From: Takakia lepidozioides
Taxonomy: Eukaryota > Plantae > Bryophyta
DNA length: 64,000 nt
NCBI GenBank assembly: GCA_030704615.1
Contig: CM060732.1
Coordinates: forward strand, 33,604,001 to 33,668,000
Direction: 5' to 3'
In this document: positions 1-64,000 of the stretch, piece by piece
Position numbering within the stretch: the first letter of the stretch is position 1
Layout of the letters: every line of letters begins with the position of its first letter
Program-made: the position numbers and the translations under genes
Notes under the pieces: model-generated
Seen by the model: only the letters and a program-made list of their open reading frames with translations
Told to the model about the DNA's origin: nothing
The model's database searches: none

Positions 1-1412
1 GGACTTTAATATGATGGAGCAAAAGGAAGACAGATCTGGAAGTCATAACCTCCAAATGGCATATAGTGAAAGAGATGCCTGGGAGTCAGTTTGTCTAGCT
101 TTGAGACTGTCGGATGCCACCTCCCCTGCCACTGGAGAACTACTTTATACTTGGTCTAACAACAGAAACCCGCCAGCTCTTTCCATGGCCAGATTAGAAT
201 ATCGTTTTTATTTTACTTCTTGTCTGTTAACCTGCTAGTCTAGAAGAATTATTTTTTGGCCCAATTATGCCAGGCTTTGATCACTCAAAAGTCATGTTGG
301 TCATTACTACTCCTAGGTCACATGTTAATTTAGGTAGAGGTTACTTTAAGCTCAATCCTTTACTTATTTCTGATCCATCTGTCATCTCCCGCCCTCCAAG
401 ATTAAACCTGGGAGCAAGATGACAGGCACATCCATTTGCGCACATTAAGGTTTTTTTTCGTAAACTACAGTCTGCCAAGAAATGTGTCAGGAACTGTCCC
501 GCAAGTTGGCAGCCGAGGCCTGGACATAGAGAGAAAAGGCATTCCGTAAGTGCTTGGTTGTTTGTCAATTTTAGTTGGAGTTGGGTAGGCAGGGTCCTCA
601 AACCTTGTTGTCTTATAAATCTGCTAAGCGAAATCTCTCTCTCCTGCTGCATTCCAAAGAAGCTAGCTTCCGGATGAAGGCTGGTGTCAATTGGTCCTTG
701 GGTGGGGAGAAAATGACAAGATACTTCTTCATTAGAGTAGCCAATCTAGTTCCTTCACTAACTGATGACACAAGATAATTCTCTTCCTCCCCTCAAATAT
801 TACTGTCTAATATGGCTGCCAGGTATTTTTCAGAAGTTGTTTGAAGAACGGGCTCCTACTCTGCAAAGGGAAACTACCAAGTAGCTTAACTGCTCCAGTG
901 TCCCTTGCCTCTTGTCATTGAATGAAATTTAAAACCACTTGGCTGCCCCTTTTTCCTTGGATCCAGGAGCTAGGGCAAGCAGTGGATGCCATGGCTCCTT
1001 TGAAAGCACCGGGGCTAGATGGTATGCCAGTGGAATTCTTTAAAGCTCTATGGCTCACTATAGGGAAAGATTTTTTGGAGATGGCTATGACATCCTCAGC
1101 AAGGGAATTATGCCGTCGCATATGTCTGAGGACTGATTACACTCATCTAAAGAAAAGGGGGACAGAAAAAGAAAACAAAAACCAAAAACAAAAAGCAAAA
1201 AAAACTATCGTCCTATCACCTTGTTGAACTCTACCTACAAAATTATAGCTAAGGCTCTTGCCATGAGACTCCAGCCGTTGCTTCCTAGGATCGTTAGGAC
1301 TGGATTCATTAAAGACAAGATGATCCTAGATAATATTATACTGGCCCACGAAGCCTTGCATATGGCTAAAATCAAATGCCAACCTCTAGCATTCATCATG
1401 CTAGAAAAAACG
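1..1412 (+). mobile_element. Degenerate LINE (L1/Tx1-like) ORF2 fragment: end of endonuclease region and start of reverse transcriptase
   Basis: YTWSN...ARLE (ORF 11), KAPGLDGMPVEFFKALW (ORF 922) and LNSTYKIIAKALAMRLQPLLP...GFIKDKMILDNIILAHE (ORF 1221) are typical LINE EN/RT motifs. Split by stops and frameshifts. Confidence 0.85.
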
Positions 1413-1789
1413 TATAGGTTATGCACATGGGGCAAGGCACAAACTCCCAACCACTAGGCTACCTACTCCAATGCAGGGGACACTAAATTTGTGAAGAACA
1501 TCTACAAAAGGTAGGAAAATGTGGACGACGTGCAAGCATAGGGATCTTCTACATAATTCTGTTGGATAGCGGCTGGCTGGTGTACTTTTGAAAGGGCATG
1601 TTGTACATGGCAATTTGTAATTGGCAATTGACATAAACCTTCCAAACATAAGTTCATTGCATGGTGTTAGCGGAAGGTTCATGTGAATAATGTGGCCATC
1701 AATGATTCTTTATTTCATGTTGGGATGCTCGATTATGCTAGGTGAGGTGAACAAAGAGAGAATGAACACCTAAGATTATGTGTTTGTCA

Positions 1790-2035
1790 AGTCAGTGGGA
1801 ATGACTCACCCAAACTGCCAAACTTGGGATCCAAGATTATGAGATAGGAGGTCAACTTATACTTTGCTAACCAAAGTCCAATATAGATTGAATGAGCATT
1901 TCTAAAGTGATAATACATATCATTGAATATTGTTCGCTCATGGCTGATGCCTTCGAAGGTGTATATACAACGAAGCATTTTTCTCTCTCTGGGTGTAGGA
2001 TGAGGACTTTTGACACCTTGTGACGGAAGCAACTA
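1790..2035. repeat. Dispersed repeat, copy A (paralog at ~13437-13672); host site of the chromovirus insertion
   Basis: agtcagtgggaatgac(t/c)cacccaaac..ccaaacttgg..tc.aagattatgagat ... tgtgacggaa.caacta aligns by eye with 13437-13672. Confidence 0.8.
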
Positions 2036-2059
2036 AGAGTCACTCAACCACTGAGAACA

Positions 2060-2773
2060 TGTCGCGCACCTCACTTCGGTAAGCTCCCCTTCACGTCATA
2101 GTTACTCGCTTTGATGCGCGCGCCTAACTCCCAAACTGGCCACCGGGCCAACTCGGAGCTTTGGCTGCTCACCGTGACATAACGGTCCCCCTTTGCTCCT
2201 CCACAAGACCCTCGCTCACTTTGGGCCTAGTGGAAATTCCCTTTGGTTGTTGGCAGTCCGGAACAGTTTGGTCGCTTTCCGGCTCGCACGCTTACTCACT
2301 AGTTTTTGGTCACCAACGGGCTTGCACCGTTCTCGGGGTTACTACTCCCTATATATACTTCTGTGACTATCCGCGGGGGTTTCACAAACAACACCGTCCT
2401 TTTATGGAGAACCACCACGAAGACCCTTGACTCCCGGTGATGAATCGCGGTGAGTTTTGGCCCACCCACCACGGCCCCAATGGACTGTGATGAGTCCCAA
2501 GACTCCCCACAACTCCCACCACAAGGTCTCCGCCCCATGGTGAGTCCTACGCCACCCCCACTAAGACCCACTAAGCTACCACCACCCCTCGTGGAACCAC
2601 CCCCACCGCAACCCGGTGTGCGGGGCTCCACCTAGTGAGCGCCTCCGCCTCCTTGAGTGCCTTGGGCACTCAGGGTGCTTCAGCCCCCGTACCTATTGTT
2701 ACCACTGCCCCCACCACAAGGGCAGCCCCTCTTGTGTCCCGACCCCTTGCCCTCAAGGCAAAGGGTTGCGACA
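2060..2773 (-). repeat. 3' LTR of chromovirus (714 bp)
   Basis: Begins tgtcgcgc, ends gcgaca. Near-identical to 8129-8852. Confidence 0.95.
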
Positions 2774-3541
2774 CACACCCCTACCAACAGATAGTCGATG
2801 TCCTCATCGATTTGTCCATTTTGTAGAAACTACCATCCAAGTTGTGGTGTCCCACATCAAGGAGTTTGTTTCCGTACCATGGCGTCCCATGGCAAAGAAC
2901 CAAACCCTCACTTGACTCTACTCTCCACTAGCTAGTTCGGCCGACTTCCTCCAATTCCCGGCCAAGGGTGGAGCCTCTCCAGCTCCACCCAGTGCACTCT
3001 TCTTGGGCCACTTCAAGGCCAAGGAATGATCCTCCTCGAGGATCGAATCACCTTACTGCAACAACATTGCTTGCGATCGCTCATGATGCCGCTTTTTGGC
3101 ATCACATTGAGCAAGGGTTCACCTTGAACCTTTTTTGACTAGGAAGATAACCTTGAACCAACCGTGCGCCCCAACCACTATAATTGGGTCCGCCTTGGAA
3201 TGCTGGCCTAAGATACAGGAACACGCCGAAGCCGCACTACGACTTCGTCCCGAGGTTACACGATTATAGTACGTGAACGGAAGCACGTAGCTTCCGCGTT
3301 AGCCCGCACAACAAGACAACCCCCTCGGTAGCGCAGTTATAGTATGCGCACGCGCCAGGTGCGCACTAGCATGTGAACTCCCAAAGAAGGCGCAAGTTTC
3401 CCTGTCCCTTGGATGGGAGGCACCCGATTTTGGCACTGCGTAAACACACGATTAATCCAATTTACCTCTCCCAATTTTGTAAGCTAGCATGCATTCTACA
3501 CACTAGCCAACCATACCATGCATCACCATTCAACGTCCCCA

Positions 3542-5038
3542 TCAACGCTTCTTCCGCTTCTGAGGTCGCCCTTCGAAAGCTGCAACCGCCTCGGATACGT
3601 TTCCCATTTCTGAGGCACATACCCAAGTTGCCTCCACTTGATGATAGCCCTTCCATTTCACGAGATACTTCGTTTCTCGATTCTTGAACCTCCTCGACTT
3701 AAGCACTGCCTCCACCTCGTATTCAGGTTCATTTTCATGATCCAACATCGCAGGTGGTGGACGCAACACTTGATGCCGATTCGGACGCGCTTCATCTTTG
3801 AAGTAAGGCTTCAAAAGGGAAACGTGAAATATCAGATGCACCTTGCTGTTTGCCGGCAGCTCCACTTCATACACATCCTCATTCATAACCTTCCGGATGC
3901 GAAAAGGGCCCGCATATGGAAGTACGAACTTTGGACTCACTACCGGAGGTAGTCGAAAATTCTTGATGTTCAACCAGACCTCCGTGCCTGCCTCAAACTT
4001 AATTTCCCTCTGCTTCCGATTTGCCTGCCGTTCATACCGTTTCCTAGCTTTGGCAATGTTATACTTTGCAAGCTCCAACAAATGTTTGCGTTCTTCCAGC
4101 ACCGTTGCTACTGCCGGTTCCTCAATGCCCTGGGCGGCCCAACTTGTCGGCACCAGAGGTGCTTTTCCATAGACCAATATGAAAGGGGAAACTCCCGTTG
4201 CGGAGTGTTTTGTGTTATTATAACAAAACTCTGTCGCATCAAAGTGCTCCACCCAGTCTGACTGGTCTGCCGACACATAATTCCGCAAGATCTGCTTCAC
4301 CGCGGAATTCACTCTTTCCGTTTGGCCATCCGTTGTAGGTCGGAAGGCCGTGCTCATCTTGAGCCACGTCCCCGTTTTCTTCCAAAGTGTCCTCCAAAAT
4401 TTACTTGTAAACTTTGGATCGCGGTCCGAGACAATATCCTTCGGGAGTCCATGATGCTTGAAGACGTGGGCGAAGTAAAGTCGTCCCGTCTCCTTGGTGG
4501 GGATGAAATGGCCCATTTTACTGAACCTATCCACCACCACCATGATTGCATCGAATCCTTTTGACAGTGGCAAAGCAGTCATGAAATCCATCGAGACACT
4601 TTCCTAAGACCCCTTTGGAATTGGCAAGGGTTGTAACAGCCCCGCTTGTTTTTTGTACTCGCTCCAGTTTTGTTGGCATGTGGTGCATGTCTTGACATAC
4701 TCCTCGGCCTCCTCCCTCAGTTTGGGCCAGAAACACTTTTTCTTCAAGAGTGCCGCGGTGCGCTTGGCTCCGCCGTGGCCCGCAAGCGGGCCATCATGGC
4801 ATTATCTCAAGAGACTATCTCTGATCCCTCCCTTCGGCACGTAGAGACGTTTTTGTTTGTACCGGAGCAGTCCATTGTGCAAGTGGAACTGCGATTTAAC
4901 CCCCAACCTCAAGTCTTGCATCACGGACTTCGCCATCTCATCCTTCCAGTGAGCCTTCCGGATCTTCCTTTGGAGAGCCGTCTCGCCCCTGTACACCAAC
5001 ATGAGCTGCTGCTTTCTACTTAAAGCATCGGCCACCAC
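3542..5038 (-). pseudogene. Integrase + chromodomain (disrupted)
   Basis: MDF...VVDRFSKMGHF, SDRDPKFTS, DGQTERVN, YAGPF motif, and chromodomain YEVEAVLKSRRFKNRETKYLVKWKGY...ATW. In-frame stop near 4604 and a frame change upstream. Confidence 0.93.
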
Positions 5039-5059
5039 GTTATCCCGTCCCGGTTTGTA

Positions 5060-6475
5060 CTAGATATCCACGTCGAACACTACCAAAGTGTCTTGCCACC
5101 TAAGTTGTTTTGGGGACAACTTAGGCTGTGTGGCAAAATACTTCACTGTGACATTGTCCGTGAACACCTTCACCGGGTTAGAACCAACATAGTGGCGCCA
5201 AAGCTCAAGGCAATGTACCACCGCCTTCATTTGCGTAGGCCATCGTCGCTCCACTGCATTCAGTTTCTTACTTTCGTAAGTCACTGGACGTCCATCCTGC
5301 ATGAACACACCCCCAATTGCGAAGTCCGACACATCTGTATGAATCTCAAATGGACGGTCGAACTCCGGGATTTTCAGGACTGGAGCTTCCGCCATCCGCT
5401 GCTTCAACTTGGCAAAAGCTTGGCCACAAAAGGTGTTCCATACCCATACCTTGGACTTATACAGAAGGTCCGACAGCGGCCCTGCGATCTTGGCGAAATT
5501 TCTCACATATTTTCGGTAATAGGAGGCGAGTCCTAGGAATGATCGCACTCCCGGGACCAAAGTCGGAGGCTCCCAGTCCAAGATCACCCTCACCTTTCTG
5601 TCATCCATTTTGATCCCATCATGTGTAATCACATGCCCTAGGAACTCCGCTTTTGTGACCCCGAATTCGTACTTTGAAGCTTTGGCATACAGCTTCCCTT
5701 CCCGCAATTTCTGGAACACCCGTTTGAGGTGCTCCAGGTACTCTTCCTTTGTTTTCGAGTACACCAAGATGTCGTCGATGTACACGATCACAAAGTCATC
5801 CAACCACTCCTGGAAAAGGCTGTTCATTAGCATGCTAAAGGTCGCGGGTGCGTTGGTGAGCCCAAAAGGCATCACCAAGAACTCATATGAATCATATCTT
5901 GTCCTGCACGCGGTCTTCTCCTCATCTCCTTCCGCCACTCGGATTTGATGGTAACCTGAGCGCAAATCGATCTGGCTGAAATACTTTGCTCCTGCCAACC
6001 GATCGAAGAGGTCGTCGATCCTTGGCAGAGGGTACCGGTTTTTTATAGTCACCTTATTCAGAGCCCTGTAATCAACACACATCTGCAGCATCCCATCCTT
6101 CTTGTCTGTGAATAGCACGGGGGCTCCGTCAGGTGACTTACTCGGCCGGATGTACCCCTTTGATATTAGATCCTTGAGCTGGGCCTTCAGCTCGACCAAC
6201 TCTCTGTGGCTCAACCGGTAGGGCGCCTTGGCAGGCGGCTCTGATCCCGGTATCAACTCTATCTTATGGTCAACTCCTCTTCGCGGTGGCAAGCCGCTTG
6301 GTAAATCCTTTGGCATCACATCCTGATATTTCTCCAAGATCCCTTTGATCCAATCTGGGCTCGGCTCCCTATCGACTTCTCCTTCCACTTGTCTTACGTA
6401 AAGCAAAAACTGGGGCTTGTGTGGCTCCTCCACGGCCCACTCCTTTGCTGATAGCAGGTTTATTTGCCCTCCCAC
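5060..6475 (-). pseudogene. Reverse transcriptase + RNase H of chromovirus pol
   Basis: [50 protein letters not shown]. Confidence 0.95.
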
Positions 6476-7900
6476 TCAGTTGGGTGTTTCCGATACCCGT
6501 AAAACTTCACCACCATTCCCACACGGTAGCGTGACTATTCTCTTGCGGCCATCTATGACCGCTCCGGATTTGCTCAAAAAGGTCATCCCCAAAATGAGAT
6601 CCACTCCATCGATCTCTCAAATGGTGAAGTTCTCACGTCCCTCCCAAGCCCCGAGCTGAAGAAGAACATCGAACACCAACCTCGTCGCCAGTTGTGGTTC
6701 TCCTTTGGCAGAACGCACTTCAATAGAGACCCCCACATCACTTGTTGGGAGCCCCAGCTTCCGTGTCGTTGCCGGTGTCATAAGGAGTGCGACGTTCTTG
6801 TGTCCACCAACAACGACAAATTAGTTCCGGACATTATCCCACTCACGAACATTAACTGACTCCCTTTACGCAAGGGGCCAGTCTCCTGATACAACTCACA
6901 AGCGTAGTTGCCTACCTTGCAAGTTTTGGCGACTACCGCCTCCACCAAGCGGTTGATGGACTCTTCGGACAGCTCCGTGGTCGCCCGAGTTATGTTCAAT
7001 TGTCGGGGTTTCGCGCACTTCTTGGCCATGTGCTCGGGCTCCCCGCAATTAAAGCACACTCCATCGAATGTCGCCTTCTATCCGCCATAAGCCGCCACAC
7101 CTAATTTTCTTTTCGGAGCACCAAGTGCTGCTTTGACGTGTGAAGGCCCTCCCTTCGATTTCCATGTGCCATTGTCGTCGCGTGGCCTATCCCACTTCTT
7201 TTCCGGTCGGAAGGAGTCACCCTTCCGCCGGGCCTTATTGTGGTTCAGCTCCGTACGGCCTTGTCTTTCGTCCCTAGGGACATCCAAGAATCATTCAACC
7301 CTTTCAATTGCCTCATTCAAAGTCTTGGGTGGCTTCTCCTCCAACTTCCGCCTGGACCATATGGCCATTCCCGCCACAAAGTTGAAGACCATTTCTGGTT
7401 CCGCCATATCTGCGACCTCAAGCAACAGCACATTGAAAGCTTGAACATATCCCCGAATGTCATCCGTTTGCTTCAAATTCCTCATCTTATCCCGGGTGAG
7501 CCAGGACGTGTTGAGGGGAATAAACTGTCTTTTCATAAGTTCCTTGAACCCACTCCAGTTCAAGGTTTCTGGGTTTGGACATTGGTCATTAAGGCGTTTC
7601 TGCCACCATTGTTGAGCATAGCCCCTCAAATAGGTGGGAGCCACTTCCACCCGATCCTCGTCACTTAACTTGGCCGCCCGGAAGTACTGCTCCAGCTCCA
7701 AGAGCTAGGTGTTGAGTGCCTTCTGATTTCGGACGCCCTCGAAGGTGTCAGGTTCCTTAGGCTTCACCTTAAACTTTGCCTTAGTGGAAGTGGCATTAGC
7801 CGCCATCACGTCTTTCAACGTCCCGCCAAACTGCGCCAACAACCCTTTCCAAAAGGCTGTTGGCATGGGAGACATCTCTTGGTGTGCCGGAGCCTCCGGG
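6476..7900 (-). pseudogene. Gag (retrotransposon gag domain, CCHC knuckle) and aspartic protease, disrupted
   Basis: ELEQYF...YLRGYAQQWW...W..FKELMKRQF; CFNCGEPEHMAKKC; degenerate protease site LVDTRTSHSL; several stops. Confidence 0.88.
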
Positions 7901-8114
7901 AAGTCCTCGGGCTTCGACTACCCAAATTCCTCCCGTTCTTGAGCGGCCTCGCTTTCAGAAGCATAAATCGCCTATTCCAATTGCCGCTTCGGTGACACGT
8001 CGCCTCCAGCGGGCTCACCAGGATCATCATCTTTCGGGCCGTTCCGCTTTCGTTTTGTCTTGCCCGACCCCATGATGAGGCCGATCTCAAGGACGATCGC
8101 GTACTGAACTCTAA

Positions 8115-8126
8115 GCTCTGATACCA
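8115..8126 (-). other. Primer-binding site complementary to tRNA-iMet
   Basis: TGGTATCAGAGC, 2 nt inside the 5' LTR boundary. Confidence 0.93.
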
Positions 8127-8128
8127 AG

Positions 8129-8852
8129 TATCGCGCACCTCACTTCGGTAAGCTCCCCTTCACGTCATAGTTACTCGCTTTGATGCGCGCACCTAATTCC
8201 CAAACTGGCCGCCGGGCCAACTCGGAGCTTCAGCTACTCACCGGGACATAACGGTCCCCATTTGCTCCTCCACAAGACCCTCGCTCACTTTGGGCCTAGT
8301 GGAAATTCCCTTTGGTTGTTGGCAGTCCGAAACAGTTCCCCACACCTTGGTCGTTTTCCGGCTCGCACGCTTACTTACTAATTTTTGGTCGCCAACAAGT
8401 CTGCACCGTTCTCGGGGTTACTACTCCTTATATATACTTCTGTGACTGTCCGCGAGGGATTCACAAACAACACCGTCCTTTTATGGCGAACCACCACGAA
8501 GACCCTTGACTCCCGGTGATGAGTCGCGATGAGTCTTGGCCCACCCGCCACGGCCCCAATGGACTGTGATGAGTCCCAAGACTCCCCACGACTCCCACCA
8601 CAAGGTCTCCGCCCCATGGTGAGTCCTACGCCACCCCCACTAAGACCCACTAAGCTACCACCACCCCTCGTGGAACCACCCCCACCGCAACCCGGTGTGC
8701 GGGGCTCCACCTAGTGAGCGCCTCCACCTCCTTGAGTGCCTTGGGCACTCAAGGGTGCTTCAGCCCCCATACCTATTGTTGCCACTGCCCCCACCACAGG
8801 GGCAACCCCTCTTGTGTCCCGACCCCCTGCCCTCAAGGCAAGGGCTGCGACA
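8129..8852 (-). repeat. 5' LTR of chromovirus (724 bp)
   Basis: Matches 2060-2773. Internal end mutated (ta instead of tg at 8129). About 10 bp of extra sequence near 8338-8347. Confidence 0.95.
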
Positions 8853-9269
8853 GAACATGCTTTGAGTGTCACCTAGTCTACATCCCAAATTAAGAAGCAT
8901 CCAAAGAGAAAACCCTAGTCGAAGTCAGCCTAAATAAGAGCCACTTCCCTACCAACCGGGAATTGCCCGCCCTCAAATTTTCGGTAGCCACATTGAGTGT
9001 GGCTCCCTGGTCCCCACTAGCGCAACTCCCCAGGCCCCACACGCCTAGGGCCGCCCCACTTCATGCCCTTTTGCTCGCCAAAATTAATCTTGCTCACCAA
9101 CCCTCTCAACACTTGGTGGGCCCGCCTTTATCTAAACGTGCTCGGTCTGCCCTGGCCCATCCCCTCCGCATTTTTGGTTTTGTAGAGTATAAGTTAGGGT
9201 TGTTTGGAGAGTGCAAGTTTTGAACATATGTTTTTCTGTCTATTAATGTTTCTTTGAAAAGAATAGGAA

Positions 9270-10110
9270 CAATCTCCAAGCTACCCATCAAACATATGCA
9301 AAATAATTATATAGATTTTATGCAATCTGAAAAATGACAAGAATAACCTTTCGGAGGCATGTTCGATTTTGTAGCAAATTTCCAGTTAACTATAAGACTA
9401 ACCATCGGGTTGGTACCCATCAAACATGATAGAGACAACCTTCCATAAGAAAAATATATTTGTTCGGGTTTACGCAATCTGAAAATGACATGAACAACCT
9501 TCCGCAGTATACACTCAGATATATGGATTGAGCAATTTTAAGATTGACGTGAACAACATTCGGGCAAGTACCCATCAAACATGACTCAATAGTAGAAACA
9601 ACCTTCTGTAAGGTATTTAACATATTTGTCTGTATTTTTTACAATTTACAAAATGATAGGAACAATCTTCCGGAGGGTACTCTACCAACATGTTTGAATT
9701 GAGCAATTTTAAATTGACTTGAACAACCTTTTAGTAGGCACCCATCATATATGACTCAATGGTAGAAATAACCTTCTATAAGCCTTGAGGTACATTTAAC
9801 ATAATTGTTTGGGTTATATAAGAAATAATGTGAACAATCTTCCGGAGGGTATACCAACATGTTTGGATTGAACAATTTTTTTTGTAGCATGTACCCATCA
9901 AACACGACTCAATGGTAGAAATAACCTTTTGTAAGGTAAAAATATTTATTTTGGATTTTATGCAATTTGAAAAAATAACAAGCACAACCTTCCGGAGAGT
10001 ATATTAACATGTTTGGATTGAGTGATTTTAAAAAACGGTCATCATCTTCCAGCAAGTACCCATCAGACATGATGCAATGGTAAACATAACCTTATAGACG
10101 GTAAAAACTA
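9270..10110. repeat. Degenerate AT-rich tandem array, ~6 units of ~130-170 bp
   Basis: Anchor acccatca..cat recurs near 9283, 9415, 9570, 9740, 9893 and 10058, with aaccttc / ttccggag / ggattgagc motifs between. Confidence 0.75.
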
Positions 10111-10789
10111 TTTGTTTGTATTTGACCAAGCTATTTGAGTGATGGGTTGAGTTTTCTTGCTTCTGCCTCCCACATAGAAATATGATATGGTATCAGGCTA
10201 GCCAACTATCGTGGAAATTTCAAACCAAACAACATTATTTTTATTAGGGTCCTTTGTATGTGTTTGAGGGGGGGGTCAAAATGACTGCCATAGCTCAGCA
10301 ATTCAAGGTGAGCCCATTCCAAAAATTGACCCATTAATAACGAGATGTTTTACTCAATCCCTCTGGTGAGGGTGTGGAATACACTACAATAATGAGCCTG
10401 GTCAAAACAAATTCTAGATCCAAGGGTAGAAATTACAAAAATTAATAATGTTATAAACCTAGATAATCTACTTTATTGTATCTAAGCTTGAATGATTCTT
10501 GAGCCATATGAGGGCCACATTGTTGTTGTATGAACAAGCTCTTCAAGCCAACTGACGGCTACCCACAAAAATGAAAATAGAGAGAAGAGAGATTCATGTG
10601 TTTGAGAGTTATTGGAGGGTCCACAATCAAGCTTATCTCCATGTAGCCCAAAGTTCTACAGATTGGAGATTGAATTCTATCACGGAGGAATATTGGCTAA
10701 TGCATTCGAGGTAAATACATGTAGTAGTCTTGACTGACCTAGTTTAGGGGTCCATGCATAACATAAAATCTGTGGATATGTGAAGAAGA

Positions 10790-13029
10790 TTGAGCGACAT
10801 GACAATGAATATCATCACTCGCATAGTGCTTGGGAAAAAATGGTTTGGAGTAGAGACGACTACTGAGGAAGGTCAAGAGTTTAAGAACCTAATTGTAGAA
10901 CTTTTTGACCTCGTTGGTGCTTTCAACGTTGGTGACTCCATTCCATTCCTAAAGCCTTTTGACCTACAAGGCTATGAAGCCCGCATGAAAAAAGTTGCTG
11001 CAAGCATGGATCGCTTCTTTAGTATGATGATCTTCAAAAAGATGGAAAAAAAAAATCAAACGCCCAAAAAGACCTTGTAAATGTATTATTGTCTATTGCT
11101 GGAGAGGAAGGTGTGGAATATAGGCTTGACGACTCTTCTATGAAATTACTCATGATTGTAAGTATATTCATCTCCTCCACATGTATTCATATCTTTTCTT
11201 TGAATGTAAGTTGTCTAGATGGTGAGTTTATGTAATGAAATTTTCTCAAAACTGTTTAAAGGTTGGCCATTATCCATTCGGCCTCTTGATTGAAAACCTA
11301 GATCATCAAGAAAGTGTAGATGTGATTCTCAAGCATATAACAACCATGTTCTACCTCATGACGAAATGAATAGATTTGGCAATGTAGATAAGATGGATCG
11401 CATAATACCCAAATCAACAAACAGAGGTAGACATGACCCACCATTAGATGAAATATTTGAGCACATGCCAAATACTCGAAAGTGGCAAGAATTTACTCAT
11501 TGATCTAGCTGTCGACATGTTTCAAAACCCTTTTAATCTGTCATTGTCACAAATCACATATCATTCTTTGATGACTTTCTTGGATTTGAATTGCCTCTCA
11601 CGATGGCGGAGCGCCCTTAGGGTAGGGGTCGAATATCTAGGAAAGTCATCGATAAAGACCGTGTGTGGATATCATACACCTCCCCTTCGTTAGGTAAGAA
11701 TTCCATAGCCTAGCTTTGACACGATTTGCCTATGTATCAAAATTAACTTTCATCCTACAAAATTTATGATTATACTGGATAATATTATTAAAACTGGATA
11801 ATAGTGGATGTGTAAGCGTGCCATATGCTGCCTATATGCCTTACAGCCTCATTAGGATTTGGAGGTTACAAGTGATATTGCTCTTTAGGTACCAATTTAT
11901 TATTATTATTATTTCCCTTGAACTCCTATCTTTCTATCCTGACCAAGCAAGGATAAGATGGTTAGTCAATCTTCTTTAGGTAAGTTTATTGTTGGCCTAT
12001 CATGTTGTACCTAGCCTAAAAATGATTTGACACCTTCCAAAACCGTAGTGGTAAGTAGAAATAGAAACAATCTACATAACTTTTACGAAAATAATTCTTA
12101 TCCAACATGATAGACCATCAGGGTTCGAGATATACAACATAGATTCTTGGAATTTGAAACAGAAATAGTCTAAAAATCATGACCAAATTTGTATTTTTTC
12201 TCATTTATTCATTGGTAAATGTGTGCACCACAAATAGGTCATGTACCACAATCATTGGGGGCTTCTACAATCTGCAATTACTATCTGGAAGCTCTAACAA
12301 AGCTACAAAGTCAACAGGTCTTTACTTCATAGAGCTCATTAACTCTTAAATGCACACATAGACTGGTTAAAAATACTCAAGATGATATGTCTCATCATGT
12401 CAATTGTTGATGCATGATATTATTTCGGGGGGCACTGACCCATCAGCAACAACCATAGAATGGGCGCTCACACATCTCTTGCAACATCCCAATGCAATGA
12501 AGAAAGTTCAAAAGGAGTTGGATGACGTGATTGGGTGTGATAGGTTGGTGGATGAAGCCGACATTCCTTGCCTCCCTTACCTTCAGGCAGTTGTGAAGGA
12601 GACCCTACGCATCAACCCTCCAGCTCTTTTCCTGCCGCATGATAGCATTAAAGCTTGCCAAATAGCAAGCTACCAAAGACACTGACAATGGTAAATGTAT
12701 GGGCTATTTATCACAACGCATGTGTTTGGCAGAAGCCTCATGAATTCATTCCGGAAAGGTTTGACAACAGTAATATGGATGTAAAAGGCCAAAATTTTGA
12801 GCTCTTGCCATTTGGATCAGGACGACGAAGTTGCCCAGGCTTGCCTTTGGGTTTGATTACGGTTCAAAGGGGTCTGGTTCAACTACTCCAAAGCTTTACA
12901 TTCGAGCTTCCAGAATGCCAACATCCCCAAGACTTGGACATGAGTGAGGTCTTTGGGCTCACGACTCGAAGAGTTGTTCCATTGCAAGTTGTCGTGAAAG
13001 CTCGTTTGCCTCATCATTTCTATACTTAA
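10790..13029 (+). pseudogene. Cytochrome P450 pseudogene (CYP71 clan), 5'-truncated; exons ~10790-11157 and 12416-13029
   Basis: I-helix GGTD.SATTIEW, K-helix ETLR, PERF, heme motif PFGSGRRSCPG. Donor GTAAGT at 11158 at the usual A-type intron position; acceptor reads TGCAT instead of TGCAG (12411-12415). Frameshifts near 11030-11080 and ~12670. No N-terminal half visible. Confidence 0.92.
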
Positions 13030-13224
13030 TTACTTAGTATTCCCACACATGGTTTATGTCGTTTGATATCTACTAGTAGCTGATTTGATAGCTACTAATA
13101 GCTGATGTGGAGCATTCACAATTATTGATGATGAGTTGTCTCTTCACATGTATTGTGTTCTTACAAACTTTAAGTACATCTACAAACTTTAAGATTCAAT
13201 TCAATGAACTCGTGAAATCTTGTA

Positions 13225-13430
13225 CTGCAATGTGCATATCATGCGATCATCACATTCCAGGACACCACATCTTGTTCAATCATATTGTCAAACACTCATT
13301 TTGCATATTTAATCTCCGAAATTGGGTGAGTATTAGGGCCTAAGTGTTCAGAACGACTTTGACAATGTCACATGCAGCATTGACTCCTTGCTTTTTTTCA
13401 GGTCTGTCAAGCTTGCACACGCATTACGTG
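13225..13430 (-). pseudogene. PLS-type PPR fragment
   Basis: Minus strand reads AK*VFDNMIEQDVVSWNVMIA*YAH, the same motif family as 36727-44510. Confidence 0.75.
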
Positions 13431-13436
13431 TTTGTG

Positions 13437-13672
13437 AAGTCAGTGGGAATGACCCACCCAAACCGCCAAACTTGGAATCTAAGATTATGAGATGAGGTCA
13501 ATTATACTTTGCTCACCGAAGTCAAATACAAACTAAGCAAGCATTTGTAAAGTGATAGTACACGTCATTGAATATTATTCATGGCTTACGTCTCCAAAGG
13601 TGTATACACAACGAAGCATTTTTCTCTCTATGGGTGTCTGGGGGTGTTGGCATCTTTGTGACGGAAACAACT
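13437..13672. repeat. Dispersed repeat, copy B (paralog of 1790-2035)
   Basis: Direct sequence similarity to 1790-2035. Confidence 0.8.
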
Positions 13673-14267
13673 ACTTATATTTAATATCCTTTGCATTATC
13701 CAATGTATGTCATTCGACTTTGATGTTGACGTTTAATGAATTTTGAGTCTCACAAAGATAATTTTTGATTCATTGATTCACAATATTATAATTATTTGAT
13801 TTAATTTAAATACAATTTATATTAAATTTTATCTAGATTTAAGCTAGAAGTCCAGAATTACTTAAAATTGAGTTTTAAGCTTGCGTTGATGCAAGCATAA
13901 AAAAGGTCCCCCTGAAAGAACTCATCTCCAAACTTGTTCTACATTTGCACTGTATGACTAAAGTCAAAGGGATCTTGTGGAGCAAGGGGGGGGGGGGGGG
14001 GGGTGTGAAGCTTACGTTGATGCAAGAACCGGAACTAGAACCCCTTCCAAGGTCTCATATCCGCGCATCAGAGAGACAGACGAGACCCTCCAAAGGGTGC
14101 AAGTTTTAGCTTGTGATCCTCTACAATGAGGTTATATGTTCCTTTTGTCATCAACCTCTTTTTAATTCAGTTCCAGTGCTTCCCAAGTGGTTTTCAAAAC
14201 AAAAAAATACAAACAAAAACAAGTTTTAGTATTATTTTTATCCAATAATAGTACTATAAAAAATTAG

Positions 14268-14636
14268 TGTAGATATTTTACAAAATAACTATATGTCAGA
14301 AAAAATAATTGTAAGTATTTATGAATTCCTTTCATATGCACCTACAATTCAAAATTATCCCTTCAAATAATCTTAATAAATTTTCCAGGGCACCATCCCC
14401 TGTTCTAAAAATTAATTAATTAATTAATTAAAAAAGCACCACAATTTATGGCTCTCAATTAGATCACGTTTGGACCAATGTGCCTCACTGGTATTATTTA
14501 TATTGTATCAAACAAAAGCATATTATTGGACATACCATAAACCTGTATTTATTGTTTTTAAATTTCCTAACAATATTCTTTGCTACTGGCAACATATCTC
14601 ATCAATTAAGAGGAGCCATCACGCGATGAGCCGCTT
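14268..14636 (+). mobile_element. Helentron relic 1: C-terminal EEP endonuclease fragment and 3' terminus
   Basis: FMNSFHMHLQFK..TTIYGSQLDHVWTN...AYYWTYHKPVFIVFKFP. Terminus gaggagccatcacgcgatgagccgc matches those at 49141-49167 and 50075-50105 (-). Confidence 0.75.
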
Positions 14637-14948
14637 ATTGTTGGCTATCATGTTGCACCCAAAAACAATGATTTGACACCTTCCAAAACCATGGCAGTAC
14701 ATGTTTATACCACAAATGTAATGTATCGCAAGCATGGGGGCCGGCTTCCACAATCTGTAATTACAACGCTGAGCCTTTTGGAAAAAACATATAATTTTTC
14801 CGACGGATCAATTCCTATCTAGAAGCCCTGGCTGATGCTAACAAAGCCACAAAGTCAATAGGTCTTTACATGATTCATAGAGCTCGTCAACTCTTAAATG
14901 CACAGATAGACTAGATAGACTGGTCAGAATACTCAAGATGATTTGTCT
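14635..14948 (+). repeat. Diverged duplicate of the 3' part of the CYP intron (~11986-12392)
   Basis: Shared blocks ttattgttgg.ctatcatgttg, atgatttgacaccttccaaaacc, and aaagtcaa.aggtcttta...aactcttaaatgcaca...atactcaagatgat.tgtct. Confidence 0.8.
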
Positions 14949-15610
14949 GGGGCGTGCTAGATTGTGAGCAGCTCACGTGAGCAGAAAAAACTGTGAGCAA
15001 GATTCTGCTCACAGTTTTCGCCCCATTGCCGTGGACCTGTACCTGTTGGAAGCCCTATTACCGTGGGCTTCAAGCGTCGAAAAGTGAGCATTGTTTTTTA
15101 AGAGTGAGCCTGCGGGTTAGCAGCAACATTGTGGAGTGGTTGATTGATGTTTGAGTGTGTTTTGAAAAGGAGTTGGATGAAAGGAGTGGATAAACGATGG
15201 ATGAATGTGCGCTGAGAAACGATGGATGAAAAAAAGAGTGGATGAATGAAAACGACAAATTCAGACCGGGGACCGCTAAAGGAAGCCTGAAATCACATCT
15301 TCAAACATGCAAGGCAGGGAAATTGGTGCTTCATAAATGTTTGTATTAAAACAAATGAGTCATTCCGACAAGACACTTCCACTGCTATCTGATTTTGAGC
15401 CCAAAACTGATGCAGAACTGTCCATAAAGATACTAGCCCTGCTCTGCACAAAACCACCTTTGTCGCGGACCACAACAGGGGGAGATGAGAGGAGACGAAT
15501 GTGCCAGATTAAGGTGGCGTTGACGCCACCTTAATCTGGCTGGTCTTTTGGGTTGGAATTAAGCTCCAACATTGGCTGGGAATTAAGGTGGCATTGACGC
15601 CACCTTAATG
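14949..15610. mobile_element. Probable DNA-transposon end rich in palindromes
   Basis: aaaactgtgagca-6nt-tgctcacagtttt (14987-15018); 18-bp perfect arms at 15503-15540; related palindrome at 15582-15609. Begins exactly where the CYP-intron duplicate stops. No TSD found. Confidence 0.4.
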
Positions 15611-16904
15611 CCGAGCTTGTTTCCCTCTACTCGGCTCAAGTTTTAGGGCTCTAGCATCTCATAATTAGCCGTGAATTAGCCATTGAAAGGCTTGTTCTAC
15701 GTTGATCATTATTCCTCCGAACTCTGCTTCCTAACGCATCTCTACTATTCAGCCTCTCACGCTTAGTGTTGTGTAGACATCCTACATGACAACACCTTCA
15801 CTCGTCACTAATTCTGCATACTCTGTTTACAAATGCTAGAACCCTCACTTATGCTCCTGGATTTGTGGTCACGGGGTGGTATCCCCACTGTAAGCCTTCA
15901 CGGCCCAGGGTGGTTATTTTTTCCACTTATTCTAATATATTACTAGGGCCTATGTCCCCTGTTCATTATATATATATATATATCAAAATAAGTTCATGTC
16001 AAATATAATATTCTTCCTACCGTAGTGTCTATCCGATGATAATTATATCCAAATATATATATATATATAAACAGACTGCCAGAAAAATTGAGTTAAATTT
16101 TTTCCAATATCGGATCTTAGACATATTTGTGTGTTGCGGGACAAAGATTCCAAAAAGCATGCGAGACCTCTTCTTCAAGAAAACTTAATTAGTCCGGTAG
16201 GGCATGACGAATAACATGGGCAAATACGATATTTATAGAATGACGAACTAAGGGCCTGACCTTTTCTACTAAATCTAGTGGGAGTTTTTCTAATGAGCTT
16301 GTAATTATTTAACATTGTTTTGAGCAAATATATATTAACTTCTGATTTTTTATTCATCAATGATCGTATGAATTATCTAACATCCAATATAATATCAAAA
16401 TTTTATGTTTAGACTACTTAAAATATATTAACTTTAGGAAAGCTTATTTTTGAGTGCTTGGAAACATTGTTTTGAGCGAATATATTTTGATTTACTTCAT
16501 TATATACATAATCTACTTTAAAATAATATCAAATTCTATGTTTAGATGTTTCAAGTATATTAACTATGTGTCTAAGCAAAAGAATATTTTGGCAAAATGT
16601 TTTTTGAGCCAATGGCTGAAAACATTGTTTTGAACAAATATATCCACATCATAACATTGGGCCATCTCATGTACATACTTGCCACAATCACCACATCATG
16701 CACGGTGTAGATTCCACCTAGATCGTGAAACCTGAGAAATACAAACTATTTACAAGTGCAAAGAGGTACGTACTTTGATCTAGGGAGGCTAGAAGCCAAT
16801 GTTAGTATATGTGCTATGGTAAACTATTTTTTTAAAATAAAATACAATCAAAGATAAAATATTTTTATATTTTTATATTTTAAATAAAAGGAATGAAACA
16901 CCAA

Positions 16905-19716
16905 TATTTTTATTGAAGGGGAAAAAAGAAAACCCCGGAGGGCCATGAAGCATACACACCTCGCGGTGAGGGACGAACCCAAGATACCTTATCAGAGAGA
17001 GAACCATCCAAGTGGATGAAAGAAGTTGGTGAGGCCCTAGAGCTATCCTAGAGACTAGACTATGGCAGAGCTCACGAGCTGCGAGAAGATCCGAGAAGGA
17101 GGAAGAATGGGGAAGGGTTTGATCCAAATAAGAGACCAGCAACTGCAAATGTGAGGATGAAGGAGCAACCAAGACATTTCATCAGGAGAGAGCGAGCTGC
17201 TCGAACTGACTGAAACGAGGAAAAAAAAAAAAAAAAAAAAAAAAAAAAACAATGAAGACTATGCACGAGTGCAGGGTGAATTATAGAGAGATGGAAAGGA
17301 GGGAGGGGGGATTACACTAAAAGGGGAGCAGGTTTAGATGTCAGGGAGAGCAAGAGCGCAAAATAAGAAACATCTAGCTAAGTAAACGTAGCGTGTGGAG
17401 CAATCAAGAGGAGCATTGACAGTATATATGATGAGATTCAGCATATCGTGTTAAACAGTTGGTGAATCGCAAAGGGAGATCCAGGTTTCCAGATCTGCAT
17501 CATTGATAGAAGAGAGGGCCGCCCCGACCGACAAAGTTTTTTTTTTTGGACGGGGATAGAGCACTGGAGGCAGCCTTTTTGTGCAAAGCTATCGATTTTG
17601 CTTTTTCCCTAGGCCAAGGGTACAACATTTGCCAAGAAGTGCACTCTCGAGCAGGATAACCAAGCCCTGACCTGATTCACTCACTCTGTTGGTCAATTGC
17701 CATAAGCAAGTTGCGAACTTCGCTATGTTTAAACTTTGTTCCATATTAAAGACCATATGAGATTCCACCTTTTCTTGGACAACCCCATCCCTGACTGGCC
17801 CATTTGGAGTTCCATTTCGCAGAAAATGGTGTGGTCTTGAGAATAGGAGCGATAAGTTAGCCTTGGACAGATTTAGTTGAAAACCCCTTGAGGAGAGAGG
17901 GCTCAAAGTCCCAAGACCATTTTTTTACGGGTCAATTGCCCAAACCCATTTAAATGGCCAACCTTCCCCACCCAAAGGAATAAATAAGAGAGCCATTGCC
18001 AGCAGTGTGATCCTATACCAAGAGGAGACATTGGGGGTCGTATCTCTGTTGGAGAAGACAAGTGGCAGATATCTGGACTGGGTGGAACTGCCCGCCAGAG
18101 TAGGATAATGGGGTTGCTGAGAGAAGGTGGAGATAGTTGGAGAGTTCCAACTTTTTGAGAACGAAGCCCATGAAGTGATCTGGTTTAGAATTTGTGATGT
18201 AGATCACTTGGCCAAGGTAATTCGAACAGCAAACCCAGCTGCCGATTCTGCCTAGACCAGGGCCTGCGTTGAGGGATTGGATCCACGTATCAGGAATACT
18301 TTGAATGATATGTTGGTAGCCAGAGTTACCCCTCTGAGGGCCCATCATAGCATTGAATTAATCAAGTGGCAAGAAGGCCTGCCCATTCCAGATATCTTTT
18401 ATCTACGTGACCTTCAACCTATCCCATGCCGAAAAATTGGCTGCCAAAGCTTTTTCTATAGGGGAGGGAGTGTTAGTGTTGAGGAATAGGAATTGTCGCA
18501 TTGTTTCCTTGTAAGATTGCGGGCTTTCTTTGACTAGGTGAGGCCTGAATGAACCCAGATGCTCCATATTGCTTTCCACAAGGGAGACCCCTCGGTCTTG
18601 TGCTTAAAGCCCTGCGTGATCCATCTAAGTGATTTGTCCAATTGTTTGGTTTTGAGAGGCGAGCTATTGACCACATGTTGAAAAACGAGGTGTTTCCACC
18701 ATCCCTCCTCTGGCCCCAATAGTGTGACAACCCACTTACCCAACGGAGCCCATATTTGGTTTCCTGGGTCTATGATGCCGAGGCCCCTTTTTGTTTTTGG
18801 GAGACATATTTGAGTTCCAAGAAACTGCAGGTCTAGGGTTCTTTTCACTTGAGTCAGCACCCCAGATAAAGTTCCAGATGGTTTTCCTTATGGTACAAAT
18901 TTGAGGATCAGATGGGCACCATACCAAGGCGAAGTACCAAATGCTGGCAAGCAGAATCTGGTTTGCAACCAGAGCCCTTCTAGTCAATGATAAATGACAA
19001 GAACCCCAATAGACCAGCTTCTTTTGGAGTTTGGATATGACATGATCCATCCTTTGCTCGTCGGAGAGGTTAACTCCAAAAGGGTGACCCAACAGAATGG
19101 TTACCTCTCCTTGCTGCAGCCACTTAAGGCCTAGATCATTGCCCCAGACTGGATTTTCCCCCAACTGAGAAAGGTTTGTGGCCCCAACCTGTATCCTAGT
19201 TTACTTGAAAGCCTGATGCTTCACACAAGGTTGATAGAGATTTGTTTGCTTCCATCAAGTTAGCAGGTGTGGCTTGCAGATAGAGAACCGTGTCGTCAAC
19301 AAACATTGGTCCTTTATTTGTAGCCCCCGTTGGACTGCGGCTGGAGTTGGAGCCCAACAATGTCTGGATTGTTGTCTAGGAGGTAGACAAATGAGTCAGC
19401 TACAATTAGGAAGAGAAAGGGGGCCAATGGGCAACCCTGACGGAGCGATCGTTGAAGAGTAAAGGATTTTGATATAAAACCATTTGCTGTAACCCTACTG
19501 GTTGCATTTCGAAGAAGGATCTCTACCCAACTACAGAAGTCCTGAGAAAGGCCTGTTTTTCTGAGAGTGGCAAACAACATGGGCTATTCTACCTTGTCAA
19601 AGGCTTTTTCAAAGTCCAAAAGTAACATTGCTATGGGCTGAGATGTAGATTCGGCAAAAACGGGGGTTTTTTGTACCAGCAGGATGTTGTCTAATACTTT
19701 ATTCTTTCTCATAAAT
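16905..19716 (-). mobile_element. 5'-truncated degenerate LINE (RT domain, C-terminal region, 3' UTR)
   Basis: LDNILLV, LDFEKAFDKVE, SLRQGCPLAPFLF, FVDDT, LGHPFG, ALVANQILLASIWY, LPK..RGLGI. AATAAA on the minus strand near 16910. Confidence 0.88.
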
Positions 19717-22200
19717 TTGCAAAAACAACTTTAATTATTAATTGTTGGGATGTATCTTTAATTTGAAAATTGGAATTTTTGTTCTATGTTTGGCCAATGG
19801 GGAATTAAATGGGACACACCGAAAAAACAAGTTGCCAATGATTTGCTTATTTTCACAATGTGTTCTTTTGTATCATTCCATTTGAGGTTAAGGCCTAAAT
19901 TTTTACTGATCGGGAGCTGTATCCAATGATTCATGCCAAAGTTTTTTTACTAGCATGTTTGAAAAAAATAATTGGTCAATGCAACATATATCCTTACGTT
20001 GATGTTAGGATAAACTGAAAAATCAAAAGCTGGCCAACGAACTGTTGATTTCCACAATATGTCTTCTCTGTCTATTTTAAAGTTAAAAAGAAAAAATATC
20101 ATTTTGTTTTGTTTTTAAAAATGTGCTGGCTAATGCAACACTTTACGTTGTACGTGGAACATATTTGAAAAATCAACAGTTCGTTCGCGAACTTGTGACT
20201 ACCCGGAACTGGATTGTATGGCGACCAAGACCCAGCACCGGCAGATATCATACATTTAAATACTGATAAGGTGTCCACCTTACAAACGAAAGGCAGTTAC
20301 AGTCCTTGGGGGTGAAGCGACACCATAACTTACACTTGCCGAAATCGGGAAATGGGGGCCATAAAGCAAAATAAATTACAGACGCACAGAACTAGCAAGA
20401 AAAAAGTCAGAAAGAAAGTTACTTTGTTTCTTTAGCGTCCAGTGAATTTACAGAGCCTACTGCTCACCACACAGCCCAGGAACAGTCCCATAGATATTTA
20501 CAAGTAGCACTGTACCTAACTAATGCGGGAAACTTAAGATGAAGATGCGAAGGTGAAGCTGCAAATACAATTCTACGTCAGCTCTGAAATGCTTGGCCAC
20601 TTGGGCCGGATCGGGTTTGATAGAAAAGTATAGAAAACTACACGCTCCATTGTTTGTGAGGAAAAGTCCATACCAAGCTGTCAGCGATTTTCTTCGGATT
20701 CCAACAAGTTTCTGACATGTTTTATCAACAAGTTTCATGTCCTACCGTACATTCCTCTTCACTCAAACTTGCAAGGCCTCCACATCATTCTACTGTTCAC
20801 ATCTAATAAGTATGATATTTTTTCCGGTTTTTCCCCATCCCCTCCCCCTCCCCTCCACTTCAGCTCTAACTAAGTACAGTAGTTGGAGCTTTGCATCTTC
20901 TGTGATGTGATGTTGCTGCGATGCAGTTGTGCCGCCTAGCCTCGAGCGTAGCTTTGTGGTAAGAGAACGATGATGGCTATCTTGAAAGTTGTGGGATCAA
21001 CCCTAGAGTGGGTGGTTGGTGCTCATCATGTATACTTATCTCCATGGAGGTAGTGACAGTCCTTGAGGCATGCAAGTAGTTCGGGCCTAGGTGGCGGACC
21101 CCACGCAGCATGGCGGCAGCTGCCCAAGAAAGCTGCCATTGATGTGAAGTTGGAACAGGCATTATTAAGGTGGCGGACGAGCGCGAAGCTTGCATGCGAC
21201 GTAGAATTCTTATGCTTGTCCAAGTGTTTGTTGCAAGATCTGGAGCAACAAACACAACTTGGGCATATCACGTGTGGCAGCTTTCCTGGTATGACACTTA
21301 ATACAGGGGAACCCTGAACAACTCGTGACTTCAGAGCTTTTCAGGCCCAATTCATACCTGAAGGTTTTCTTGACCCTGTATCATGAGCACCAACTTGCAG
21401 CATGGTTCGAAGCTAAAGATTGGTGGACTGCCTACAAAACACACGTTCATCTCGGTACAAATATTTAGATGTGTAGAACGAAGATAGTTGTTGGCGTTCT
21501 ACAAACTGACCTGGAGACAAAAGGATGTCTGGATGATAGAACTAGTGAGAGAGAGAGAGCCAGACTAGAGTTGAGAAAGACGGAAGAGAAGAAAAGAAAC
21601 TTTAAATAAGCATTGGAAGCTCACAAGAGCTTATGAGCCCGTTGTTTTCTCTAGCTTGCCTAGATATGGATGTCTTTCCACCTTTTTTACAGTCTCATGG
21701 CACCCATGAGGACATTGTTTCGTTTTAATCTGCTGCCTTTCCCTGTTGTTAGGAAAAAAGGCAGAAAACTAAGCTGGAGAGTCTATCGTCTCCGTTGAGA
21801 CTCCCTTGAGAATGAATATGAAGTTGGTGTTGTCCTTCTAGATCTCCCTGGAGTTCTCTGAGTTTGATCATGCGAGTTATCCACCCCAAGATAGAGATCT
21901 AAGGGAACCTCATCGTTGTCTCAGCTGCTGGAGCTGATGAGGGAAAAAGCGTAGTGACCGAAGAGATTACATTCGAAAGACTTGGTTTGGTTCTATCTTC
22001 GTGATCACCGGAGAGGGTCGAGAGAGGGAGAGCTAGAAGCGAATCAGAAGTTGGTGCAATATCTAACGTCCGCCAATGACCAATACAGATGGACGGACAT
22101 CTATGTGTGTGAGTGCGAGGAAATCCAGAATTCCAAGATGGAGGGGAAGTCCACTAATTTGTGGATTACTCGCCATGTGGCTAGTTCTAGATGTTATTTC

Positions 22201-22898
22201 CAGTGTTGGGCGGTTATCAGGTTTTCGTGAGCTCCTCGGGTGCAGGTTCTTTGCCAATTGCCCCTTCTTTAGAACCTCCGGAGGCGGTTAAATGGACAAA
22301 AGAAAAAATTAAATAACCTGCCGGAGGCGGTTCTTTGATGTTTTCAAAAAACCCGGTTAAGTTCAATTCCGGTTATTAAAGACCTTTGCACAGGCGGTTT
22401 TTTTGAACCGGTTCTGGAAGTTCAATATACTTCATAACCGGTAGATAACCGGCGGTCCTTAAAACGGTTATACTGCGGTCATGTAAATGAACTATTTATA
22501 AAATAAAAATTTACATATATTGAAATGATGAAAATATTTTAAAAAAAAAAACTTAAATAAATGCCAAGCAGGGATTGACCAGCCATGCAAGATGGTTAGC
22601 CCTTGAAACTGGATCATCCAGATGATCAATAATGGACATCTTAGTTACCAGATTGGTGTCACATTAATCTTAGTAAGGGTATATGCTGACACTATTTATT
22701 GATAACCGGGTCCTTTTTTAAGGCCATGCAATAAATAAAAAACCAAACTTGCTCGCCGGTTCTGGAAGCCCGCGGTTATCTCAACCCCTTGCCGCCGGAT
22801 CTGTTTATATCCGGTTTTTTTATTTTTGCACCTCCTCAGGATATATATATAATAACAGGCTGTTATAACCGGCCAAAGTTCATAACCGCCCAACACTG
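22201..22898. mobile_element. Non-autonomous hAT-superfamily element (698 bp)
   Basis: Perfect 17-bp TIR cagtgttgggcggttat (22201-22217 / 22882-22898). 8-bp TSD gttatttc (22193-22200, 22899-22906). Many (a)accgg/ggcggtt subterminal motifs. Confidence 0.95.
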
Positions 22899-25823
22899 GT
22901 TATTTCCCCTAGCCTCGTTTAATACCTTTATCGAGTCAGATCTAGTTCTTTACTTGTGATCAGACACATGCTTATTATATTCAACTTGGCGGATCGTGAA
23001 CATGGTGATGATTGCTTTCAATAGTGAGATTTGCTAAAATAACGTTATTGACGAGGAGGCGGCACTCCCAGCGCTCCAGTGAGAAAAAGACAACTTTCTC
23101 TCTGATGCTTGTGTACAGAGAGATACTTAATTTTTGCAAGCAATGACTTGACTTGAGAGATACCAACTGTTGAGACTGTTAGTCTTCGGAAGATGACAGC
23201 CAAACAGGACAATCCACAAATGTAATATATATTTAGTGGTTTCGTGCCGAAGTGTAAGGGTCTGTGAATAACTTGAGGTCGAACTACATTTTATAAGCAC
23301 CATATATCTTGCGACAGATTCCTACGGTGATTTGGGCATGGTAGTTGGAGATTGGCCTAGCGTAGCAAACAGATTTATAACTGACTATTCCCTGTCATTA
23401 GGACAATGAAATGTGGATCGCATGCCTACATAGGAATAGGGTTTTGTGCGGCATTTTGGGCGAATGAGGTTGTCCAAAGTTAGAGTTTAACTGTACTCAG
23501 AGGGATCTTAGTACAGACCACTACACGCAGACATTGAAGGGACATCAAGTCTTCTAGTTAACCAACACTTGTCTGGACGACTGTAAATTCCATAGATAGT
23601 CTTGGTGACCTTGAGTTCACGACCAGTTCTCCAAAGCGGCAGTTCTCCACAAGTCAATTTTATCGTCAAAGTATAAACTAAGCTTGCTGTCAGTAGTCGT
23701 ATGGACTATGGACACCTTAAACGTACTTCTGCACACTGTGGCATCTTGGAAGTTAGAAAATCTTGGGAGGTGCCTGCAGATTCCAGAACGTCATCCCACT
23801 AACTAGTAAATTGCTCAAAAGTGGTGGAGTGAGAGCTCCAGGGACCTCGATGTCATCGGTGGCTCAGTCGTTATGAGGCTGGTCAAACGACCGTCAGGCC
23901 GTCTCATTAATATAGGAGCAAACTACCTTCATGCGTCAAGGACTTCGAATTTTTTTGGCATATGAAATTTACAACTACCTCCATGCAGGTAGTTTTAGGA
24001 TTTTGTACATGAAGGTAGTTGCAAAGCCAAGCTGAACCTATCTGCATGGGAGTAGTTGCATACCACCTCCATGGAGGTAGTTACAGTAAGCGCCAACCAC
24101 CGGGATCTACTTTCAAGGAATTGAACCCGAGAACTGTATTGCCATATCACCATCGACCTACCACCAGACCACAACCCATATCAATACTCCAACGTTTTTT
24201 TGATATATAAGAGAAACAGGGGAATAGGGATCCTTTTAATGTAGCGGGCCGCTGTCCCTGTCCGTCCCTGTCCCCTCTGCACCGTGCGGCCTCGTTACGA
24301 CGAGGCCACACAAAATTCTGAGGCGTCATGGGTCCTCAACTTGGACTGTTTCCGCCGCCATGGGACTTCGATGGCATCAATCCTCAACATGGACTGTGTC
24401 CGCAGCCGTGGGACATGATGGACACTTGTGTCGAGCTCGCAGAATCCTACCGAAATCCAATCTTGGTAGGAATTCTGCAAATAGCTGGCCAGCAGTTACA
24501 AGAACAGATTTGTTGGGGCTTACGTGGGTTTGTCTTTCGACCCAAGCTTACAGTGTGTATCAAGTGGCCGATTGGCTAAACTCCATTCCATCCTACTACT
24601 TGTTTGTTTGCATGGAGCTTCTAACTGGCACCCATCGTAAACTACAGGTTGCGTCGTAATACTCTTTGATTGATTGGTTGATATAGGTCGTAAGTCGTAA
24701 CTGGCAGGAAGTTGCATGCCAACTGTTGGCAAAGACAAAGTGTTCAGCTCAATGTACCCCAATCCTTTCCAAAACAAAATTAAGCAACGGAAATTGGACA
24801 TGTAACAGGGCTGTCCGAAGAAAGGTTGCTGTAGCATGCGGGCCCACATGTCTTGCCATCCTGTCTTTCGATGTGTCCCAAGTGGGATATGTGACTACAC
24901 CATTCTGTTAATTTGATGGTTGCTTATTGTCATAGAGTATTAAGTTTGTTGCGCCCTGTACCTACCCCCCAAAGACCAGACAAAGATCACCAGGCGCTTT
25001 TCTGTCTTCAATGAAAACATTCTTCTCACCAACTACACATTCTGCTCTTCACCCACTCCATATTTATCATTATCTTTATCTTATCTTATTTACAAAAGAG
25101 GTAAAACGGGTCCACCACCCTTGGTAGAATCGAACACCACCGCCACATCTGCGAGTACAATGTACATAGTTCTGCTATTCTCATCGGATCCCTCCTCCTG
25201 TGAATATTTTCCTTCCTTCTTGGGGAGCTTCCTGGAACCGCAACTGAATGAGCTACGGAAAGCTGCCAGTTGGGAATGTGCTTGCATCACCTGACCTCAC
25301 CTCTCTTCCCAGAAGAGAGGAAGCCTATCCTGCATGCACTCCTCCAATTTCTTCCCACCTCTCCACTCCGATTCTTTGACTCAACAACATGCATACATTA
25401 CGTTGTACGAGGCCTTTACTCCTCGATGTGGAGCCGTTCAACAGCAAATAATTGGACGCGCCACCTTAACTTCCAAATCAGTCCCGCAGCCTCCGCATTC
25501 AATGTCGGAACGACAGCACGCCGTTGGCTGCGCGGTCGACTGCGCAGTCGTTCAGGCACTGCGGATTCTCTTACTATTAATTAATCTTGATTTACAGTTT
25601 AACTAAATATTATTTTGTAGTCCTACTGCACGTTACTGCGCATTGAGCTGCGGGTCTGAGGTTCAAACCCCTGTCGATGGCAGGGGAGACCCAAGGAATA
25701 CCACAATCTATAATAAGCCACGGCCTGCACAATAAGAGACCATCACAAAACAAGGAAAGAAACTGTTACAAAAATATCAGCCTTTCAATCATGAGCGGGA
25801 GGCCATACCCACAAACTACAAGG

Positions 25824-25985
25824 TACGTAGCAGGATTCGAGCCCTGAATCACCTGGTGGCCCTACCCACACTCGGATTCGAGGCTAAGTATGAACTCAAA
25901 CTTACTAATACGTGTCCACCATCGGTAGGTAGCTCGGATGGACATGTAGCCACCCAGGCGATTTGGGGTTCGAATCCTGCTGTAC
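25824..25985. mobile_element. Two divergently oriented tRNA-derived (SINE-like) heads
   Basis: A-box tagctcggatgg (25930-25941) and B-box ggttcgaatcc (25967-25977) on +. Related copy on - (ggctcgaatcctgct) at ~25824-25888. No complete cloverleaf. Confidence 0.5.
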
Positions 25986-26437
25986 TGTACATTTAACGAT
26001 GTATATTACGTGTCGACATCTACAGCCCTGAGGGGGAAAGTTAAACTGTTAACCCCTTTCTGAGCCATGTGGAACATATTCGCCGCCCCGTTTTGAACCC
26101 CAGAGCCCCGGCCAATGCCCTAATATCGAAGATAATTTATTTTGTTTTTGCTTTAAATTAATTTGTGATCAGCACTGCAATTGCTGCTTTAAGGGAAAAG
26201 AGCAGGAAAATTAAGGAAAACCGTACAGTAGTTGCGGCCTGACTGTGACCGCAGAGAGAGCTGCACGGTTGGTGGACTGGGCGGTCCACCGTCAACTCGC
26301 CTACCCAAGATTTAAGTTCTAAAATCTGAAAACTATTAGCCTGAAGTTACGAGTTACATAGGTCATTTTATTCCATGTGTATAAAGTATTATACTTCATA
26401 GAGAATGCATTAACATATATATATATATATATATATA

Positions 26438-26897
26438 TCAACATATGAAGCTAGACGTTTGTTTTGTTTTGTTTTGTAGATTTGAGATGTCCCCAAGGGC
26501 GAGGCCCCGGTGTGCCTAGCACCATTGGAATGCCCTTGACGAGGAGGGGTGCACGGGCTTGGTCTCATGATTTTTGCACCTGCAATGTGGGAGATGTGGA
26601 ATTTCAAGTACTTTGGGTCGCTGGAAATTCCCGAATAATAGCAAAGTGAGAATTCCTGGGACAATGGTTGGAGCCTCCAGAGGAAAGATATAAAGGGGAA
26701 GGTCTCCGGTTCAAATCTGGTCGTAGGCTGTGGGAAAAAAATGCATTTGGACTTAGATGACATTGGACCCTTGGGCCAATGGCAGAGGCTACCCTAGAGG
26801 TGGCACTTGGGCCTCGGCATAAGACATGCACTTCCATACATAGGACATTGCACTTGGGCTTAGATGGCACTTGCCAACGGCACAGGCTACCCTAGTA
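26438..26897 (+). mobile_element. Possible short non-autonomous Helitron-like element
   Basis: Starts after (AT)n with TC. Ends tgcc-aac-ggca...ccCTAG|t. The 3' motif (ggctaccctag) is duplicated ~100 bp upstream. Confidence 0.35.
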
Positions 26898-27529
26898 TAT
26901 ATAGCATGCACCTACTTTTTTTTTCTAAAATTCGAGATATGACTTCGATAGATTATATTATTTGTTAGGTAGTCATGCAAATTATAAAAAGTATATTGAG
27001 ATAACATATATAATGGTAATCACTGAGAGACATCCACCTACTCAACTAATGATTAAAATAAAAATAAAAATAAAAAACTAAAGGAAAAAAAATGCGAGAC
27101 AAGTTATCCAGAACGTGAATATCCCCAAAAACAAAAACAAATAGAAATGGGCCTCGGATTACAAGAAGGGGTGGTGATGAGTGCAAGGAGCGACGGGCTC
27201 TTTGAGGCTCCGCCGTCAACATCGCTGCGACCGCGGTCACAGAAATAGCGGCGATGGATCTGACGGAGGAATTTGGAAGGAGGCCGAGTTTGGGCGGGGT
27301 GATCCGACATGAGGGCATCAACGGGGCCTCAACGGTGCCGCTGCGCAGTGGTTCAGTGAGTTGGTCGTGTCCTTTGTCGTTTTGAGGCGGTCCAACGGCT
27401 CCCGCACTATAAGACCTTACCACCCCGCACTGTCTGCAATCCATGCTCTGTGGACACACACAGCTCCACACTGCTGCAGCTTTTCTCTCTCTCTAATTGA
27501 ACAGCTTAAGATAGAGGGGAGCGGTAGAA

Positions 27530-29369
27530 ATGGGGAAGTCGAAGATGGCAGCTGTGGTGGAGCCAGAGCCCTTCGAGACGATTGAGAAATGCAGCTCAGA
27601 AGGACGACAGAAGCAGACAGTGGTCTCCGACTTGGATGGGACCCTGGTCAGAGGGCGGAGCTCCTTCCCCTACTTCATGTTGGTTGCATTCGAGGCTGGT
27701 AGCATGCTTCGTTCCGCAGTCCTCCTCCTCGTCGCCCCTTTAGCTTGGTTCCTCTACCACTTTGTGTCAGAGGCGGCGGGAATTAAGTTGCTGATCTTTG
27801 TGACTTTCGCGGGTCTCAAAGTGAGTGCTATCAAGTCTGTAGCGCGTGCAGTGCTTCCCAAATTCTACTCGGAGGATCTGCATCCAGAGACTTGGCGAGT
27901 TTTCTCGTCCTTTGGGAAGCGATATGTGTTGACTGCCAATCCCCGCATCATGGTCGAGACTTTTGCAAAGGAGTATTTGGGTGCTGATGAGGTACTCGGG
28001 TCTGAGATTGAGGTGACTAGTTCCGGGCGTGCCACTGGCTTTGTGAAATCCCCTGGAGTATGTGTGGGCGTGAACAAAGAAGATGCTCTAAAGGCTACCT
28101 TTGGGGATGTTGAACCTGAGGTGGGCCTGGGTGACCGCAAGACCGACTATCCCTTCATGGCTATGTGCAAGGTGAGACTAGGAAATGAAACATTTTATGC
28201 ACATAATTTTGCTGAGGGTGTACAATACTTGGTCAGCAGGTACATGGAAGGAAGGAATTGATGCTGATCTTGTAGTTGATCCTGGGAAAGAGAAGGAAAT
28301 GTTAAGAATTGTGCGGCCGTCAAGCTGGCTATTATGCATGCAACAATAGTTGAAATGCAATTTAACGACTGCTCATTTTCAGTCAGCTTGAAAATCTCAT
28401 GGATCGTTCTCTTGCTGCTTCCAGGAGGGTTTCATTGTACCTGTCAACAAAAAGCTTGAAGCCATGCCGAAGGAGAAGCTCCCCAAACCGATGGTGTTCC
28501 ACGATGGGCGCCTGGTGCAACGGCCCACACCACCAAACGCCCTCATCACACTTGTCTGGGCACCCATTGGTTTCATCCTTGCACTCCTCCGAATTGCTGC
28601 AGGCTCACTCCTTCCCATGAGCGTTATGTACTACGCTTTCACCGCCCTGGGAGTTCGTATTGTTGTCAAAGGAACACCTCCGGCTCCAGTGAAGGATGGA
28701 AAACTTGGTGTCCTCTTCGTGTGCTCGCACCGATCACTCTTGGATCCGGTCTTTCTCTCAGTCGCACTGAGGCGCCCCATCACAACTGTGACCTACTCCA
28801 TTTCGCGCGTCTCCGAGTTTTTGTCCCCAATCAAGACTGTAGCTCTTAGCCGTAACAGAGTGCAAGATGCTGCCGATATCCGGAAGCTTTTGGCAGAAGG
28901 TGACCTTGCAATATGTCCAGAGGGAACCACGTGCCGGGAGCCATTTCTTCTGAGATTTTCTGCCCTCTTTGCTGAGCTCACCGACCAGATCACCCCTGTT
29001 GCTATGTACAACAGAATGTCCATGTTCCACGGAACCACAGCGACAGGGTGGAAGGGCATGGACCCGTTCTTCTTCTTCATGAACCCCAGTCCTGTTTACG
29101 AAGTTAATTTCTTGAACCAGCTGCCAGTAGAGCTCACATGTGCAGGAGGGAAAACCTCCCACGAGGTCGCAAACTACATCCAAAGGGTGATCGCAGGGAC
29201 CCTCGGTTTCGAATGCACTAGCTTCACCCGCAAGGACAAATATGAGGTTCTTGCTGGAAACGATGGCAGCGTGCCAGCCAAAGCTAAGGCTGCTTTCAAG
29301 CTAAGGCTGCTTTCACCAAGGTCCCTGATTGCTAGGAGTCAACGACCAATCGCCAATAGTTATCACTGA
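27530..29369 (+). CDS. GPAT: sn-2 glycerol-3-phosphate acyltransferase/phosphatase (GPAT4/6/8-like, cutin type), 528 aa; exons 27530-28171 and 28425-29369
   Basis: HAD motifs DLDGT and K...GLGDRKTD; acyltransferase motifs HRSLLD (HX4D) and CPEGT. Phase-0 GT-AG intron 28172-28424 joins MCK|EGFIV in frame. Confidence 0.96.
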
Positions 29370-32100
29370 AAGAATCTGGATCAGTAATCTTGAGGTCCTT
29401 CCAGTGGGTCCCAAGTTCCCCAGGCAGCATTTCGAATAAGAGCTAGAATCACTTCAAAGCACTTAAGGGAATCCAGTTGAAAGACCGTTAAAGACGAAGG
29501 GACCCCAATTTCACTTTTGACACACATCAAGCAAAGTTTGAACACTTCATCGGAAGAATCTTTGATTCGAGCTTTCTGAAATTGTATTCTAAATCCATAG
29601 TTCATTTACCTAGGTATATTGAAACCTAACACCTTCGTGATCATACTGGTAAACAATGTCCAGGGTGCTTGTGGTGAAATGCCTGGAGGACCAAATGTGT
29701 TGTGATTGTCCTGTTCCAGCTGCAATCTATAACGTTGCTTCTTTCAAGTATGTTACATACACATTAATGTACAAGTGTCTCATTGAGTGTGCGCAGTAAA
29801 AATGATGCTGATCAAGATTTCACGCCCTCCTCAGTCCTGACCGTATTTTGTTTGGGTTTCCTGCACTCAGATTTGCTTCCCATCAAAGTACGAGTTCCGA
29901 TCACATTCATGTAAAGAGCGGGGTTTTGCACAAGCCATCATTCTTATATCACCTCATCATAGTATTGCGATTCAGTTCCCAAGCCCAAATCTTGTACCAA
30001 AGTTTGAGAAAAAACACTTTTCAAACGACAGAAAGCCCATCTAGACTGTAAGACGGACACTAAGCCTTGAGGGCAGAGAGAGGCAAGAGGGCAAGACAAG
30101 AGGGCAGTCATCATACAGGTTTCTTCTTCATGTGTAAATCTGGACACTGCGAACCTGTCCTCTGGCTCTTGAATGCGCCCAGAATTTGACACTCACATTA
30201 GGTACTAGCAACCTGAGAAGAAGGCTTGTGGCGAAGACAGTCACGCATTCGAATTACAGGCTGTCCTCATGGCCGACTTGCTTTAGGGTGATTGATGGTT
30301 GGCACTATGGCGATTATTGCCATGCACGCCACCTTCTACATTTCCCCGTTTATCTAGCTTTCTCTGTGTAACTTCCACACACAGATGCATGGTCTGGGAG
30401 CTCAGGTCACATTACAATCTTGGTCCAACAGTCCTTGAAGATGTCAGTGCCTGTCTTCTCAGTGGGCGTTCCTCCCTCACCGTGATGTTACAGCACGATG
30501 TCGATTGCATTTCTGTGCCCCTCCGTTATTGGTGATAAGATTGGCCTCCATTGCCCATCTCGCTCCCCTCTCTCCTTCCTTCAGCTCTTTCAGATTGTAA
30601 TTAGACTCTATCCCATATTCTCTCGTTCCCTCTTCCAGAAAGGATCTTGAAAGTTAAGCTACTGTGTTCAGTTTTGCACCGCCTCCAGCTTCCCTCATAC
30701 ATTGAAGCGCATACACCTCACATATATCTCAAAGATACCAGTTGCCCTTGACTCTTCACATTGCCAGCATTCGTTCTAGCATCTCTCTTTTGTGGCTTCT
30801 TGCCTTTGTGGCTTTTCTCGTCTTTGTGAGGCATTACATGAAGAGGATCTTGTCCCTTGGGCCCTTTGACTCAATAGTTTTCTTTTCTTCTTTCTTACTT
30901 CTGCCATTCTTCTTCCCGTGTCCTATATTGTAGAAGATCCAAGGCAGATATCATTGTCTCTTTTCACTCTCAGTCGTTGGCCGAGGCTTTCAGTTTTGAG
31001 GGACCCCAATGTCGGGCAGTTTACTTCCATGAGGCACTTTTTCTTTTGGCATCAATTTCTGTTTTTTTATATTGGTTCGCGTGTTGTTGTAATCTGTCCC
31101 TTGGACCGTGGGGAGCCGCTGTACTGGACAATACATAGTTTCTTTCTTGCTCGCTTACTGTCTCCTATCCTCCCTGAGCAATTTCTAACGGCCTCTCTTC
31201 TTACCTGCTACTGTTTAACTCTGCATGCCTACGTTCATTTGCCAGTATGTGCATCTGTGCAGTATTGTATGCCTCTCCAATCGGATCCTCAACGACTTCT
31301 AATTTGCTTGGTGATCATACAGATGGGTGACATCATCAGATCCTGTCTTCAATGCACTTGCGGGTGACTTCGACCATTCAGATTGTAAGCAGACCATTGC
31401 TTTGAGCATACGTAATAGTCTTGGTTTCTTTCATATTCCTTACTGTTTTAGGTCTGGTGAAAGTTGTATTCAAACCAGCTTCCACCTCATCCGAACGTTC
31501 ATCACCCATTGACATTTTTATAATTCACACTTGGAGAATTCTGAACTTTGAGCTGGTGCCAGGCACTGATGTAGTACAATGTTTGAATGCTTCAGATTTC
31601 CTTGAATGCAAACCAAGAATTTACACATGAATATGTTGTAGACCTGAGAATGAGCTCTGAAGTTGGTTGTCCAATGATTAAATGTCTTCCAAGCGGACTG
31701 TGAAGTCCCAAGTGTACACACATGTATAATTGCTCTTGATCTAAAGCTCTGTCCTCTTCTAAAATCATGTATGACCGGGCCGATGGTCCTTCTTGATCAT
31801 AAACTACATATGTACATGGATTGAGCTGATCAGGTTGGATCAACTAAAGTTTAGTGGATCCATATTGTACATAAGCTAACTTTTAGTTGGTCTGAATCAA
31901 GACCATCTCTAGAGTGGTGCATATGTGTGATAAGTACTAGGAAGTCCTGCCGGTCAGGTAACTTGGAACATATGCAGGTCTCTTTGCACAATGGCGCGCG
32001 GACCACCAAAACTTTCCAAGTCTTCTGGCCTCCCGCAGACAGTAAATTTCGTAGCAATATTGCAGCTGTCCAGAAGCTGGTTCTACAAGTCTAGCAGCCA

Positions 32101-34305
32101 TCACGGGCGAAAAGGCCCGGGAGTTCCAGTCCATCCTTCAACACATTGGAGGAGAGGAGCCACTAGTTTTCCCTCTGAGATGGCCTCATACACCTTCTCA
32201 ATCTCTTGGCCCGGAGACACACTTCTCAAACCCGACAGCAACTGGGTGCCCAACTCGGACCGCACAAACTTGTAGAGAGGGTAAGTTCTGCACTCCTCGA
32301 TCCGGTTCGGTACGGCGGAGTATCCCTTGTTATCGTAGGCCTCACGGACTAGAGGTACCCTAGCACTCAGGGATGTCTTCAACTCCTCTTCAAAGGTAGA
32401 AATTCTGTGGAATACAGAGGTGGATTCCAATTTCTCGTTCTTGGGGTTTTGGAGAGCATGTTGCACCAACACTTCCCTCAACTTTTGCATCAGGGGGTAC
32501 GACAGACTTGTTGCATCGTCGATGTAGCTGAAAACAGGTTGGCAATTCACCACGCGTAACAGTTCTTTCTCGCAGAACCGTGCTGGCAAAAGTGCACCGT
32601 TACTGCCTGTGAAGAGCGTCTTCTTGGCAACCTGGGAAACAATTTGCTTGACTGTCGTCTGCATTGTCTCCTCGATGTGACGAAGGTCGATGGCCTGGCA
32701 CAGACCTACCAAGAATGTGGAGCTCATGAGCTTGAGAATCTCGATAGATTCCTCGGTTTTGCGGGCGGACACCAATCCCAGCGAGTTCACATCCTGGTTG
32801 TGCTGCTCCGCACTTTGTACATGGGTGGTCACTGGGTTGGCCAAGTAGTTCAGCTCTGAGAGGTAGGAAGCCATGGCTATCTCCCCTCCCTTCATGCCAT
32901 AGTCCAGGCTGGGGTTAGGTCCTCCACTCAGATTTGAGGGCAACCCATTGTTGTAGTAGTCGTTGACGAGCTCAGAGAACTGTGCGAACATGAGCTTCCC
33001 AATCGCAGCGATGGCCAACCGCATGTTGTCCATGGAGACTCCAATGGGGGTTCCCTGGAAGTTTCCGCCATGAAGGGCTCTGTCCCCGGCAGCGTCGATG
33101 ATTGGGTTATCGTTCACCGAGTTGATTTCTCTTTGAATGGCGTGAGTGGCATTGCGAATTACCTCCACCTGCGGGCCCAGCCATTGAGGGGAAGTACGCA
33201 GCGCATATCGATCCTGCTTGGGTTTCGTCAACGGGTCAGTCTCATGCAGCTGTGCAGCGGCCTTCATGTAGGAGCTTCCATCGAGCACCCACTCCATAAT
33301 CGCAGCCGCCTCCATCTGGCCTGGGTGGTGCTTTAGTTTGTGCGTCAGCGGGTCAGCGAACTCGGGCTTTCCTTGCATCACTTCACAGAACAGCGCAGAC
33401 AGAACTTCAGCCAGTAACACCATCACATTGGCATCAAAGCACACAGTGGAAGCCAAGGCTGACCCCACCGCTGTTCCGTTGACAATGGCCAGGCCTTCCT
33501 TGGGCTGCAATTCAAACGGTTTCTCGACCCCAGCGAGTCTCAGAGCTTCCAAGGCAGACACCTCCGTTCCGTCGTCGGTCACGGCTCTGGAGTTGGGTCT
33601 ATTTGTAAGCAGTCCCGCGATGTAAGACAATGGAACAAGGTCTCCTGAAGCAGTAACGGTCCCGCGCAGTGGCAACTTGGGTGTGACATTTGCATTTAGA
33701 AGCTTTTCCATGGCTTCCAGAATCTCCCACCGAATTCCTGAGTATCCCTGCATCAATGTATTGGTGCGCACAAGCATAGCTGCCCGCGTGGTGCAAGTCG
33801 GGAGGGTGTTGCCCTTCCCGAGAACTCCCGCATTCAGAAACCTAATAAGCTCTCTCTGGAGCTCCACCCCTTGCTGGGTACGCCGGTGAGAGGTGGCTCC
33901 AAAACCAGTTGTGACGCCATAGATATCACCCCCGTTCATGATCTTCTGCAGAACCCAGTTGGAGCTTTCATCTACTCGACTCTTGGCATTGGCGGCATCC
34001 AGCACCACTCTCACTTCTGGTCGGCGGGCCACGGCTGCCACCTGACCTACCGTCAAAGTCACCCCTTCAATGGCTACTTCGGTTGCCTCGTAGAAAGTCT
34101 TCACCATATCTTTAACCTCCTCCAAATGGCTGCTTTTCATGGCTGCCGCTGCTCGCGCCCAATTAAGAGGATCCGCAAGCTGGACAGCAGAACACAAAGA
34201 ATCAGCTCCAGTATGGTAGTGCAGGGATTTCGCTGTATTTCCGTTCATGGTCAACTGAGCTTCGTTGGCCATCACCATTCTGCGCCTGGGTTCGGAGAGA
34301 GACAC
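32101..34305 (-). CDS. PAL: Phenylalanine ammonia-lyase, intronless, up to 734 aa (start Met uncertain)
   Basis: [22 protein letters not shown] (Phe, i.e. PAL rather than TAL specificity), MIO motif [40 protein letters not shown]. Confidence 0.98.
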
Positions 34306-36605
34306 GTCCAGAGGATAATGTAAGAAAGACGATGGCGAACTGGGACTAATTCAGTGCTCAGGATAGTAATCTGATGGTCAGTACTGGAGCTAGCAAGATA
34401 TGACAATTCAGAGGCGCTGATGATCGTTTAAATTCTACAACCGGGGGACGAATAACTAGCACTGGAGTGAGGGAGCTCGGTTATATGCTGGCGTATAAGA
34501 GAGAAGACTGGGAAGGCATAGATGATCAGAGAATGCAGACTGTATATCGTTTGCCCCGTCTAGAACCCCGCCAGATGAGGTTGTTGTGGTGATGAGAGCA
34601 GGAATATGAAGTGCTCTTTATACTTAGTTAGTTTGCAGCTCGAGGACTTCAAATTGGTCAACCTGTCACAGGTGATTTGACCTGGTCTGAGGTGAGAGAG
34701 AGAGAGAGAGGGGGACAGAGAGGCTACGCTGGGAATTACTGTCTCCGTGCTTTTCATCTACATCTGACTTGATTTTGCATCCAATGGAGCTTTGATGCCT
34801 CATGTATTTCCCGGATTTTCATCCATGGTGCCCCAGGACAAGCACGTGTGGTGCAATCAGTCAACAAGCTCATCCCAGCGCTCAGCACTCCTGCTTTGAC
34901 TGCAGGTATCCAACTGTCTCAGTTCCAAGAAACTTTGGTCCATGCGAGACTCGGTGCACACCACAGTGGACCTGCAAGGTTGAACTGGGAATGTTGAACG
35001 CACCTAAAAGTAGCTATACGACCTGCTGAGCTGTTTTGAACTTATAGGTGTATTATATAGACTCATAGCACTAGATCCGTCGGTTGGTTTACTGAGAAGC
35101 CACCGTCTGCAGTCCCTCGTGCAGTCCTAGTTCTCTTTGAGATATCTACAGCCATCCTTTCCCGTTGGTATGAATTGGTATATTAGATATTCGTTTTGGT
35201 GCAACTCGTGACAGAGTAGTGAAACAGCTAGTTAAAATTTGAGTTGACATACTAGCAGAGTATGAGTAATTGTTTCTCATATCTAATCTTGTACAAAGTG
35301 GAAGTCATGAGTCGAAGCAGTTGACTCATCAGGAACGACTTTCCCTGAGTGGTATTGATCTGCTTAGATCGACTTTGGTGGCAAGTACGCAGCTGTGATA
35401 ATTGAGCCTCCTGATCAGCCTCTACATAATGATCAGGAACTTGGTGTAATGTCGCAAACTGTGTTGAGGCTGTGGATAAGGAGTTTGAATTCGATATGCC
35501 ATCCATGAGGAACTGTCAAAGCCGATGAGGACTTGACTCTGCAGAACGGGATCAGGATCTTATCAACATGGACTTTATGCTTAACCCCCGGGAGCACAGC
35601 TTGAAGTGAATAGAAAATTCAGGAGCCCCCTTTCCAGCGCAGCTTCAAGATGGAGGTCCTTTTCTTACGCCGCCACGTACAAGCTGGCGAACAAGGTCGG
35701 GGTACAAGGTCGCTGCTCAAGTAATTCGCATGAACTGTAGTACAAAGACAGCGTAGCCATGATCCGCTTAAACACTTCGAGGACCAGACCAGACTGGGTC
35801 AACAATATCACAAACGCCACCAGAGAACCCTACATGTATATGAAATTAGCTCGGAGTTTCACGATGTGCCCAATCCATTGACATTCATATCCTTCCTCTC
35901 AAACCTCAACTCACACTCTTACAGAGAGACCAGGCAAGGGATACTCGGAGGTTTGAAAGTTGGGCAACTTCACGACCGATGCACAGCCTTTGTAACTTGA
36001 AACAAGAAGGATTTGAGGGCATTAAATTGAATAGTGGCGTGCAAAAGAGACGAACAATATCAACAAACTTGAAGAGGCCGCTAAGCCACTCGTAGTTTTG
36101 TATGTACACACAGCGCTGCTGTTGTAGAGAGCAAAGGAAGCGTCAATTAGTCTCTTGACCCGTTAGGACTATGTAGTGGCTACAACTTGGTTGAAATTTG
36201 ATAATACTGATTTTTCTCGTTTATTTTATTGGCTCCTCCCGAAGGAGAGACCAGCCATCAATTGTTTTCTCCTGATGTACCTTCCCAAGTTAAGACTTTT
36301 CTTGAGTAAACCTGTCCTGTAACAACCTATATAGAATGTTTGTAGAAACTACCCTAAAGCAAATGCACATCTCAATTAAATGGATGGATGATATGGTTAT
36401 ATATAGTTGTTTTTAATATTTTGAACTTTGTCTTTTGGTACATTTGAAACCCCAAATTTCCGCCAAATTTTAAAATATATATATTAAAATAGACAAGGTA
36501 TTTTGAAAGGTGTCCTACAAAAAACATATAAATAGTTCATCATGTGATGCTAAAACAGTAAATCATAAATATGATCAGGTTTTCCAAAAGATAAAATTCT
36601 AGCGA

Positions 36606-36626
36606 CGACCGAAGGTCGGAAGCTAG
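36606..36626 (+). other. Helitron-like 3' end signature (hairpin + CTAG|T)
   Basis: cgacc-gaa-ggtcg followed by gaagCTAG|t at the end of an AT-rich tract. Confidence 0.4.
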
Positions 36627-37309
36627 TTTAGCGTAGAGCAGGAATAGGGTGCCATAGTGCCATGTCATCATCGCCACGTCATCGTAGCCAGGTCATCGTC
36701 GTCAATTTCCTTGGAACCTGCCCGAAATGCCCGAAAAGCAGCGCGGGAAGGGTGCTCGAGCTTCTGAAAGAGGATCGAGAGAGGGAGTCCACAATGCCTC
36801 TTCTAGCACTTCTGCGCATGTGAAGATGCTTTGTGAGGCAGGCAAACTGACAGAGGCTCTACAGACTTTAAACCAAGGAGGCATTCAGATACCTATGTCT
36901 GTCTCTTGCTTAAGTGCATCAAGATGAAAGGTCTGGAAGCTGGAAAGCAGGTGCACACGCACATTATCCAAAGTGGATTCACGCCAATGTTTTTCTACTC
37001 AACACTTGTCAACATGTACGTTAAGGCGGGAGCATCATGGATGCTCACCAAGCATTCAACAGAATGCCTCAACGATCTTGATCACGTGGAATATAATGTT
37101 GGCAGGATTTACCAAGCATGGGTGTGGTAGGAATGCTTTTGAGACCTATGAGCAGATTCTGCGCAAAGGGGTGAAGCCCAACCACATCAGATTTGTTTGT
37201 GTTTGCAATGCGTGTGCAAGCCTGGGAGCTCTGGAAAAGGGGAAAGAGGTCCATGGTGACATCGTCAAAGCTGGAATTGTACCATATGTCATTCATATGT
37301 CACTCATGA

Positions 37310-37600
37310 TGGTGGGACAACCGCAATCGCAAGGCGTGGCTTTTTCTTAATATACGATGTAAAGAAGTTTGTCCATCCTGCACATGTGGGCTCTTGGCTC
37401 TTGTTAGTACCATGATTTGATATTCTTACTGATTATGTTTACAAGGTTCTTGGGAGAGTCAGCTCGGTCTTAGCAGGCTGTGTTTCAATTTATGCCTGCT
37501 CAGCTGCACCGTGTTGGTTCTCACAGACCAATCCGACATCACCTGACACAAGCAGCACACACAAGGGGTCTTTTTGGGTTGATGGTCAAATCCTCCAAGG
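37310..37600 (+). pseudogene. OSB-type PDF motif split by an intron (37334-37526)
   Basis: WWDNRNRK|gc...cag|TNPTSPD...FWVDG matches the consensus WWDNRxxKxNPxxPDF...LW. Confidence 0.7.
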
Positions 37601-37816
37601 ATCATGCCACAAGGTCAAGGACAATGTGGTGAGGGCACCTTCTTCTTCGACCTATTTCAGCCTGTATTTCCCTCTCATCAGACTCGGCCCTGAGATGCAT
37701 ATTGAATTTTCAAGGACTCAATGTGGTGAGGGCACCTTCTTCGACCTATTTCAGCCTGTTTTGCCCTCTCATCAAACTCGGGCCTGAGATGCATATTGAA
37801 TTCTGCAAGTTAGGTC

Positions 37817-38122
37817 GTTGGATAGATGGTCAACTGGAAACAGCAGCGGCAGCGGCACAAATGATAGAACAAGGCATTGCTAATGTTCAGGCATCTTCTT
37901 CAACACTTTTCACCATGTTTTTCCCTCTTGTCAAAGTCGGCCCTAAATTTTCATGTTGAATTCTGCAAGTTAGCTGGTTGAGTGCATCTCGTTTGGAGTG
38001 ACTTTGACATGATACTGCCAATGTGATAACAGGAAAGTATCCGAAAACAGGTAACAGAGAGAAGGTATGGAATGAATACTTTGTTGACCCCAGTCAATGG
38101 TAGGACAACCGAGGCAAAAAGT
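37817..38122 (+). pseudogene. PDF-motif exons (tail of one repeat, head of the next)
   Basis: WIDGQLE...; after an acceptor cag, KYPKTGNREKVWNEYFVDPSQW*DNRGKK. Confidence 0.7.
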
Positions 38123-39519
38123 TGAATCCCTGTTAGATGACAGAGAGTAGCAGACGCAATTCAGCATAGGAACTAGTGTGATTGGGTGTTTCCTAGGTTG
38201 TCATTGTCAGCTGCTAGCAGCAAGGGAAAAGATGAATGCATGATTTGTGCAGAGGCATGGATTTTGGCATTGATGCCAAAATGCCGAAATGAGACGTGGT
38301 CTCTTGGAGTGTAATAATTGCAGGATGTACTGAGCAAAGGCATGGTGAAGAGGCATTTGAATTCTTTGGGCAAATGCCACAAGAAGGTGTAGAGCCCAAC
38401 AAGGTCACTCTCATTTGCATCCTCAAAAGGTGTGCCAGCCCAGCAGCTCTAAGGGCAGGGCAAGGGGCTTCATGCCCACATTGTCAGAGTTGGATTTGAA
38501 TCAGATGTTTATGTAGGAACTAGCCTTGTCCATATGTATGCCAAGTGTGGGAGTTTGGTGGATGCGCGAAAGATGTTTAAAAAATGTCTAGGCGAGATAT
38601 GATTTCATGGAATGCTCACGGAAGAGGCATTTTAGCTCTTTCGGCAAATGCAACTAGAAGACGTGATGGTCCATGCCCATATCATTGAAGCTGGCTTTGA
38701 GTCAGATGTCCGTGTGGGAAACACCCTTCTCAGCATATATATCAAGTGTGGGAGTCTGGTGGATGTATGCCGAGTCTTTAACAATATGCCTGAACAAGAT
38801 GTGGTTTCATGGAATGCAATGATTGCAGGATACATTCAGCAAGGGCGCAGTGAAGAGGCATTTGAACACTTCTGGCAAATGCAACGAGTAAGTATGAAGC
38901 CTGACATGCTCACATTTGTTACCATCCTCAACGCCTGCACCGGCCAGCAGCACTGGAACAGCACAGGCGTGTACATGCCCACATCACAGAAGGTGGAGTT
39001 GAGGCAATTGTCTGTTTAAGGAATGCCCTTGTCAACATGTATGCCAGGTGTGGAAGCGTGGTGGATGCGTGGAGAGTGTTTGATGCTTCCATAATTACAG
39101 CAATAGAAGCTAGTTGAATGCATCCTAGGACGCATGTTCTGAAATTAGAACCACAAAATGCTGCAGTGTATATGCTGCTGTCAAATATCTATGCTGCAAC
39201 TCAGATGTGGACAATCTAGAAAAGACCAGAAAATTGATGGAGGATAGAAGTCTGAAAAAGGTGGCAGGGCGAAGCTGGATATAGATCACACCACAAACAG
39301 GGGAGATCTTTCCAATCTTGAAACATTGCGGAAGGGGATGAAAGAGAGGATATGCTTCTGACACATTTTGTGTTGCGTACCCTGGATCAGGTGCAGAAAA
39401 TGGTAGTCCGCATATATGGAGTCCTCGCATGGACCTTGTCTGTGATGGTAAAAAAGAATACAACGCCTATGCAGGTTGCAGCCTGAAGACAAGGCTTTTG
39501 GATCGCCAATTTTTACTCA

Positions 39520-39588
39520 GGCGAGGAGAAGCTGTGGAATGAATACTTTTCTGACCCCTGTTAATGGTGGGACAATCGAGGCAAAAAG
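39520..39588 (+). pseudogene. PDF-motif head exon
   Basis: EEKLWNEYFSDPC*WWDNRGKK followed by donor gtaaat. Confidence 0.72.
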
Positions 39589-42500
39589 GTAAATGCGTGT
39601 TGGATAACAGAGAGTAGCAGATGCAATTGAGCATAGGAACTAGTATGATAAGTTGAGTTGGGTGTTTCCTAGAACAAATTTAGGCTGTCATTGTCGACTG
39701 CTAGCAGCAAAGCAAGGATGTATGCATGAGTGGTCGAGCAAAGGGAGTCTTTGACAATGTGGCTGAATGAAATGTGGTGTCGTGGAATGCAATGATCGCA
39801 GGATATGCCCAGCATGGTTGTCAAGGTCCTGCAACTATTTGAAGGAATGCGAAAGAACGGCTTGAAGCCGGACGTGTCACCTTTATATGTGTTCTCTCTG
39901 CATGCAACCACACTGGCCTACTGAAATCCAGATGTTGTGGTGTGGAAACATCTATGTCGCAACTAGCAGGTGGGATGATACTGCAAAGGTGAGAAGAATG
40001 ATCACGGTCAGAGGGGTTAGAAAGGAGTCAGGAGCCAGGTCGCTGCTGCATTGAGGTTGGCAACAGGGTGCACACCTTCGTTGTAGCTGACAAGTTGCAT
40101 CCCAGAATTAAGGAAATCCATGCTGAGCTGAGAAGATTGTCTGGGTGGAATGACTTTGACAAGTAACTGCCAATGTGGCAGCAGGAAAGTATCCAAAAAC
40201 AGATAACAAGTTCAACAATGTAGCTGAATGAATTGTGGTGCCACGGAACGCCATGCTTATGCACAACAAGGGTGTGGGATGGAGGCTTTGGAGACCTATG
40301 AGTAAATGATGGTGGAAGGGGTGAAGCCCGACCACATCACGTCTGTGCGTTTGCAAGCCTGGCAACCCTGGAAAAGGGCAAAGAGGTGCATGGTTGCATC
40401 GCGAAAGCAGGAATTGTACCAGATGTGATTCTGAACAATACCCTCGTGGACATGTATGTCAAATGTAGGAGGCATTTCAGCAGATTCAGATACATTTGTC
40501 TGTCTCTTGCTTAAGTGCATCAAGATGAAAGGTCTGGAAGCTGGAAAGCAGGTGCACACTCACATTATCCAAAGTGGATTCACGCCAAGTGTTTTTCTCC
40601 TCAACACCCTTGTCAACATGTGAAACCTGGGAGCTCTGGAAAAGGGGAAAGAGGTCCATGGTGACATCGTCAAAGCTGGAATTGCACCAGATGTCATTCT
40701 GAACACTGCCCTGGTGGACATGTATGCCAAATGTGGGTGCATTAAGGATGCGAAGGGAGTTTTCAACACCATGGCAGCACGAGATGTGGTGTCATGGAAG
40801 CTGATGCTTGCAGGGTATGCACAGCAAGGACGTGGTATGAAGGCTTTGGAGACCTATGATCAAATGATGGGGGAAGGGGTGAAGCCCGACCACATCACAT
40901 TTGAATTTGCGATGCGTGTGCAAGCCTGGCAGCTCTGGAAAACGGCGAAAGAGGTCCATGGCGACATTGTCAGAGCTGCAATTGTACCGAGTGTCATTCT
41001 GAACAATACCCTCGTGGACATGTATAAAGGGAGTGTTCGACAGTATGGTTGAATGAGATGTGGTCTCGTGGAGTGCAATGATTGCAGGATATGCACAGCA
41101 AGGGCGCGAGATGGAGGCTTTGGAGACCTTTAAGCAAATGATATGCAAAGGGGTGAAGCCCAACCGCATAAAAAAAATTTGCATTGGCAATGCGTGTGCA
41201 AGCATGGCAGCCCTGGAAAGGTGCAAAGAGGTCCATGGTGACATCGTCAAATCTGGAATTGTACCCAATGTCATTCTGAATACTGCCCTGCTGGACATGT
41301 ATGTCAAATGTGAGTGCATCGAGGATGCAAAGGGAGTATTCGACAGTATGGCTGAATGAGATGTGGTGTCGTGGAGTGCGATGATTGCAGGATATGCACA
41401 GCAAGGATGCGGGATGGAGGCTTTGGAGACCTATGAGCAATTGATGTGTGAAGGGGTGAAGCCCAACCGCAACACATTTGTTTGTGTTTGCAATGCGTGT
41501 GCAAGCCTAGGAGCTCTGGAAAGGGGGAAAGAGGTCCATGGTGACATTGTCAAAGCTGGATTTGTACCAGATGTTATCCTGAACACTGCCCTGGTGGACA
41601 TGTATGCCAAATGTGGGTGCATGAAGGATGCGAAGGGAGTTTTCAAATGGCTGAACAAGATGTGGTGTCGTGGAATGCGATGCTTGCAGGGTATGCACAG
41701 CAGGGGCGTGGGATGGAGGCTTTGGAGATCTATGAGCAAATGATGGGGGAAGGGGTGAAGACCGACCACATCACGTTTGTATGCGTTTGCAATGCGTGTG
41801 CAAGCCTAGCAGCCCTGGAAAAGGGCAAAGAGGTGCATGGTTGCATCGCCAAAGCTGGAACTGTACCAAGTGTGATCCTGAACACTGCCCTGGTGGACAT
41901 GTATGCCAAATATGGGAGCATTGAGGATGCAGAGGGAGGGTTCAACAATATGGCTGAACGAGATTTGTTGTCGTGGAACGTGATGCTTGCAAGATATGCA
42001 CAGCAGGGCGTGGGATAGAGGACTTAGAGACCTATGAGCAAATGATGGGGGAAGGGGTGAAGCGCGACCACATCACGTTTGTGTGCGTGTGCAAGCCTGG
42101 CAGCCTTGGAAAAGGGCAAAGAGGTGCATGGTTGCATCGCCAAAGCTGGAATTGTACAGATGTGATTCTAAACAATACCCTCATGGACATGTATGCCAAA
42201 TGTGGGAGCATTGAGGATGTGGAGGGAGTGGTCAACAATATGGCTGAACGAGATTTGGTGTCATGGAACGCCATGCTTGCAGGGTATACACAGCAGGGAC
42301 GCGGGATGGAGGCCTTGGATCAGACCTATGAGCAAATGATGGGGGAAGGGGTGAAATTCAACCACATCACGTTTGTGAGCGTTTGCAATGCTTATGCAAG
42401 CCTGGCAGCCCTGGAAAAAGGCAAAGAGGTCCATGATGGGGGAAGGGGGGAAGCCCGACCACATCACGTTTGTGTGCATTTGTAATGCTTGTGCAAGCCA

Positions 42501-44179
42501 CATTCATTTGTGTTCTCAATGTTGGTGCCAGCATGGTGGCCCTGGAGAAGGGCAAAGATATCCATGCTAAATTATCAAAGCTGAAATTTCGTCATACATT
42601 AATTGGGAGACTGCCCTTGTTAACATGTATGCCAAATATGGGAGTGTAAGGTAGGCCTGTCTAGTGTTCAACAATATGGTGGCAGGATATACCAAGCATG
42701 GTTGTGGTAGGAATGCCTTCGAGACATATGATCAACTGATACAGCAAGGGGTGATGCCCTATCAGGTTACATTTGTTTGCATTCTCAAGGCTTGTGCGAG
42801 ACTGGCAGCCCTGGAAAACGGCAAAGAGGTCCATGCTGACATATGAAAGCTGGACTTGTACCAAATCTGATTTTGAACAATAGCCTTGTTGACACGTATG
42901 TGAAATGCGGGAGCATGAAGGTTGCAAAGAGAGTATTTGTCAACATGGCTGAACGGGATGTGGTGTCGTGGAATGCGATGATCACAGGATATGCCCAGCA
43001 TGGGTGTGGGATGGAGGCTTTGGGGACCTACGAGCAAAAGATGCGGAAGCATTCAACAAAATGCCTCAACGATCTTGATCACGTGGAATATAATGTTGGC
43101 AGGATTTACTAAGCATGGGTGTGGTAGGAATGCTTTTGAGACCTATGAGCAGATTCTGCGCAAAGGGGTGAAGCCCAACCACATCAGATTTGTTTGTGTT
43201 TGCAATGCGTGTGCAAGCCTGGCAGCCCTGGAAAAGGGCAAAGAGGTGCATGGTTGCATCGCCAAAGCTGGAATTGTACCAGATGTGATTCTGAACAATA
43301 CCCTCGTAGACATGTATGCCAAATGTGGGAGCATTGAGGATGTGGAGGGAGTGTTCAACAATATGGCTGAACAAGATTTGGTGACATGGAACGCCATGCT
43401 TGTAGGATATGCACAGCAGGGGTGCGGGATGGAGGCCTGGGGGAAGGGGTGAAGCCCGACCACATCACGTTTGCGTGCATTTGCAATGCGTGTGCAAGCC
43501 TGGCAGCCCTGGAAAAGGGCAAAGAGGTTCATGGTGACATCATCAAAACTGGAATTGTACCAAATGTCATTCTGGACACTGCCATGGTTCACTTGTATGC
43601 GAAATGTGAGTGCAATGAGGATGCAAAGGGAGTATTTGACAATATGGCTGAATGAAATGTGGTGTCGTGGAATGTGATGATCGCAGGACATGCCCAGCAT
43701 GGTTGTCATAGGGAGGTCCTGCAACTATTTGAAGGAATGCAAAAGAAAGGCTTGAAGCCGGACAGTATCACCTTTATATATGTTCTCTCTGCTTGCAGCC
43801 ACACTGACCTATTGAATGAAGGAAGACACTACTTCGATTCCCTGAGTGAAGATCATGGTATCAATCTGACAATAAAGCATTTTGGCTGCATGGTGGACCT
43901 TCTTGGACGTGCGGGACAATTGGATGAGGCAGTGGACGTGATTAGTAAAATGCCAATCAATCCAGATGTTGTGGTGTGGAAGGCCTTGCTTGGTGCCTAC
44001 AGAATCCATGGCAATGTGGAGATGGCTGAATGTGTGGCAACATCTATCCTCAAGCGGGATGAACAGGATGCCGCAACTTATGTGGTGCTATATCAAACAT
44101 CTATGATGCAGCTGGCAGATGGGATGATACTGCAAAGGTGAGAAGAATGATGAAGGTCAGAGGGGTTAGAAAGGAGCCA

Positions 44180-44510
44180 GATGACAAGTTGCATCCCAGA
44201 ATTAAGGAAATCCATGCTGACATGAGAAGATTGTCTGGGCAGATGAAGGAGGCGGGGTATGTGCCTGACACGCGCTTTTTATTGCATGATGTAGAGGAAA
44301 GGAATTTTCTCTTAGCCACTACTGTGAGAAGCTGGCCATTGGTTTTGGGCTGATCAACACGACTCATCAAGAATCTTCGAGTGTGTGGAGACTGCCACAC
44401 CTCCACCAAATTCATCTCAAAGATTGTTGGGCGAGCAATTGTTGTATGGGACGCTAACTACTTTCCACCACTTTGAAGATGGGATTTGTTCTTGTGGTGA
44501 TTACTGGTGA
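44180..44510 (+). pseudogene. DYW cytidine-deaminase domain, inactivated
   Basis: GYVPDT, CGDCH and DYW* present. HxE motif reads HYCEKLA. PG box deleted relative to the sibling at 40030-40090. Frameshifts. Confidence 0.9.
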
Positions 44511-45705
44511 AAGGATGTTTCCTTGGAAAGACGCTAGTGTCTTGCTTTATTCATTGATCTGTGTAGCTACTCAGACCATCCACCATTTCCTGATAGTGGG
44601 GTCTACTCAGCATAGGTAGGAAGTCAGTCCACAATTGCACTTGACTAAAGGAGTGATTTTTGACAAATTCTGGTGACAGTGGATGGAAATTAGAGTGCTA
44701 TCCTAATTCTGGGTTTGGGTGGTGGAGCTTCTCCAAAGCTTGAAGATGGAAGTGAATACAAATTTTAATGAGCTTGATGAGAGGGGCAGCCCTGTGCACA
44801 AGTTTGTTCAGCATCTTAAATTTGGATATGTTTGTTTGTTTCTCGTGGTGTGGCTTTGGATGGAGCCCTTGGTGAACTTACATGAATATTGTCAAAAGCT
44901 AGCGTTAATCCACCAAGATCCATGCTTGGAAGTTCATATAGTGAATGTAAGGGTATTTGGGTATGTTGATATTGATTTGATGTGGCTTGTGAAAATTGAA
45001 CATTGAAATGCAGATCCGCCATTTTTCTTCCAGAAAAAAACAAAACACGGGATCTTTGCATGTAACACAGTGGGGATGACCCACCCTTTTTTTGTGAAAA
45101 ATTGAACGTAGTTCTCAGAATTCGTCGCTAGTAGTGCGGAGCAACGCGAAGCCCTAGTATATTTTTGGCAAACTTTAAGCAAGTGCGTGCCAAGGACATA
45201 TAGCGGTCAATTTCGGGTGCTGACAATTTTTTTTTAATACAGCAGTAAAATGGATGGAAAAGTTGACTGCCAATGAAGAAGGTGGCAGTGTTGGGGGTGA
45301 ACCACGTAAGGGTATTGGGGCTGACATAGTAAACTTACAGATCTTTTCTATTTTTAGCCAAATAATAAATAGTTTTTTCGGTGGATGTAATGGCATATAA
45401 TTTGGGGCCATGTAAGGGTGTTGGGCTTGGGCATGTTTAACTCCCACCCTTGCTATTAGTGGAACTCAGTACACCGCATGGGGTCAGGGGCAGGTGGGTA
45501 AGTGCAAGGCCCAGTACATGCAACTCTTGCACCTTTTCTATTAGTACATAAGAACTATTTTCAGTCAGTGGATCAAGTTGTAATCTTTAGCAGCTAAAGT
45601 TAGATGGTCCATCCTTAAGTTAGACAATCAGTCCTTCAGATATAAATATTATACTTAAAAATATTTTGTTATTCAATATAAAATAAAACAATAAAACCAA
45701 CATTG

Positions 45706-45930
45706 AAGTTCGGACTTCAGCAGCTCAAAGTCCGAACTTCAGCGTTAAGTATAAGATTGAACAAAAACCAAAATATAACCCAACGCTCAAGTCCGGACTT
45801 CAGCGTTAAGTATAAGAGTGAACAATAAAACCAAAATATAACCCAACGCTCAAGTCCGGACTTCAGCGTTAAGTATAAAATTGAACAAGAAAACCAAAAT
45901 ATAACCCAACGCTCAAGTTGGACTTCAGCA
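45706..45930. repeat. ~62-bp tandem repeat (~3.5 units) with near-palindromic core
   Basis: Unit aaaaccaaaatataacccAACGCTCAAGTCCGGACTTCAGCGTTaagtataa..tgaaca. Confidence 0.9.
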
Positions 45931-46259
45931 GTTTAAGTAATCAGTTAATATTGTAGATATAATTAATTAATTATGACTCATAAATACCCCACCCATATCT
46001 CATTATGTTCTTTTGTTTTGACCTCGTATTTTTCTTAGTTGCAAAGACAGAGCATTTAATGTGCACATGGTGCAAAACTCTTGACCCGTGAGCTTTCTTC
46101 AGTGACTGTTAACACATACCAAAAGCTTAACCCCTGAGCCTTGTTCGCTGGCACTTCACACATACCAAAAGCTTTGGCACTTGTGAGTATAAATCCTTCA
46201 TTTTGCTCACCATCTGCTATCATCTTCTTTCTTTCTTTACTCTAGTTTTTATGCTTGCA

Positions 46260-47594
46260 ATGGCACTTAGAAAGACTCGTCCGCTTCTTACTGTTGATGA
46301 ACTGGACTATAGTATATAGGATTCCAGGTTTGAACGCTTTGTTTTGAGTAGATACGGGAACTCTGATAAACTCCCTGGTGACTCTCCATGATAATCATTC
46401 TTGCATGCTGATGTAATATATAAGCATGCAAAAACTGTAACTGTGACCATCAGTGGCCCCCTTCTCAAATCTCACTCAGCCAGCTTGGTGAAAGGGCATA
46501 CATTGTGCATAGAAAACTTTGCTTTGCGTCCAAGAGCAAAGTTGGAGAAAGGCGTCACTGAGGTAGCAATCCGAATACATTAGCCACAACTATCCCGGTT
46601 CTGCTATCATTTGACCCAACTGTGCAGCTCAATTTTTTTTCGAACGAGAGCATTACCGACTTTGTTGCTCGCACTTCTGAGAAATTTACGACTTCCACGA
46701 TTTCTGTATGATGATTGAAGTTAGAGGCCAGATCGACAACAGACATGAACTCAAAGTGGCAGATGGTATCAAACCAGAAGATATTCAAATTGTAAGGGTT
46801 CTTATATTTTATAGTTTTATTTTTATTTTCACTTTATTTAATGTTGTGACTACTTGTTCATTGATTTTTTACTGTATTTTTGCAACTACCTATTCATTCA
46901 TTTTCTTTTGTATTTTTGCAGCTGAGTTTCACTCCGACATTTCAAGATGAATATGAGCGGCTTGCATCTACATTCAGGACTGGAGTAGTAGCAATTGTTG
47001 TTTTCAAACATATTGCAGCAAGTCAGAGTCGGAACCTCCGTTTGATTACATCGTCCAACACTATTGTGGCTCCAATTGTTGATCGCACCAAACGAACTGA
47101 GTTAGATGATATTTTCACACAATTGACATTGGAGACAGATCAGGGTACGTATTATATATTTTTAAATATTTTATTGATCTCAATTTCCCTCCAAAGATCT
47201 TATTTATTGTTGGTGGAATATTCAGATCATTAGAGTTTTCTCTATTTCCTATCCGGCTCGGCCTCCTTTCAAACGAGTTTGCGCCAACTGCCGAATGCAT
47301 GATATCATCCTTCAATCTGAAGGTGGATTGTATTTTTGTAATACATGTCAAGCCACATATGCTTGTGCGCTTCATGGATGTATTAATGGCTGCATAATAT
47401 CCAGTGATGCGAAAGTTGATTGTCAAGTGAAAGGAGAGTGGTTGCAAGCCATTGTAGGATTTAGTGAGGCTGATTTATTAATTGCCCACAAAGAAAACCG
47501 TGCATTTGTTGTAAGCCGTCTTTCCAAAGTCCATTTATCTGGGACTTTCCATCTGAGCCTCATTTCTGAGCTTACTGGACTTGATCATGTTTAG
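46260..47594 (+). pseudogene. RPA1 (RPA70)-like OB-fold ssDNA-binding gene with two introns (46792-46921, 47145-47225), disrupted
   Basis: OB-like LVKGHTLCIENFALRP...IRI. C-terminal zinc ribbon CANC-x15-CNTC. GT-AG introns. In-frame stops near 46318 and 46389. Confidence 0.6.
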
Positions 47595-48367
47595 TTATTG
47601 TTTACTCTATTTTGGAGCCACTGACACTTTTGCAGCTTTCAATTGTAAGAATTTTGCATAAGCAACTAATCATCATTCTACTATCTACTTTTTAATGTCA
47701 TCACACCTTTATGAGGGTTTCAAACCATTAGGTTTCATTGATCATTTAGTTCATTTACATATTCATTTAGAACTATTTTTTAAATATATGATGACATTCT
47801 GATTGTATCTTTGACTTGACAATATATATATATATATATATATATTACTATTCTGTGTTTATAATTTTGATTTTTTTTAAATAATTTTTAATTATTGCTT
47901 CTAACATCTATTCCACATTGTTTCAAGTGCTATACTCATTTTGTGAGGTCATACAGATTGACCATTATATTCAGTGATTACATTCAGTGTTATATTCAGT
48001 CCCTTCAGTTTTATCCCTTCAGTTTTATTTGTTTCATTCCAACCTCTAAACTATATCCCAAAACACACACAGTTTTTCTAGGCTTTACATCAAGAATTTC
48101 AATTAATTTATGATTATGTTGTATTTATACATATATTATTAAGTTCAAACTAAATTGATCATCCTTTTTAAATCATACATTTTTAGCCACACTTTTTTAT
48201 TTTTTATTTTTCAATGATTAAGATCAAAATTATTTATTTTATAGAGTATATCATAATTTGAATTACTGTTTTTATTATCTAATCTAATTATTACATAATT
48301 TTTTATTTAGTTTAATTTTTCCTTATTCTTGAGTTTTCACAGATACTTTATTTATAACCTTACCTCT

Positions 48368-48559
48368 ATGGATATAGATTTGGTCTTGCAACATGAACAT
48401 TTTCGACGTATACAAAACTACTCATATATTGTTGGTGATTGTTTGTTTGATTCTATTGTTTATTTACTACATTATTCTCAAACTGCTTCAATGTTGCGTT
48501 GTGGATGTATGACACATTTTACTCAATCTTTGCAAATGCCCAATGACAAAATAAATTAA
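48368..48559 (+). pseudogene. OTU-like cysteine protease N-terminal fragment
   Basis: IVGDCLFDSIVYLL resembles the OTU catalytic-Cys motif (GxCLFxS/A). Truncated. Confidence 0.45.
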
Positions 48560-48564
48560 ATATT

Positions 48565-49000
48565 TTTGGTGCACAATACATAGCAGTAATTTTTAATATA
48601 AATATAAGAAAAAGTTTCCATGTTGTTACAGTATATAGACCTCCATCTCTCTCATTAAATATGTTTTTATTTTATCTTAAAATAATTCTTCATGAAGCCC
48701 CACAATTTTGTCCTACAATCATCAGAAGTGATTTTAACCTACATATTTTACAACATATCCAGGGCCACTGCCCCTGTTATCTAAAATAAAAATAAAAATA
48801 AAAAATAAAATCTTCATCATCAAAATAATTATAACAATTTATGAATATTTATCACATGAAACTCCAATTTACCAAACCTACTACTATATATGGTTCACAA
48901 CTTGATCACATTTGGACAAATGCTCCAAACCAACAATGTATATGTGGAATAATTGGAGCGATCACACATCAATATTTATTGCGTTTAAGGTACCTAGTCA
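48565..49000 (+). pseudogene. EEP (AP-type) endonuclease domain
   Basis: In order: VVTVYRPP, IIRSDFN (GDFN), PTTIYGSQLDHIWTN, and WSDH after a frameshift. Confidence 0.82.
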
Positions 49001-50069
49001 TGTGCCTACATACATATTATTATAGTCCAAGAAATGATTAAATAACAAAAAAAAATTCTTCTACACTTATATTATTGCATAATTACATTACGTTTTACAT
49101 TTGTATAGAACATATGTTATTGGGATATTTATTTACAAGGGTGGAGCCATTACGCGACGAGCCGCGTGTTTTATTTTATTTGGAGCAGATGCATAACTTA
49201 ACTCACCCAATGATCAAAAATTTGTGTGTAAAGTGTGAACATGTGGGTCGAGCCTTTTTTCAATCACAAAGCAAAAGAAATTAGTGGACCAATTTTTAGG
49301 TGACGCATAGGCAAACTGGGTCTCCCCCTTCACGTGTTAACTTCTGATCATTCTAACTCCACTCATGGCTTGCATACTGACTGTATGTTGGAGACCATAA
49401 CTAAACTCAAATCTTGAGTACTAAGGTTTCATCTCAACATATATGTGCACAAGTCAAGCTTCATATTTGGAAATTCTCTTTCATTCATTGAATAGATTTG
49501 AAAAATACTTCTACTGTATTGGAAGCTACCTCATGTTAATCTTGGTTCTTCCTGCTTGGTGTGCAGGAAGGCTGGCACTTGGCAGAGCCCTACCGTGTGC
49601 CATGTGCAATCAAAAACTCGTCATATACTCTACACCACTTCATGGATTTCTCTTCTGTTGGGAAGTAGTTGACTGTCATTCCATGCAAAATCTTCAAACA
49701 CCCCAAAATAAAATGGTCACGTCTGAAAGCAACAACATGTCAGCCTAAGGCTTGGAAAGATACACTACCCTCACGAAGGCTGACACTCTCAGGAAGTATA
49801 ACCATCGGAAAGCTCACACATGCGGAAGATGACACTCACTCTATGACACCAAGCATGTACATGTAGAGCCATCCAACTCTCAAACACAGGGCAGATCATG
49901 CTATGAGATTATACCCTAAATTGGGTGTTTTTTCCAACGCTCTCAACCCAAGTATCACTGTTCATCTCTTGGCATTTGCAATGAGTCCTAGTAAAGATTA
50001 GAAGTTGCCCTTCCCCCAACAAAACAAATGAAATGGAATGAACTGGTACTTTGTAACGTCCCAAGACCA

Positions 50070-51120
50070 AACAAGTGCTCGTCTCGTCGCGTATTTGCTC
50101 CTCCTTATGGTGACTACCTATTAGAGTATTATGATGATATTACATGTTGGTAGCAAGGATTGTAATTAGGTAACTTAAAAACAATAAATACAGGTTTATG
50201 GTCCGTCAATATGCTTCCGTATAATTGTTGGTTTTTTCAGTCGACTTCGTAAAATATTAATATATGTGTCCATTTGTACATTAAATAATCCAATAAAATT
50301 TGTTGAATGAAATATTTGTATTAACATCCATTTTATTTAGTGTTTTAAATATATATGTTTTGCTATCTTTGCATATCGTCTTGTATCATTGTCATCTAAG
50401 TCTTGTTGAAAAGGTTCTAAAATCACAGTTGAATGCATAGGAGGTAATGGATAATGAAAACAACGTACTACTTGAATTTTTTCGTACAAGTTCGTTTATG
50501 TTGATGAATATAGATCATCAGGAGTTAGAATTGTAAATTATAAATGATATTATATAAGACATATATGATAAATAATAATAAAATCCTTAAGAATATATAA
50601 AATATTAAAATTTTGATTTTATAATATTAATGTTAGTAAATGTGAAATAGTATATAAATTGATGGATCTAAAGGACCTAAGGGAATCTAAGATCTGAAGT
50701 GTTGAACGTTGAAAACATATGGATATTAATAAACTGAAAAATATTTTAATACTTAAATATCTAAATTAAAACTATATTCATTTACATATAGATGTAACAA
50801 ATTAAAAAAGAATTGGAGATTGATAAATATGAGATTTGTTTGTATAAAATGAATATATTTAACTACAATATTTTTTCAATGATATAAAACAATTTCAAGA
50901 AGATAACAACAAATCAACAACAAATGAGTTTATAATATTTTATTTCATTTTTCTAAATATTGAAAATATCAATACGTTAAAGACTTAATGTATTGAAATT
51001 AATTTTTTAATAGTTATTAATTTGCAACTCAATTAATTTTTAAAAAATAGTTTTTCATTTGTATATAAACTGATGGATCTTAAGGGACCTGAAGGGATAT
51101 GAGATCTGAATAAACTAAAA
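50070..51120 (-). mobile_element. Helentron relic 3: Rep fragment joined by deletion to the EEP tail and 3' terminus (far boundary uncertain)
   Basis: Minus strand reads HQHKRTCTKK..CFHYPLPPMHSTVILEPF, then TYINILRSRLKKPTII, then EAY.TDHKPVFIVFKLP, then terminus ggaggagcaaatacgcgacgagacg. Confidence 0.75.
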
Positions 51121-51789
51121 CTACCAGTGAGTGGCTGTTGCCATTGCAGGGGACACATAAGCCCATATACCCAAGATGCTGGAGGCTGTAGTCTCTGGTG
51201 CACCCACAGTGGTCAATGATGGTCATTATTTCCCGCACTGCTGACAAACATCCCCCTTGTTTGTTTACCACCTGTATACATGCCAAACATGAATAAGCAT
51301 TGCTTTTATCACAAACGTTCCAGCAAATTGAAGCAAAAGCAGCACCGTTAATGTTACAACCACAAGGGAAAGAGTTCCATCATGACTCCTTGATCTCTAT
51401 CTGCTTTACCCAACTAGGCAGGATCTATGGTGGTCCACCTCTTCCAGCTTGAAAGTAAGACATGAATGCAGGTGATCATTCACGCAAGTCACAAAAATAA
51501 GCAGACAAATTAGTGCAAGATGAAACCAACTCACATCAGTGTAGTCACGAGTTGTGAGCCACCACAAGCACTTGCTGGCAGTGTCACAAACTCGCGAAAG
51601 CTATAATATTTAAGAATTTTGTGGGCAATTTGGACCTGTCACCCTTTTGACCGGTCATGTGCTACTGTGGAAAACAGTCATATTATTGGTCTTAGCTCAT
51701 CATGTGTACTGTCGACTCAGCCCCTTAATCCATACCTATCTCTCCACCTATCGAGACAAAGAAAAGGTACAAAGAGGGGAGTTACCTAT

Positions 51790-52250
51790 TTTGCCCCAAA
51801 AAGAAGAGCTTGGGCAGTCCACTTAGCTAGCTTGTTGACGTTGATCTTAAGCTCTATGGCGAGATCCTGCATACATAAAGAAAGAAAAATAGATCATATA
51901 AAATGCGAGTACACTTAGACCATAAGATGACAAACTATATAGCTGCCTTGGCCTAGTTTCAAATCCTCCTTCCGGAAGCATATTCATATAGATATTGTGA
52001 CAGTACAGACCATGGCAGCTACATTGAGAAAACACAATAGGAATTTGTAGACTGAAGGTCCCAAAGCAGGATGAGATATTGCAAGCATATTATACTCACC
52101 ACTCCTCGCTGGTTCTCAATCTTCTGCCGCCAGTCGACTCCAGTAATCCTGGAGTCAAACTCATTCAGAGTATTAACAGTCAACAGACCCTCTTGGCCCT
52201 TGACTTCAGCCACACTCTGTAACTCACACCTTGCCACCAGTGTTGTTTCC
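51790..52250 (-). pseudogene. eIF3d: Two-exon fragment of translation initiation factor eIF3 subunit D
   Basis: LVARCELQSV...LNEFDSRITGVDWRQKIENQRGV|gtgagt (exon ends 52100), then cag|.LAIELKINVNKLAKWTAQALL (~51866-51790). Rest of the gene not seen. Confidence 0.82.
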
Positions 52251-53479
52251 GGGACAAACATCCAAAACCCATAATTAAGACCGTAAGAATCTTTTCATGC
52301 TTTGACAATTTGCACACCCTACCATGTAAGTTATGTCTACATGGTTGTTGCAAATGTAGGCAGTCTTCAGATTCCCATTTAGTTTTTTTAGTGCCACCAA
52401 CAAAGTTACAAACATTCTCAGTCCCAAAAACAATCGTGCATTGATGCCATGCAAAGAATAAGTAGTGTTGTGTGTACAGTTGGTTGGAATAGAAGCTGAC
52501 GACAAATATTATTCCAGGGCACATTGTGTACATGGCCACTAAAGTGGCTCTATCAAGTTTGCGTCATCATAACCATTGAACCAGTCACATAGTACACCAT
52601 CATGTACCATTAGGGGATGATGATCACCACACGACGCATTTGTACTTCATGTATGGTTGCTTTAGTTGAGGACCAACTCATTCCTGGTTTTTTGTGTTCT
52701 GAGTCGGCGCATATCCCAGTCACCAAGAAACCTCACGCTTCTCTTGCATGAAACTTGTGTTTCAAAGTACAATTCGTGTGCCCACAAGTGATCATAACTA
52801 GCTTTGAGGTGAGGCCAGGTGCCTACACCACAGTCAAATGAGCATCCATCTTCCTAAGCATTTTGTGGGAAGCAACATATACTTGCAATTGAGTGTATTG
52901 AAGCCTCTCCCCTAAGGCCACCCGAATCTGTTCGTCAATAAGGACAACATAATATATCATCTTTGTCACTGGGTGCTCAACTTGTTTTCCATTGCCAGCC
53001 ATTCAGAAAGTGCAAATGTTTACTTATCAGCAGTCATGCACAATGTATGCTCCTAACTTTTGATTGGTTTTGTAGGGCAACTTGCATGACAGTCATCATC
53101 GGATTCATTGTCCAGACCCATTGGTCTATTCCGTCCCACCAATTTCTATGTTAGATAAGAAAATGGATCGGGCTACTGAAAGAGAGACCATTCCCTTGGG
53201 AGACATTTAATGTGCAGTTGTAGATGCACTACTGATCACATGAGGCAACAGAACAAAGCACTCTGGCTAGCACGGACGTTCACGAAACATGACTGTGAGT
53301 GGCAATGCACCACCAGGGGCAAGAGACAGACATGCATAATCAAAACTTGTAAGTCTGTGGACGGAAGATAACTGGTGATAAAGGTAATTACCTATTGTAA
53401 GTCGGTCAAGCTTATTGCATACACAAGATAACGTCTAATGGTAGAGGAGTCTCGCTAGATGAAAAGGATGTGCTCGTTT

Positions 53480-53620
53480 CAACCAAAATTGCTCACACAT
53501 GGGTTGCCACAAAGCATCAGCTGTGATCTCAGCTTGCCAGTGTGTACTTGAACTGCTGCACTTTGTGCCAAGCTGTATGCATCTAATTGCCCCAAGATGT
53601 GGACTTGCAATCAATACACT
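53480..53620 (-). pseudogene. F-box domain fragment
   Basis: LQVHILGQLDAYSLAQSAAV / frameshift / HW...ADALWQPMCEQFW. Confidence 0.55.
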
Positions 53621-53707
53621 AAGTACCCCACCAGAAAAGGAATGCATCTAATGTATAGAGAAGACACGTCCATTTATCTTAAAAGTAGATTGGTAATTTG
53701 AAATAAA

Positions 53708-54306
53708 CACTAGAAGAAAAACGCGGAATAACCATTGGCCCTTTAACCACTACTGTCTTTTCCCACTCTATAAACCACTAGTAGCCACTTGCCAGTGGTT
53801 AACCCCGATAAAATGCCACGGTGGCATCATAAACAGTGGTTGGAAGTGGTTTCAACCACTCAGTAGTCCACGTGTAATAATTTGTTGTCATTTATTATTA
53901 TTTATTTAGTAATATATTTTAGTTAATAAATAGTATATTCCACGTGGATGTGTGCAGTGGTAGATTGTGAGTGGTTATAGACATCTCAGTGATGGGAAGT
54001 GGTTGAAACCACTTGCTACTCCACGTGTAATAATTCAAATTTTATTTATGATTTGTGATTTGAAAATCTATTTTAATTAATTAATATAATATTCCACGTG
54101 GACGGGGACAGTGCACATTTGGAGCCACTATTCTAGTGGTCGCTCATGAGTGGTTGCCCACACAACAATGATTGGTACCACCTTTGTGGCGATACATAAA
54201 AAACTTTAAGTGGTTTGTGCACCTATAACTTTGAAAAACAGACAAGTGTCCAGACCATTGTAGGATGATGCTATTGAACAAATGGTTCCAACAATAAACT
54301 TTATTC
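53708..54306. mobile_element. CACTA transposon end 1
   Basis: CACTAGAAGAAAA at 53708, followed by many (a)accact/agtggtt subterminal repeats in both orientations. Confidence 0.75.
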
Positions 54307-54800
54307 CACTACAACAGATGAGCGTTTTTATGACTACAAATATGACTATTTTTTCAGTCTTATATGCGTTCATGACTACATGACTCTAAAGTGAAAAAAA
54401 CGGCGTGATAACGACTAGTCTTTAGGACTACGTTTTGCAAGTCATAGCCGTGACTGCGTGCGTGGCACCTGGAGTCATGCAGAGGAGAGTGATGTAGTCA
54501 CAACTCTATGATTTCCATATGACTAACTATATGACTACATTGTCTGTTGAGTGTTGCCTACATGGAGAGGCTTCAGTAGAACACGTGCACCACTGCGCAA
54601 ACGACACGTCACGCATTCGTGAGGGAATCGTATGACTATATGTCTGCAGAGCGATGCCTACATGGAGAGGCGCCGGATGGACACGTGCGCCACTGCAGAT
54701 TTGACACGTCATTTTTGAATTATTATTATTTTTAAATAATATTTTAATTTTAATAAATCAAATTATAAAATTATAAAATTTAGATTATTAATTGATTTAA
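54307..54800. mobile_element. CACTA transposon end 2 (different family)
   Basis: CACTACAACAGA at 54307, followed by atgacta/gtcat subterminal repeats. Confidence 0.7.
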
Positions 54801-55029
54801 TTCTTCATTATATTTTTGGGAAAATAGAATGGAAGGCCAACGGGGCTTGTACAAGTCTTGTAAATCATATTAGAAAATTCCAAATTGGACAAACATCCCC
54901 ACAGATGCCTCAAAGTCTAATGCAGAGCAAAAATTAAGTAAACCGGCACAAGGGCAGAAGTTTTTTAGTACTACTACAATTCTGGTATACTACAATGAAT
55001 GACTCTATTTACAACTATCGAATGCAATA

Positions 55030-55636
55030 CTCCTTACAATTGCATTTGGCCAACAATCCGAAACGAACTTGGTGGCAGTGTGGCAGTCACCACACACCCG
55101 AAGATTCTTCTTGAGATGGAGAGACATCCCTGTAGCTCATCAGCCCATAACCTCGATTGTTTCACCATTGACTGGGGTCAGAAAAGTTCCACAGCTTCTC
55201 CTCGTCTCTGTTACCTATTTTTGGATACTTTCATGTTGTCACGTTGGCAATTTCATGTCAAAGTCACTCCAAACTATGAAAGGTTCACTCAACCAGCTAA
55301 CTTTGCAAAATTCATAATGAAAATTGAGGGCCGATTCTGATAAGAGGAAAAAACAGGGTGAAATATGTTGAAGAATGAGCCTTGATTAACAGTGCCTGAT
55401 TTGATCAATTGTGTCGCTGCTGCTATGGCTTCTAGTTGACCATCTATCCATGCAGGTTTCTTGTACCTATCCTTCCACAGCAAATCATAGGTAATCTGGA
55501 GCATGAAATTCGGCCCTCTTGGATGAATCTGGACCCACACTCTATCCCTGTTCCTTCAACTATCCATGCCTCTGCACAAATCATGCATACATCCTCGCCT
55601 TGCTGCTAGCAGCTGACAATGACACCCTAGAATTGT
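55030..55636 (-). pseudogene. PDF-motif exons running into a DYW fragment (continuation of 62975-64000 across the LTR element)
   Basis: cag|IHPRGPNFMLQITYDLLWKDRYKKPAWIDGQL; DEEKLWN..DPSQW*NNRG; then YGLMS...[18 protein letters not shown]. Confidence 0.75.
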
Positions 55637-57087
55637 TGTAATATAAAACTATAATGGATCCTAAAAGAGGATTAATTAGTTCTAAAGTTCGTTCACTGGG
55701 GAAAGCACTATACAGTTGTAAAGTAACGATGCTAGACTATTCTATCTCTCTATCCCTCCCTTGGATCAACTTTTATTACCAGTCATCTTCATCTAACACG
55801 ATCATCATTCTTCTAGATTCATAAATATTCTCTCCATCTTCTATTAACTCTGCTCCATCGGCGGAAATTAAATACCATTGCTCAACTATATTTTTCCTCC
55901 AATAATCTCTCTGATATAAGGTCAACAGCTCTCGATACCATCCCTTATTGACCAACCATAAATTGATTATCTATGTGTCACTACATTGCAATCTTTTAAA
56001 AATATCTATCGACAAACTATTAGGCAGTCCGATAATTAATTCTACAGGATATGCTATCTGTTCTCCTTCACCCATCACTAGCGATCATTTTTTTTTACCA
56101 CCAATTATGTCTCTTCAGTTCCTCCAGGGATTTTTCCTTACCAAAACTATGATTCCATTCTCTCATAAGTTCAGGATAGCCTTCAAATGGTCGATACCAC
56201 TTCTGCGACCAACTATGCTTCCAATAACAACTCCGGTATAGGATAGATATCTCTCTATACCATCCTCTATTGACTAATTGCAATAAGAACACTTCTTTGT
56301 CACTACGACAAATCTTCTGAAAGATTATTATCGATAAATGATATGGTAATCCAGTAATAAACTCTGATACTGCTTTTATTCCTCATCAAAGCTTTTTGCC
56401 ATGCAAATGATTTTAATTCACGGTTGCACTCATATCATTAATCCAATTGAAAACTCTCTCTCTCTTTCTCTCTTCGTTTCCTTAATCTGCTCATGCTTGA
56501 GCTTTGGATATCCACCTATCAATATTTTTCTTGGTAGACCAGAAACTAATTCTCACACCGAATTCTTATTTGTTTCATTTGTGCGCATTCTCACCATCTC
56601 ATATAATTATGGTTCTTCAGTGCTTACACACAGAATAACATTCTCCTTCCATCACTCCATTCTTCACACATACACAAAGTGAATTGCACTTCCATTTTCT
56701 TCTTCTATTCATTCATGAACACAACACTGCTAGAACAGAATACTAAATCTACCATTGCAAAATGACTCTACCTCCTACTCACTCTACTCTCCTTACTCCG
56801 GTCACGGCTCTTTGGCTCATCTGACCCTGTCTGCTTCTCACAAACGCATTATATAGCAGAGTACTCCAACAACTGTAATAACCGTTCAAACTCCTTCATC
56901 CATCCTTTACAATTATTCATCCATTTCTTCTATCATTCAGTCCAAGATAGACTATCGACTGTATACAAGATATCAAAGAATACTGCTCTATCGCAGAATA
57001 TCGAAGGTATCGCAGGCTATATCGATGAGAAAGATATTAAAAAGTTCTAAAAATTGTCATTGAGTCAGAAATTCCTATTATTCTACA
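55637..57087 (-). repeat. 3' LTR (1451 bp)
   Basis: Near-identical to 61513-62969. Confidence 0.95.
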
Positions 57088-57247
57088 TAACCCCACTCCT
57101 AATTGTGTAGCGCCACCGCAAACACTATCTTTTCTGCAACTAATTCCTTGGCCTCTTTTCCCGCATCCCCTCTTATTCATGCGATCGACGATGGTCACGC
57201 TCATCACCCTTCTTCTGAAACTGCTTGAACGCCATATAGGGGTGGTA

Positions 57248-58360
57248 TCACGAAGGCCCCCAATCATCATACATAGTGGAATCTGCACACTGAAGAAATC
57301 CGGTCAAGCACATCAATTCTAACACCCTCATTTCCCTAGCCGGGTGATGCAATAGCTTGGCCACTATCCCAAATTCATGTCCTCCCAACATTGGCCTGTT
57401 AACATCAACAACAACATGATAGTAGTGACACCACTTAGTCAATACTCCGCAAAAGATGGCTGCCATAAAACACAAAGGATCAAAATGATTCGCATGCAGC
57501 CCCTGGAGTGTCTTGTACGTTGTCTCACAATAGTCCGCAGTGCTGAACTCTCCCGGAATCAATGGCCAATTGTAAAGAGAGGATGTTAGGTGCTCATTCT
57601 CATGCCATTGACCACGACGTGAACACATACATACACCAAATCGGCCTGTAATATTCCGTGGCCATGGTCCACTGATTGGTGTCAATCGAGTGCCCATCTT
57701 CAAAATTGATTCTCCCATTAGAGTATGGCCATAGTCCTGCCCTATCCATAACAACACTTCCCAACATGGCAGCACCTTATCGTCAGAATCCGCATAGACC
57801 TTCTCCGTCCGGCCCAAAAACTCTGAGTACTCCCAGTTAGTAGGAAAGTGACATCGTTCAAATATCGCGAACCCCACCTGAGAGACTTGTGTAGCACTAG
57901 GTTGATTGATGTACAAATCCTCCATCCACTTGGCGGTCAATAACTCCGGCCAGGTTTTTGCCTCCATCCATCTGCTTACCCTTTATTGAATTGCAGTCTG
58001 TGTCTAGACATAAGTAGATCCATGTAAACACTCCGGAACCAACCGATACCTGCGATGAGCTCTCTCCAACATCGTATGGAACTGGGTCTCGTCCAACACT
58101 TGAGCCACCAAAGGTTGCACCATATCCAGGTACCTTGGCAACAATTTGTCATCTAACCTTGGAATAGCAGAGAGAAAACCACAAGCATGTACTCGATTCC
58201 AGTGCCTATCCCGGAGGTAAGATTGTCGAAACGCTTCCAGTCTATCTTCCAATTGTTTATAGTACAAAAAATAGCGACTGGTTGGATCTCCAACAGTAAA
58301 AAAGAACTGCTCTGGATGGGCGACTGCCACATCTCCCCTAACCACCATCTCCACGGCCAA
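57248..58360 (-). pseudogene. Extra ORF of unknown function (~370 codons, two in-frame stops)
   Basis: ORFs 58004-58360 and 57248-57967 are in the same frame, separated by TAG and TAA codons within a 13-codon gap. Confidence 0.6.
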
Positions 58361-58379
58361 ATTCTCCTTTGCGATAGTT

Positions 58380-61300
58380 GCATAGGTCTCCTTTACCTAG
58401 AGTCAAAGTGTCTTTCCCCCAATCATTTTTAGCTTTAGATTGGAACAACCATGGCCGTCCTAATAAAATGGGATAAGAATAGGCAGAGACATTCAGTCGG
58501 AAGACAACATAATCAATGGAATACTCAATAGCAGCAATTATAGTTGGAACGGCAGTCAGGACTCCCATTGGTTTAACACGGCTTTGATCGGCCATCCTCA
58601 ACACCAATCGAGTGTTCTAAAACCACTCCGGTAATAACAATGCCATCTATTGTCACATCAAGGACGGGGGCACCTGGATCTGGATTGAGTGTGGATATAC
58701 TCACTTCATGGACGTCGTTATTCAATGCCTGTTTCCGCACTAGAGATGACTGCAAAGAAGCTCGGCATTGAGGTGCAATAGCCAACAGCTGCCGCAAAGA
58801 AATAGCAGGTTGCAAGGTGTCCAGGTCCTTAAGTATATCATAATGAACCAAGCATTTAGTCAGCGCCATGACCCTTCTCCGTCGAGACCCTTGGGATGTC
58901 CTATCTTGCCATTACCCATCTTCGGACCAGTATACTTCCCTCTATTTCTCCGCTGGACTGGCTCCGTTCTGGGTTGGGGTATTGTAACTGAGGTGACAGC
59001 ATCCGGGTCGATAGAGTCCACGATAGTGGAAGGTGGATGGACAACCAAACTAGGCGATATCATCGTTGGTATCGGATGAATATCGGACATAATGGGCTGC
59101 ACTTCCTCGATTGGCTTGGAGTTCATGCTATCGGGGGTTTTTAAGGCAGAGTCGTCCACGACAGGGTCCATTGGCAATAACTTACGAGCTCTGGTGGTAA
59201 CTGCTTTAACCATGGGATTATCTGTCTCAGCATTAAAATAATAAGATTGCAAAAGGGGATCGGCTGCTTCCATCTTGCCTTTGCCTTTCAAAGTGGTTTC
59301 TTATCAGCCAAATTCATATCACTCATACATTCTTGTACTGTTACTCGATTCACAACTCGATTGGTATTAGTATTTCCAAAAGAATGTGACGGACCTGCAG
59401 TTGGTGGAACTGGTCCTGAACCCGGAGGCGTAGGGATTGATGAAGTTTACTGATGGATGGGATTTTGGGGATATGGACTCTCACATTGTTCAGCAGTATG
59501 TCCCTGACCTCCACAACGCCCACAAAGCGGGATATAATCAACCGGGGCTTTCGGATTAGGGCATTCGCTGGCAATATGTCCAATCTCATGGCAACGATAG
59601 CAAACATGATATTGACCATTCCTCAATCGCCGAGCAGGTGGTCGATAAGAAGCATTGGTCTGTTGTGGATACATCTGTTGTTGTTGGCCTCCTCCGCCCC
59701 CATAGGTTTGACCATTGGCTCCCTGAGGTGGTATCCCCCGCACTTGCTGTCGAGTAGGTTGATTAGCCGACTGGTGCCAGCTCTGGGGCCCTCGGGTTGG
59801 TCTCTAGGGTTGCTGAATCTGGGGCGGTTGGTCAGACCATTGAACAACCACATGCTGGTTGGCAGATGGTGGGGTCAACCCAATTTTATTCCCAACCCGT
59901 CCTTGGTTTATTCTTTATTGGAGTTAAACCCATGGCCGATTGTAAATGCCAACATTGTAACATCACATGTCCTGATTTACCACAATAACCACATTTAGCA
60001 GTAGCTCCATTAATAGGATTGGTCACTGGGCCCACGGGGCACTCATTAGCAAGATGTCCATGAACCTGACAATTAGAACACCACATATTGGGTTGTTGAT
60101 TATTTGGCTTGGGTCTCCCTTCTCGTTTAGAAGCTAATTGCACGGAGAGTTCCTCCATTTTCTTAGTCAATGCAACAATCTACCTTTCTTGTGGATCAAC
60201 TACTACATCAGCTGGTAGTTGATTTTGCAAGGATACAGGGGCATACATCCCCACAGTAGACTGATTTAAAGATGAAGACATAGTCACTGGAGCTGACGAT
60301 GCTTGTGGGGCCCAGGAATCGGTGTCAAACATTGTCGTGGATCCAACTGAATAAGTAGTGACATTAATAGTCTCCCATAACTTGGCCCGATTAATTGCTA
60401 CCTGTAAATCTGCAGGAATACCTTCCTTAACAAAACGTTTCAATTCTGCTGGAGCCAGCCCTTCTACAAATAGGCCCATCTGCATATGCTTAGGAATATT
60501 ATGATTATTCCATCGCCGAAGAATATCCTCGAGGCGACCTGCAAATGAATCGACCGACTCGCCTTTCACCATATGGAGTTTTGTCAGTTGCTCTCATAGA
60601 CGATCGGTAAAACCCAAGGGTCGAAACTGTGTTAGGAAAGCTGTTTTAAAGATATTCCAATCAGGAAATGCTCCATGTTGTTATCGATCATACCATTGAA
60701 ATGCTAATTCCCGCAAAGTGGCAGGGAACATTGTCAACCAACAGAATTCCGTCCTGGCATTATTAACAATACAAGCTGTCATAAATTGAGCCAAATGGCG
60801 GTCAGGATTTGACCCTTGCAACCCCGTAAACTGTGGTAGGGGCAATACATTGACAGTTCTATCGTTGGGCGTCCCCACATTCACCACCACTGGAATTGAT
60901 TGGAGAGCGGCCGCAATTGGTACTAGTACAATATGTGGCACAATAGGTGGTGCAAGGATTGCAATAGGGGACGCGATAGGTGGTGCCGATGCAGCTGTCT
61001 GTGCGGCTAATAATGCTCGTCGTGCTATCCGGACTGCCAATCGGTAAGATCTGGCTTTAGCCTTATGTTCGGCGGTTACGGGAGATTCCCTCATACCCCA
61101 TAACCCATTCTTCTTAATTGACAATACAAGGTGATCTCCTCGATTTCTTGCAATAGTCAATTCAAGTGTTCTTGACGTTTCCTCTTGTTCAAGCGATAGT
61201 TGAATCTGCTCCTCATGCGCTAGCGCCAGAGCTAGCATCTCCACTTTTGTTAACCTAGAACAGGGAGGCTCAACCGTCTCCCGCGCCTTCTTCTGAGTCC

Positions 61301-61430
61301 AAAAACATTCTGGGTTCTCTGCCTTCTTACGCTGCTTACATAAACTACAATAAGGACATAGTTGGAAACCAGGTGGAAAAACCTTACTATTACGAATGAC
61401 TTCCCCCGTCATCTCGTAATTCCTCAACAA
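58380..61430 (-). pseudogene. Gag with four CCHC-type zinc knuckles and an aspartic-protease remnant
   Basis: PDRHLAQF...FPATLRELAFQWY; GESVDSFAGRL; CSNCQVHGHLANEC, CGYCGKSGHVMLQC, CYRCHEIGHIASEC, CGRCGGQGHTAEQC; MADQS..KPMG...ILLGRPWL. Confidence 0.88.
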
Positions 61431-61512
61431 AAAGTAATTATCTTGAAAATTGTCAGTAAAGCATCACTATAGCAAACCACATCGTCTTTCCCCGGCAGCG
61501 GCGCCAAAAAGA

Positions 61513-62969
61513 TGTAATATAAAACTATAATGGATCATAAAAGAGGATTAATTAGTTCTAAAGTTCGTTCATTGGGGAAAGCACTATACGGTTGTAAAGT
61601 AACGATGCTAGACTATTCTATCTCTCTCTATCCCTCCCTTGGATCAACTTTTACTACCAGTCATCTTCATCTAACACAATCATCATTCTTCCATATTCAT
61701 AAATATTCTCTCCATCTTCTATTAACTCTGCTCCATCGGCAGAAATTAAATACCATTGCTCAACTATATTTTTCCTCCAATAATCTCTCTGATACAAGGT
61801 CAACAGCTCTCGATACCATCCCTTATTGACTAACCATAAATTGATTATCTTTCTGTCACTACATTGCAATCTTTTAAAAATGTCTATCGACAAACTATTA
61901 GGCAGTCCGGTAATTAATTCTACAGGATATGCTATCTGTTCTCCTTCACCCATCACTAGCAATCATTTTTTTTACCACCAATTATGTCTCTTCAGTTCCT
62001 CCAGGGATTTTCCCTCACCAAAACTATGATTCCATTCTCTCATAAGTTCAGGATAGCCTTCAAATGGTCGATACCACTTCTGCGACCAACTATGCTTCCA
62101 ATAACAACTCTGGTATAAGATGGATATCTCTCTATACCATCCTCTATTGACTAATTGCAATAAAAACATTTTTTTGTCACTACAACAAATCTTCTGAAAG
62201 ATTATTATCGATAAATGATATGGTAATCCAGTAATCAACTCTGATACTGCTTTTATTCCTCATCAAAGCTTTTTGCCATGCAAATGATTTTAATTCACGG
62301 TTGCACTCCTATCATTAATCCAATTGAAAACTCTCTCTTTCTTTCTTTCTTCGTTTCCTTAATCTGCTCCTGCTTGAGCTTTGGATATCCACCTATCAAT
62401 ATTTCTCTTGGTAGACCAGAAACTAATTCTCATACCAAATTCTTATTTGTTTCATTTGTGCGCATTCTCACCATCTCATATAATTATGGTTCTTCAATGC
62501 TTACACACAGAATAACATTCTCCTTCCATCACTCCATTCTTCACACATACACAAAGTGAATTGCACTTCCTTTGTCTTCTTCTATTCATTCATGAATCAT
62601 AACACTGCTGCAAGAACACAATACTAAATCTACCATTGCAAAATGACTCTACCTCCTACTCACTCTACTCTCCTTACTCCGGTCACGGCTCTTTGGCTCA
62701 TCTGACCCTGTCTGCTTCTCACAAACGCATTATATAGCAGAGTACTCCAACAACTATAATAACCGCTCAAACTCCTTCATCCATCCTTTACAATTATTCA
62801 TCCATTTCTTCTATCATTCAGTCCAAGATAGACTATCGGCTGTATACAAGATATCGAAGAATACTGCTGTATCGCAGCAATATCGAAGGTATCGCAGGCT
62901 ATTTCGATGAGAAAGATATTAAAAAGTTCTGAAAATTGTCATTGAGTCAGAAATTCCTATTATTCTACA
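61513..62969 (-). repeat. 5' LTR (1457 bp) containing F-box-like mini-ORFs
   Basis: Matches 55637-57087. Contains ORFs 61972-62238 and 61654-61962. Confidence 0.95.
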
Positions 62970-62974
62970 ATTGT

Positions 62975-64000
62975 TCCAGCAAACACCCCAACCCTACTTA
63001 TCACACTAGTTCTTATGCTCAATTGCATCTGCTACTCTCTATAATCCAACAGGCGTTCACCTTCTTGCCTCGATTGTCCCACCATTGACTGGGCTAGAAA
63101 AGTATTCATTCCACAGCTTTTCCTCGTCATTTGCCCCTAAGTCTCCCAAGCCTCCATCCCGCGCCCTTGCTGTGCATATCCTGCAATCATCACACTCCAC
63201 AACACCACATGTCGTTCAGCCATACTGAGAACACTCCCTTTGCATCCTCAATGCACCCACATTTGGCAGACATGTCCACCAGGGCAGTGTTCAGAATGAT
63301 ATCAGGTGCAATTCCAGATTTGATGATGTCACCATGGATCTCTTTGCCCTTTTCCAGGGCTGCCAGGCTTGCACAAGCATTGCAAACACACACAAACGTG
63401 ATCTGGTTACACTTCACCCCTTCCCCCATCATAGGTCTCCAAGGCCTCCATCCCGCGCCCCTGCTGTGCATCTACTCCAAGCATGGCATTACATGACACC
63501 ATATCTTGTTCAGCCATACTGTCGAACACACCCTTTGCATCCTCGATGCACCCATATTTTGCATACATATCCACCAGGGTATTGTTCAGAATGACATCGG
63601 GTACAATCATAGGTCATAGGTCTTCAAAGCCTCCATACCATGTCCCTGCTATGCATACCATGCAAGCATCGCGTTCCACAACACCACAAAATGTTCAGCC
63701 ATAGTGTTGAAAACTCCCTTCGCATCCTTAATGCACCCATATTTGACATTCATGTCCACCAGGGCAGTGTTCAGAATGAAATCTGGTACAATTCCAGCTT
63801 TGATGATGTCACCATGGACCTTTTTTCCCTTTTCCAGAGCTCCCATGCTTGCACATGCATTGTAAACACAAACAAATGTGTTGGGCTTCACCCCTTTGCA
63901 CATCATTTGCTCATAGGTCTCCAAAGCATTCCTACCACACTCATGCTTGGTAAATCCTGCCAACATTATATTCCACGTGATCAAAGATCATTGAGGCATT
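62975..64000 (-). pseudogene. PLS-PPR pseudogene running into a PDF-motif head exon and intron; continues beyond the window
   Basis: P/L/S motifs at 63140-64000, closely similar to 37050-37290 and 43050-43400. DEEKLWNEYFS..QWWDNRGKK|gtgaac at ~63128-63062. Confidence 0.88.

Follow-up and report, generated by a model that had tools for sequence, protein, structure and literature searches.

A probable non-autonomous Helentron derivative, heavily decayed, in the genome of the seed-free plant Takakia lepidozioides

The region from about 45054 to 49183 (+ strand) of the window, a 64,000-nt stretch of the Takakia lepidozioides genome, is most probably (about 0.9) a non-autonomous derivative, formed by internal deletion and now heavily decayed, of an endonuclease (EN)-encoding Helitron-like element, a Helentron of the HLE2 group; the copy is a dead, shortened rolling-circle transposon whose transposase core is gone. 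Mapped by tblastn and BLASTP, the sequence from 46260 to 49183 is collinear, all on one strand, with what is encoded by a 14.4-kb Helentron family known from intact copies (L017/L019); the matched parts are, in order, three stretches of an accessory protein (residues 1-107, then 178-249, then the exon with the zinc ribbon), followed by residues 4-62 and 1965-2085 of a polyprotein, with E-values from 2e-12 to 5e-17. The Helentron reading was first proposed from motifs, all of which are present (CANC-x15-CNTC, IVGDCLFDS, VYRPPS, SDFN, LDHIWTN and WSDH), and it is borne out by homology of each part, the endonuclease, the OTU-like protease and the accessory gene, which goes beyond motif likeness. 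Because Rep/helicase sequence is absent from the copy, its class is assigned through relatives whose proteins are 27-49% identical. Since tblastn searches with Rep, DUF6570 and PIF1 pieces gave no match in 45054-49183, the copy is classed as a non-autonomous derivative rather than an autonomous Helentron. Stops and frameshifts occur throughout its coding parts, and the locus is inert; RNA-labelled runs of the species contained almost none of the sampled words, which is not evidence of silence. The features of the element are as follows.

45054-45090 (+): probable 5' terminus, with a hairpin-forming motif (GTGGG-GATGA-CCCAC) and a candidate 5' arm of a subterminal inverted repeat (45076-45090)
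45703-45952 (+): tandem repeat of about four 63-bp copies with a palindromic core, found by repeat search upstream of the accessory gene
46260-46791 (+): decayed exon 1 of the accessory gene, first OB-like domain, located by tblastn with residues 1-107 of the relative's accessory protein P0057
46922-47135 (+): accessory exon 2, matching P0057 residues 178-249 (BLASTP, 32% over 72 aa, E 2e-12)
47226-47594 (+): accessory exon 3, in which a CxxC-x15-CxxC zinc ribbon precedes a beta-rich domain, with a stop codon at its end
47595-48367 (+): AT-rich spacer from the accessory gene to the polyprotein start
48368-48550 (+): polyprotein start, the ATG and OTU N-terminus with the GDC catalytic-Cys motif (BLASTP against P0093)
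48551-48555 (+): deletion junction, where residue 62 meets residue 1965 and the frame changes (tblastn map)
48556-49025 (+): C-terminal ~150 residues of an AP-type (EEP) endonuclease, interrupted by stops and a single frameshift
49137-49183 (+): 3' terminal region, with a candidate inverted-repeat arm, the motif GGAGCCATYACGCGAYGAGCCGC (49143-49165) and a T-run ending TTGG

The intact family is found in the environmental assembly ERZ25073694 (L017, 2103-16532; L019, 4278-18677), and its 2117-aa polyprotein, P0093, contains OTU, DUF6570, Helitron_like_N, PIF1 and Exo_endo_phos in this order; DUF6570, a marker of HLE2-type transposases, is carried both by P0093 and by a further relative, L012. 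The Takakia copy resembles this family in gene order, spacing and a conserved intron position, with protein identities of 27-41% for the accessory gene, 49% for the OTU N-terminus and 31-39% for EN; the 3' end plan is also similar (AGGAGG ... GAGCC ... TTGTT). The family differs in being intact and young, with copies 96-99% alike, a 2117-codon open frame and a 5.7-kb 5' region with cargo, whereas the Takakia copy is a 4.1-kb dead derivative; the terminal sequences of the two are also unlike.

Loss of Rep and helicase by internal deletion, as supposed in an earlier note on this DNA, is seen in the tblastn map, where polyprotein residue 62 abuts residue 1965; the missing residues 63-1964 comprise the rest of OTU, DUF6570, Rep, the PIF1 helicase and the first part of EN. 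The first 59 residues alone remain of the OTU-like protease, in an ORF at 48311-48556 that holds the IVGDCLFDS motif; BLASTP aligns this ORF with residues 4-62 of P0093 at 49% identity over 59 residues (E 5e-17), and 18/20 residues agree in the stretch surrounding the catalytic Cys. Pfam calls OTU above its cutoff in P0093:1-520, and the Atlas OTU cluster score of the window ORF is 0.95; the OTU-like gene read from its motif is upheld by this match to an OTU-bearing N-terminus. The same ORF could be taken for the decayed N-terminal half of the endonuclease, with no large polyprotein deletion, as an alignment that allows frameshifts, made with a profile built from 12 Helentron EN ORFs, runs on collinearly to 48292 with a gain of 12.2, compared to 1.3 ± 2.6 in shuffles (reached by 4 of 300). 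However, this assignment is ruled out by the BLASTP match to P0093; BLASTP gives no alignment between the ORF and the EN ORF P0005, Atlas groups it with OTU clusters, and the chance of its being endonuclease is considered vanishingly small.

Beyond the deletion junction, VYRPPS, SDFN and LDHIWTN share one frame (48556-48960), to which P0093 residues 1965-2085 align (tblastn, E 2e-14); WSDH lies one frame off, which indicates a frameshift within the EEP remnant. The remnant scores 73.9 and 33.5 bits against the 12-ORF EN profile, and a search of the whole library with the piece at 48547-48786 returned 40 matches at E<=1e-3 (best E 8e-11). All six contigs inspected (P0001, P0002, P0004, P0005, P0053 and P0020) encode a PIF1 helicase directly ahead of EN in the same orientation, and on two Helitron_like_N (L006) or DUF6570 (L012) is present as well; the nearest relatives are helicase-EN fusions, in agreement with the proposed AP-type endonuclease of Helentron kind. 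A competing explanation derives the EEP piece from a non-LTR (LINE) retrotransposon, a fragment of which would have been captured or have inserted beside an unrelated Helitron-type RPA gene; the sole Pfam match of its stop-free pieces is indeed Exo_endo_phos_2, 'Endonuclease-reverse transcriptase' (E 3.6e-4, sub-threshold), and CR1-like LINE endonucleases are the ancestors of the Helentron EN (PMC4067079). The earlier note had named an EEP of LINE type, followed by reverse transcriptase in other copies, as evidence that would count against a Helentron; however, no reverse transcriptase was found beside EN in the window or on the relatives' inspected contigs, and the 6/6 examined matches are fused to, or directly follow, a PIF1 helicase, therefore the LINE explanation fails and is regarded as very improbable. 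Furthermore, the piece is preceded by a Helentron polyprotein N-terminus, is followed by a terminal motif that is present three times, and has no poly-A or LINE-type 3' tail. Short-word searches with the EEP, zinc-ribbon and OTU pieces were blank; these are length-limited and so weakly informative.

The accessory gene is broken. The alignment of P0057 residues 1-107 covers 46260-46580 (tblastn, 41% identity, E 1.8e-12); exon 1 contains three in-frame stops ahead of the stop at 46581-46583 that closes the open stretch, and frameshifts between 46580 and 46711. The exons are separated by two GT-AG introns, 46792-46921, which has no counterpart in the metagenomic relative, and 47136-47225, whose position before exon 3 is conserved with L017 and across which the phase is mismatched. 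The CANC-x15-CNTC ribbon lies at about 47271-47339; exon 3 matches Pfam A2L_zn_ribbon (E 5e-4), and accessory exon 2 of L017 aligns to 47238-47588 (tblastn, 27% over 117 aa, E 3.5e-14). Searched individually rather than as a joined spliced model, the three exons match the upstream accessory gene of the L017 family, and the spliced OB-fold gene with a ribbon that had been described is retained. Its label "RPA1-like" is tentative and draws on the sequence pattern plus one weak Pfam match, CDC24_OB3 in the relative's accessory protein (E 0.0037, below cutoff); Pfam and PDB sequence searches gave no recognition of the accessory protein as RPA, and when the PDB was queried by sequence and by profile for RPA or OTU, chance-level matches alone came up. 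AlphaFold models of the window zinc-ribbon exon (pLDDT 34) and of the L012 accessory ORF (pLDDT 31) were unusable. Judging from its sequence, the accessory product is presumably an OB-fold/zinc-ribbon protein that binds ssDNA. A different tandem array occupies the same relative position in L017 (7050-7445) as the repeats found upstream of the gene here.

The accessory coding sequence ends at 47591 and the polyprotein begins with the ATG at 48368, a distance of 777 bp, stop codon included, and the corresponding L017 interval is 770 bp (9231 to 10001); the accessory gene and the polyprotein start are therefore tied into one element. This agreement, together with the order and strand shared with L017 and an OTU-EN junction confined to one clean break lying within 5 nt, argues against a mosaic assembled from at least two independent remnants, for instance a 5'-truncated Helentron 3' end that might have inserted next to a different element copy bearing the accessory gene, or recombined with it. 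A mosaic would accommodate the other truncated remnants in the window, such as copy 3, in which polyprotein residues 984-1072 are joined directly to the EN tail (tblastn), as well as the drop in GC between the accessory gene (~0.38) and the spacer, OTU and EN that follow it (~0.26); on balance it is considered improbable.

For a single element with one internal deletion, the parent would have been laid out as L017 is: a hairpin 5' terminus, tandem repeats, a spliced OB-fold/zinc-ribbon accessory gene, a spacer of ~0.77 kb, a polyprotein of OTU protease, DUF6570, HUH Rep, PIF1 helicase and AP-type endonuclease, a short 3' untranslated stretch, and a 3' terminus with a subterminal inverted repeat and T-rich end. 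One deletion removed polyprotein residues 63-1964, about 5.7 kb, and the derivative can make neither Rep nor helicase; any later movement would have been in trans, through its termini and by the RepHel-EN of autonomous copies, the mode being rolling-circle ('peel and paste') and the target sites T-rich, possibly TT. Stops and frameshifts have accumulated since, and the copy is inert.

Canonical plant Helitrons (HLE1) begin with a 5' TC, finish with a 3' CTRR and have a hairpin roughly 11 bp inside that terminus. They integrate between A and T, their RPA gene follows RepHel, and they carry neither EN nor DUF6570; the window element fits this description in no respect, although both are rolling-circle elements that carry an intron-containing OB-fold/zinc-ribbon gene. 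The closer likeness is to Helentrons and their HINE/DINE-1-like derivatives, with which are shared a RepHel polyprotein with C-terminal AP endonuclease, an OTU protease, a separate gene for a presumed ssDNA-binding (RPA-type) protein, candidate subterminal inverted repeats with a nested 5' hairpin, internal tandem repeats, T-rich ends, and frequent non-autonomous deletion derivatives (Thomas, Vadnagara and Pritham 2014, PMC4067079); the termini of L017, L018 and L019 follow the same published plan. The window element differs from these in its host, a seed-free land plant, in an accessory gene with spliceosomal introns that is missed by RPA profiles, and in a 3' palindrome that is weak and not conserved.

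To our knowledge, Helentrons were long held to be absent from land plants. This absence was overturned by the 2024 HELIANO survey, which reported HLE2 in 13 land-plant species, the EN-rich subgroup b included, but gave little anatomy for plant elements (PMC11417382); the rarity in land plants implied in the earlier note was overstated, and the present element confirms that EN-bearing Helentrons live in a seed-free plant, their presence in land plants having been reported since 2024. In that survey land plants are among the hosts of subgroup b, where the EN domain concentrates, and Pfam-defined RPA is found in subgroup a only, whereas in the window element a profile-unrecognised OB/zinc-ribbon gene accompanies EN (PMC11417382). 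HelenSM92 of Sphagnum magellanicum is likewise HLE2-type and from a land-plant host, and has short terminal inverted repeats, but was described with a GIY-YIG domain, not OTU plus EEP (PMC11417382). The window locus and its intact relative provide a concrete family plan, comprising the upstream OB/zinc-ribbon gene, the OTU-DUF6570-Rep-PIF1-EN polyprotein and the terminal motifs, and show that this family gives rise to deletion derivatives of HINE-like kind in a plant; its terminal motifs, like the Pfam-unrecognised accessory protein family, are practical handles for genome-wide annotation. As the nearest detectable relatives of this lineage from a bryophyte-grade plant are young, intact 14-kb environmental eukaryote elements, the pattern could also fit cross-kingdom horizontal transfer into or out of early land plants rather than a purely vertical history; this is considered unlikely, and, if true, the lineage involved would be one that combines an OTU-RepHel-EN polyprotein with an intron-containing accessory gene missed by current RPA profiles.

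The ends of the element are defined by terminal motifs that recur in the window, with three 3' ends and three 5' motifs of a multi-copy family with shared ends lying within 64 kb. The 19-nt motif CAGTGGGRATGACCCACCC occurs on the + strand at 45068, 13441 and 1793 (0.03 expected by chance), with two of the three occurrences upstream of a same-strand 3' remnant; its position at 45068 places the 5' end near 45054-45057, a probable location whose first base is estimated from the motif and weak collinear similarity to copy 2. The 5' regions of copies 2 and 4 are 81.7% alike from 13423 and 1775 onward. At the 3' side, GGAGCCATYACGCGAYGAGCCGC is repeated without mismatch at 14612-14634 and with 4 mismatches at 50079-50101 (minus strand), each of its three window occurrences falling just after EN C-terminal sequence; as all three copies extend to a T-run ending TTGG, the 3' end is set at ~49183, not 49170. 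The conserved motifs thus displace the ends first proposed (45441 and 49170), the 5' boundary by about 390 bp. A metagenome scan for the 3' terminal motif gave GC-rich bacterial chance matches only, and Rfam found nothing in the loci of six relatives.

The inverted repeats thought to bound the element are sustained at the 3' side, where the arm AAGGGTGGAG at 49138 is part of the terminal motif common to three window copies, but the 5' partner at 45441 is unsupported: strict-gap alignment of the 3' end with the upstream 1.8 kb detected no inverted repeat above chance. Partners sought at the 5' side of copies 2 and 3 were chance-level matches only. The short, imperfect candidate repeat lies between 45076-45090 and 49137-49151, with about 12 of 14 positions paired as judged by eye. 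A long terminal inverted repeat (45029-45088 with 49130-49186) beat 400 shuffles; its score is not relied on because it partly reflects A-run to T-run matching, which shuffling destroys. The predicted 3' stem-loop and T-run both exist and the T-run is found in three copies, but shuffled sequence folds just as well as the 5-bp stem-loop (49153-49169), which is not conserved in the other two copies. CTRR is absent from all three 3' ends, which have a T-run plus GG, as the earlier note had it for this copy. The window also holds two further 3' remnants and one more 5' end.

The nearest detectable relatives of the studied copy's lineage come from an environmental eukaryote, and were reached through contig L012 of an environmental assembly (ERZ25073694). 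When the L012 ORFs were compared with the window by tblastn, the first ORF of the L012 Helentron matched 46260-46580 (E 3e-10); the intact family members were then found through an exact-sequence cluster look-up of these ORFs. Copies in this assembly lie at L017 2103-16532, L019 4278-18677, L018 6353-18503 and L012 up to 10804; over shared parts L017 shows 98.7% identity with L019 and 96-97% with L018 and L012. This is a young, intact and apparently active 14.4-kb Helentron family: its OTU-DUF6570-Rep-PIF1-EN frame is open over 2117 codons, its accessory gene has two exons, and tandem arrays lie inside the element together with cargo, of which a tRNA-synthetase fragment is part. The polyprotein P0093 (2117 aa, encoded on L017) contains by Pfam OTU (24-130, scoring 23.8 bits where the cutoff is 23.3, in a run on residues 1-520), DUF6570 (525-629), Helitron_like_N (749-935), PIF1 (1402-1605) and Exo_endo_phos (1907-2072); the accessory protein P0057 has 281 aa. 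The exact-sequence clusters hold 16 members for the accessory protein and 49 for the N-terminal polyprotein piece.

Against these proteins, with the accessory gene searched exon by exon and places 48186-48224 of the AT-rich spacer masked, the studied copy gives an ordered series of matches.

Matches and sequence motifs along the studied copy
46260-46580, +, P0057 residues 1-107 (41% identity, E 1.8e-12)
46922-47140, +, P0057 residues 178-249 (32% identity, E 2e-12)
47226-47594, +, exon with the CxxC-x15-CxxC ribbon (sequence motif)
47238-47588, +, L017 zinc-ribbon exon (27% identity, E 3.5e-14)
48311-48556, +, ORF with IVGDCLFDS (sequence motif)
48374-48550, +, P0093 residues 4-62 (49% identity, E 5e-17, pairwise)
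48556-48960, +, P0093 residues 1965-2085 (31% identity, E 2e-14)

The spacer that separates the accessory gene from the polyprotein ATG measures 777 bp in the window and 770 bp in L017, and the intron preceding the zinc-ribbon exon occupies the same position in both; together with the collinear matches, this argues that the stretch is a single element. The first accessory-gene intron (46792-46921) is confined to the window copy and absent from L017. On the map of the relative, OTU residue 62 abuts EN residue 1965, as expected of the internal-deletion derivative without Rep and helicase that had been proposed; a single deletion joined these residues at 48551-48555, where the frame changes, and took out ~5.7 kb coding for the remainder of OTU, DUF6570, Rep, the helicase and the beginning of EN. 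The OTU-like gene called earlier is borne out by the pairwise match to the P0093 N-terminus. The same ORF had also been considered as the N-terminal half of EN, which a frameshift-aware profile alignment favored (p ~0.013), yet this assignment is ruled out by that pairwise match.

All the motifs listed in the earlier note were found in the sequence; VYRPPS, SDFN and LDHIWTN share a single frame, and WSDH lies one frame away. The EN part carries several stops and one frameshift ahead of WSDH, there is a phase mismatch across intron 2 of the accessory gene, and exon 1 has three in-frame stops ahead of the stop closing the open stretch at 46581-46583, followed by frameshifts; as read from its sequence, the studied copy would be incapable of producing anything functional. 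The surrounding window is plant DNA, with a PPR gene bearing a terminal DYW motif ending at 44510, upstream of the studied copy. The stretch is present in four DNA runs from one sample; almost none of its words occur in RNA-labelled runs of the same species, which is no evidence of silence.

The endonuclease could alternatively derive from a LINE, in which case it should group with LINE ORF2 endonucleases and be followed by a reverse transcriptase. A whole-library search with the EEP piece (48547-48786) returned 40 matches (best E 8e-11, 35-49% identity), nearly all of them short ORFs out of environmental assemblies, and the genomic context was read on contigs for six. L006 carries Helitron_like_N, PIF1 and the EEP ORF in this order on the same strand, and L001, L008 and L009 are collinear with it through the helicase-into-EN stretch; L011 has PIF1 then EN, and L012 has DUF6570, PIF1 and EN. 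No reverse transcriptase adjoins the EN ORF on any of the six contigs inspected; on this evidence the LINE alternative fails and the EN is of Helentron type, as first supposed. On the window itself Pfam yields little: Exo_endo_phos_2 on the EEP piece (E 3.6e-4, below cutoff) and, beyond it, one zinc ribbon. The stored proteins for the L008 and L011 gene calls are rich in W and are not obtained by translation under table 11; probably an annotation artefact, with callers reading TGA as Trp across decayed Helentron ORFs.

That the accessory gene is homologous to its Helentron counterpart is well founded; the RPA label in the earlier "RPA1-like" designation is not. Pfam reports only a zinc ribbon for the exon in the window and, for the exon of the relative, the OB domain CDC24_OB3 (E 0.0037); nothing usable came from PDB searches by sequence and by profile or from two AlphaFold models. 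The succession of ribbon, beta strands and a conserved G-x-W-L ... S-E stretch resembles DBD-C of RPA70, and the product, designated OB/zinc-ribbon here, probably binds ssDNA.

The window contains the 3' motif GGAGCCATYACGCGAYGAGCCGC three times.

Occurrences of the 3' motif
49143-49165, studied copy
14612-14634, exact match
50079-50101, minus strand, four mismatches

Each is preceded by EN C-terminal sequence and runs into a T-run ending TTGG, which would place the 3' end of the studied copy at about 49183. The folding of the 5-bp 3' hairpin described earlier does not exceed that of shuffled sequence, and the hairpin is not preserved in the other copies. The inverted-repeat partner proposed at 45441 is not even the best match in a strict-gap alignment, where the 3' end gave no inverted repeat beyond chance against the upstream 1.8 kb. 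A 19-nt motif, CAGTGGGRATGACCCACCC, itself a hairpin, is found on the plus strand at 45068, 13441 and 1793 (0.03 expected); the regions that begin at 13423 and at 1775 agree at 81.7% over 260 bp, and further upstream they diverge. By homology, the 5' end of the studied copy is predicted at about 45054-45057, and the arm GATGACCCACCCTT (45076-45090) appears a better partner of AAGGGTGGAGCCAT (49137-49151) than the one at 45441. The termini of the intact relative follow the same plan: at the 5' end a T-rich start and a hairpin that encloses a subterminal inverted repeat of 11 bp, and at the 3' end a repeat arm ~30 nt from the terminus, a small stem-loop and TTGTT; this is the published Helentron/HINE anatomy (PMC4067079).

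The HELIANO survey found HLE2 in 13 species of land plants from six classes; its subgroup b, in which the EN domain is concentrated, has land plants among its hosts, and in HLE2 it places OTU and RPA upstream of RepHel (PMC11417382). The kind of element is thus already known, and the locus is a new and well-resolved, though dead, example of it.

Three other remnants of the family lie in the window.

Other remnants
13424-14644, +, copy 2 (1.2 kb): family 5' end, AT-rich middle, last ~55 EN residues (P0093 2059-2114), exact 3' motif
50483-50079, -, copy 3: polyprotein residues 984-1072 running straight into the EN C-terminus, then the 3' motif
1775-2035, +, copy 4: family 5' end, cut off after ~260 bp by another repeat

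Copy 2, whose 5' end is the one 81.7% alike to copy 4, looks like a complete short HINE-like non-autonomous Helentron copy. Copy 3 and the studied copy lie tail to tail, and residues 984-1072 of copy 3 fall between Rep and PIF1; upstream of copy 3 on its own strand (50500-51000) GC is only 0.19. The 0.7 kb adjoining copy 4 (2062-2773) is 93.6% identical to 8131-8852 and is thus another repeat. A hairpin motif, CCAGGG-N7-CCCTGTT, lies at 48759-48778 in the studied copy and 14385-14404 in copy 2 (0.01 expected by chance); the stem is kept, the loop varies, and its position relative to the EN coding sequence differs.
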